Part shown: positions 1 through 64,000 of the stretch, piece by piece
Numbering within the stretch: position 1 is the stretch's first letter
Layout of the letters: each line of letters begins with the position of its first letter
Assembly: GCA_964188305.1 (NCBI GenBank)
Contig: OZ076885.1
Strand: one strand, 5' to 3'
DNA: 64,000 nucleotides
Origin: Podarcis bocagei
Lineage: Eukaryota
Notes under the pieces: model-generated
The model's database searches: none
What the model was told of the DNA's origin: nothing
What the model saw: only the letters and a program-made list of their open reading frames with translations
Made by a program: the position numbers and the translations under genes

Positions 1-2577
1 CCACCTGGGGGAGATGGGTGCACCCTCCAGATCTCAGCCAGATCGCCTAGCCTGCCAGCAACCTCGGCACATCGAGCTGCTGTTTCTGCCAGTCCTGGGC
101 CCAAATGCTCTTACCTGCAGCATGGACTTAAGAACAGGGGCAAAGCAGTGCTCCATCTAGCTCTGTGATGGGCGAACCAGGCCTCTGTCAGGCTGCTATA
201 TATGGCCACCGAACCCAAGGTAGCTTTGCTGCGCTTTCCTTCTTGCCATTATTGCCAAGGCATGGAAGGAGGTGCAATGAAGCAGAAGTGGGTGGAGAGA
301 TGACACACCTCCAAGTCTGGGATTCAGTCTGGGAGATCTGGGTTGAAATCCTACCTTTGCCACGGGCCCGTTGTGTGGCTTTAGCCGCCTCCTTGTTGTT
401 CGTCCTCAGTTCGCTGTGTTGCGGAATGGGAACAGCCTACCTCGTGGTAGTTGCGTAGAACAAAATATTGCAAAAGAGTTATTTTTAAATGAAAAGCACC
501 CTGTGGGTGATATGTAATAACAGCAGCGAGGTCTCTGTTCCAGGTTGCCCGTCCTCATTGCCTCCCCCCCCCCCCGCAAGGATGCCAACCTCTCTCCACT
601 TGTGAGAGGATCATTTCTACCTGTGCTTGGGAACAGGGTGGATTAACACTCTCCACCATGTGCTGGGTAAAGCAAGTTGGGTTGTGGGGAAGGGGATCCT
701 CCCCCCCCCCATGTAGAGAGAATGAAAGGCAAAGGAGGGGCACTCCCAGATGGGGTCACCCACCCTGCCAGTTAGGATTACCCAGCAAAGTGCCGCTGGC
801 GGGGAGCAAACAAGGAGCCTTTGTGTCCTCTGCCTGGTCTCCCAGCAGCCCAGCAGTGGGGTGGGAGGGGTGGGATCTTTGTGGCTGTGTGGTGCCTTGA
901 AAGAGAATAAAGGAAGCCAGGAGACTCCACCGGTGGTGTCTTTCCCAGCAAAGGATGGGGCAGGACGAGTACGAGGTATGCAAAACAAGGAGGGGGACTA
1001 TCAGAGGAGAGCTCTGTGTCAGGAGAGCAGGATCCGACCCAAAGTGGGAAGCTTTCAGGCTATAATGCCTGGTAGGGTTTGGCGGGCGCTGGGGGCGTGA
1101 GGAAACCCCAAAGCTGGAGGATACAGGAGTGGGAGATGGCCACTTTCCACTCATCGAGCTGTGTGCTGCCTGTCCATCACAGTCCAAAACTGATGATGAA
1201 ATCCCCCACCCACCCTAGCCTGATCCAAACAGTTTTGCTCAGGCTTTTGCCTGCAATAATACCTCTTCCCCACCCCGCCTGTTCTGTGGCAGCCCTGCCT
1301 CCTCCTAAGGCAGCAGTGCCCTATAGGCCTGGGCAGCCTATGAGATTCAGGGGATGAGACTACAACAGGTAGGTGTTAGGCATTTCCTTGGCACTCATCG
1401 ATACAGCCACCATTCTCAGGCAGGAACGCAGGGGGGCTAATTGTAGGCATTTTTTTCTTGATCTGCTGAGGTAGCTCTGTCCTTCTCCATCCAGGCCAGC
1501 TTTGAGATCTTTGTTGCCTGGGCACAAAGATCAAGTTTCATGGTGCTTTCCCCCCAAAAATAGCAGTATTTCAGTATTTGGGACCTATTGCCTGGGGTCA
1601 GTGCCCCACTGTATGACTGTGCATGGCTTGAGACAAAAGCTGGCGTAAAGAGGTGTGCCTTCAGCATTCACCCAAAGCTGTGTAATGAAGATACCAGACT
1701 CACCTCTGTGGGGAGGGAGGCGCACAACTTAGGGGCTGCCACAGATAATGCCTTCTCTCTGCCCCCCCCCCAAGTTTTGAGGTAGGATGAGAACTTCCAT
1801 GCATTTACTGCATGTATAACACAGGGCTCCCATGATGTCTTTGGGGATCAGTTTCTGTGGGCAGCATCTTGCTGGAAGCAGTGTCAGAGCCTAGACTCAG
1901 AATTCTTCTTCTGAGTTCCTTCCAGCAGAAGTCTGGAGCGTGTCAACAAGAGACAAGGCCTTTTCAGTGGTGACTCCTCTCCTCACAACCCTTCATTCCC
2001 TCCCTTCATGGAACGCTCTCCCCAAACAGACTTGGCCACATGCCTTTTCAATGCCTGGCAAAACTTTTATCTTTCCCCAGACATTTCATTCTGCTATTTT
2101 TGTGGACTTTTCCTGGCTAGTTAATTTTAATAGTGATTATGTTTAGACATTTTGTGCTGTAACTTGTCTCGAGACTATTTTGTATGAAGCAGAGTCACCA
2201 ACAGAATTAAGGCAAGGGTGGGGAATGTTTTCCAGACCGAGGGCCACTTTCCCTTCTAAGGGCCACATCTCGGTGGTGGGTGGTGCCGGGGCAAATGTGG
2301 GTGGAGCAGTGCAGATTGTACCTTTGTACAATAGTCTAGCTTCTACAAACACACACCCCTTTCTGTCCTCCATCTGGGCAGCCAAAGCATTATCAGAGCT
2401 TAAGGGCACATTCCAGCCAGGCAAAAACACCCAAGGAGGGTGCAAAGCGGATCCAGTATGTGTGTGATACCGAGAGTGCCTGAGAGCCACGTAGAGAGGC
2501 TTGTGGGACTTCATTTGGGCTCTGTGCTACCCCTTTGGTTATGGCCTTCAAAGTGACTATTGTTTCCTGTCCTCCAG

Positions 2578-17582
<15,005 letters not shown>

Positions 17583-18953
17583 CCAAGCAACGAGAACTAC
17601 TGAGCAGCTGACAGTGACAACAGCAAATCCTGCAAGGATGTGGCTTCGAAGCCAAAAAGACAGCAGCTGCCACCTCTGCTGTTAGATTTCTGAACCTCCT
17701 CTGTATGGCATAAAGGGGGAAATGCTCAGGCACCCAAAGCACACAGATGATCCACCAAGTTAGCAGTGAAGCCATGGAGACCAAACTGGAGGAAGACTTC
17801 AGGCTGCGTACGGTTCCCAGCATGCAGTTCTTCATGAGCAGGACCTGCACGTAGTGCTAGAGCAACTTCAGAGTATATTCTCCAAGCTACTGCCAGCATT
17901 CCTGGGAAAGCTGTTGCTTGGTGATCCAGGTGTATTATCAGGGAATTGTGAAAGGGGTGGGGGGTGGGGGGAGGCAGGGACCAGGGCTGCCTTGCCCCAC
18001 TGTTCTCCCCAGCAAAATGCCTTCCCTTGCAAAGATGAATGGAGTGTGGAGGTGGGGGGCATGCGTGAACATTTGCCAGGACTTTGTATACAACCACAGA
18101 GGGAGAAGCCTGCAGAATGGCTGTGTGTGTGTTTTTGTAAGTTCTGATTTTGAGGTGTCCCATTTTAATTTTCATAAACTCAAAAAAGTGTTTTCAGATC
18201 CCTGGATCCCGTTTTTAGTTTTGCCTGCGGGGGAGAAGGATTTCGAAAAGGATTAGGGTAACCCCATGACCCCCCTCCAGATGTTGGCAGACTACAACTC
18301 CCATCATCCTTATTGGGCCAAGCTGGGAGCTTGGAGTCATGCTGACAACAAAAGGTTCCCTATCTCAAAGGAGTTTTGGCTGGCAGGCAAATGGGATGGA
18401 GACCCTTCTCACTTCTGCACAACGGAGAGCACAGAGAGAAAGTGCTTCTCAAATGGGTCTGGTTTACTTGGATCCCTTGACTACAAGGACATGGAAAAAC
18501 AAGAGGGGACCTGGAGTCACGGAGACAGGGTAGAAAGGAAGAGCAGGGCACAGAAAAATAATAAGAAACGCCTCTCTATCCGCCTACCCAGCCCAGGTAG
18601 CTGCTTTTCTGTTTGGTGGCTCTATGGAGGCTGCTTTCAGAAGGACCTAAATGGTTCCTACTGTAAAGCTATTCAGCTCCAGGCAGTCTTGGGTTGTGTG
18701 GGCAAGTGATGGTGGCCCTGGCCAAGACTCTGGAAATTCTGCCCCTAGATCTTTAGACAGAACTATCCATGGGCCTAGCGCTGGAGAGAGTAACAGACAC
18801 AGAGGGGAAAAGGAGCCAATCCCTAGTTCTGATCAGTTTCAGCTTTATCTCTGCAGCGTCAGACATGAGTTTGTTGCCTTACTGCTTCTAACTCCAAGAA
18901 GGCACCACAAGTTAAAACAGCAACTGAAGGAAGAAGCCAAGAACAGTGGTCCT

Positions 18954-18959
18954 TTTATT
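18954..18959 (-). terminator. Candidate polyadenylation signal (AATAAA) of the novel gene
   Basis: TTTATT on the + strand about 540 nt downstream of the TGA. Confidence 0.55.
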
Positions 18960-19500
18960 GAAGGGGCTGGTTGTTTTACAGCACATTCCCCATTCCCACA
19001 ATCTCTCTCAGCAGAGGGTGCTTTAGGGTTTACATGCAAGAGTTCTTCAACTTTAGCTCCCAAGTGAAAGGGGGGGGGGGAGGAAACTGCCATATTTCGG
19101 GGGGGGGGGGGTTGTGCAGCACAGTGTCTGCATTAGGGCAGCTGCTGTTCCCCACTTGCTCTTCCCATATTTCTGTGGTGCTCTGACTTACTAGTCTAGC
19201 AATGATTGTCACCCTACTGCTTCCGTCCGCATGCTTGGCCATATCTGAAGATGCCAGAATAGGCTTGGCTATATATATATTTATATATGTGTGTGTGTAC
19301 CTGGCTTCTTTTAGCTCTGGCTGCCGGAAGCGGCTTTTGAGGGTCCTGTGCGGCAGTTTGCACAGCAACAATCCTGTCTGTTAGCTGTCGCTAACGCCAC
19401 CCATGTCCTCCGAAGCCAAGAAGAACCTCATGGGGGGTGGGGGAAGGGTCAGTGGGGCTCCAGTCTTGAGGAAAGTCCCAAGGCAGCACCCCGCTGAGGC

Positions 19501-19698
19501 TCAGTCGTCGTCCTGTTGCAGCTGCTGGTGCCTACTCTGGTACCACAACATGGTAGGAAGGTTCTGGCAGCCTTGGTAGCGGCGCTGGCGCTCCTCTTCC
19601 CCCAGGGGTGGCACAGAGTGGCAGGGCGCCCCTGCTAATGAGACGTTGAGCAGCTGGGCTGGGGTGCCCGAGCCAAAGACTGCAGACCATGGACCCAC
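19501..19698 (-). CDS. Novel gene exon 7 (VGPW...LNVSLAGAPC...YQGCQNLPTMLWY...DDD*)
   Basis: Acceptor ctcgttccttgcAG; 198 nt to TGA. Confidence 0.87.
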   Translation of the reverse strand: MGPWSAVFGSGTPAQLLNVSLAGAPCHSVPPLGEEERQRRYQGCQNLPTMLWYQSRHQQLQQDDD

Positions 19699-22600
19699 CT
19701 GCAAGGAACGAGAGAGATTGCTTCACTTAAGGTTGCCCTGGGCCACAACTCAATCCCTCGTCAGCATTAATGCTTATATAGCACTTCCAAAGCATCAGTG
19801 TTTCAGGTACATTATCTCAGTATCTTATACAATCAGCCTGTAAGGATGGCCAGTAAAGCAAACTGAATTAAGCCTGGCTGGCTGGCTTCCACATGCTCTA
19901 AAAATGGTAAGTTTCAGTGACTTCCTTTAGTTTGTTGCATCCAACCCTGTGCCATCACTTGGAATTAACCAATTTAGCCTGGATCCATTGCACTTGATTA
20001 AAAAAAATCAGTTCAAACTATCTTGAATTTACACACCTTTTTTCCTTTTAATGGCAATGGTCTGTTTTTGAGCAGTAAAACTAATTGGGATGTAACAAAA
20101 CACACGTTTTTCTTTCCAAAGGTGCCATATTGCACATCAAAAGACTCCTTTAGTGCAAGCTACCTTCCACAAACTTCAGATGTCATTCTCTAATTGTCAT
20201 CACAGATGGCCTGTGTGTCAGTTACATGAGCAAAGGTTGGCTCTGGCCATTTGCCAAGTTCTAGTTTTCAGCATTGCTGCCTCTACAGCTAAGCATTTAT
20301 TTTTCAGTCTGCCGTGCTGCCCAATTGATTCCCAACTCTTTCCCTACACACAGAGGAGAAACCAAACTGGTTGCAAGATGGTGCATAAGATGGCTTGGCC
20401 TTACCAGGAGCTGTGATCTGCCCTGAACTTGCTGCACAGCTCAGGCCAGTTTTCATCTATGTTAACTGGCTAAGCACCAATGTCCCTACTCCCCGCTCCC
20501 CTCCCCTGGAACTGGGAGTAGAGCCCAGGGAGTGCTGCCACCCAGTTAGTGATGCTGCCACTGGAAGCGGCCACTTTGAACTGGAGAGACACCTGTTGCT
20601 AATGCCACCTGCCAAAAACCAATTTGAGGACAGGCTTTCTAGTCACTATTTTGAGCCTCCTGGTATTATGTCCAGAACTAACATCTCTTGAGGGACCATA
20701 AATAGATGGCAGAGCATATGCATGCAGAAGGTACCAGGTTCGAAACCCAGTGTCCCCAGTTAAAAGGACCTGACAGCAGGCAACATGAAACCTGAGAGCC
20801 ACTGCCAGAGTAGACAACATTGGACAATTAGACTGACTCCATATGTTCCTATGCTCTGCAAACACCAAGCCTTGGACTCCCAACCATCACAGCCCACCTT
20901 CCTTCCACGGCACTTACCGGCAACAAATGCTGGAGGAGGCACTGGTCGGGCTGCAGTCCGGCCCAGAACTCGGCAAAAGCCGACCCACCGCTGGTGGTAG
21001 TGGTGGCAGTGGCAGTGGTGGTGCTACGTATGAGCACCACGTTGGGATGGCGCCGTGATGCCCGTAGCTTCTTCGTCAGTGGCCCCGGATAGCTCTGGTC
21101 AAGGAAGAGGAGAACCCGGCGAGCGTTGCAGCTCTCCAAGTCTGCTAGCAGCTCCGAGATGGGGTACCGCTCCTTAGGATCTGCCTGTTGCAGGGAAGGG
21201 ACAGCTCATCAGCACCTGCCCCTTGGTCACTGACACACATGCACACCCCTCCCTTCTCCACAGTTGGGAGATCAAGGGGATTCCACTGCCTGGGAGTTAA
21301 AAGGAGCGGATTAAATGGGGAAGAGCAAGACAGGGCGAGCACCCACTGCAAAGGCCGGTGTTGTTTTCTCCCTGCAGGCACACATGAAAGAGCTGGACGG
21401 CCCTTTGAAGGGAACAGAGGAGAGGAGAGGGCTGCAGCCTCCACCTGCAGTTCTGTCAGCATCTCTCCTTCCTCCAGTCGGGCTTCCCAGGACATGCTGG
21501 GACAGGTGGGATGACCTCCTCCTCCTCCACCACCCAACTGCCAAAAGTGGCTCACTTCACTTTCCATTTCCAGCCTAGGAAACCCCAAAGGAAACTTGGC
21601 AAATGGCCAAATGCAGGCCTTTGAGAAGGGATGGTGCCGCTTTGTATGTGTGCACAAGGATCTTAGGCAGCCGCCCCACACTTTCCTGCCCCAGTTGGGT
21701 TCACTTGGCACCCTGACTTCACTGCTCCCTGCCAGCAATTGATCATGGCTTACCCCCATGTGATAAATGCATGAGTGAAAGTCTCCTTTATATCGTTAGC
21801 ATCCCCATTCCCTGCTCGGCTAGGCAGGTTACATTAGCATCAATAGCCAAGGTCCTTTTCGGGATGTATCATGAGGAAGTAGGATTCATTCATTTAACAA
21901 GATGCATATACCGCTTGACTGCTGTAAAACCTCCAAGCGGTTTTACTTGTAAGTTAACCTGCTGCTGCTGCTTGCTTCATTCTGCACCAACCGGTAGCTT
22001 TTCCCAACACGCAACATTCATCAGTGCTTGGCTGACCACTGGGTAGGTGGCCTGTGGCTGTGGCTATTGTCACGGATTCAAAATTCTAACTTTTTAAAAG
22101 CGAGGAGCAATGAAGAACACCATGACGGGTTTCCTATTGGATTTCTATGGGTCAGCGTACGGCTGTCTCAATCCACCTGGAGACAATTCCTGGGCAGAGC
22201 CACAGACTCCTTGACAAAATAATATATTGAATAGCATTGCTGATGGGGACTAATTTAGACCATTTCCTCGATGTATTTCTCCCTCTGATCTCTCTCTGCC
22301 TCTGCCTAACTTACCTGGTGGGTTACTCCCCCCAATAAACTGGCAAGAGATGTGCCCCAAGAGATGATATCCCTGCTGTGAAATAAGCAGCACCACTTTG
22401 TAACTTGTGCGGTACTGTATTTCTTGTGCCCCCACACATTAATTCACATGTAGAGGTTGTGCACCAGAGGGAGGGTGGGAGGGAGAGAGGGAAGAGGCAC
22501 ATACCTTTCTCTCCTCCTACAGTGATGTTATACCTGGATCCATCATGCCACCCCACCATCCTCTGATAATACACACCCCATCCATCCTTAAGCTCTGGAG

Positions 22601-24266
22601 GGTTTTGGCTACACATGCAAAATTCCAGTAGGAGAGGGTTGATATCAATAGTGGGGACAGAGGATGGGATAGAACCTTCCTAATATCATAGCTAAGGCCA
22701 AAGGGCTAAAAAAACTGGACCATTCCCATCATACCTCAACAATGATGATAGATCAGCTTGGCTTGGCAATTTAAAAAAAAATCCTCAAAAAAAGAAAACA
22801 GCAGCAGGTTCATTTTGTCTCCTATACCCTTTTGAAATGTGGCTCTTTTGGGGGAGGTGTTATTAGGTTATTGTACTTATTTTGATTTTATATATTGTGA
22901 TCTTTTCTGTGAACCACCCTGAGACCTCTGGGTATAGGGTGGTATATAAATTCAATCAATCAATCATTCAATCAAAAAATGGCTTGTGATGTTTCGTAAA
23001 GAGAGTACAGAGACGAGTGCCTAGGACAACCAATGTTGGCAGCTCCATGGGCAAGTGCTGCCCTGCTCCTCCTAGACAGCCTCTCCCTGACTTCCAGCCC
23101 TGACCCCCCACTTACAATGCCATTACGGTTGGCATCCCACAGCAGCATGGTGCCATCGCTGGCTGCTGGGCTGTTGAGGTAGAGCACCAGCGAGTCGGCG
23201 CAGTGGAGGCTCCTGCAGACCAGAGCCAGGTGGGAGCGAATGGCCAGCTTCTCAGTGGCTGGGTGCACATCGCCCATCTCCACAGTCACTGTCCGGAAAA
23301 GAAGAGGGAGAGAGGGATCTGCTAATCCCGTGCCCCAAAGGCCTGTCTCCTCCCTCCAACCCACTCCAGTCTTGTACACCAAAGCAGCAGTCCCCCCCCC
23401 AGACCACCCAAAAACCATTGGTCTTGGCACACCACTTAATGTTTTTTCTGCCTGTTGTACCAATTGGAATACACCATGCTAGATGCTGCCTGATTTTTCA
23501 AGCTGTATTCTGAGTCCTTCTTATACGTTGCATTTTATTGTGTTCTGTCAATTCAAACTGTAATGTAATAAAATCCAAGGAAAGAAAAATGAAGAAGCAT
23601 TAAAATACAATTGAGTATTTAATGCGAACCACCTGAAAGAAGCTTGACCACAGTTTGGGAACACCTTCCCTGTGGCATCCTCATTCCTCCAACCACCACT
23701 TGCTCCCTGCCACCACATCCTGCTCATCTGGGAAGGGGCCAGAGTTGGGAGCAGCATGGGAATATTTACTAGGCTCTCTCATTAGCCCACTCTGCAAAAT
23801 GCCCCACAGGTGGTTTGGTCCATGCCGCGCAGGCCTGTAATTTTTGCAGGGACATGTAACCCAAAGGCGAGATTTCGCCAGGGCTAGATGCATTCACACC
23901 CAGCATTTTCTCAAGTGGGATGGACAAGTAGGGGGACACTCTGAAATGCAATACACCCCCCCCCCATGCAGAACCTTGGTGGCAGGGAGAAGGAAGTGCC
24001 AGGAACAGAGTCTTGCCTCTGAAGAGCAGCTCATGGCGTCCCGACACCCCTGAGTAGGGCTGGGGGGATATACTGATATATCAACCAAAACCAGTTTCTA
24101 GGCCACATTGTGATAAATGTTTCAAAATCAATGACCCAGCAATATATCGTGAATCACGTGTGTGTGCGTGCGCATGCATTATGCAAAAATCACGATATTT
24201 GGAAAAACAGGAAACTACCCAGTGCTTCTGTGTCTCCCTGAGTTGAATGAGCAGATGCTCTTCCCT

Positions 24267-24326
<60 letters not shown>

Positions 24327-27300
24327 CACACCTGCGCCTGGAAGCAGTCAGCAAAAAGCACGGTTTTGTGAAGCTAGCTGATGCTGAAATTTAAGGAAGT
24401 CCCTCCAGCTCGCGTGAGCAGGAGTGGCATGGGGACTTGCTCAGCTGTAGGGCCGGGCAAAGTATATCAACTGCTTCCTTCTCCCCTCCTTATCTCCTAC
24501 TCCCTTCTTATTTTAGACATCATGATATATCAGTCTATCACAATATTTAGCTGGCGCTTTATCACAATGTTGAAAACCAGATTATCGCCCAGCCCTACCG
24601 ATGGGCACTGAAAAGTCACCCACCCCCCTAAGGAAACCAAGAGCCCCGTCCCACCCTTGCAGCCGACAGCTAGCTCTCTTTTGTACTGGTACCTGAGGCC
24701 TGCCCCTCGCTCGCGAAGAAGGCCTTGATGTGCTCTTGGCGGAAGCCGTTCCGTCGAAGCATCTGGTAGAAGAGCAGCAGGTTCTGCGCATGGTGGGGGT
24801 AGGTGACCTGCTCCTGCCAGCCACCTGGGAGAGAAGCACGGTAAGCAATCCAGGGGGGAAAACATGGTGGAAGAGAGGCTGAAGCTGGTTGCAAGGGGCA
24901 TAGGAGCACTAACACTGCCCCTCAAGGAGACAAGGGGCTCATGCCCAGTAGAACAAAGCTGTAGCTCAGTAGCAGAGCATGTACTTGCACACAGAAAGAG
25001 CCGGGTTCAATCCCCGGCATCTCCAGATAAGGTTGGGCATGTCCGCTGTCTGAAGCCTTGGAGAGCCACTGCCAATCAGAGTGGCCAATACTCAGCTAGG
25101 TGGACCAATGAGCTGACGCACCACAAGGCTGAGCCTCCACTCAGATTCACCCTCATCCATCTGCTGGCCAAATGCAGTGCAAGCACTGCAAGCCAAATTC
25201 ACTGGCTTGCAGTGGTGTGCGGTCAGTGGACTGGGGCACTAGGCTAGTCCCCTAAATGTCCCCGCTAAATTAGAATATTGAAGTATTAAAGCCTGGTGCC
25301 TCCTTCCCAAAGCCCAGGAAGCTTCTGCCAGCTTAGGGATGGAGGCACGATGCTCCGACCAGGCCCAAGAGTCCTTCCACCACCTTCCCAAAGCCCACCT
25401 GGCCTGGGAAGCTTCAGCCCAGCTTAGGGAGGGACCAGTGAAAAAAAAGACAGTAATGGAACCAATAAATTACTGTGAAAATCCCTGAATTAAACAAGAA
25501 CTTGAGTTTTGTAGCCGGCATCTCGTTAAGTTCTTGTTCAATTCCAGTTTATTTTTTTTTATTTTTGTTATTCTATAGTCGATTACTTCTCGTTTCAGGG
25601 ATTTTCACGGTAAATTCTTTTGTTCCGTGTAACAGCTTAGGGAGGGAGGCTCGATGCTCTCTCACACACAATGTCGCCCCCTCCCTCAATCGCCCTCACA
25701 AGCTGGTGCCTCTGGCCCTAACTGTTACCCTAAGAAAAAAATCACCTCACACCACTGATGGCTTCAGATTCCCAGAACCAGCAGATCCTTGCAGCCCCCA
25801 GGCACCATTTCTCACCTGCAATCAGCACTGCGTGGTCACACGTCTGGTACATGCGGCAAGACTTGTACAACGGCAGCTGCTGCCGGTGGCATCGCCGCGT
25901 GTTCTTGTTGAGTTCGCAGTAAGCGGCCGTGGAGCTGGAGCTCGCAAGGGGCAGGGGCTCCGGGCAGGGGCTGTATCCACGGAGATCTGGGAAAGAAAAG
26001 AAAGTGTAGCAGGACGGCAGGAGGGGAAAGAATCTCAGGTCCAACAGACCCAGACAGACACCTGAATTCTCATGGGGGCCCCTTCGCAACGAGGTCTGGG
26101 TAACCACTGTTATCATCTTCAAAGGGGTTGCTCCACAACAGATCACCACACCTTTACAACATCTGAGCTACGGTCTCTCAGACCTTGGGATTATTGAAAT
26201 ATAGACAACAAAAAATGAATCCACTCATATGGGGTCTAAGAGACCCATTCTTTTTTTAAGCGATGGGGACGGAAGTTACTTCTGGGGCGCTGCCAGGATT
26301 CGGGGCCCTGAAGCTCAAACTTCATTTGTTTCAAAGTAGATCCACCTCTGGACACAGGAAATAAGAAAATGATTGGTGAGTCGAGGTGCCCTAGGCCAAG
26401 GGCAAACTTGGGACAATTAAGTTCCAGTTCTGTGGTGCTCCCTTCCAGCTGAGATTCCAACACCTATTGAAGACCTTTTCTGTTTCAGCAGGCACTTTAA
26501 GAAAGTTTTCTGCTTTTTTACAGTTTTAACTGATTAGTGTATCTTTTTAACCTTACTGTACACCGCTTAGGGACTAAGGTGTTAAGCGGTATATAAACTG
26601 TTGAAATAAATAAATAAAAAGGTGGTCACATTGTTCTCCCCCTTCCCATGTTGTCCTCACAACCAGGTAGGTTAGGCTGAGAGACAGTGACTGGCCCAAG
26701 GTCACCCTATGAGCTTCAAGGCTGAGTGGGGATTTGAACCTCAGTCTCCCAGGTCCTAACCACGCAATCTAACCACTGCACAAGACTGTCATCTACCTGC
26801 TACATCCCCTCTTCCTCCACTGCCCACTTACCAAGCTTTGGACTTCCTAAATCCTGAAAGTGGGGGAGTCTCCTTTGTGGTTTACAATCCTGATCCTGTA
26901 ACCCCGCCCCCCTCCACCCCACTGCCCATCCAATCCAGGGACTTACCCACGCAGTTCAGCCTTTGCAGGTGCTTGGGGTCCTGTGCCACCACTACCATGG
27001 GCAGGAAATGGATCTCACAGAGACCGACGGGGGGCTCCTCGCGGCGGATGCGTCCCACAGACCGCTGGCTCCTTCCCTTGCCACGGCCCGGTCGGCGCTT
27101 CAGCTGGTTCTCACAGCGGCTCCTCTGGGCTGGAATCAAGCATTCGTAGCCGCCTGCAGGCAAAGAGCAAACATGTCCAGAATAAAACCTGCTGAGAAAG
27201 TTCCCTATACAGGGCTGCCTTCAGGTGTCTTCTAAAAGTCAGATTGTTGTTTATTTCCTTGACATCGTTCCACAGGGCAGGTGCAACTACCGAGAAGGCC

Positions 27301-30300
27301 CTCTGCATGGTTCCCTGTAGCTTCGCTTCTTGCAATGAGGGAACCGCCAGAAGGCCCTCGGAGCCGGACCTCAGTGTCTGGGTTGAATGATGGGGGCGGA
27401 GACGCTCCTTCAGGTATACTGGACCAAGGGTGTTTAGGGCTTTAAAGGTCAGCATCAAGACTTCGAATTGTGCTCAGAAATGTACCAGGAGCCAGTGGAG
27501 GTCTTTCAGGACCAGTGTTAAATGGCCTGGTGGCCGCTCCCAGTCACTAATCTGACAGCCGCATTCTGGATTAGTTGTAGTTTCCCAGTCACCTTCAAAG
27601 GTAGCAGAGTGCATTGCCGTAGTCCAAGTGGGAGATAACCAGAGCATGTACCACTCTGGCGAAACAGTGCACAGGCAGGCAGGGTCTCAGCTGGCATACC
27701 AGATGGAGCTGGTAGAAAGCTACCCTGGACACAGAATAATATATTATTATATATACATTAATATTATTTTATTTTAGTGCATGGTTTAATTTTCTTAATT
27801 TCTCCATGGGACAAGCAGAGTTCAAAAAGGTTCCAACAAATTAGTAGATTCTGTGGAACAGGTGATGGGAATGAATCTTTGCTTCAGTTGTGATCAATGA
27901 GCAGTTTATAGAGCATTCATGTGCAACACCCTCAACCCTGTGGAAAGACCAGAGAAAATATACATCTTGTTTTTCTTTATTTTGTCTTATTATATACTGA
28001 CCATTTGCCTCCTGTTTTGCTGGGGGTTCACAATATTTTTTGCATTCTTGTTTGTATATATTATCTAAAACCTCAATAAAAATATTAAAACAACAAGCCA
28101 TAATCACCTGTGCATACTACATCTCTACTGTAAACTTTGCAGAACCAAGTCAGAATCTTGTCTCCCCAAGCAGAATAAAAGGGGATTTCCTCCTAGGGGT
28201 GTAAAGTATGGGGTATAAAACTCCCTCCAAAAATGGAGAGGATAAGAAAGGAGTTGGTTGCCAGTTAGGCTGCAGTGCTTGGCCAATTAATTCACAAGGC
28301 TGATGGATTAAAACACATTTCTGATAGGCTAAAAAAAGGACTCCATGATTAATCACACTAAAAAAAAGTTAATCATTTTAAAATAATGAAGGTTAATTAT
28401 TTTTAAAAGAAAGAAGATGCATTTCTCCTCTGTTGTCTCAGCCACATGAGTGAAAATCTCTTCTAATATGGGACTTGCAATACAGTAATGCACATAAATA
28501 TATTTCTTTTTAAGGATGCTTTCCCTGCTTTCAGAATTTTTTTATTTCCTCATTTACATAGAACAAATCAATTAATTAACTAAGCATGTCTAACTAAACT
28601 ACTATGTCTACTCAGAAGCAAATCCAATGGAATTCAATGGAGTTTACTCCCAGGTGAGACGGTTTAGGATTAGAACAACAATCCTACTTTTCAACGTCGG
28701 CAAGAAAGACTGATGTGAAGGAAACGCTCCCTGGGCTCAGATAAACTGTCGTTTTCAGCGCGGAAGAGCAAGGAATTATTGCACAATGTAATGCTTTCTC
28801 CCTCTCCTCCCCTTTGCACACCCCCTAAATCTGTTCTGGGTGTTCCCCTCAACCCTCTGGATCAGATTTGGGGGTGGCACAGCGGGGAGGGAATCCTATT
28901 GCACTAGCACAAGTATTTGGCTGATTTCTGCCTGTCACATATCTTATATCACAGATTCGGGGATTCCTGTGTTCAAAGGGCTAAACCCTGATTCATACTA
29001 AGCCCTGAAAGACACCCTGAGTATTAGCCCATCAATGACAGTCATGCCGAGAAAGATTCCACCCAACTGAGCCTCCCACCTGTCACCCTTTGCACTGCAG
29101 CACCTTCTAACTTTCCTGTACCAAACTCCTCCTCTGATGTAGGGATGTAAGGCTGTAGGGATGGAGTTTTCCCCAGCGCGTCCCAGGATCAGGAGGGAAC
29201 TGGAGATACCCCTCCAGCAGTAGATCCTCTCTCTTGGCTATCCCAAATTCTCCAAGTAACCCCTGCAGGCTGGTCTCAGGATGCCACTGCATACAGGACT
29301 GACACAAACACTGAGCTAGGGACAGCGTCACATACAACTCATTGATGGAAAGCAGACACTGTTGGGGCCCCGACAGTCCCAACTGCACTTGCCAATTGCA
29401 GTTATAAAAGCATGTGTGTGGAAGGCAGAGGAGATGAGAACAGGAGCATATGTGAAAGGAGGACGCTGGAGAAGCCAGGCAGCCTTCCTTCCAGATTTCA
29501 CTGGCTCATAGGATCAGAGGGAACCCAAAGACCAGTCCATAGTAAGCAGGTGCTCCTCACATCTCACATCTCACACCAAACCCTCTACCCTGCTTTTAGC
29601 TCCTACCATGGAAATCAGTGTCTGGCAAAGAGGAAGAGCCAGGATTACTGCAGAGCAGGCAACTAGATCCCTCGAGCAACTGAGACAAGTCACAAGGTGG
29701 AGACCCCAAATCACTCCTCAGTCTTATCTGGGAGGACATCATCTTGCAACCCCAAACATTGCGTAACGTCTCTCCCTCTGCCATACCTGAAGTATCATCC
29801 ATCAGTTGATTTTCTTGAAAAGACGTATCTTTTGGCTCAAGCTTTTCCTGAATCCCTGATTCTATAATAACTGTTTTCCTGGGTTGCTGTTTTTTAATGT
29901 TCTATCTGTTTTTAGGACACTGTCTAATTTTCTATTTTTTGGATTTCTGTACACTGTTTAGAGGTTTTTTAATATTAAGCAGCCTAGAAATGCTTTTAAT
30001 CAATCAATCAATCAATCAAATATAAAAACTGCTTTTAATTAATTCCAGATTAGCGCATCCTCAGTGGAAACTTTATTGGACAGTTTATCTCCAGCCCCAA
30101 CATTCTCTTCCCTGTCTTTTAAGATACTGGGGCAAAGGGCACTCTGCCCCAAGCGATGCTGAAAAAGAAGCTACAAAATATCTGAAGAGGTGATCCAGTG
30201 CGTGAGGAAGAACACCAGGAGGAGGATTAAGGTGCATAAACACAGTCAGTAATTTTCGTGAGAAAAGCATGTCCCGAGGATAAGGCGGGTCACAGGGTGC

Positions 30301-31207
30301 AGCAGTTGGGATACTGAATCTTGGGGAAGGGTAGGCGCAAGTGCCTGTTTTGTAAACCAGAGCGGCACTGGGCCTCAGATATGACTAGATCTCATATCTA
30401 ACCGCTGTACAACGTTTATTTAAACCACCTTATTTTATGCCGGATCATCTGATGTGGACGCCTTTACAGCGCAGATCAGATGCTGGGGGCGGTTCTGCAT
30501 ATGCGTTCTGCGTATGCTTAGGATCAGGCTCCTCATAGATTGTTTAGGGTTGAAATCCGGGCAGATTTGAGCACAAATGCCAGATCTGATCTGGGTCCTG
30601 GCACCATGGAACAGGAGGAAATAGGAAGCCTTGGGTGGGATGGGCGCAAGCCAATATGTTCTCTGCTGGGAGTGGTCGCCCTCGGGGCGCGCGTGGCCTG
30701 AGGATGCGGCATTCACTCACCCACGTAGAGGCTGTCGCGACTCCGGCACCGGCGCGGGCTGACGTTGAAGTCGACATAGAAGAGCAGGAGCGGGTGGCCG
30801 AAGTTGGCGCCCGGGGTGGGGTCCAGCACGAGGATGGCGTCTTGCGCGGAGGGCGCGCCGGTGGGGCGCAGCGGGCTGCCGCTCTGGTTGCGGCCGGCCA
30901 CGAAGGGCGGAGCGCCGGGCCTGTCTCCCCAGCCGTCGGGCAGCAGCGCCCGCACCTTGTGGCCCGGGCGGGCGGGCTCGGAGACATAGACGGCGGGCCC
31001 GGGCCCCTGGGAAAGGCGCGCCAGGCGCTGGCACTGCGGCCGCGGCAAGAGCCCGCCGCGCTCGGGACACTGCGCCGCCGCCACGTGCCGAAGCGCCGCC
31101 GCCGCCCAGCGCGCCACCCGCGCCTCGGAGAAGCGGTTCCCCGACGGGGCGGCCGCGCACGGCCAAGCGAGGGAGGCAGCGGCCAGCGCCAACAGCAGCG
31201 GGGCCAT
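19501..31207 (-). CDS. Uncharacterised secreted protein, 544 aa: signal peptide + Cys-rich region + degenerate peptidase C13 (legumain/GPI8)-like domain
   Basis: Seven exons with canonical GT-AG ends and consistent phases (1,1,1,1,0,0): 31207-30721, 27153-26947, 25986-25816, 24824-24693, 23288-23116, 21184-20918, 19698-19501 (TGA). Total 1635 nt with no internal stop. The start is in a CpG island with hydrophobic MAPLLLALAAASLAWPCAAA. AATAAA lies about 540 nt after the stop. Confidence 0.9.
20918..21184 (-). CDS. Novel gene exon 6 (ADPKERYPISELLADLESCNARRVLLFLDQSYPG...QHLLP)
   Basis: Acceptor cccttccctgcaacAG, donor CCG|GTAAGT, 267 nt, phase 0-0. Confidence 0.9.
23116..23288 (-). CDS. Novel gene exon 5 (VTVEMGDVHPATEK...DSLVLYLNSPAASDGTMLLWDANRNGI)
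   Basis: Acceptor cttcttttccggacAG, donor ATT|GTAAG, 173 nt, phase 1-0. Confidence 0.9.
24055..24597. mobile_element. hAT-like MITE with internal (TC)n(TG)n microsatellite
   Basis: Ends TAGGGCTGGGGGATATA...TTATCGCCCAGCCCTA; no clear TSD. A related element lies near 58720-59694. Confidence 0.6.
24693..24824 (-). CDS. Novel gene exon 4 (GGWQEQVTYPHHAQNLLLFYQMLRRNGFRQEHIKAFFASEGQAS)
   Basis: Acceptor ttctctcccAG, donor G|GTACC, 132 nt; resembles the legumain segment YRHQAD..AYQ..HRNG..EQI. Confidence 0.88.
24958..25120 (+). mobile_element. tRNA-derived SINE fragment
   Basis: A-box-like TAGCTCAGTAG and B-box GGTTCAATCCCC followed by a non-tRNA body. Confidence 0.6.
25816..25986 (-). CDS. Novel gene exon 3 (DLRGYSPCP...CELNKNTRRC...CRMYQTCDHAVLIA)
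   Basis: Acceptor ttttctttcccAG, donor G|GTGAG, 171 nt, phase 1-1. Confidence 0.9.
26947..27153 (-). CDS. Novel gene exon 2 (GYECLIPAQRSRCENQLKRR...LCEIHFLPMVV...RLNCV)
   Basis: Acceptor ctctttgcctgcAG, donor G|GTAAGT, 207 nt, phase 1-1. Confidence 0.88.
27195..27735 (-). mobile_element. L2-clade LINE fragment (C-terminus of ORF2)
   Basis: Translation LTFKALNTLGPVYLKERL...RAFSVVAPALWN...FRRHLKAALY is typical of L2 ORF2 ends. Related 3' ends occur near 8995-9175 and 56800-56950. Confidence 0.8.
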
Positions 31208-31560
31208 GGGGCGGCTGGAGCCCTCGCCGTGCGCCCCGCAGCAGCTCCGCGCGCTCTGCCCGGCCAGCGGGGCTCCGAGTCCCCGCCCTGCCCCGACAGG
31301 AGGAGGAGGAGAGACGGAGGTGGCTGCGGGTGGGGGGGAGCCAAGGACTGCGTCCCTCCCAGCCCCGCGTCCCCTTTTGCTGCTTCCTGGGCAGCTCCTA
31401 CTGCCCCACCCTGCTGCTTCTCTCCGACGGGGCGGCTCGTTCCTCTCCCGGCGCCCTCGTCTACTGTCCACACGGAGAACGACAAGAATCCACCAGGACA
31501 GATTTAGACCCCCCCCCCCAGTTGGGCGCCTGCGGGTCAAGAGGAAGGAGGCAACGCGAG
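30680..31560. promoter_or_regulatory. CpG island over the promoter and exon 1 of the novel gene
   Basis: Very GC- and CpG-rich compared with CpG-depleted flanks; GC-box CCCCGCCC near 31281. Confidence 0.8.
30721..31207 (-). CDS. Novel gene exon 1 (signal peptide to ...DAILVLDPTPGANFGHPLLLFYVDFNVS...SLYV)
   Basis: ATG at 31207 in CCCATGG context, in frame with ORF 30713..31540; donor G|GTGAGT after 30721. Confidence 0.88.
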
Positions 31561-32704
31561 GAAAGGCATAAGCAGTTATTTTTCAGATTTCTAAACTGCC
31601 CCAGCCCTGAAAAATGTACAGCAACAATGAAGAAAAGGGCCTCCAAACATATGGAGAGTGTGTTTATCATCATTAACCATCGGTAGGACATGGATGGACA
31701 CCCAGGAGAGTTATCCAGGTCGACCTCTCCTCCCACACAAAAAGGAGAGTCGATGTAGAATCTTACGCAACAATTCGCACCTGGCCCGTTGAATTTTCGA
31801 GGGTTTATATCTGAGTAGAAGTGGTAAGGCTTGGGCTGTTAGTGTGGCTTTCCTGTTTCCTGTTCCAATTAATGGAAACATCGTTCCAAGGGGCACAGAA
31901 CTCTTGAGCATAAGCTCAGTGTGTGCACCGCCCGTTCGTGCGAAGACTGTCTCCAGCTCACACCCGGAGGGGCGAGACCTCGCGGGTGGGATCCGTGTTA
32001 CTAACTTCCCTCATATTAAACCTGAATTGAAATAATCCACGTTCACAGCCGGTATATATATTGAACACTGCGCTTCTGAAGGCAACAACGGCCTCTTTCA
32101 TGAATGAATGAAGGTGAGCATGACTTGGACGGAGGCGCGCCCTGTGCTGGGGAAAACCGAATTATTTGGGTTGCCGAAAGAGCTCTCCCGACTTCATCCC
32201 CCGACGCTGAACTGTTCCGTACATTGCTCGGTCCCTCTCTCGCTGTTATTGCAGCCCATGGCCCGACGGGGCGGGAAGAAGGCGGTTGCCCCAGAGTGCG
32301 CGTGCGCACTCGTGTTTTTGTTATCTGCAGGCTTAATTGGGAGCTGCTGCTGCGGCTGCCTAAGAGCGTCATGCGCCGACCTGGACTCCCTACGATGGCA
32401 GCAATAGAGCCCTCCCCTCGGTTGCAGGCCCCACGTTGGACGCCTTCTGACCCGTTCCGCACCCTGATAGAGTGCAAACCCACGCGTGTTTACTCGGAAG
32501 TAAGTCCCACTGTGTCCCAAAGAACATCAGTGTGGCAGATAGGGCCGGCCGTGGGGCCAGAGTCCAATGCTCTGAAGCTTGAGGGGAGGGAGGACAAATG
32601 ACCATCCCAAGAGTGGCAGATGGGGGAGCGTCAAATAGGCCTGGCATCAGCATCTTGGACGGAAAGGAGCACGATGGAGCCCAACAGGACTCATGCTGGT
32701 TATA

Positions 32705-32910
32705 CTCTCGAACTCAGAACGCAAGGGAGAAACGTGCTAAGAAGCTTGGAAAATCCACACCTGATCAACTCCCGCCGGGAAACCAATGTCCCCACTGTGG
32801 AAGGACGTGTGGATCCAGAATTGGCTTCCACAGTCACTTACAGACTCATAGTTAAAACCGTGTTTATGGAAGACAATCTTACTCAGCTATGAGTGATCGC
32901 CAAAGAAAGA
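32705..32910 (+). mobile_element. 3' end of an RTE-clade LINE
   Basis: AREKRAKK...CPHCGRTCGSRIGFHSHLQTH*, the C2H2 finger typical of RTE ORF ends, followed by a short 3' UTR and an AAGA tail. Confidence 0.7.
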
Positions 32911-35900
32911 CAGGATCCTTTTGTTCTTCATACAGAAAGATAAGGGACTGCAGGCCGGGCGTGCACATGATTACAGATGCTTGGCTCATTCTTCTTCTTC
33001 TTCTTTAAAAACACATTATCCCTTTCGTCAACAAAATGCTACTTATTCATGCAGGAATGTGCTTACCATCTGAGAAACAGAAGCGACACCTATTTTATAC
33101 TTGTAGTCATGATAGTGCTATGATTTGAGTTTAAAATGTGAATTTTTTAATAAAAAAATTGGAGTTATCAAACTCTCTCGCGTAGGGCATCCAGGAATGT
33201 AGCCATTGTAAAATATGGAATTAAGAGCAGTGTGCAAGAGAGGGGGAGAAATGTTTATTTCTGTTGTGAGGAGTACATTAACACTTTGTTGCAGCACTGC
33301 TGGCTGCTGAGGGGGGCATTAACAAAAGTAGAACCTCGCTTTCAGAAATTGAAGGTCACCTCCAGAAATCAATAGACCAAGAGCATTTCAGCTTGACAGA
33401 ACATCACAGCACAAAGGGCAATTAGGATGCAACAGGGCTGGATTTTTTTAAAGTATCAAACTCTGGTTTTTTGTTGTTTAGAAAATAAGTGCTGAAGTTA
33501 ATTGGTCTATTGCAAAGTGCAATGAACTTTCCTACCACAAATGCAATAAACCACTTAGCCTCTAAAGTGAGTTGAAGTGTGTCCCCCCCATTTCTTTCTT
33601 TTCACAGCAAGAGATTACCACTGATAACTGATTTTTCAGTATTTAAAATAAAGATTAGCGGCCGTTGTTTCTGGTACAACAGAAATCAAATTATTGCTCA
33701 TTAACTTAAGCATTGGATTTGAAATGTCCAGTGTTACAGTAATCAGAGTTGACCCTGTCTTCCCTTGATCTTTAATTCTCACCTTGTGATGTTGAGAAAC
33801 CGGTGTGTGTTTATAAGCTTATCACCTTCTGCATCTATTGAAGTAATCTGGGACAGTTGTTGGCCTAGGAAATTAGAACAATTCTGCAACCAACTTGAAA
33901 GTCCCTACAATTGAGACGATCTCTGTCCTTCCCGTTGGTTCAAGTAGCAATTTTTCACAATGGTTGCTGCTGCTGTTGCCACCAACATCCTATGACTCGG
34001 TCCAGCAAGTCCAGGAGAGTCCCTGCATTCAGTCACAGAATTCCTGCATGTTCCATTCACAAGTACTGCAGTAATGTGCTGAGAGCTGGATGTCCCAGCA
34101 AGCAGAGCCAGGGTGGACAATTGTCAGGGATGGTGGGAACTGTAGTCAATAACATATGGAGGGCTAAATATTATTATAGGATGAATACGCGAGCAGGATT
34201 TGAACCATGGGCAACAGAAGGGATTAAAGATTATAGTAGTTTTGTTAAGGTTCAAAAGACAGAAGACAGTGCAGCAGAGGGAGAGAAACAGAAACACCGT
34301 GGAAAAGTGGGTAGGAAGTTGGGAAAAATGGTTTTATTATGTGCTGAAATGCATGTGTGAAATTTTGGAAAACCTCAGAAAAAAAGAACACGTGGAGGGC
34401 TACAGGTTATCTACCTATGGCGTAAAGCTATAAGGGAAGTCAGATAGGTTTTGGATGCATAGGGGTCACCCCCCACTTCATACAGTGAGGGGGCTTTGTA
34501 GATAATGCAATGTATGAATAGTGGTGCAAGTGAATCTGGCAGCGTTAGGAAGTGCTGCATCAAGTGCCCAAATTCACCCCACTGCAAATATGCACTTCCT
34601 TTATATACAGCACTGATGATGCACCTGACGTTAGTGTATGAATCGGACACCTCTCAACGCTTTAGGCGAATCATGCACCATTTATGATGCAGCCAGCCAA
34701 ACACAGCCCATCAACTGCTTACGGCTGCCTCCCAAGCGTTCTGCAGCCTTCCGTTTCTCCCATCTCAGGAAGGCAGGAAATATTCAGTCCTGTGAAGGTT
34801 TGCCTTGGATGGCAGGTGGGCTGGATTCAGCTTGGTGCCTGCCACGTCCTGAAGGCTTGTTTTAGCTCAAGGTCATTTTCTGTTCTCTGGGCAGATGCCC
34901 TAACTATGCTGCAAATGACAGCTGCTGGGACCATATCCCTGCATCCACCTGCTCCATCCTCAGATAACATTGCTACGCTGTTATAGTTGCTGTAAAATAT
35001 CAAAAAGCTTGTTGTTTAATCATTTCCCATTCCTGGCAATTAAAAATATTGAAAAGCTTTATTTAAATTCAATGTTTTATATATATATTGGCTAAAATAA
35101 CTTTAAACAAAAAACTTGAGTTCATAATAAAAACTAAAATGTTCAAAGCTTACAACTAAGTTGCACCAAACACAATGGGCCAAATCCAACATTGCACTAT
35201 TAAGAATGTTGTCTGTGCAAGTGTATCAGCTTGCCAGATGGAACGATCCCCCTCCCCCACTGTTCTGGGGGTTCTCCTGACCACCTCCAGGGCCGATTTT
35301 TGGAGGCACAGGAAGGGAGTCCTATTGAGGAGAACTTCTGTTGAAGCGTTTCACTAGGTAAATCACACCCCCAGAGGTATGTAAGAAAGAAAACCAAACA
35401 CAGCTGCCACCTGATACTTCAGGTGCACATCTATGTAGAAAACAAATATAAAAACAAAATATTGCATTGATGATTGTGGGCTTCCTACTGGATCCAGGGT
35501 TATCTAAGGCATGAGGAGCCAAAAGGTGCCATCCTAATCATCCATTTTTCCAATTGCATGCTATCCAACTATCTGAGCTATGCAATGTGTTCAGTTTCAA
35601 GTTATGAACATATACAACTCTACTGAAAGAGCATTGGGAGCTATTGCCCAAGTCCTGAATGAACCTCATTTTGCCCACTATGAGCCCTTGCTTATTAAAT
35701 TTTAGAAGCCCCTAGCAGCCCGATCCTTCCCATGCCCTTTTCCTCAATTCTAAAATTTTACTTTCAGATCAGTGTGCATCAGCCTTTAAGCAAAACATCT
35801 TCCTTAGTATCCATGCATGCATATAGAGAGAAGAAAAAGAGAGCAAGTCTGGTCTTTCAGCATATAATATTGGCTTGCATGACCAAAGGATTTGAACTAG

Positions 35901-37409
35901 GCTTTTAGGTTGCATAAAGGCTCTCTTTCACTGCAAATCAATTTATTTTATTTCTTTTGGCAACCGAATAACGTGCATGCTTGTTCTGGAAGTGTATGCA
36001 TTTCAAAATGGAAACTTGATTAAAAAACAAACAACTAGAAAATGTTGTTACCATAAATCATGACTTAAAAATTGCCTGACGTGAAGTTAATCCCCCTGGA
36101 CTAGTCTACACGCATTGCTATGCTACTCCTGAGCAGCACAGGGAGACAGTATACTAGAATTGCTATTCCCACTCCCAAATGCTGAGCTTTTTCTTAGAGA
36201 AATCCAAACTCCTTCCCACCCACCCACCCACAACCATCTGGAAAGGATGAACGTATTGTGTGCTCTCCAGAAAAACAAAGAACATGAAAGCAAAGGACAA
36301 ACTGGTTCTATCTGTGAGTTTATTGGCTCCCACCAGCTTTCCCACAATGCCTTGCCTTCACATCTTTCCTCCCACAACACTGGAGGTGATAATAGCAAAG
36401 GCACAGACTGCTGGATGATGCAGTGGCCCCTGCAGAGGGAGGGACTTTAATAATTGCTGCACAGCATACAGCTGAAGCCCAAGGCTGTAAAAAACAAACA
36501 TTTTCTTTTATACATCTGGTAGAAGACAGTGCCTGATCAAAGCATGCATCAGACAGAAGAAAGACATCCATGTGGTCACTGAGGTATGGGTGCAGCTTGG
36601 GGCCAGCCAGCTTTGCCAACATGCAGTCTAAGAGAAGCTGGCCATCTACTGGAAGCGGAGATCTCCCTTCCCTAGCATTACAGGGCAGCCGGTGGACGAT
36701 CGGTCGGTCAAGGCTGATCTTTGGCAGACGTTCGGAGAAGGGTGCTGGCAAAAACAGCCTTAGTCAGGAAACACAGAGAAGGGGAGAATCCTGACACGCC
36801 TTCTCAGCAGGGAAAGGGATTACATGGAACAGGCCCCAGAGATCTCGTCCTTTGCTCGCTGTGACTATCACGAATCCCGCCTCTTCCTGGAGGACTTGGG
36901 CATTGCATTGTGCTTCCCATGATTTGAATGTCCCTGCTGTTGCTTCTGACGCAGCAGCAGTATTTGACAGAGAAACTGTGCAAGAGCAGCTTTAGAAAGA
37001 CATCTCCTCACCCACAGCTTCCCCTAAACAGATAGGTAGCAAGAGGAAGCCCAGCAGCACCAAGAATAAGGTGGGGAGAAAGCTCTTTACAAAGCGTTTA
37101 GCACCACCTACTGTCCAGCTTTGGGACTGCCACAGGCTAAGAGAGTGGGGGCCTCTCTTTCAAACTCCCCACAGCTGTAAGACCTTCCCCTACACAGCTG
37201 ACAGTTTGAGGTTTAACCCGACTGATGCCAGTGCTGCCGGCCACTCCACTCCCCCTTTCCACTGCTGTGACCTATGCCAGCCACGGCTCTGGTGGAAAGA
37301 CTGGGAACCCTACCCCAGGGCTACCACTTGCTCCTTCCAGGGGGAGAAATACTGCCAGCTACCCCAGAAGGTGTCTGATGGTCACAGTGCAAGGTGACAG
37401 CTGTGTATC

Positions 37410-37412
<3 letters not shown>

Positions 37413-37455
<43 letters not shown>
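37413..37455 (+). repeat. (GA)n microsatellite in the probable ZFAND2B 3' UTR
   Basis: Read directly. Confidence 0.9.
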
Positions 37456-37459
<4 letters not shown>

Positions 37460-37598
37460 ATGAGGACCAGGCAGGGAGTTCAGCCTTTGGTTCATTGTTA
37501 GTAGTCCTGAGGGAGCGGCAGAAGGAGGTAACCCAGGTGGGGACAGAAGAACCATGGTGACCAGGCACGATCCACGTGCTGATAGCGTCTCATTGTGC

Positions 37599-40500
37599 TC
37601 AGGACAGACAGCAGTTGGAGGGCTTTGTGCTTCGAGCCTAGGAGGACACAAATATGCTGAGGGTAAGAACAGCCAGAGAGGGCAGCACATCCTTCCCTCC
37701 CTGCCCAACAAGACCGGACTGGCCATTTTCTACCAGAAGAACCTTACACCACCCCACCTGCACAAAGCACACTGCTTTACATTCTATGATGATGGTGGAG
37801 GGCATTATTCTCACTCCTGTTTTGTTTTAAGCTGTGAAATCACGTTGTCTAAAACAATACAAATAAACCAAACTTGTATGGCTATACTTATTGATATTAT
37901 TTCTAATATAGATATTAAATGGTTATACAGTGGTGCCTTGCAAGATGAAAAGAATCCGTTCTGTGATTCTCTTCGTCTAGCGGTTTTTTCGTCTTGCGAT
38001 GCAAGCCCATTGACGGATTAGCGGATTAACGCTATTAGCGGCTTTTAGCGGCTTATCTGCTGATCGGATCAGCTGATAAGCGGCTTAGAGGCTTAGAAAA
38101 AAGGGGGGGAAGGAAAAAAAAACAGCAGGAACTCGCAAGACATTGTCGTCTTGCGAAGAAAGCCCATAGGAAATTCGTTTTGCGAAGCACCTCCAAAACG
38201 GAAAACTCTTTTGTCTAGCGAGTTTTCCGTCTTGCGAGGCATTCGTCTTGCGGGGCACCACTGTACTTAATTGTTCACTTGATATTTTGTGAACTGCTTT
38301 GGGCACCGTTTTGAGGGCAAGTGGCATAAAAGCAAGTGGATGACGACAATATATTGCAAGGAGAGAGGGAAAGGGCCTTTGTTCTGTAATCCCAACCTGC
38401 AAACAGGACTGGTGGCCAAGGGTTAGATTTAAATCTATGTGAAAAAATCTGCAGTGCACAAGTCTGCCTGACCTTTTGGGATACCTGCTTCTCCCCAAGC
38501 TGGGCAGGAAGATTCAGTGTAGTTAGTTAACCTACTCCTCCCTGCAACTAAAAGCATTTACCAAACCTAGGAGCATCCAGCCTCCAGAGTTCCATATACA
38601 ATCAAAGCTGATAAGAAAAGACCCTAAAGGCAGCTGATCTGATTTGGGCTCTAGTTGACTGGTTTGGCTTTGGACTTCCTTGATGCGATTGTCCTCTTTT
38701 ATTCACAAGGAAGCCTTGGTAGACTGGCAGAGTCTATGTGCAGGAGGAGGATCAGAAGCGACTTTGTGGGAATCGCCTCATCTTGCTCACCTGTTGCTGC
38801 TGCTGCTGCTGCTGCTGCCGCCGGTATTCCTCCTCGCTGGCCGACAGGGCCCGAGCCAGTGCAAGGTCTTCCTCTTCCTGGGCGCTGTTTGAGACACAGG
38901 ACTGGATGAGTCAGGCATGCTGCACAATTAAGAATCTGTACCCCCAGCAACTTCCTAGCACATTCCTCCCGAGATAGGGGAGCAATTTATTTTAACAAGA
39001 ACTTGCATTCCATTTAAATCATAAAAACCTCCAAGCAGAGGTCAGTATGTTGGTGTGCACATAGTGATCTCACCACATTTAGATCTGTATTTAATGCTTT
39101 GAGGGCCTAAGCAGCACAGACGTCTATGCTCTGCCTCCACAGCTGCAGGCAGTAATGCTACTCAATACCACTTACTGGAAACCACAGGAGGAGAGTGGGG
39201 TCAAGCTCGGGTCCTGCTTGCCAGTTTCCCACAGCCATCTGCTGGACTAGATGGGCCAGTGGCCTGATCCAGCAGGCTCTCCTTATACTCGGAGGACTGG
39301 AACTGATGTCAACAGTCCTCTGGTTACATGAATGTTAACACAGCCTTTCCCGCCCCCCACTCCATTCTCTGCCAGAGTGTCTCCCATATATGCAGATTCC
39401 AAGCAGGCAGCCTGGCACAGTGGCGCCAGTGAGATATTGAAGCCAGCTGATCTCTGCAGGGCTGGCGCAACCGTGCTGTACCTGCGGGGTTGTGGTTGGG
39501 TGGGCACTGCCTCTGCTAGGGACATCTCCAAGGCTCGCTGCAGCGCTTCCTCCTCACTCTGAAACACAAAAGCAGATTCAGCCTGCCGTGGAGGAGGCTA
39601 ACAGCCTCAGCAACTTGTAGCTTATTGGTACAGGGCAAAGCATATGCCAAGACCAAACTAAGCCTCCTGATGTATATTGTACCCACGAGGCATAGTTTGG
39701 TCAGTATACACTTCCAGAGTTAACACTAAAAACATTACTTCTGGTGAATGAGCCACCACAGCCCCTAGGGGGCCATGACTTGTGCCCCAGACTTTTTAGA
39801 CTCATCTACCCATATACTATCAAACCAAAGGGACACATTGGTTGCAAGGTGTGAATTTTCTTTCAGCTCTTCTACCCCACTGTGGAGGTTTTCACTAGAG
39901 GGAGTTTGGGTGGGGGGACAGGAATTTTTACCAGCTTTCCCCTTTCCCTTGCAGTCACCAATACTGTCTTTCCAACCCTCTGGAGCAGACTTTCTCGAGG
40001 CCTAGGGGAAAGGAAGAACTGCAGAAAATCACCTCCCCCACTTCTGGCCTTGGCTGCATCCAGTTAGCAGAGTGCCACAGTGGACAAATCTGGACCCAGC
40101 CCACCCTGTCTCACCACAGCAACCACTCACAGATGCATATTAAACAAAGGACATGAAGCGATATGTCCACTTGTAAGCTGAGACGAGGCTTACAAGTGAA
40201 GGCACCCACAAGATAATACATTATTTCTCTCTCTGTTTCCTGGCTTCTTGGTTTCATTTGTAATTCGGCTTAAGATTTTTGTTCTCACTTTTGAAGCTCT
40301 TACTTATTTGCCTCTCCTCCTGATCTGTCCTTGGTTCCCCACTGGATTCCATTCTGAACACTTATACACGACTCTTCTCCTTGTTACACCCAGGATTTCT
40401 TGTCCCAACTACCACCACCCTTTCTCTCTGGCTTCTTTTTAACACTAGAACATTTCCCCCCTGCAAATATTCACAGTTTGTTGTTTCTTTACAAACAGTA

Positions 40501-43500
40501 ACTTCTTAAAATGCATTTCCCCTGTTTCTGCCTGTCAGCTCCACCCCACCCTGCATTTGGGTCCTTTTAAACCTATTTGATTTCTAATATTTCTAGGTTT
40601 ATATTCAGAAAAAAACAACCCATTTGTGTAACTGACAATGCTGTATATATATCAGAAGTAAGCACCATCAATTTCAATGAGGATTATTCTCAGTGGGTCT
40701 AGGATTGCAGTCTTTAAACTGTTTTCAGATTACTGTCTTAAACCAGGAAACACACAACTTTGTATTTCTGTCTTATTCCCATTTTTTCCTGCTTAAGACT
40801 GCAAGCAGTTTTGCAAGCCATTTGTTTTCTCTCATGTAAATAACCCAGTATATTCTGGAATGAGATCCTAACAACATATATCCGCTTTGCAGCCACTTAC
40901 CTGGAGTGTGGCATATGTGCAATGGAAAAGGCAACAGCCTGTGTTTAATGGTGTAAATGCCCAGTTTGTTGGCCAGGACTTACCAATCCATTCTGCAGGG
41001 CAACCACCGGAGGAGATATGCTTTGTGGCGGAGGAGGTGCTCTTGCCATCTCACTGGCTCTGTGTGCAAAAAAAGATGTCAACTGTCACTACTTGTGAGG
41101 CATGTAAGATGGAGAGGGAAAATCCCCAGGGATAATCCACCAGGGTGCCTTGGAACATAACCCCTGCGTCCATTGGGAGTTGCCTGTGCAATGCTTCCTG
41201 AAGCTGTACGGTAGGCTTAGAAGAAAGGGTAGGGGACAACGCAGACTCGGGCAGTTATTTTACCTGCTTGAGGTTGGCAGAGCTGCAGCAGCTCTCGTGG
41301 CTCCGTTGCTGGGTGTAGTGCTTGTAGGTGCTTTGGCAGGTTTTTGAGCTCTGGCGATCGCGGCACTCCTGAAACGGGAAACGCAACTCTTGGTAAAAGG
41401 AGCACCTCTCTCGCCATTGCAGCAAGCCCTTCCCCCTTCCCTTGAGACTAGCAAGAATCCACTCCAGCACTATCCTTTCAGGGACAATGTGAACTGTTGA
41501 CCATCAACATCTGGAGGGCCACAGGCCCCCAACTCGTGTGCTGGAACAACCAAGGATGGGGAGGAAACCACTGTCTCCTGAAGAATGCACACCAGCATTA
41601 CTGCATGGCTGCAGGCGTGTCTGGCACATGCCAACCGTTTTGCCCAGGCCAGCCCTCTGTCCCGCCTTTACCCTGCCTTGGAGAGGGAATGCCCAGGGCC
41701 AGCGCAGTCATGATCCAGTGGGTGTCGGTGCTTGAGGCAGAAGTTGCCGTGACACTGGTCACACAGAACCTTCATCATCTCCCGTTGCTTGCAGCCAGGC
41801 CTCTGACACTTGTTGGTAAAGATCTAGGCAGATGGACACAGTTGTGATTGAAGACAGTTGGGGGGGGGGAGGAAGGCACCCAGGACACAGCTGCTTTCTA
41901 AATGTATGCAAGAGACCTTTGCTTGTTGCAAAGTGACCTCTCTGGGGCGCAAGCCTGGGCAGTGTGCATGGAGGTCCTGGACTGCCCAAATGACAAGGAA
42001 ATGCCGAACTGCAAGCCTCTAACCAATGAGAAGTTACATCCAAATTACGGTAATCCCCAAGAATTGGCCTCCAGATGCTGCTGGACTACAACTCCCATCA
42101 TTCCTGACCATGGCCATGTTGTCTGGGGTTGATGGGAGTTGCAGTCCAACAATATTTAGAGGACCACACATTTCCTCCACCCCTGTTTTGAAGCTTGCTC
42201 TTCTAACTTGTCTGGCCCCAATTTGGCTTGTAGCTAGTCTGAACTCTGCAGCTAGACTAAACTCATTAGTGCTACTCAATTTGGATGTACAGCTCGTCCG
42301 TTATCCCAGCCCTTCAGATACCCTCCAGAGAAAGACCCACAGAAACCCCAAGCTGTGGGTTGCTCACAGTTCTGCCATTGAAAGGACCCCTAACGATCTG
42401 GACCACACTGCATAGGAACATAGCAAGCTGTGTTATATCAAGATTATTGGTCCATCTAGCTGATTGACTAGCAAAGACTCTGCAGGGTTTGGGACAGGGG
42501 TCTCTCCCAGCCTGACCTGGAAATTACAGGTACTTTTTTGTAAGAAAACACACACTCTATCACTGAATAATGGCCCCAAACCTGCTTGTGGAACCCAGAG
42601 TCTGCTGAGACACACAATCCAGAGTACAGGGCATATCAGATTTTGTGTGTGTATATGTTTAAATATTAATTTATAAGGAAATTATATTTCTATATGCATA
42701 GAAAAAGACAAAATTAAGGTTGCATCCAACTGTTGTATGTCTACCTATCTGATTTTGATGGACTTAAAGCAACGTGTCCCACAAGAGGCAGCAGAGAGGA
42801 CGGATGCAGCCTCTTACCTTGCGCTTGCGCTGAGCTGGGTCCGATTTGCAGTCCTGGTCAATGTGTGCTCCCACCACAATGTCAGGCATCTCTCCCCGCT
42901 TGACAGGGATCGGGATGCTGCAGAGTGGGCACACGGGGACCTGCACATCCTGGGGACAGAACAGACAGAGAGCAGGTTACACAATGGCCCCTGGCCCACT
43001 CAGTATGAGAGCATACTAGATGCTGCAGGGTCTCCTCATCTCCTAAGGTGTGCTGAATCCAAGGAGAGTATTCTGTTCTCCATCCACCCCACTCCCCAAT
43101 CTCCATGTTTATTTTCTGACATTCAAAATTCTGTACAGTGGTGCCCCGCAAGACGAATGCCTCACAAGACGGAAAACTCGCTAGACGAAAGAGTTTTCCG
43201 TTTTGGAGGTGCTTCGCAAAATGAATTTCCTATGGGCTTGCTTCGCAAGACGACAATGTCTTGCGAGTTCCTGCTGGTTTCCCCCCCCCCCTTTTTCTAA
43301 GCTGCTAAGCCGCTTATCAGCTGATCCGATCAGCAGATACGCCGCTAAAAGCCGCTAATCTTCAATGGGCTTGCTTCGCAAGACGAAAAAACCGCTAGAC
43401 GAAGAGAATCACAGAACAGATTCTTTTTGTCTTGCAAGGCACCACTGTATCTACTGAGCAGGTGCAGTTTTCACTGGCTGTTTGGGGAGATTCTTTAGCC

Positions 43501-43899
43501 CATTGGGAGATAGATAGAGCTGAGGTAAAAGTAAAGGATCCACTGACAGTTAAGTTCAATCAAAGGTGACTATGGGGTGCAGCACCCATCTCACTTCAGG
43601 CTGAAGGAGCCTGCGTTTGTCCACAGACAGCTTTCCAGATCATGGGGCCAGCATGACTAAACTGCTTCTGGTGCAACGGGACACCGTGACAGAAGCCAGA
43701 GCACATGGAAATGCTGTTTACCTTTCTGCTGCAGCAGTACCTATTTAACTACTTGCATTAGCATGCTTTTGAACTGCTAGGTTGGGAGAGCCTGGGACAG
43801 AGCAATGGGAGCTCACCCCATCGTGGGGATTTGAACCGCCGACCTTCTGATTGGCAAGCCCAAGAGGCTCAGTGGTTTAGACCACAGCGCCACCTGCAT

Positions 43900-43930
<31 letters not shown>

Positions 43931-46900
43931 CTGAAATCTTCAGAGTTCCCCAAATAATCTATTTTGTCCATCAGTGGCCCTGTTTTGGCTCAATTTCTGT
44001 TGGCACTCACCACCTAAGTTCACTATTAAAGAGAGTGAACACCGTCCCATTAAAATGTAACATCCCATTACAGCCACTAGTTGGCATTGACCCATGACAG
44101 GGCCTGCTCAGTGGTGGGTCTCCACTTGTGGAATGCCCTCTCTGGTGAGGTGTATTTGTTTCTATCATTACTAACCTTCAGAAGGAATTTTTAAATTGTC
44201 CTGTTTACTCAGCTATCTGATCCTGAAAGCTACTATTCCTGGCAACCCTGAAATCATTGGCTGGGAGAATGTTGATTGTTTCTAAACAGCTTTCATAATG
44301 TTTCTAATTATAATCGTTTAATGATGTGTTTGCTGCACAGGGAGCCTTTGAACAAATAACTGAAGAAACAACAAACTAACAGTCAGTCCCAATAAGAAGC
44401 ACTTCCAGAAAATGCTCAGATTTTGAAAAGAAACAGCTTCCTCCACAGCAGGACAAATTTCACCCTTTGGCGTAAACAAGGTCAGTGTGTTTCATGAACG
44501 TGGAGAGGGCATCTACACCTGATGTGTCAGAGTGCCGCAAGCGACCACACTGTCCCCTCCAAGTTTCACTTACCTTCTTGTAAGCCGAAGTGCAGTTGTG
44601 ATGGGCGTAGGCAACGTGGTCAGTGCAAAACAGCTGTTCACAAGCATCACATTTCAGGGGGAGGAAATCTGAGGGGCAGGAAAGGACAATACAATGAAGA
44701 GTTGCAGCTGTCTTCTCTGCAGCCCTACACGGGACTTGCTAGGTATCCTTTATTTTAAGCCAAGAACATACTGGATATGCAATCTCCCAAGAGCATATGG
44801 GAAAGGTAAGAAAAGATCTGAGCACAATGACGATGCCATAGTAACTGATGACTAACACAGACTCATATAGGTATGCAACTAGGAAAATAAGATCCAGGCT
44901 ACCCCCTTCAGCAGCCCCGGACTGATGGGCTCAAGTAACAAGCTAATATCCAAATCTCCCTAGGACTCTTCAAATAAAGAGAAGTAGGAATAGGACAGGA
45001 AGAAAGTGCATTTATTTTTGTCTTATCGAGAAACTGAGCCAGAGCCAGATTGCATGGCAGGTGGCTGAGTTGGTAGAGAAAAACCTGGCGTGCAATAAAA
45101 GATTGTGGACAACTAAGCAAAATGTTCCCAAACATTCACACACACACACCAAGTTCTACACAGTAGGAGGGCTTCTACTTCAACAAACACTGGGGTGTGT
45201 GAACCCCATGTCTAATCTTAATTGGCACAAACAGTGGGACCTGTTTCAAAGCCCATCTGCATAAGAGGGCAGTTTACATTTCATCCTAGGTAGCACCCCC
45301 AGAAGGATCCCAATCCCTGACCATAGCAGTTTCTTGCATCAGCATGATGGGCTACAATCCTTTCTGTCTGAAGCATGCAAACACAACTAGTATTTTCTAG
45401 CTAAAAAGCACCAGTGTTAATGTTGTTACAGTGGGACCTCGGGTTAAGAACTTAATTCGTTCTGGAGGTCTGTTCTTAACCTGAAACTGTTCTTAATCTG
45501 AAGCACCACTTTAGCTAGTGGGGCCTCCTGCTGCTGCTGTGCCGCCGCTGCACAATTTCTGTTCTCATCCTGAAGCAAAGTTCTTAACCCGAGGTACCAC
45601 TGTATCTGGGATTCCCCGAAGCTAGATAGATTGTTCTTCTTGTATGAGAGAGTGTGGCTGAGTAAGGTAGAAGTGAGGAAACCTGCAACTCTCCAGATGT
45701 TGTTTGTCTCCAACTACCATCCCATCCCCAATCAGTGTAGCCAATGGTTAGCGGTGGTGTAAGTAGCGACATATGAAGGACCATAAATTTTCCATTCTTG
45801 GCATAAGGGATGTGTTCATATGAGACAGGTAGCAAAGGAAGCTGCCTTTATACTGAGTCAACCAAGCTCACTGAAGGTCAGCGACTCTCCCAACAGTTCA
45901 GTTAGAAGTAATTTTTTGCAGCCATATCAGAAGATGCCAGGAATCAAACCTGGAACTTTCTGGATATTTATTTAAATAATTTATATACCGCTTAATCATT
46001 AGCATTACTAATAAACCATACAAGAAACAAAACAATAAAAATGGATAATAAAACTTAACATAAACCCAAACACTACCTTAAAGTATCTGCTGGGATGAGA
46101 AAGTTGCAAACATATGTTTGTAACAGGAGCAGGAAACCAGATTTTAAGAAATTGTATTAAAGTAATTTGGTTTGATTTGTAATAATTTGGAAACATAATA
46201 AAAAATAATTTTTTAAAAAGAAAGTTTGTCATATGCCTGAAGTTCAGCAAGAAGAGTGTCTATCAAATCTCAGCTGGGAGGGAGTTCCATAAGCTTGGAT
46301 TCACTATAAGGAATGCACAGCTTCTAGTAGTTACGAGACATGCATCTGAACCATGGAAGACAACCAACAGAGACTCCCTGAAAGATTTCAGTGATCAGAC
46401 AGGGATATAGGGGACCACCTAATCCTTAAGATATCCTAGACCCAAGTAGCTAAGGGTCTTGCAAATTAATACAAGAACTATGCACCTGACCCAGTAACAT
46501 GTAGCCAGCTACTACACATTTTTTAAGCACCAGGGTTATGTTCCTGCCTCCATCAACAGCCCACCCATAGCAATTTGCAGCAGCTGGAGCTCCTGAACCA
46601 AGCACAAGGGTAGCCCCACAGGTAGTAATCAAGAACTGAGGTTACCAGTGCATGAAGTACCACAGCCAGGCTATCCCTATCCAAGAATGGCTATTGTTGA
46701 TGCACCTACCATAGTTGGCAAAATGTACTCCTAGCCACTGAGGCAATCTGAAACTCACGTGACAAAGATGGATCCAGGAGCACCCACAAACCTGTTGTTT
46801 CAGAGGGAGAGTAACTGGCAAATGACTCATCTCTCAGACACAGGAACCATCTATCCACAGTACCTCCAGCTTCCCAGGGTTTAAGCTCAGTTTATTTGCC

Positions 46901-48516
46901 TTCATCCATTCCACAACTGCATCTAGACAATGTTCCAGACCAAACACAGCCTCTTGTGACTCAGAATTGCTCCAAACAGCTGCAGAATCATGCCCTGTGG
47001 CACAGCATAACAAAAGGACCATGGGACAAAGATGCAATCTCTCAGTGCTATCCACTGGACATAGCCCTGTACGCAGGAATGGAGCCAATGTAAAAAGTGC
47101 CCCAACACTCATCCCACCATGCTGTTCCAGGAGGACACTGATCAATGGCTTCAAAAGCCACAGACTGGGAGGCAGAAGCACAGGCACATTCCACTTGTCC
47201 TGCTTTCAATATGGATCATCTATCCAAGTAACCAAGGCTTATTCCAAGCTGTGCCTGATTCCAACCTGAGATGGATCCTGATCGTCTGCATCCTCTAGGA
47301 ACTCCAGTTCTGCTCTGCCATCTCTCTCTGCCACCTTGATCAATAATAAAGCAGTTGCTCTATCACTGAGCTATGGCCTTTCCCTTAAAGGTAGAGCTAA
47401 TGAAAACAAAAACAAAGACTGTGCAGAGTGCTATGATCATTAGCACTTGCTCGATTTCTTCTGGGAATGAAATTTATGCCATTACCTTAAGCACTGAAGC
47501 AACCTGGGACACCAAGATCATTTATAATTTGGAAAATACCAAGGGTGCGTCTCCATAGAGATGCACCTACTCACCTGTTAGCTTTTTACCAACACTAACA
47601 CACCACCTAAATGGAGGCAAGCCCTTTTAACATGCTGTGCCCCACATGTAAAAGAATATGCTGGAGCCATCACGACATGCTATCCAAGCTGCAACAAACT
47701 GCCAGCATAACTTGTGCATGATGACAGAAACTATTTCAGAAATTGTCTAGCTAGTTCCTAGAAGTCATCAGTACTTACCAAAACAAGATATGAGCTGTTG
47801 AGAAAACAGAAGCCCTTGAAAAAAATCAGCACAAATCTGCCTGCTAACACTTTCATGAACTACAGCTCCACAACATGCTCAAGGTTCATTTCAGTGGAAA
47901 ATTTTTGCGTAGTGTGCTTAGTTTCAAAACACATCCCTTGGCTGAAGGGCAAATCTGACTCAAAAACAAGAATTTTGATATTCAGTCCCAGAACACACAC
48001 TCGTAAGCAGACGCAGAAAATCCCGGCTCCCACACTCAGTAGTACAACCTGTTATGAAACACCACGCTGCTCTTTGTATTGGGGGGGGGGGTAGAATGGA
48101 AGAATTCTGATGACTAGTCTGTATTTGTGTCACAGCTGCAAACAGAGTTTTGCTTCTCATCCTGTTTTAGTGGCTGTTGTTTACTGCCTACCTTGGCAAA
48201 GTATTTCGTCCCTCCTCACCCCACCCCACCCGTTTTTACTTTTGTCCACTTAGCTCGGAACTGTTTGCACAAACTTGCAAAGACTCTCCACGATCTGACA
48301 GGAGCCTTTCCCAGCCCAGAGTCGAGGGACTGAACATGAGAACTTCTGCCAAACTATAATCCTTCCCAATCCTAGTCCCTTGACCTCAGTTTAGTTCCCC
48401 AAGGAGATAGAAACCAGGAAGGGAGTCCATGTGAGGCATGCAGCTAAAGACAGATTCTCACCAAGGCGCTTGCAAGACGGTTCTGAGCAGTGGGCACCTA
48501 AATCTGGAAACTCCAT
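37599..48516 (-). CDS. ZFAND2B: AN1-type zinc finger protein 2B (AIRAPL), 274 aa, 9 coding exons
   Basis: Exons: 48516-48462, 44668-44574, 42949-42818, 41823-41672, 41368-41264, 41059-40984, 39558-39482, 38884-38791, 37637-37599 (825 nt). Starts MEFPDLGAHCSEPSCKRLDFLPLKCDAC and has two AN1 fingers (..FCLKHRHPLDHDC), two UIMs (SEEEALQRALEMSLAE; EEEDLALARALSAS) and a C-terminal CaaX (KPSNCCLS*). Confidence 0.96.
37928..38263. mobile_element. Tc1/mariner (pogo/Tigger-like) MITE, copy A, in ZFAND2B intron 8
   Basis: TIRs CAGTGGTGCC(T/C)(T/C)GCAAGA...TCTTGCGGGGCACCACTG with TA on both flanks. Confidence 0.85.
38791..38817 (-). repeat. Coding (CAG)7 CAA CAG, giving poly-Q9 in ZFAND2B exon 8
   Basis: ctgttg(ctg)7 on the + strand, immediately before the exon 8 donor. 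Confidence 0.9.
43136..43447. mobile_element. Same MITE family, copy B, opposite orientation, in ZFAND2B intron 2
   Basis: CAGTGGTGCCCCGCAAGACG...TCTTGCAAGGCACCACTG, TA flanks; internal sequence is essentially the reverse complement of copy A. Confidence 0.85.
43524..43894 (-). mobile_element. Sauria-type SINE
   Basis: tRNA-derived head in reverse (GGTGGCGCTGTGGTCTAAACCACTGAGCCTC...GGTTCAAATCCCC), core ctgtttacctt...gaactgctaggttgg, and a TTTAC-type tail. Recognised from recall of squamate SINEs. Confidence 0.75.
45429..45602. mobile_element. Short Tigger-like MITE
   Basis: TIRs CAGTGG(G/T)ACCTCGGGTTAAGAAC...GTTCTTAACCCGAGGTACCACTG with TA flanks. Confidence 0.8.
46140..47340 (-). mobile_element. 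Degraded L2-clade LINE reverse-transcriptase fragment
   Basis: LEHCLDAVVEWMKANKLSLNPGKLEVLWI and VPQG-like motifs with frameshifts. Boundaries approximate. Confidence 0.7.
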
Positions 48517-48899
48517 GGCGCTGCAACGGGGCTGGAGTCAGCGAGGGATGAGGGGCAATAATCCTACCTGCTGGGGGAAAAACAGGGTTAGAAACTGCGG
48601 GATCAGAGCACAGGAGGGAGTTGTCACCAAGGAGGGAGGAGATGCCGCAGCACCCACGGGGGCAGAGAAGAAAGAGGAGGAGGAGCTGCAGCACCCATGG
48701 GTGCTTCAGCAGCTAACGAAGGGGCGCGGGGCATAGCACCCAAACGGTGTGGAAAGAGAAGGGAGAGCAGCATTGTCGGCTAAAGATAAGCCACACAGCA
48801 GGAAGGAGGAAAAATAACCCATGAAGAAAACAGGAGAAAGCAGGGAGGGGGACAGATCAGTACCAAAAACAGCAGGTAGACTCCGCCTTCTCTGCTGCA

Positions 48900-49620
48900 A
48901 ACAAGGAAACCTTGGCTCTTCCCACCCCACCCACTTCCGCTCCTAGGTTCGGTGACGTCATTTTGCAAGGCCCATATGGCCATGCTATGGACATTCGAGA
49001 AATTCAAACAGACATTCCTTGTCACTAGCCTCGCCCCGCCTCCCGCCCCCGGGAAGGAGCCCCGTTTGCCTTAGCACCGTGGAATGTTGGGAAATGTAGT
49101 AGAACGCTGGATGCGCTTCCTGGAGCCGAAGCCGCCTTCTACTAGCCTAGAAGTGGAATGGCGCGGTGTATGATGGTAGCTGAAGTCACGCGTTGCGTAG
49201 TTCCCGCTTTTTCCTTATGCCGGGCAGTTCCGTCAGCGTCCCTCATACGCTTGAGTGAGGGGAGTGGGGCGGGGTGCGCTTGAAGCCGCCGCACGCGGCA
49301 TTCTGGTCCCGCCTTGGCCGGAAGTGTCTCTATGGTGACGGCGGGAGGTTCGGGTTGGGCTAGAGGGGGCCAAGCCACCGCCCGCCCCGGAGCCGGTAAG
49401 TGGGGAATGGGGCCCCGTTGCCACCAGCGCCGCGTTACCGCTCGCCTGTCCCTCCCCGTTTCCCTTCACGAGGGTGTTGGACTCCGCGCCCAGGCGTCCC
49501 CGGTCCTGCCCTAGAGCGAGAGTTACGTGCCGGGCTCTTGTTCTCAGGCGCTCACACGAGGCGCGAGACGACACGCGCTCCGGCGACTGAGCTCACTCGA
49601 AAGGCTCGCGCCCTCTAGCG
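48900..49620. promoter_or_regulatory. Bidirectional CpG-island promoter shared by ZFAND2B and TTLL4
   Basis: Perfect CRE TGACGTCA 48953-48960; ETS sites CGGAAGTG (48932-48939 on -, 49319-49326 on +); GC boxes near 49033-49050 and 49267; ZNF143-type ACTACATTTCCCA on - (within 49081-49100); RFX X-box GTCTCTATGGTGAC 49326-49339. The donor CCG|GTAAGT at 49395/49396 probably ends the TTLL4 non-coding exon 1. Confidence 0.85.
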
Positions 49621-52361
49621 CCTTTTCTTTTTGGCCCCAGGCAATGTCGACACGTGGGGACCGCCAGTCTTCCTCCCCACATCCCCGATGGCGGGTTGGG
49701 GAAAGTTATATTTCTTTCTTACTACTTTTAGGTTTACGGAATGTGGGGTTGAGAGAAATTCATGGGGGCAGATCTGGGCGCAGCCCTTCATCAGGCTCAA
49801 GACAGAAAAAACGTGGTCATGTGAACGCCTGGCCTGGCGGGGGGGGGGGGGGGGTTCGTGGTGAAGCGTTCAATGACTGGTCTTCCATTTTTGTGCAGGT
49901 TTTATCTCGAAACATCACACCCGTGTTAGGAGTTCACAGCCCAATGGTAGACTCGCTCTGCTGGTGAACTAGTTCTATTCGTGGGTGGGCCAGTTAACGT
50001 GTTACATGTTGGCAAGCATTTTACCAGTGTCTCCATCTTGTCAGTTTTTTGACTGCTAGTTTGATATAATCAGTTGTTTATTTTTATGCTACCGCTTGTC
50101 TGTTAATAAAGCGGTATTCTCTCAAAGCACGACCGGTTTTGTCATAGTCATCCCTTGGTCTGTTAGGTCATTACATCACACACACACACACACACACCCT
50201 TTAGATAATTGCTGATGGTGTGACCTTGATTCCATTTGCTTATGCTAGCTGCAACATTTAGGGTTTTGAAACAGATGTAGTTAAGTATATTAATGGCCCA
50301 ATCTCAGAGTTTGAAAAGGAGGTGATTCCTGACATGTTCTGCACTCTCTTTCCTGAATTATGTCATCTGTGCAAAGCAGCTGAAATAATATGCACCTTTG
50401 CTTCCTAGTCAGGTAACTCTTAACAGTTGTGGGTAGTACAACTTGAAGACATTCCATTTTATTACATTGACTGACATATTGCTTTATTTTGTCATATATT
50501 CCTAGTTCGTCATTTAGTAAAATGTATTTCTAAAAACCAAGGTTCCCTTCCTCTGCATTTTCTGCTGTCTTGGACTGTCCCAGTCATTGTCTGTGATGTG
50601 TTCAGGATTCAGTTTCTTGCAAGTCAACAGTTACACAGCTTTGCTCTGTTTGCTGTTTTTGTACAAGGATTTTTCCAGGTGGGTTGTGTGAAAGTCATTT
50701 CCCAAAGCTATAACAATGCTTCTCCACCTCATCTAGCATGTTTGTTTCTTACACATTTTATTTCAGTTTTAAGTACTAAACCTAAATTTTTCTGTACAGT
50801 AGTCAGTGCCGACTTCCAAAACCTATGGGGATATATCTAATGGTGCCCTTCTATGAACAGAAGTGAGTCTTTCCATTCTCAGAAGGATATGTGAGTCAGC
50901 AGAGGCCTCTGCTAATGGAAGATAGAGACTATTTTCATTGATTTCCCCTAGTAGCCCCCCGCATCACCACCTGTGCTGTTCCACCTTTCCATTAGCAGAG
51001 GCTGGATCAAAAACTCTTTCACAAATGGAAAGGCACTACTGTTGAATACAAGCCATAGTATTTTAATCACCTTTTCTTTTAGCATGAATAACAGAATCAT
51101 AGAATTGTAGAGTTAGAAGGAACCGTGAGGCGTCATGCCTGCAATACAGGAATCTCAGCTAAAGCATCCATGACAGATAGCTACCCAACCTATGCTTAAA
51201 AACCTCCAAGGAAGGAGAGTCCACCATTCCACTGTTAAACAGCTTGCTGGATCAAGCCAACATGGTTCATCTAGTTCAGCATCCTCTTTCCCACAGAGTC
51301 TAACCATTTACCTCTGAGAAATCCGGCAGCATGACATGAAGGCAAAGGCCCTCTTTTATTGTTCCCAGCATTCGGTATTCAGTATTCCTGAGTTTAGCAA
51401 TGCTTCTGGTTAAGAAAATATGTGTGCCTATTTCTGGTTCATTGGTCGGTCTGCCTGACTTGTCTGCTTTGGGATTTAGTTTGCATACTTCTCTTGAGTA
51501 GTGCTACCACTGTTACTATTTTTTAACATTTAGCATTTACATTACACCAGCAGTGTACTTAGTGCTAAGCAGAATAGGCAAAGGATAGTCCCTGTTCAAG
51601 ATTTTACAGTCTACATTCCATGAAGGACACTTGGGTAGGGACGTGTACAAATAGTAAAGATGACCAAGAGGGGACTAGGAGATACTTGTTGAAAAACTTT
51701 ATTGCAGAGGTGGATCCTTAGGAAAGACTCAAAAAGGGGGAAGTGTCTTGACACACTGAAAGGTGGAAGTTACGAATTTCATGGCTAGAAGAAAGAGCAT
51801 GAGTTAGAGTACTCTAAGGTAAAGAGAGGGGCTGAGGCAACTTCTGTGATGAAATAACCAAGTGGCCTTAGGCAAGCTGTGATTTCTTGGTCTCCCCATA
51901 TCTGCAATATCGGGAAAATAATACTGTCCTATTTTACAAGATGACTGTGAGACATTTCATTAAGATAAGGTATGCAAAGTGTTTCAAAGCAACATAAGAA
52001 CTTAACTACAAGTGAATTCATGATCTGCTTTAGAGACTTCAGTATCCTTCTCCCAGGGATTTGGGCAAGAAACCTTAATGGTGTTTTAAGTAGCATTTGA
52101 CAGGGTAAATGGTTGGAAGTATGCACTACTAGTGTGGGGCTGATGCTGGAAAAGACAAGCAACTCAGGAGAGAGTTACAGGGGTGATATGATCATAGGGA
52201 GATGAAATGGGAAAGGTGGCAAGGCAACTCAGGACCACATAGCTACTTGTTCTTAATGACGTACAGATATAGGTTTGTATTTGGTATAAAAATGCCCAGA
52301 CAGGTGAGTGTTCTTTTACTATCAGCTGGGGTGATGGAAAATGCAATCCATCTTCAAAATT

Positions 52362-52565
52362 CATAGAATCATAGAGTTGGAAGAGACCACAAGGGCCATC
52401 GAGTCCAACCCCCTGCCAAGCAGGAAACACCATCAGAGCACTCCTGACATATGGTTGTCAAGCCTCTGCTTAAAGACCTCCAAAGAAAGAGACTCCACCA
52501 CACTCCTTGGCAGCAAATTCCACTGTCGAACAGCTCTTACTGTCAGGAAGTTCTTCCTAATGTAC
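52362..52565 (-). mobile_element. CR1 LINE 3' end
   Basis: TCATAGAATCATAGAGTTGGAAGAGACC...; reverse (ATTCTATG) terminal repeat of CR1. A second, decayed copy lies near 51093-51240. Confidence 0.8.
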
Positions 52566-55500
52566 CCTGCCTTGTACAGTTACATTGTGCACTCTTATTA
52601 AATTATAGATGACTAGGCAAGTTGGGACATGTTAATAATTTCAGATATATACTTTTCAATATTACTGTGAAGCAGCTTTCCATATATTTTATTAGCTTGT
52701 TGTTGGAAGCCATTGCAACAAATGGAAATCCCTGGTTTTCTTGCTATGTTTTAGGAAAACTCGCTCATATTCACTGCTTCTGCATCTAGCGTTTCCACCT
52801 TAACAGTTTCTCCCATCTTCCTATTAGTAGCATAACCCACTCATAAATGACATTCTCAAATATATTTCCTCCTGCTCTCCTCCATTTCATTGGTCAGGAC
52901 TCAAACAAGCAATTCCAAGCAAAATCCCATTACAGGCTTTTAATGTTCTGGTGGCCTGATGGTGAGCTTTTGCCATTGCTTTTAAACTAGAGTGAAAAGC
53001 ACAACACTCCTACAAATCTTTAGTACAGTCATAACAGAAGAGGGAACCTTTGGAGTAGCATTTGTAGTGGTAGTTCATTGGATGGAGGCAATAGAAGGAA
53101 TTAATGCATCCTTATGCTGTTTTTGAACACCGGAGGCGGGGGGGGGGGAATGCTGGTAGCTCTATTACTAATCATATTTAGATTTTCAAGAGCCAGCAGC
53201 TGCTAATTGTGCAACTCTTCTTAGAAGAGCTTTCAGACCAGTAGGCAGTTCTGAGAACTACTATGGTGAGAGTACTCCTTGGAGAGCTCTTTGCTGTGAA
53301 TAATAAATGGGAATTGAAGTTTTATTTCTCTCGTAAATCAAGCTGGACTTGATTCGCTTGATTCGAGTACCTCTATTATGATCAAGGGAGTGGTGTGCCA
53401 CCCATGTGCGAGACTGAGGCAAGAACTGTGCTTTCAAGAAAAGAAGAAAGGTGGTTCTGTGCCAAATTCAGCAGCTGTTGTTCAAATCCTGTTTGTAAGT
53501 AACAAGTGAAACTTTCCGGGGTTGCCATGGTATGCCTGGCATACTATTTCACATAATCGTTTTGCGGCATACTGTAGATGTTGTTTGGCAGTGGGTCATA
53601 TTTGCATCAGCACTATAGCTAATCTCTTTTAAAAGCCCAGTTATGAGATGTGTGGAAGAAAGTGCTGTTGAGAGCATCCTGGTATATTGCTCCTGACCCA
53701 TAATAATATTGAAGACAGGGAGATGCTCAGATATCTTGATAGGATTCTATGCTTTTGATGTTCCAAAATTATTTATGCAGATTGCAAACTGATTAGGTGA
53801 TGAGAGAGGAAGGAGGAGGTGGTATGGCGTTTGATTCAAAGTTTGAAACAACACACTTACCTAGGAGCAAGCCCTGTTGAACATGTATAGTACGTATAAA
53901 AGCTTGTTCTGTATATTTTTTTTAGGGTGTGCTTTTTTGTCTTGATGCCCTTTTTCAAGGTGGTTTAAATTAATTAATTAATTAGTTAGTTAGTTAATAT
54001 CCTACTCTTCTTCCCAAAGGAGCTTAGGATGCCAAACAACAAGTGATAAAACAATAAAAATAATTCCAGTATGGATTCAGACAGCAAAATATCTCAATTC
54101 AAAAGGCTGGTTGAAAGAGGAAGGTCTTGAGTGGGCATCCAAAAGACAACAGAGACAGCTCCTGTCTGATATTCAAGGGGAGGGAATTCCTAAGGATAAG
54201 TGTCACTGCACTAAAGACCTCCTGATAAGATGGTATTTGCAGGAGGCCCTCCCTTGCAGAGTACAGTGATCATTTGGGTACATAAGAGAGGTAAGACGAT
54301 ATTTCAGGTATCCTGCTCTTAAGACAGTTGCTTGCCTTTTAATGTCGCATCAAAAATTATCACTTGAAGTGGACCATTTCCCTTCACCATAGGGCGTGTC
54401 CTTCATGGATCTATTTTGATTGGATTTTTAACTAGGTTGGATGAGCCTCCTATGGAAGATCTATATAGGAATGGTTCTGGAGAGGGGATAGATGGGCCCT
54501 GAATAATTTTCTGTGTTTGAAATTGTATAATCTCATTTCTCTGCTTTTTCTGTTTTTGGTCTCTCTACCTTGAGGATTAATCAGCCTTCAGAACTTGCCT
54601 GAGGAACAGTATCTGGTGGATATCAAGCAACACGTTTACAAAATGAAATTCTATCTTGCCAAGTGCTAGTAACTCAGTGTAGTCTTTGTTTTCCCCCTAA
54701 TCTGTGTGTAGGGCTTAGATGTCACTACAGATTGGAGATTGTTGTTGGGTGTCGATTTTGTAATCCAATAAAGTAAATGCAGTGTATCAAGTGCTGCCTT
54801 CTGAACTGGAACACACCATCAGAGCTGTATCAGCAATTCATGGGAGGGAGGATGGATGTGTATTGGACATAAGGTCCTTTTGCAATGAGTAACAGTATCA
54901 CTTCCCACCTCTTTGTTCTCAAGTACACTAACCTTTGATAAACTTTATGATTTTAGGATAGGAAGGGGGGGAGGTTCTAGGATGGCCCTGCAGGGTGGTG
55001 CTTTTGATGTGACAGCTCACCTGAAAGAGGGCAGGAGTTGTGCGTCACACTTCAGCATGTAGCCTGAATGGTAGACAAAGTCCTGTTCTAGAATGTTATG
55101 GATGTTGACAGTTCTTTTGGCAGAGAGACAGTTTGCTTTGAGATAGCATAGAAGCTTGTTGTCAGAACAAAGGTCAGTGCTGTCCGTTGGCTCTGTACTG
55201 GTGTTAGGAACAGAACATAATAACGGTGAAGTGAAACTTCAGGGACAACAATATTTTCGTGAGAGAAGTCAACTGCTAAGAGCCCAAAGTATGTCCAGCC
55301 AAAAGAATGTTTTTTAATCAAGTTAGAGACCAGATGTCTGGTATAAATCCTTTTCAGGCTGTCTAGAGGACCATGCAACACCACGCCTGCATCCTAGTAC
55401 ACTGGAGTTCCACACTACTGCCAATTCTGTGAGCTGCTACTGGTTGTACAAGGTCAGCACTGTCCCCAAATAACCTAAAGGGCTTATCACATGAGCAGTC

Positions 55501-57178
55501 TACTCTAGGGTGGCATGTCTTTATAGCTGAGCAAGTTCCCTTCTGTTTGAGGGTATATTAGATCCACTTATTTTGTTGTCTAATGCATTAAATACCAGCC
55601 ATTTTACCAGGAAATGGGTGTGAATACACCTTTCTAGCTCAATAGGTGTTGTAGGCGTTTTAGTTTCTTTCATATGTATGCTGTGACATTTTTCTTCCTC
55701 TCCCTGCCTTCAAATCCACTAGCATCTGTTTAACAAGATTGCCTGATAAGCATCCTAGCACAAAAGGTGAAAGGGGCATATTCAGCATGTTGAGGGAAGC
55801 CTCATTGCTAATCCCCTGCTAGTCAGGTTGCTGGATAAAATGGGTGAATGTTATTTTAGAGCCAGGATTGGACTGTGCTTTGCTTGTGCCCCTGCTGCCT
55901 CTCTTGGCTCTTTGTACAAGGGACTGTTTGATTGAAACCTAGACTGAATTCTTTCAGCACTGCCTTGATGAGTCAGCAGGCATGTGCTGTGAAGAAACAG
56001 CCAGCCTCCAGTAGGAACCTAGCAATTTAAATGTCAGATTTTCTTTGGGTAGGAAAGCTGATTCCCAATATTATAATATATATACCATGTAATGAAAAGG
56101 GCAAGGGCAAAGTAATCCATTTAACCTCAGAACATAGGTTAGCAAACACCCCTAACACTAGTTCTGAATATTTTCAGGAATGCTTTCTAGCATGAAGTTT
56201 ATCACTGGTTCAATACCCCTTTGGCTATCAAAATGTCACCTTGCTGCTTATCAGCACCCCATGTCATCCTCTGCAAAATGTAGCTTGATTTTGTAGACAT
56301 GCCTATTTTTCAAACTATGCGTGTGCTCTTGTTCCAACTGCTTGCTCTGTATTCTGGCAAAATTGCTTAGAAAAATGACTGAATTATCTGCTCATTATCC
56401 TTTTTGGGAACCAAACTCTGAACCTTGGGACTTCCATTCCCAAGCTCTTCCGCAACAGCTCCAGAAGGATTTGTTGCCTGGCTGGGTAACCAAGTGAAGA
56501 ACCTATAGTGCTGGAGCTAGGTATAATAAACAAAGTTCTGCTGTTATGTCTAGTTCTGTTCTTGGGTCTAGGCTTTCTGTGGTATAAGATGTAAAAGAAC
56601 TGGTGGATGGAAGAATCCTGCATGAGAATAAGAAACACAAAGGTGCAAGCAGGAATACTGAGCAATTATTGCTAGCTTATTTGCATTATAAACAAGTGTT
56701 TATGTTGTTAACCTCATTCCCCTGCCATCCCCTTGCGCAGGAGAAAAAGCCCTTTTCTGGCTGTTCTTCCCTGTAGCACAAGCCTTCCTGGTGGTTTAAC
56801 AACAACAACAACAACAATATAATATAATATGCCGTCCATCTGACTGGGTTGCCCCAGCCACTCTGGGTGGCTTCCAGCAACACACACATAAAGTAAAACA
56901 TCAAACATTAAAAATTTCCCTATACAGGGCTGCCTTCAGATGTCTTCTGAAAAATAATAATACAGGTCCTTTGTATGCTGTAATCTGGTCTTTTTCTCAG
57001 CCTTGATGGCACTGTCTTTCATTAGTCATCTTACCAACGACAACAGAGATTGACTGGAGTGCTTCCTTGGGGCCTCGTAAAGTTCACATGTGTGTTTCTT
57101 TCAGGCTGGTCATGGTGAAGATGCTGCTCTGACTCCGGTTCACCAGCTGTACTCACTGAGAGTGTGGGATGGCTCTAC

Positions 57179-60100
57179 ATGGCCTCTGTAGGGCCAGAAG
57201 CCTATAGCCTTGGCCTCAAGAGGGGAAACCAGTTCCAGGTGGGCATTGCACCAGGGCTGACAGTGCCGCCACTCACAGCAAAGCTTCACGAAAGTAAGGC
57301 CTGGTACCTTGCTAAGCAGCAGGTGAAGCCCATTTGGCAGCTGGAACAGAAACATGTGACCAATTTTCAGGACCTCCAATCGGTCCACTCAGGGATTTCT
57401 TCCCAGCGTCCCCGCCTCTTGTACCCAGAGTCATTATGTAGTGATACAGCGTTCCTGACTTCACCTCCACCTTTGCCCCACGCTCTCCCAAACTTCCTCG
57501 GAAGCACCTTGCTCTACCGACGTTCTTACTTCAGACACAAGCCTTATCGGAGGCTTGAGTCCATCTGTTTGCAGCCAACTTCTTTGGAGAAGAAACCTCT
57601 TTGTGCTCCACTCCCTGCCTATCGCTCTGTTCTCAACAATACCATGACATCCTCCGCCATAGACCCATTCTTTATGCCGAATACTGCTGCTGACTGTTCC
57701 AATCCAGTGTCAAAGGGGTTCCCCCTAAGCTCAGGGAAGCAAAACTCCAATTCATACAGGCCAGTGCTAAACAATAACTCTTTCCTTCGGCCAACTAGTG
57801 CAAAAGTGCCTTTGCAGCAGCAGTACCACCAGCCGCTGCCACCAGAAAATAAGAAGCTAAAAGGCTTGTCACGACCTATTGGCTTCTCTTGGACCCACTC
57901 TGGTGGAAATGGAGATGGCGCTCCTGCGAACCTTGAAAGAAAGCTTGGGAAAAACAGTGGCATAACTCTTGAGCAACCCAGTGCCAAATCTCCTCGCTCG
58001 GCCATTCACAATGGCGTGGTTCTCAAAGTGGAACGGCCCTCCTGGCGACTCGAAGATGGTGAGAACAGGTCTCAGAACCTGAAAGAGCAAGATGTGCGGT
58101 TGACAGAAGCTATGCGGAAGCTGACTGCAAATGGGATCCGGAAGGTTAGCACCTACAACGAATTTGGTCACCGCATTGACAGCTCTTGCCTTATGAATGC
58201 AAACTTCCACTCCAGTCTTTTCAATCGATGGAAGCCACACATAGTAGCACAGATCACCCCAAAGGACGTACCAGCTGCCACCTCCCCAAATCTGGAGCCT
58301 GGTAGCCGCCACCAGAGCCTTATGGTCACAGAAGCTGCCGATGTCTGCACTAAACGCATCGATGTTCGTTTCTTAGCCTCAAATCCTGAACCTTCCAACC
58401 ACTGCGCCTTGAGTCAGACTGTCAATCACACCTCTGTAAACGCTGGAGAACAAGTGGTAAAAACAGAGCTGTCCCCACGGACTACAGTCTCTGAGGTAGA
58501 GACCAAAATTTCCTCTCTTCAGTTAGGCACGGATACAAAATGGGGGAACCCTGTTACTGTGAAAGAGACCGAGTAAGTACTCTGGCAAATATGTCTGTTG
58601 GGGTGGGTTAGTGTTTCCCTTTCAGTACTCTTTGTGGCAATAATTGCCAACCTGTAGCCCTCCAAGTGTTGCTGGATTACACTTCCCATAATCCCTGAAT
58701 CATTGACCATGCTGTCTGTCGAGCTGGGCGATATCAGCTTTTCAACAGTGCGGTATATCATCAGCCAAACATCACAATCTGGTGATATACCACATTGTTG
58801 AAAAAACAAGCTTCATTGGCCTCAGCCAGTGAGGCACCAGGTGAAACTGCCGCATCTCTCACTGTGGGAACTGAGGCGGTTTCACCCTAGTGCCTAGCGG
58901 GCTAGGACAACACAGCTTGTTTGCATGGCTCAGCTGGGGTTTGGGAAGGCTCCCAATCCCCAGCAGTGCCCCCCCCCCCCGCTTGTGTGGGAGCCAGCAA
59001 CGGGCTGGGGGATCCTTTAACTGCTCGGCTGAGCAGAGCGGCAACCACACATGCCTCAGCTGAGCAGTTCAAAGATGCAGAGGGAGGAAAAAGTTGTATT
59101 GAAGCCTTGCCAATGAAGCTTGTTTCTTCTCCCTCTGCACAATATGAGGGCAGAGTGGGTATATCACTGGTGAAACCACTGCTGCTCCTGAGTCCCTCTG
59201 CTGGCAGTGCCTGCTGGAAGGAGTCAAGAGTCTTGACTTCCTCCAGCGAGTGTTACTAGCAGAGGGACTCAGGAGCAATGGCAGTTTCACCAGCGATATA
59301 CCCAAGTGATATGCTCTGTCACAAGAGACTAGGGCCCTGCGGGACCTGACATCTTTCCGCAGGGCCTGCAAGACAGAGTTGTTCCGCCAGGCCTTTGGTC
59401 AGGGCGCAGCCTGACTCCCTCCTCTGGCAACCTGCACAGAATTTTGCTTAATTGGTTGCCATCAATTTGATTTAATTAATTTTTATAATGAAATATTTTT
59501 AGATTGTGTGACTATTTGATTGTTTGATTATTTGATTGTTGTTAGCCGCCCTGAGCCCGGCTTCGGCTGGGGAGGGCGGGATATAAATAAAATTTATTAT
59601 TTCACCAGTGATATACCGCTGAGTGAAGCCGACTTTGCGGTCTGCTCCTCATACTGGCCCTGGGCGATATATTGATATATGTCGCCCAGGCCTAGCTGAT
59701 GGGTGTTGGAGTCCAACAGCATCTGGAGGTTAATCACCCTTTTCTTATGATAAGGACTGTGTTTGATATAGTAGAATACGCTAAAGAACTTAGTAGCAAA
59801 GTGTTCCTATGATGTAAGCATATTTAAGCTTGGTCATCAATCGATGTTTGATACGCCTTGGATGGTTTTGCAGCCTTCACTTCCTCCAAAACGTCTCTCA
59901 GATCAGATGACAATTCTGCTTTACCACTGGTAGCCCATTGTTTTGACAAGTGTGCCACAAGTCAAGTCCAAAATTTGCCACTTGAACTATTCCTCCCTTT
60001 CTCTCCGCACCACTTCTATCACTAACATGGGTTAATGTTTATAATAGTTATTTGGGATATCTTGCCTTGTCTGTGATTTCTTGGTCTGTTGTTGGGTGTA

Positions 60101-60960
60101 GAGATCTTTTTGCTTTGCTAACTGAGAGGAGTTACAGAGCTTCACTTTAGGGCTGTAACCCTTTGTGTTGTAGAGCTGCAGTCAACCTTCCCCTGCTGGA
60201 CCAAGCGGAGGTGGAAGATGTAGAGGAAGAGCTCCCGGATGGCTTGGAAGATGCCTGCAGTCAGGATGAGGAAGGAGAAGAGGAGGATGGGGAAGGTCAG
60301 CAGTCACATTTATTTCCTCTCTTCAAAGTACAAACAAGACTACTCACCACACATAAAAAAGGGTTTTCATACACTGATTATTCTGTTAATACAAATATAC
60401 TAATTACTGTCATTTCAAAGCATAGCTTGAATCTAATAAAAAGCTAAAACGATTCCTACTATAGTTGTCCATGCTTACTATTAGGGCATGGATATATTGC
60501 AAATCACTCTATAATATCAAGAGAGAAAGAACTGTATTGCAACAAATAAAATTGCTAGCTTGAATACTATAATTTGCCTTGTGGGCACTTTCAGCCTATG
60601 CACTTTCTATACTTTTAAAACTTGTTTTGAGTGATATTTAGTTAACTGCTATTGTAGGCAGAGCAACACTCTGATCTCCATTTACATTTTACTGGTGTAT
60701 TCTATTAAGCATTCAGTGAATGATTTTCTGGTTACCCAGAGACAAACTTTTTAAATCTACTGTCTTGAAACAGTTCAGAGTGAGATAATTTTCCATTGAA
60801 TGTACAAGGCCTGACAATATTTCTAGATCATAAACAGCAGTAATAGCATTCAGTACTGAGGCAGAGCAACACTAATTCACTGCTGCTGGAAGGGCTTCTG
60901 TATCCTATGCAACCCAGCCAGAAAGGGGGGGGGGATATAAATAAAATAATAAGTTGTTGT

Positions 60961-60996
<36 letters not shown>

Positions 60997-63693
60997 GTCT
61001 GAGAAGGGAGAGCCCAACCTACAGATATGTGTGATGCTTACAGATGTGCCCCAGTTTAGCTGTTCCACCAACAAATCTGTCATGGTGGTGGCATATCTTG
61101 AATTCTGCAGGCATGATACAGCTTTTGTCAAATCCCATTGCCCCTCAGCTAGCAGATCTTAACTACAGGACTTCATCTTCAATATTCCTGCTAGGAATGT
61201 TCTGATCAAACCCACTAAATACTTGTGTGTGGATTTATTATAATTGTTGCTGTCTTGCTACGGTTTGGGACAATGCTACTCCCCCTGAGTATTGACCCAT
61301 TCTGTCCCCCACCCCTAATCTTCTTGCATGAGAGTTTGGAAGAAAGCTGCAATTAGGGTGATTACTGTGGATCTTGATAACATTGTGATGTAGCAGCCTG
61401 ACATTTTCAGCTGTGTTTTAGTTCAGCCATTTTATTGCTTTAGTATATTGCACTGTGGTTCAACACTCTTATGATATCCTTTTGTAAATAGAAGGCAAAC
61501 TTTAACTTATGGGGAGTGACATAGGGAATGATATTCTATCCTCTTCTAACCTTACCATGGGGTCCTTTATTACAGTGTGCAAATAAGGAAATTGATGGCT
61601 GTGTGGAAGAGCAGGCAAATAATGGATATTCTCTCATTGTCAAGATCCGGGGTCTGATTTGAGGTCATTGTGCAGAAACTATGGTGTCCTTTAAATGTAG
61701 CTGCATGGGGGCACTTACCAGTAAGCGGCTCCTTTGCTGCTGGGAAAACTCTGAAATTACGTAAACAAGAGAAGAGAGGTGGTTTGTTCTTCCAGTCGCG
61801 TAACAGTTGCTTGTGGATTAAGTTCAGCTATCTGAGAGAATGTCTAAAAGAGGTTGAATTTCTTCACGATGTTCATGGAGTGTAGCCAAGATTTTTCACT
61901 CATTAAACTATTTTTGCCTTTTTTCTTTAGGTGAATCAGATGGCTCCTCTTCATCCGGATTATCCCCCAATGGTTCTGTAGCTATTATATCCAGGTTCGT
62001 TTTAGGAATGTTCTGTCTGTAATGCATTGGATCCTTTTGTTCTTGGATAATCCCATGGGATGGCCACCTGGAGACCCTGATCTGTTTGCCTTGGTGAAAT
62101 CACTTGGCTTGCACTTGCTGGCTGTGCCCATCTGCAAAGAGAAACAGAGATGCTAAGCAGTCGGGCTGAAAGGCAGCTTAGTTTTCATTCTGGGTTGGTG
62201 TTTCTCAGCCAAAGCAAACCTCACTTTCTCAGTCAATGTGTTGGTCAAGAGCCTCAGGAATTAAACTGAATGGCATATGATGGAAACGGATGTCCCAGAG
62301 AAAGTGTTGTGCTGCTCACTTCTTCAACTGTGCCTGGTATTCTTTTCCTAGGAATTGCGTTGAGGGATTGGTGCCTACACTAGAGGGCCAAGAACGAATT
62401 CTCAAGCCAGCTCTTACATGCAGCCTGTTCCCCAATGTGCCTCCCACAATATATTTTGGTACCCGGGATGAGAGAGGTAAGGTGGATCTGAATTCATTGC
62501 ACGAAACAGGCAATGCCAGAAAACCCTAGTGTACTATAGTGGTGGAGTGGATTCTAGGGTGGGGAGGTGATGGTGGGATGCATGTGGTCATGTCATTTAA
62601 GTGTGTGGTGTAATGATGCCTTTCCAATGGAGTTACTAAGGTCTCCAGGTGATGTGAAGAGAAAACCTTAAATCTAGATTTATATCTGTGGAGCTGTAGG
62701 ATTTTGAGATCACCAGCAAAGAGGTTCAGCACTGAAATGGCTGAAATAGCAGTTGAGATGCTGGAAGGTACAGTAATATTTGATGGGCATTCACTTTGAC
62801 CCTCAATCTTAATCCCACCATAGGTGGAGTATGTATCTTTCCTGCCCTGCCCTATGATGGGGTGAGTGGACATCCAGATTCACTTGCATCAGAAATGGTC
62901 CCATTTGTCGTATTTTGCTCTGGCCTGGGTGCTTTCATAGTGGAGAGCAGGCATTATCACAGCATCACAACAATCTTTGGTCTTTGAAGAATTAAAGCTG
63001 GTCTTAACCTGTTTGGATGTGCACATAGACCGACTCAGCATGCTTCTTGCTATAGATAGCATAATTTCTCAAACTTCTTGAGCTTAGTTTCGCTATCTGC
63101 CTTTTAAACTTCTGCCTTCCCCCTCCCCAATTCAGGACTAGCCACCTGTCTCATTGCATAGCATGGAGATCGAGGCAGCAGCTCTTCCCAGATCAGACTG
63201 GCATGATTCGGCAAGTAGGGGAACAGCTGCACCCCTGTCCCCAAAATAAATTAGGATCCTCTGTTAGAGGGCTTTCAACCTATCCATTTATTCACTGATG
63301 AGAGGAGGGAAGTCCCACCTGCCTCAAAATCCTGTTCCTCCCAGAAACTTTGCACATTCCTTCAGGTGTGTTGTGCTTCTCAGTTTGGGAACCACTGTTC
63401 TATGGACAAGTGACAGAGCGTTTGCCAAGGGTTTTCTTTCACTTGCTGATCTGATTCTGTTGAAATTCATTGAATAAAAATATTACCCTCCTACACTTCA
63501 TGACAAATTGATGTCTTCAGCCAAAGGAGATGCTCCCGTGGTTGGGTTTCCCTTCTAACCTTAGAATTTCTTTCTTTCCTAGTGGAGAAGCTCCCTTGGG
63601 AACAGAGGAAGATGCTACGATGGAAGATGAGCACAGTGACTCCCAACATTGTAAAGGCAACGATCTCCAGGTCCCACTTCAAAATCAGCAAGA
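57179..63693 (+). CDS. TTLL4: Tubulin monoglutamylase TTLL4 (3'-partial; first five coding exons)
   Basis: Large first coding exon (acceptor before 57105, ATG 57179, donor after 58572), then 60174-60295, 61931-61994, 62352-62476, 63583-63693, all phase-consistent. Motifs: KQQVKPIWQLEQKHV, YRPVLNNNSFLRP, VEDVEEELPDGLED, KPAL..SLFPNVPPTIYFGTRDERVEKLPWEQRKMLRWKMSTVTPNIVK. Confidence 0.95.
58720..59694. mobile_element. hAT-like element with a nested L2-type LINE 3' end (about 59312-59601)
   Basis: GAGCTGGGCGATATC...ATGTCGCCCAGGCCTA ends; internal GTTAGCCGCCCTGAGCCC...GGGCGGGATATAAATAAAATTTATTATT tail. Confidence 0.6.
60961..60994 (+). repeat. (TAC)n microsatellite
   Basis: Read directly. Confidence 0.9.
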
Positions 63694-64000
63694 GTGAGTT
63701 GTATTGTGGGAATGGTCTGTGGGTGCATGTTGCCTCCTGCCTTAAATACACCCAGACTCACAGCTTTATCTTGGAATAGTGCTAATGTTTGGAAATGAAC
63801 TGTCCCACTTTCAGACGCAGATCTTCAGTAGCAGAGCAACAAAAGCTCCCATAGAATTGATTACTCTAATGCACCTCCCTTGCATGGAGGACTCTGAAAG
63901 ATGCTGCAAATCATGAAGCTGCAGATCTAATTGTGGCTCTTCCGCTGCTTCCCTCTTAAGTCTTGGGCAAGCTTCATGGCACTTCTGCCTATGTGTATGC

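Follow-up and report, generated by a model that had tools for sequence, protein, structure and literature searches.

A transcribed seven-exon lizard gene encodes a predicted secretory protein with a clan CD-like domain lacking the thiol-histidine dyad

The 64,000-nt stretch of Podarcis bocagei DNA analysed here (contig OZ076885.1; the window) contains a seven-exon gene on the minus strand (31207-19501) that is real and transcribed. The gene is the lizard orthologue of an uncharacterised animal family, 'si:ch211-67e16.11' or 'uncharacterized LOC...'. A predicted structure supports a clan CD fold, closest to family C13, for the C-terminal half of its product. The protein is probably (probability about 0.6) a non-catalytic pseudo-protease of the secretory pathway whose old active-site cleft still serves as the docking site for a peptide or protein ligand.

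Splicing the window reproduced the gene model claimed in an earlier note made from the sequence alone: seven exons, all with GT-AG boundaries and matching phases (exon-end phases 1, 1, 1, 1, 0 and 0), yield 1635 nt and a 544-aa open reading frame with a single terminal stop. Exon 1 (31207-30721), which starts with the ATG at 31207 and ends at the donor TGG|gtgagt, encodes a signal-peptide-like N-terminus and most of a family-specific N-terminal domain, together with QDAILVLDPTPGANFGHP and the sequons N107 and N148. Exon 2 (27153-26947; acceptor cag|GCG, donor TGG|gtaagt) encodes a cysteine pair, a basic loop with RIRR (27041-27052) and then GLCEIHF. Exon 3 (25986-25816) encodes a Cys-rich linker and strand β1 of the C13-like domain (CDHAVLIAG), exon 4 (24824-24693) encodes loop L1 (GGW..YPHH), helix α1 and strand β2, and exon 5 (23288-23116) encodes strand β3 and loop L3 (NSPAASDG, codons 23152-23175); RNA joints flank each of these three exons on both sides. 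Exon 6 (21184-20918) contributes strand β4, loop L4 (DQSYPG, with the Ser421 codon at 21092-21094), β5 and a variable Thr/Ala-rich loop, while exon 7 (19698-19501; acceptor ttgcag|GTG) encodes a conserved C-terminal tail with the sequon N497, two Cys and CQNLPTMLW, and closes with the TGA stop at 19503-19501. The claimed CpG-island start was also recovered: the presumed promoter, an island over the start codon and its 5′ flank (30700-31500; GC 0.75), has a CpG observed/expected ratio of 0.92, versus 0.32 for the whole window. At the other end, a 2740-nt RNA contig of run X3 reaches ~1270 nt past the stop, giving a probable minus-strand 3′ UTR of approximate extent 18230-19500, and minus-strand hexamers beyond the stop lie at 18169-18174 (ATTAAA) and 18954-18959 (AATAAA).

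All seven exons are recovered by tblastn with the 544-aa Elgaria orthologue P0001 (LOC134393305), whose residues 1-167, 167-235 and 474-536 align to exon 1 (87%), exon 2 and exon 7, respectively. The earlier note had called for RNA support for the junctions, and four of the six, those linking exon 2 to 3, 3 to 4, 4 to 5 and 5 to 6, are spanned exactly as predicted by RNA contigs from runs X2, X3 and X7, which come from three related species. Specifically, the joints fall at 26947|25986, 25816|24824, 24693|23288 and 23116|21184, the first being read as 26949|25988 in X7 and as 26947|25986 in X2 and X3, and they carry CT..AC ends on the plus strand. A second clean seven-exon model, of 529 aa, can be built from the same DNA with a GT-AG exon at 29387-29210 and an acceptor at 25970, so splice-site logic by itself is weak proof. 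This model is contradicted by P0001 and the RNA contigs, both of which use the exon at 27153-26947 and the acceptor at 25986. That a false model fits so well would suit the view that the lizard has no functional gene here, only a decaying copy or a chance string of open frames. Such a view is scarcely credible, and it is refuted by the spliced RNA contigs (depth up to 140 across the three species), by the orthologue in the teleost Astyanax, which has seven exons with junction positions identical to those of the lizard gene, including the intron before exon 7, by the presence in organism C RNA contigs of 0.92 of the sampled words of exon 1, and by 89% identity (483/544) to P0001. Further evidence against it comes from the intact frame and from the family-invariant residues (the Cys framework, D282, W291, P373, S421 and N438 in window numbering), all of which are present in the window protein.

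The 544-aa protein comprises five parts: a cleavable-looking signal peptide, N-terminal domain, basic loop, Cys-rich linker and clan CD domain. Residues 1-19 are its sole strongly hydrophobic 19-residue window, and a hydrophobic N-terminus is present throughout the family though its sequence varies. The secretory features listed previously were all located: sequons at 107 (NQS), 148 and 497 (both NVS), 18 of 19 Cys beyond residue 21, after the predicted signal peptide, and a hydrophilic C-terminus with no second hydrophobic 19-residue window that could serve as a TM segment or GPI tail. The protein ends in QQDDD, with no KDEL-type ending. Of the 38 family members, 33 retain the N497 sequon, and many of the 18 Cys are invariant. 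We infer from these features that the protein enters the secretory pathway, where it would gain disulfide bonds and N-glycans; 'secreted' and 'catalytically dead', the terms first applied to it, are likewise readings of the sequence. The disordered, strongly basic loop ends in RIRR (residues 197-200), after which a furin-type convertase probably cuts (RIRR|EE). The strict furin motif R-x-(K/R)-R occurs in 16/38 members and is missing from a snake. The N-terminal domain (~residues 23-173) is a family-specific α/β domain without a recognisable relative: modelled alone (pTM 0.66), it had no Foldseek match in the PDB (best E 0.45), its best VIA Z of 4.6 and several cystatin-fold rows at Z 3-4 are below the noise level of the tool, and its matches in AFDB and Atlas are its own family only. 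Language-model features are weak for this domain; for the protein they point to C13 and C14.

The structure model is that of P0001, which is 89% identical to the window's own protein, and has a mean pLDDT of 70. The earlier note expected a caspase-hemoglobinase fold, and in the predicted model the C-terminal half, including the C13-like domain (about residues 279-520), indeed matches legumain, PIGK and metacaspase. The top Foldseek matches in the PDB are PIGK (7w72_K, 7wld_K), legumain (4nom) and caspase-7, with E-values of 2e-6 to 1e-4 and a probability of 1.00 for clan members, and those in Swiss-Prot AFDB are GPI-anchor transamidases and legumains. VIA comparisons with legumain, metacaspase and PIGK give Z 16-17 over ~200 residues at an rmsd of 3 Å, with model residues 283-524 placed on legumain 26-288; metacaspase 4 scores Z 17.2 and caspase-6 Z 14.5, within a clan range of Z 14-17.

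In sequence searches, PF01650 (Peptidase_C13) is matched weakly by 12/38 members (E ≤ 0.1), and no other Pfam family recurs. Pfam searches with the window's exons or P0001 gave no PF01650 match, and those with single-exon translations gave nothing useful. The lungfish member, at 23.7 bits, is the sole one among the eight with listed bit scores to pass the PF01650 gathering cutoff of 22.8. Such scores indicate remote homology rather than formal C13 membership. The family profile aligns the exon 4 stretch with WAVLIAGS..YRHQAD of plant legumain-type ligases, and PDB sequence searches, whether by profile or by single sequence, return plant legumain-type ligases over β1-α1 at E 0.3-1, which is not significant alone. 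Matches to GITR and an arenavirus glycoprotein in the PDB sequence searches were judged to be chance. The window protein contains all three motif strings quoted at the outset as legumain-like.

The catalytic His of clan CD lies on loop L3 and the Cys on loop L4 (PMC4357240), and the two are described as strictly conserved (PMC9604545). As proposed earlier, the thiol-histidine dyad is absent: L4 reads DQSYPG with Ser421, and L3 reads NSPAASDG without a His. In the P0001 model, strand β3 covers residues 367-375 and leads into loop L3, and Pro373 or Asn371 is the candidate for the residue replacing the catalytic His. Pfam C13 profile positions 151-212 align to the exon 6 stretch in the amphioxus member; the equivalences to His148 and Cys189 were assigned by the order of the motifs, by the secondary structure of the model and by Pfam profile coordinates rather than by residue-level superposition. 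The Ser at the Cys position is invariant in 38/38 members, from nematodes to lizards. Furthermore, mean conservation is 0.73 for L1, 0.81 for L3 and 0.82 for L4, versus 0.66 for the whole domain.

The cleft-shaping loops show the strongest conservation within the domain, and therefore a ligand-docking pseudo-protease is the most likely reading; it is called non-catalytic solely because the dyad is missing. Lacking the dyad, the protein could not use a thiol-imidazole mechanism, and the old cleft would instead bind a peptide or protein ligand, potentially making the protein a binder, decoy or regulator. The same cleft could also belong to an active enzyme, in which Ser421 replaces Cys as nucleophile, possibly with His300 (L1, largely conserved) as base. 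It would then be a hydrolase, transpeptidase or ligase acting on secreted substrates, with the N-terminal domain as a propeptide freed at the basic loop. Favouring such an enzyme are an invariant Ser precisely where the nucleophile would sit, the conservation of L1, L3 and L4, as a Ser-based enzyme would show, the ~80% conservation of the His aligned with legumain His45, the His-Gly or His-Ala that ends β3 in clade-I nematode members, and the zymogen-like layout of N-domain, basic site and catalytic-type domain. The literature bears on it in both directions, since a free thiol is unnecessary for legumain ligase activity whereas the clan CD Cys and His are called strictly conserved (PMC9604545). 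We consider an active enzyme unlikely, because nearly all members lack a His on L3 and because the candidate base is not invariant, being lost in molluscs and amphioxus. To our knowledge, no clan CD member with a Ser nucleophile is known. It is quite unlikely that the family represents the first Ser-nucleophile enzyme line in clan CD, a secreted, convertase-activated hydrolase/transpeptidase found from nematodes to reptiles and lost in mammals, birds and amphibians.

PIGK/GPI8 (C13), the catalytic subunit of GPI transamidase, which has a His/Cys dyad, is fixed in the membrane by a C-terminal anchor and acts in a five-subunit complex, raises another alternative. It tops the Foldseek matches in both the PDB (7w72_K and 7wld_K, E 2e-6 to 1e-5) and Swiss-Prot AFDB, both it and, presumably, the family are lumenal or extracytosolic, and GPI enzymes figure in the automatic names given to two family members. 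The protein might accordingly be an ER-lumenal PIGK relative, not secreted, with a regulatory or competing role in the attachment of GPI anchors. This is very unlikely: in the VIA ranking PIGK comes no higher than legumain and metacaspase, the protein has neither a second hydrophobic segment to form a C-terminal membrane anchor nor a KDEL-type ending, and the furin-type site points past the ER. The protein also differs from PIGK in lacking the dyad, and the GPI-related names are without Pfam support and look like annotation transfer errors. The claim that the family is separate from both legumain and PIGK holds, by its own N-terminal domain and by the lack of a legumain prodomain and of a C-terminal anchor.

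The pseudo-protease reading can be set against other known systems. Legumain (asparaginyl endopeptidase; MEROPS C13, PF01650) resembles the family in its α/β sandwich over the whole protease domain, in a collinear β1-L1-α1 motif (AVLIAGGW..RH in the family aligned with WAVLIAGS..YRH), in being a signal-peptide-bearing glycoprotein, as predicted for the family, and in an acidic residue two positions ahead of the nucleophile position (D-Q-S in the family, for which we take E-A-C to be the legumain counterpart). Unlike legumain, the family has Ser for Cys189, no His on L3, and a ~150-aa N-terminal domain, basic loop and Cys-rich linker, and the sequence similarity is at or below the Pfam threshold. 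A Pfam search gave no match to the C-terminal legumain prodomain (LSAM, PF20985), and the chain continues for only about 45 residues after the fold. Caspases, metacaspases and paracaspase (C14) share the clan CD fold, and c-FLIP, an inactive caspase relative that has lost the catalytic Cys, is, like the family, a fold member without it. C14 proteins are cytosolic, whereas the family is presumably secretory and shows strong cross-phylum conservation of its cleft loops; a Pfam search found no PF00656 match in family members. TMEM168 is, like the family, a little-studied animal protein, and its AlphaFold caspase-like domain matches the model (E 2.5e-4 to 1.8e-3), but it is a multi-pass membrane protein of ~700 aa with no detected sequence relationship.

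A search with P0001 returned 162 relatives, and shark and teleost orthologues are ~49% identical (E 1e-150 to 1e-165, coverage >92%). The zebrafish name si:ch211-67e16.11, suggested tentatively in the earlier note, is the NCBI name for fish and shark orthologues. The note had allowed that the best match might be a characterised gene, and none of the matches is characterised; the mayfly protein, used as a query for a named arthropod orthologue, gave four matches, none of them named. The description of a vertebrate family proved too narrow, as members also occur in amphioxus, octopus, snails, mayfly and clade-I nematodes, while the family is absent from mammals, birds and amphibians. The gene had also been called hidden, which is true of the raw sequence only, because the NCBI annotation of about ten squamates and turtles already includes it as a predicted 'uncharacterized protein LOC...'.

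Clan CD (caspases, legumain, PIGK, separase, gingipains) has been studied intensively, and its Cys/His dyad is taken to be strictly conserved. The si:ch211-67e16.11 family has no Pfam entry, literature searches for 'ch211-67e16.11' and five reptile LOC ids found no paper on it in the library covered, and a literature search for C13 pseudo-proteases returned nothing on it. The single literature match was si:ch211-67e16.3, a different gene. This neglect may reflect the absence of the family from mammals, birds and amphibians. The family would be an animal-wide secretory branch of clan CD with an invariant Ser for Cys and cleft loops under strong constraint, and would represent either a new extracellular pseudo-protease class that binds some ligand or something mechanistically new to clan CD. 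The existence of a zebrafish orthologue makes knock-out, expression mapping and biochemistry practical.

The gene lies downstream of ZFAND2B-like exons (39460-42889, minus strand) and tail-to-tail with an ABCB6-like neighbour, whose ABC nucleotide-binding exons lie at 11680-16660 on the plus strand. A 38-aa nucleotide-binding piece searched against the PDB was too short to tell ABCB6 from ABCB7 or Atm1. The Astyanax and great white shark (Carcharodon) orthologues adjoin a convergent gene with MTABC_N, ABC_membrane and ABC_tran, and the neighbour is named ABCB6 because the fish and shark neighbour carries MTABC_N. For annotation, the ABCB6-ZFAND2B interval of reptiles and fish thus holds an ancient gene that is missing in mammals. 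Some database models of family members are chimeras with ZFAND2B.

Splicing of the window DNA joins seven minus-strand exons, E1 (31207-30721), E2 (27153-26947), E3 (25986-25816), E4 (24824-24693), E5 (23288-23116), E6 (21184-20918) and E7 (19698-19501), into a 1635-nt product comprising 544 codons and one terminal stop. All introns are GT..AG, the exon-end phases are 1,1,1,1,0,0, and the ATG lies inside a CpG island (30700-31500; GC 0.75, CpG o/e 0.92 versus 0.32 for the window), reproducing the phase-matched, intact ORF and the CpG-island start described in the earlier note. When E6 alone was used as a query against 1.84 billion representative proteins, it retrieved the 544-aa P0001, listed by NCBI as 'uncharacterized protein LOC134393305' of Elgaria multicarinata. 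The window protein is identical to this orthologue at 483 of 544 residues and collinear with it through all seven exons, and P0001 supplied the correct form of E2. A 529-aa, seven-exon, all-GT-AG model, built before the orthologue was known, was wrong. It combined an alternative acceptor at 25970 with a spurious exon at 29387-29210 (minus strand), a segment that is open and phase-compatible, has an AG acceptor and a GT donor and encodes four Cys, and that neither the orthologue nor the RNA contigs use. Splice-site logic by itself is insufficient to establish the gene model.

RNA contigs from three runs of three close species (X2, X3 and X7) were placed on 21160-27159, with a depth of up to 140 and one contig of 2740 nt. 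They carry the joints 26947|25986, 25816|24824, 24693|23288 and 23116|21184, with CT..AC on the plus strand. Four of the six junctions sought in lizard RNA (E2-E3, E3-E4, E4-E5 and E5-E6) are therefore seen directly, while E1-E2 and E6-E7 are based on agreement with the orthologue and Astyanax junctions, not on direct reads. The Astyanax gene also has seven exons, with breaks at homologous residues. Furthermore, 0.92 of the sampled words of E1 are present in RNA contigs of a species in which E1 is complete in the DNA. The gene is expressed and conserved, and a dead gene is excluded by the spliced contigs, the presence of E1 in RNA, the Astyanax intron positions and the identity to P0001.

Several features within the introns were also noted. 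At 22760-22960 and 26560-26760, RNA-contig depth jumps to hundreds or thousands in all four runs and loose ends are numerous; the two segments are interspersed repeats in introns 5 and 2, respectively, not exons. Intron 6 contains a tRNA-derived SINE-like element (20600-20890), and intron 4 a (GA)n/(CA)n microsatellite (24190-24350). In the fourth run, X1 (organism A), a 1027-nt unspliced contig within 21288-22324 extends across intron 5 with no spliced form in that run, and derives from pre-mRNA or from genomic DNA in the library.

To examine the fold, we used an AlphaFold2 model of the Elgaria protein built with the 38-sequence family alignment (mean pLDDT 70, pTM 0.64), in which the core of the C-terminal half is modelled confidently. 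Foldseek searches of the PDB with this model place PIGK at the top (7w72_K and 7wld_K, E 2e-6 to 1e-5), followed by legumain and caspase-7, and GPI-anchor transamidases and legumains rank first among Swiss-Prot models. VIA-align gives Z of 16-17 over ~200 residues at ~3 Å for legumain, Arabidopsis metacaspase 4 and PIGK, with legumain residues 26-288 superposing on model residues 283-524. The predicted model of the orthologue thus bears out the legumain/PIGK-type fold proposed from sequence. Peptidase_C13 (PF01650), which the earlier note had named, is the sole recurring Pfam family, matching 12 of the 38 members at E <= 0.1 (best E 3e-5), but as a remote match: the lizard proteins fall below the gathering score, and among the eight members with listed bit scores the lungfish protein alone is just above it. 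The matches are collinear, with beta1-alpha1 on profile positions 3-47 and the DQS region on ~132-212. In a profile search of PDB sequences, beta1-alpha1 aligns non-significantly to plant legumain-type ligases, and protein language-model features indicate C13 and C14. The fold is that of clan CD, with C13 as the nearest family through remote homology and not by formal membership.

In clan CD, loops L3 and L4, which follow beta3 and beta4, bear the catalytic His and the catalytic Cys, respectively (PMC4357240), and both residues are said to be strictly conserved throughout the clan (PMC9604545). In the model, beta3 ends in LVLYLN and L3 reads NSPAASDG, without His; beta4 ends in VLLFL and L4 reads DQSYPG, without Cys. 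All three motif strings cited previously are present in the window protein, and the dyad is missing as had been claimed; the product is shown to be clan CD/C13-like and to lack the thiol-histidine dyad. Ser421 (codon 21094-21092) and the Pro of the NSP motif are each invariant in 38/38 aligned members. Counted from the Pfam alignment start, the Ser421 equivalent falls at PF01650 profile position ~159-160 in two members, which we estimate to be the position of legumain Cys189. By sequence, the equivalent of legumain His148 would be either Pro373, from an ungapped motif alignment, or Asn371. Three clade-I nematode members (P0045, P0052 and P0041; Soboliphyme and Trichuris) read F-I-H-G-P or F-V-H-A-P at the beta3 end, with His at the Asn position where all other members read Asn-Ser-Pro, and D-H-S at L4, elsewhere D-Q-S.

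Conservation is 0.73 for L1, 0.81 for L3 and 0.82 for L4, versus a domain mean of 0.66, and only 0.30 for the variable post-beta5 loop, a Thr/Ala-rich run in P. bocagei. Because constraint is strongest on the surface of the former cleft, the protein is most likely a pseudo-protease that would recognise a peptide or protein ligand non-catalytically. The main rival, that Ser421 is a true nucleophile, would account for the Ser invariance and the zymogen-like layout, but appears unlikely because the base is not conserved and, to our knowledge, clan CD offers no serine-nucleophile precedent; were the serine catalytic, the family would be of high interest.

A conserved domain spans residues ~23-173 and contains the motif HDAVLVLDPxPxxxFGH. 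A separate model of this domain (pTM 0.66) has no significant match in the PDB (Foldseek E > 0.4, best VIA Z 4.6), and searches of AFDB clusters and of the ESM Atlas give family members only. Cystatins are natural legumain inhibitors, and for this reason weak VIA matches of the N-terminal model m67a95ee7a803 (~23-278) to cystatin-fold chains (Ascaris Al-CPI, Fasciola cystatin, tarocystatin, multicystatin and fetuin-B) would be intriguing, although at Z 3-4.1 they are under the noise level of the tool. Next comes a loop that is disordered, strongly basic and variable in length; in P. bocagei it ends RIRR|EE just ahead of the conserved GLCEIHFLP. Of the 38 members, 16 carry the furin motif in its strict form, R-x-(K/R)-R, and 33 have a looser basic motif. 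The C-terminal-region sequon LLNV[ST] is likewise kept in 33/38, and most of the cysteine framework is invariant; the window protein has the previously listed sequons (NQS 107, NVS 148 and 497) and 18 Cys past residue 21. Residues 1-19 are its sole strongly hydrophobic stretch. With neither a second hydrophobic segment nor a hydrophobic C-terminus, no membrane anchor or GPI signal is apparent, in agreement with the earlier reading. We infer a secretory-pathway glycoprotein, probably convertase-processed, that would be unable to do cysteine-protease chemistry. A PIGK-like role in the ER is less likely, because an anchor or retention signal is lacking and a post-ER processing site is predicted.

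P0001 as a query retrieves 162 relatives, with identities of 83-91% for squamates, 52-68% for turtles and 43-56% for lungfish, bowfin, gar, sharks, rays and many teleosts. A good number of these go under 'uncharacterized protein si:ch211-67e16.11', the very zebrafish name given in the earlier note. The family is not confined to vertebrates, as had been supposed: it is at least bilaterian-wide by sequence, since distant members occur in Branchiostoma, the molluscs Octopus, Lymnaea and Batillaria, the mayfly Cloeon and the nematodes Trichuris and Soboliphyme. An AlphaFold-cluster search with the N-terminal domain adds six uncharacterised, non-identical entries at 20-25% identity. Among the best 120 of the 162 matches there is no mammalian, avian, crocodilian or amphibian protein, bar one contaminant label, and the branch appears to be missing from mammals, birds and amphibians. 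No relative carries a precomputed Pfam domain, and the literature library searched contains no paper mentioning the gene. Annotations of other reptiles and of fishes already include a prediction of the gene, which was unrecognised only in the unannotated window sequence; what appears undescribed is the nature of the family, an ancient and presumably secreted C13-like lineage in which Ser replaces Cys and which has an N-terminal domain of its own. Each of the early-branching teleosts Megalops, Scleropages, Brienomyrus and Conger has two distinct members, suggesting that duplicates were retained. UniProt's automatic name for the Soboliphyme member is 'GPI inositol-deacylase', and 'PIG-X' is the name given to the AFDB cluster representative A0A4Z2CJQ4, which shares 38% identity with the N-terminal domain; Pfam gave no support for either, so both look like annotation transfer errors.

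The Astyanax and great white shark orthologues have a tail-to-tail neighbour bearing MTABC_N, ABC_membrane and ABC_tran, the architecture of ABCB6. The window shows the same arrangement, with ABC nucleotide-binding exons on the plus strand (11680-16660), and has ZFAND2B-like exons on the minus strand (39460-42889). P0006, a 450-aa protein of another squamate, joins a ZFAND2B-like N-terminus (AN1 zinc finger, UIM) to exons of the studied gene; its pieces correspond to window 39460-42889 and 19501-27153, and it is a chimeric gene model. Together with the aberrant N-terminus of P0065 (Sceloporus, 611 aa), it indicates that the locus has been mis-annotated in other genomes.

Follow-up and report, generated by a model that had tools for sequence, protein, structure and literature searches.

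Background

Accounts of C13 biology in vertebrates usually feature two proteins, legumain and PIGK. Both occur in the secretory pathway, as do the cystatins. Legumain (AEP) and the plant PALs belong to MEROPS family C13 (PF01650), and so does PIGK/GPI8, the catalytic subunit of the GPI transamidase. In clan CD, the clan of the caspase/legumain fold, a His/Cys dyad sits at the C-termini of strands beta3 and beta4, and the order, type and setting of that dyad define the clan (PMC4357240). The Gly adjoining the catalytic His is structurally conserved in all clan CD families (PMC4357240). The catalytic triad of legumain is Cys189-His148-Asn42 (PMC9604545). Its S1 pocket is made up of Arg44 and His45 on helix alpha1 and Ser216 and Asp231 on loop L5 (PMC4357240).

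Here we compare these enzymes with the product of a legumain-like gene in a stretch of 64,000 nucleotides from Podarcis bocagei (contig OZ076885.1), which we call the window.

The gene and its product

The gene has 7 exons on the minus strand (Table 1) and is flanked by ABCB6 (+) and ZFAND2B (-). Its open reading frame is intact (1635 nt, 544 codons and a stop) and its introns are GT-AG throughout. An earlier note on this DNA had read the peptides LVLYLNSPA and LLFLDQSYPG in exons 5 and 6; both are present there, at the positions it gave, in the intact gene. The joints 21183>23115, 23288>24693 and 24821>25813, which connect exons 3-4-5-6, occur in single spliced contigs from 3 runs and 3 related organisms. 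The exon differences from close relatives, among those listed, are 21 synonymous and 5 non-synonymous. On this sequence evidence the gene is expressed and under purifying selection.

Table 1. Features of the legumain-like gene, in positions of the window and residues of its protein
Feature	Position	Strand	Basis
Whole coding span	19501..31207	-	splice logic, intact ORF, lizard and snake orthologs 81-89% identical
Exon 1: start codon, leader (~residues 1-21), first half of N-terminal domain	30721..31207	-	ATG at 31207, GT donor past 30721
Exon 2: remaining N-terminal domain and disordered basic loop	26947..27153	-	AG/GT flanks, frame, match to ortholog P0001
RIRR in exon 2 loop (residues 197-200)	27052-27041	-	
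Exon 3: Cys-rich linker and strand beta1 (HAVLIAG)	25816..25986	-	spliced contigs X2, X3, X7
Exon 4: loop L1, helix alpha1, then strand beta2	24693..24824	-	profile alignment to PAL structures
Tyr297-Pro298-His299-His300 (YPHH), exon 4	24801-24790	-	
Exon 5: helix alpha2, strand beta3 (Ala363-Asn371), loop L3	23116..23288	-	model strand 132-140, spliced contigs
LVLYLNSPA, exon 5	23164-23190	-	
Asn371-Ser372-Pro373 codons	23167..23175	-	Pro373 = 23169-23167; codon map
Exon 6: L3 end, helix alpha3, strand beta4 (Arg413-Leu418), loop L4, strand beta5, Thr/Ala-rich loop	20918..21184	-	model strands 182-187 and 208-213; spliced contigs
LLFLDQSYPG, exon 6	21083-21112	-	
Asp419-Gln420-Ser421 codons	21092..21100	-	Ser421 = 21094-21092, AGC; codon map
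Exon 7: C-terminal Cys-containing tail (GAPC ... GCQNLPT..W)	19501..19698	-	phase-0 AG acceptor; stop 19503-19501; loose end of X2 contig reads into exon; tail conserved across family

The most hydrophobic 19-residue windows of the protein all lie within residues 1-23, and the same measure over the whole protein finds no other hydrophobic or transmembrane segment past the leader. There are 18 Cys and three N-glycosylation sequons in the mature protein. The conserved Cys sit at N-terminal strand ends or in tails, which fits disulfides. These features, all of them read from the sequence, support a secreted, disulfide-rich protein. It has two domains. The N-terminal domain has about 210 residues, for which structure searches gave no fold match, and is followed by the Cys-rich linker. 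The C-terminal domain spans about residues 279-520, and in the predicted model it adopts clan CD's caspase/haemoglobinase fold, a central six-stranded sheet with helices at its sides.

Fold and family

Folding and structure searches used the Elgaria ortholog P0001 as a proxy, which is 88% identical to the window protein and identical to it in both motifs. The structure is an AlphaFold prediction with a pLDDT of 75; the exon 2 loop is called disordered on the low pLDDT of model residues 154-180. An exhaustive search of 48,161 chains has clan CD members at all of ranks 1-22, and unrelated folds score Z 8 or less. Human legumain is matched with VIA at Z 16.8 and an rmsd of 3.1 Å over 201 residues (model 48-289 on chain 26-288), and for legumain and the PALs together the likeness of fold covers the entire protease domain (Z 16.2-16.8, some 200 residues). 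The lumenal caspase-like domain of PIGK is matched at Z 14.6-16.1. Foldseek ranks PIGK (7wld_K) best with E 2.4e-7, and gives legumain E 2e-6. The neighbours in the ESM Atlas are Peptidase_C13 clusters. The resemblance to C13 peptidases is well beyond what chance would give.

Sequence points the same way, at a distance. The identity of the family to C13 enzymes is only about 13-18%. PF01650 (Peptidase_C13) is the sole Pfam family that recurs: 15 of the 40 members match it at E of 1 or less, the best with E 6.3e-6. The lungfish and Mobula members score 26.3 bits in two co-linear stretches, where the Pfam gathering cut-off is 22.8. A Pfam search with P0001 and with single window exons returned no PF01650 match, and Pfam on four single exons gave nothing useful. 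A family profile run against PDB sequences finds PAL, VPE and legumain chains (E 0.35-1.2) through the N-terminal 50 residues, beta1-alpha1, only. In this HMMER alignment the protein shares with legumain and the PALs the signature AVLIAG ... Y-x-R/H-H ... YQ-L-R-G ... I; AVLIAG, on beta1, is identical in OaAEP1 and is aligned to VyPAL2. Neither phmmer with a Trichuris fragment nor a profile of the beta3-beta5 region alone matched any C13 chain, so there is no HMM alignment across the dyad. We conclude that in sequence the C-terminal domain is closest to family C13 (legumain, GPI8/PIGK).

The metacaspases (C14B) match the best structural score reached (6w8r_A, Z 16.8). However, no family member has a Peptidase_C14 Pfam signal, whereas PF01650 recurs and the beta1-alpha1 motif is of the C13 type. 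A metacaspase relative was rejected since the Z is tied but the C14 sequence signal is absent.

The protein is not an ortholog of LGMN or PIGK either, since the architecture differs and the dyad is absent. Legumain has a C-terminal activation peptide and LSAM prodomain of about 110 residues, but here the structural match stops at model 289 (residue 520 of 544), and the roughly 25 residues that remain are too few. Unlike legumain, this protein has the N-terminal domain of unrecognised fold and the Cys-rich linker. Its L3 is about 10 residues longer, and its beta2-beta3 segment about 30 residues shorter. PIGK has a His/Cys dyad and a C-terminal transmembrane helix, whereas the protein here has neither. 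What it does share with legumain and the PALs, beyond the fold and the beta1-alpha1 signature, is an acid two residues before the nucleophile position, a Gly three after it, and a signal peptide for the secretory pathway, which in this case is predicted.

The former active site

In the model beta3 ends at Asn371 and is followed by Ser372-Pro373, and beta4 ends at Leu418 and is followed by Asp419-Gln420-Ser421. With the strands so placed, L3 of the window protein, from beta3 to alpha3, is free of His, and its L4, from beta4 to beta5, is free of Cys. The absence of the dyad therefore holds in any register. The earlier note had proposed by eye that both dyad positions are substituted, His by Pro and Cys by Ser, and the modelled strand ends, the caspase chain ends and the Pfam stretches bear this out.

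The Cys position is the better placed of the two. The alignments to caspase chains that contain only the large subunit end with model 193 opposite caspase-1 residue 288 and model 191 opposite caspase-6 residue 164. This puts model Ser190, which is Ser421 of the window, on Cys285 of caspase-1 and Cys163 of caspase-6. The PF01650 stretches of four members all begin at the same profile position just ahead of the strand, which supports the same equivalence. That Ser421 occupies the catalytic-Cys position is thus supported. Pro373 would occupy the catalytic-His position to within one residue. This placement comes from the modelled end of beta3, the clan CD dyad rule, and the distance of Pro373 from two conserved residues, an Asp and a Tyr, which matches the C13 sequence of OaAEP1 printed in PMC11476191 when compared by eye. 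Since L3 differs in length, the placement may be wrong by one residue.

One can imagine that the by-eye alignment is wrong and that an intact His/Cys dyad lies elsewhere, which would make this an active cysteine protease. The very low identity to C13 enzymes leaves some room for error, as does a profile alignment to PDB sequences that covers 50 residues at E values near 1. But an L3 devoid of His and an L4 devoid of Cys speak against it. The conserved Cys lie at N-terminal strand ends and in tails, and their number, 18, fits disulfides. The caspase chain ends put Ser421 on the Cys and the Pfam stretches of four members agree. No alternative His/Cys pair, which had been named beforehand as grounds for giving up the proposal, is found on L3 and L4 of the modelled fold. 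We regard a hidden dyad as extremely unlikely.

The other parts of the legumain site have diverged to different degrees. A profile alignment places Y-x-[R/H]-H of the family opposite N-Y-R-H of peptide asparaginyl ligase, that is, opposite legumain Asn42, Arg44 and His45. This agrees with the proposed match of the YxHH segment to the S1-pocket region of legumain. The equivalent of Asn42 is Tyr297 in the window and Tyr or Phe in the family, Pro298 lies opposite Tyr43, and His299-His300 are the equivalents of Arg44 and His45, which several invertebrate lineages have lost. When L5 is compared by eye with the OaAEP1 sequence, no conserved counterpart of legumain Asp231 is evident, so an intact Asn/Asp-type S1 pocket is unlikely. 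In all, the site differs from legumain in having Pro for His148, Ser for Cys189, Tyr/Phe for Asn42 and Ala/Thr for the Gly after the His. With Pro373 and Ser421 in place of His and Cys, the protein should be incapable of cleaving peptide bonds, or of transamidation, by a thiol mechanism, to the extent that sequence and predicted fold can show this.

Conservation and distribution

Columns were counted in a vertebrate-rich set of 128 sequences. Pro373 is present in 128/128 and Ser421 in 127/128, the exception being one Thr. Their neighbours are almost as constant (N371 124/128, S372 125/128, Q420 125/128). The acidic residue two before the nucleophile site, which the earlier note took to be kept, is Asp in 96 and Glu in 32, and so has no exception. 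Position 374, where clan CD has the Gly after the His, is Thr in 108, Ala in 19 and Gly in 1. On alpha1, position 299 is Arg in 66 and His in 47 (113/128 together) and H300 is found in 121/128. This Arg/His-His pair is well kept in vertebrates and variable in invertebrates; the Arg44/His45 equivalents are missing in arthropods, amphioxus and Trichuris. In the predicted fold the best-conserved residues of the family line the former active site: L1 carries Gly-Gly-Trp, L3 carries Asn-Ser-Pro and L4 carries Asp/Glu-Gln-Ser-Tyr, and alpha1 adds the Arg/His-His pair.

The same pattern reaches well beyond the vertebrates. A phmmer search with exon 6 alone recovers 56 relatives. In more than 170 sequences, from a coral to squamates, the Pro is invariant and the Ser nearly so, and the two are still found in molluscs, annelids, echinoderms, arthropods, Trichuris, amphioxus and the coral. 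The invertebrate replacements at the Ser position are only Thr, Cys and Asn. One invertebrate member, P0196, has Cys there and retains Pro at the His position. A search with a profile of invertebrate members, which reached a coral, gave no bridging family with His/Cys at E of 1 or less.

It must be noted that decayed catalytic sites usually drift, yet these replacements are invariant, and that Thr, Cys and Asn substitutes also fit a nucleophile. This counts against a binding module.

Turtles and squamates rank first among the matches, and no mammal or bird is found among the best 120 of 162. Mammals and birds appear to have lost the gene. Such a distribution is what one might see if this were a decaying paralog of legumain or PIGK, a pseudogene or a lineage-specific recent loss of function. 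The intact reading frame and splice sites, the spliced transcripts of relatives and the 21:5 ratio of synonymous to non-synonymous changes all contradict this. The ortholog comparison refutes it, since the substitutions are identical from coral to squamates, and we give a decaying paralog practically no chance. Orthologs that keep His/Cys, which the earlier note had said would imply lineage-specific decay, were not found. By the sequences of the orthologs, the dyad substitutions are ancient and fixed. Their strict invariance suggests a working site rather than a dead one. The term pseudo-enzyme that the earlier note applied to the protein holds in one sense: the fold is homologous, the gene is under purifying selection, and the His/Cys mechanism cannot be used. 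We do not carry the term any wider than that.

Possible functions

We argue that the protein is probably a secreted non-protease whose conserved former active site binds a ligand. Going by conservation, the cleft would have been retained to bind a ligand, either a peptide or a protein, that is met in the secretory pathway or extracellularly. The protein would then act as a non-catalytic receptor, scaffold or regulator instead of a protease.

Another line of reasoning makes the protein a working enzyme with a different chemistry. Ser421 would be the nucleophile, on a strand-turn-helix 'nucleophile elbow', at the usual place of the Cys, and would be served by a non-canonical base, for which His300 on alpha1, Asp388 in the LLWD motif and Lys346 may be considered. 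The enzyme could be a hydrolase, a transferase or a Cys-independent ligase. The column counts agree with this, as the Ser is kept in 127 of 128 with a single Thr, and the invertebrate replacements are confined to Thr, Cys and Asn. N371, S372 and Q420 co-vary by lineage while the Pro and Ser are fixed, as in a tuned site, and every invariant polar residue is on one of the loops making up the active-site face of the clan CD fold. However, there is no universally conserved His or other obvious base nearby, and arthropods, amphioxus and Trichuris do without His300. An invariant Ser three residues ahead of a helix, with an invariant Pro in a turn, may also be purely structural. Papers on clan CD describe its Cys/His dyad as strictly conserved, and we are aware of none of its members whose nucleophile is Ser. 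We therefore consider an enzyme of this kind unlikely. A live Pro/Ser site would be the first Ser-nucleophile enzyme of the clan, with Thr or Cys in rare members, and we think that decidedly improbable. If it were true, most animals except mammals and birds would have an as yet uncharacterized enzyme, a hydrolase, transferase or ligase, that acts on secreted substrates.

The precedents within the clan offer a third scenario. The protease-like domain of cFLIP and the caspase-like domain of Raptor resemble the protein here in having a clan CD fold with the dyad replaced and selection for a non-proteolytic role, and both are among its structural matches (3h13, Z 11.6; 5wbi, Z 9.9). By analogy, the dead domain might tune the activity of legumain or PIGK, the active C13 enzymes, by pairing or competing with one of them or by soaking up the cystatins that inhibit them, and the predicted entry into the secretory pathway would bring it to the compartment that these proteins share. 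Legumain, however, is described as active in monomeric form, and dimerisation is not needed (PMC4357240). The protein is also only some 13-18% identical to the C13 enzymes and carries a large N-terminal domain of its own. Its persistence over a very long time, with a conserved surface that is its own, suggests that it functions autonomously. cFLIP and Raptor are cytosolic and C14 or C14-like, whereas this protein is predicted to be secreted, is C13-like, is far older (eumetazoan) and has invariant replacement residues. We hold a cFLIP-like regulator to be very unlikely, and keep the ligand-binding non-protease as our preferred reading.

Conclusions

All public copies of the protein are labelled 'uncharacterized', be they squamate LOC... 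proteins or the zebrafish ortholog si:ch211-67e16.11. Full-text literature searches found no paper that names si:ch211-67e16.11 and none on a legumain-like pseudo-enzyme, and the family has no Pfam family of its own. The fold is known, but this non-peptidase branch of it had not been described before. The gene adds a third, much-diverged C13-like branch to the vertebrates, one that is ancient (eumetazoan) and predicted to be secreted and in which the His/Cys mechanism is unusable. The apparent loss in mammals and birds may explain why the family was overlooked. The label 'C13-like non-peptidase' annotates more than 170 orphan proteins, and zebrafish si:ch211-67e16.11 gives a testable entry to them. 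The residues that replaced the dyad are the best conserved of the family. It is therefore well suited to the question of whether the site of a 'pseudo-enzyme' has turned into a binding site or has switched its chemistry.

Gene structure, expression and neighbours

The peptides LVLYLNSPA and LLFLDQSYPG, reported in the earlier note, and YPHH, an instance of its YxHH segment, are present on the minus strand of the window, which is vertebrate DNA. They belong to a seven-exon gene (see the table) with GT-AG ends at all introns, compatible phases and a spliced open reading frame of 1635 nt, or 544 codons plus stop. The exons match contigs from three public runs of three related organisms at 90-99% identity. 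These are putative transcripts, as the RNA type of the runs is guessed and their organisms are coded or guessed. The skips 21183>23115, 23288>24693 and 24821>25813 each lie inside one contig, with CT..AC ends that read GT..AG on the minus strand, and one of the spliced contigs enters exon 7. Intron-less contigs with canonical joints from three organisms are the pattern that transcripts give, so the gene is expressed in close relatives. These relatives differ from the window at 26 listed exon positions, 21 of them synonymous and 5 non-synonymous. Taken with the spliced contigs, this marks a real gene that close relatives express and that is subject to purifying selection.

Positions of features in the window
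Feature	Position	Strand	Remark
Exon 1	31207-30721	-
Exon 2	27153-26947	-
Exon 3	25986-25816	-
Exon 4	24824-24693	-
Exon 5	23288-23116	-
Exon 6	21184-20918	-
Exon 7	19698-19501	-
YPHH	24790-24801	-	exon 4
LVLYLNSPA	23164-23190	-	exon 5
LLFLDQSYPG	21083-21112	-	exon 6
N-terminal domain	25990-31144	-	exons 1-3, residues ~25-235
R-I-R-R	27041-27052	-	residues 197-200
ABC transporter gene	~11.6 kb; ~15.5 kb	+	Walker A; LSGGEKQR
ZFAND2B exons	39.5-42.9 kb	-
P0006 pieces	39460-42889, 26945-27151, 21026-21196, 19528-19698	-
P0006 piece	24697-24795	+	exon 4 antisense
120-codon open frame	27114-27473	-	upstream of exon 2
Microsatellite	24190-24350		intron 4
Dispersed repeat	22764-23111		intron 5

The gene sits downstream of the ZFAND2B exons and tail to tail with an ABC transporter gene. 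ZFAND2B and ABCB6 are immediate neighbours in the human genome. P0006, a public predicted protein of 450 aa, joins the ZFAND2B N-terminus (zf-AN1, UIM) to exons 2, 6 and 7 of the gene and includes exon 4 translated antisense. It is a mis-merged model of two neighbouring genes in some squamate annotation.

Three non-coding features deserve mention. The stretch in intron 5 has a contig depth 10-40x that of the exons and many loose ends in all four runs compared; it is a dispersed repeat family abundant in those libraries. Intron 4 holds a compound dinucleotide microsatellite whose minus-strand translation is HTHTHT...ERERER. The open frame immediately upstream of exon 2 extends into the acceptor region and is outside the coding sequence; its peptide may resemble an open frame of a dispersed repeat in reptile genomes.

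A clan CD fold

Modelling and searches were run on P0001, the Elgaria ortholog, which is 88% identical to the window protein and has identical motifs. Pfam gives no match on single window exons or on P0001. Across 40 family members, PF01650 Peptidase_C13 is the sole recurrent family (15/40, best E 6.3e-6); the lungfish and Mobula members score 26.3 bits each in two co-linear stretches, with a cut-off of 22.8 bits. A family profile run against PDB sequences finds almost exclusively C13 chains (PALs, VPE, plant legumain), at non-significant E values of 0.35-1.2 and over beta1-alpha1 only.

The AlphaFold2 model of P0001 residues 236-544, built on a 40-sequence alignment, has pLDDT 75 and pTM 0.78. 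Foldseek places PIGK first (7wld_K, E 2.4e-7), with legumain and caspases next. VIA-align matches 201 residues to human legumain (Z 16.8, rmsd 3.1 Å), pairing model 48-289 with legumain chain 26-288, which is the entire protease domain. When 48,161 chains were searched exhaustively, clan CD filled every one of ranks 1-22: metacaspase 4 (Z 16.8), legumain (16.6), OaAEP1 (16.2) and PIGK (15.8), then caspases, MALT1, cFLIP and CHAT. Unrelated Rossmann-like folds appear only from Z <=8. The nearest named neighbours in the ESM Atlas are Peptidase_C13 clusters, independently by features and by structure. Together the Pfam, fold-search and Atlas evidence leaves no reasonable doubt that the modelled domain has a clan CD fold. 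Within the clan, C13 and metacaspases are not told apart by structure; the sequence signal points to C13 only.

The dyad positions

In clan CD peptidases, beta3 and beta4 carry the His/Cys dyad at their C-terminal ends, and a conserved Gly stands beside the His (PMC4357240). In the P0001 model, beta3 is model 132-140 (window Ala363-Asn371), followed by Ser372-Pro373-Ala374, and beta4 is model 182-187 (window Arg413-Leu418), followed by Asp419-Gln420-Ser421-Tyr422-Pro423-Gly424. Three anchors place Ser421 at the Cys position. Pfam local alignments of four members start at profile 149-151, at the basic residue preceding beta4. Structural alignments to large-subunit-only caspase chains end at model 193 / caspase-1 288 and model 191 / caspase-6 164; provided that the final few pairs are contiguous, Ser190 of the model (Ser421 in window numbering) coincides with Cys285 and Cys163, the known catalytic cysteines. 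Finally, window R-R-VLLFL-D-Q-S-Y-P-G stands opposite K-S-LVFYL-E-A-C-E-S-G in the printed OaAEP1 sequence (PMC11476191). The three are concordant.

Support for Pro373 at the His position is weaker. It comes from the modelled strand end and from window D-S-LVLYL-N-S-P-A standing opposite OaAEP1 D-H-IFIYY-T-D-H-G (PMC11476191), at the same spacing from a conserved Asp and Tyr. Loop L3 is ~10 residues longer in the window protein, so a shift of one residue in this register is possible. The main conclusion is independent of register, since the protein has no His from beta3 to helix alpha3 and no Cys from beta4 to beta5. The sole nearby Cys (409) and His (436) would, from the topology, be where beta4 and beta5 begin, at the opposite edge of the sheet. 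A misalignment that hides a dyad elsewhere is essentially excluded by an L3 without His, an L4 without Cys and the agreement of the anchors. The claimed His to Pro and Cys to Ser substitutions thus hold, the first to within about one residue.

The Gly after the clan CD His is Ala in the window protein and Thr in most family members. In the profile alignment the family motif Y-x-[R/H]-H pairs with N-Y-R-H from a PAL, which equates legumain Asn42, Arg44 and His45 with Tyr297, His299 and His300. Dyad, Gly and Asn42 are all absent. Judged from these residues, the protein should not be capable of thiol-mechanism cleavage or transamidation. It is a non-peptidase homologue whose nearest family is C13, and it lacks the catalytic features that define C13 and clan CD peptidases alike.

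The family and its frozen site

Exon 6 alone retrieves 56 proteins by phmmer against 1.8 billion representatives, and full-length P0001 retrieves 162. Squamate members share 81-89% identity with the window protein, and other members come from turtles, lungfish, bowfin, gar, sharks and rays, and many teleosts. Distant members come from amphioxus, molluscs, annelids, nemerteans, a bryozoan, a brachiopod, echinoderms, a hemichordate, crustaceans, insects, a pycnogonid, Trichuris/Soboliphyme and the coral Stylophora. The family's genes are already publicly annotated as 'uncharacterized': every member is named 'uncharacterized protein', fish members 'si:ch211-67e16.11', and none of those found has a precomputed Pfam domain attached. 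Neither that zebrafish gene name nor a legumain-like pseudo-enzyme was found in any paper. The best 120 of the 162 matches, topped by turtles and squamates, include no mammal, bird or crocodilian protein. This is compatible with gene loss in those groups, though no proof of it.

Column counts were made over 128 aligned domains, mostly from vertebrates. Pro373 is present in 128/128 and Ser421 in 127/128 (one Thr), and position 419 is Asp or Glu in 128/128, which bears out the claim that the acidic residue before the nucleophile is kept. Asn371 (124/128), Ser372 (125), Gln420 (125), Tyr422 (124) and His300 (121) are nearly as constant; position 299 is Arg in 66 and His in 47. In ~50 invertebrate and cnidarian sequences the Pro is again invariant, and the only substitutes for Ser421 are Thr (Artemia), Asn (one sequence) and Cys. 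The Cys is in P0196 (512 aa, MetaClust), the sole member observed with it, which reads A-D-Q-C-F-S-G and keeps Asn-Ser-Pro at the His position. None of these sequences has the His/Cys pair at the two positions.

The residues next to these two vary together from lineage to lineage: Asn-Ser...Gln in most, Ala/Ser-Gly...Ala/Thr in decapods, Thr-Gly...Tyr in coral and His-Ala/Gly...His in Trichuris and Soboliphyme. Of the NSP and DQS motifs, whose invariance was in question, only the Pro and, nearly, the Ser are fixed. The alpha1 Arg/His-His pair is common in molluscs, annelids and echinoderms and lost in arthropods, amphioxus and Trichuris. The proposed match of YxHH to the legumain S1-pocket region stands in the alignment, but its retention is not general.

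A Pro that is invariant and a Ser nearly so across vertebrates, invertebrates and coral mean that the substitutions are ancestral to the family rather than decay in a single lineage. The most constrained part of the protein, by these counts, is the former active-site face. A pseudogene is essentially excluded by the intact frame, the spliced contigs, the 21:5 ratio and the ancestral substitutions.

The rest of the protein

The chain starts with a hydrophobic leader (residues 1-21), and its mature part contains 18 Cys and three N-glycosylation sequons. We found no further hydrophobic segment or retention signal in the window protein, so it is probably secreted. The N-terminal domain is separate and is modelled confidently (pLDDT 77, pTM 0.74). 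Neither Foldseek (best E 0.86) nor the exhaustive VIA search (best Z 4.4) finds a PDB counterpart for it, and its Atlas matches are confined to its own family. The weak VIA rows include several cystatin-fold chains at Z 3.0-4.4, below noise. The domain is kept from coral to reptiles with invariant W, P, D-P-x-P, G-H and several Cys. Its most conserved motif is H-D-A-V-L-V-L-D-P-x-P-x-x-S-F-G-H-P-V-x-L-F (family profile 98-129, window residues ~120-150). A PDB sequence search matches this to GITR/TNFRSF18 residues 129-160 at E 0.011, probably by chance.

A furin-like R-I-R-R lies in a disordered basic loop of this domain (KRRPGRGKGRSQRS...RIRREE). R-x-R-R-E-E is kept in tetrapods and sharks, and teleosts have a weaker G-R-x-E-R. 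Since strands beyond the loop remain packed within the modelled domain, a cut at this site would yield a two-chain protein. Legumain has an LSAM prodomain, whereas only ~25 residues remain here after the fold match, too few for one.

Function

The gene is conserved and expressed, and it encodes a secretory-pathway protein with a C13-like clan CD domain at its C-terminus. We argue from the conservation pattern that the protein is probably a non-catalytic receptor, scaffold or regulator whose frozen cleft would be kept for ligand binding. The main rival makes the invariant Ser, which occupies the place of the Cys on the strand-turn-helix elbow, the nucleophile of a new chemistry. Both the S/T/C pattern at position 421 and the tuned neighbouring residues are consistent with this, but a universally conserved base is not visible, and we consider it unlikely. 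By analogy one can also imagine a cFLIP-like role toward legumain, PIGK or cystatins, which we rate as more doubtful still. cFLIP and the Raptor caspase-like domain are known clan CD pseudo-enzymes, and a non-catalytic window protein would work likewise, yet it falls outside their families. In kind the finding is unsurprising. It offers a sound and useful annotation at the family level, and its one truly odd feature is the invariance of the residues that replaced the dyad.
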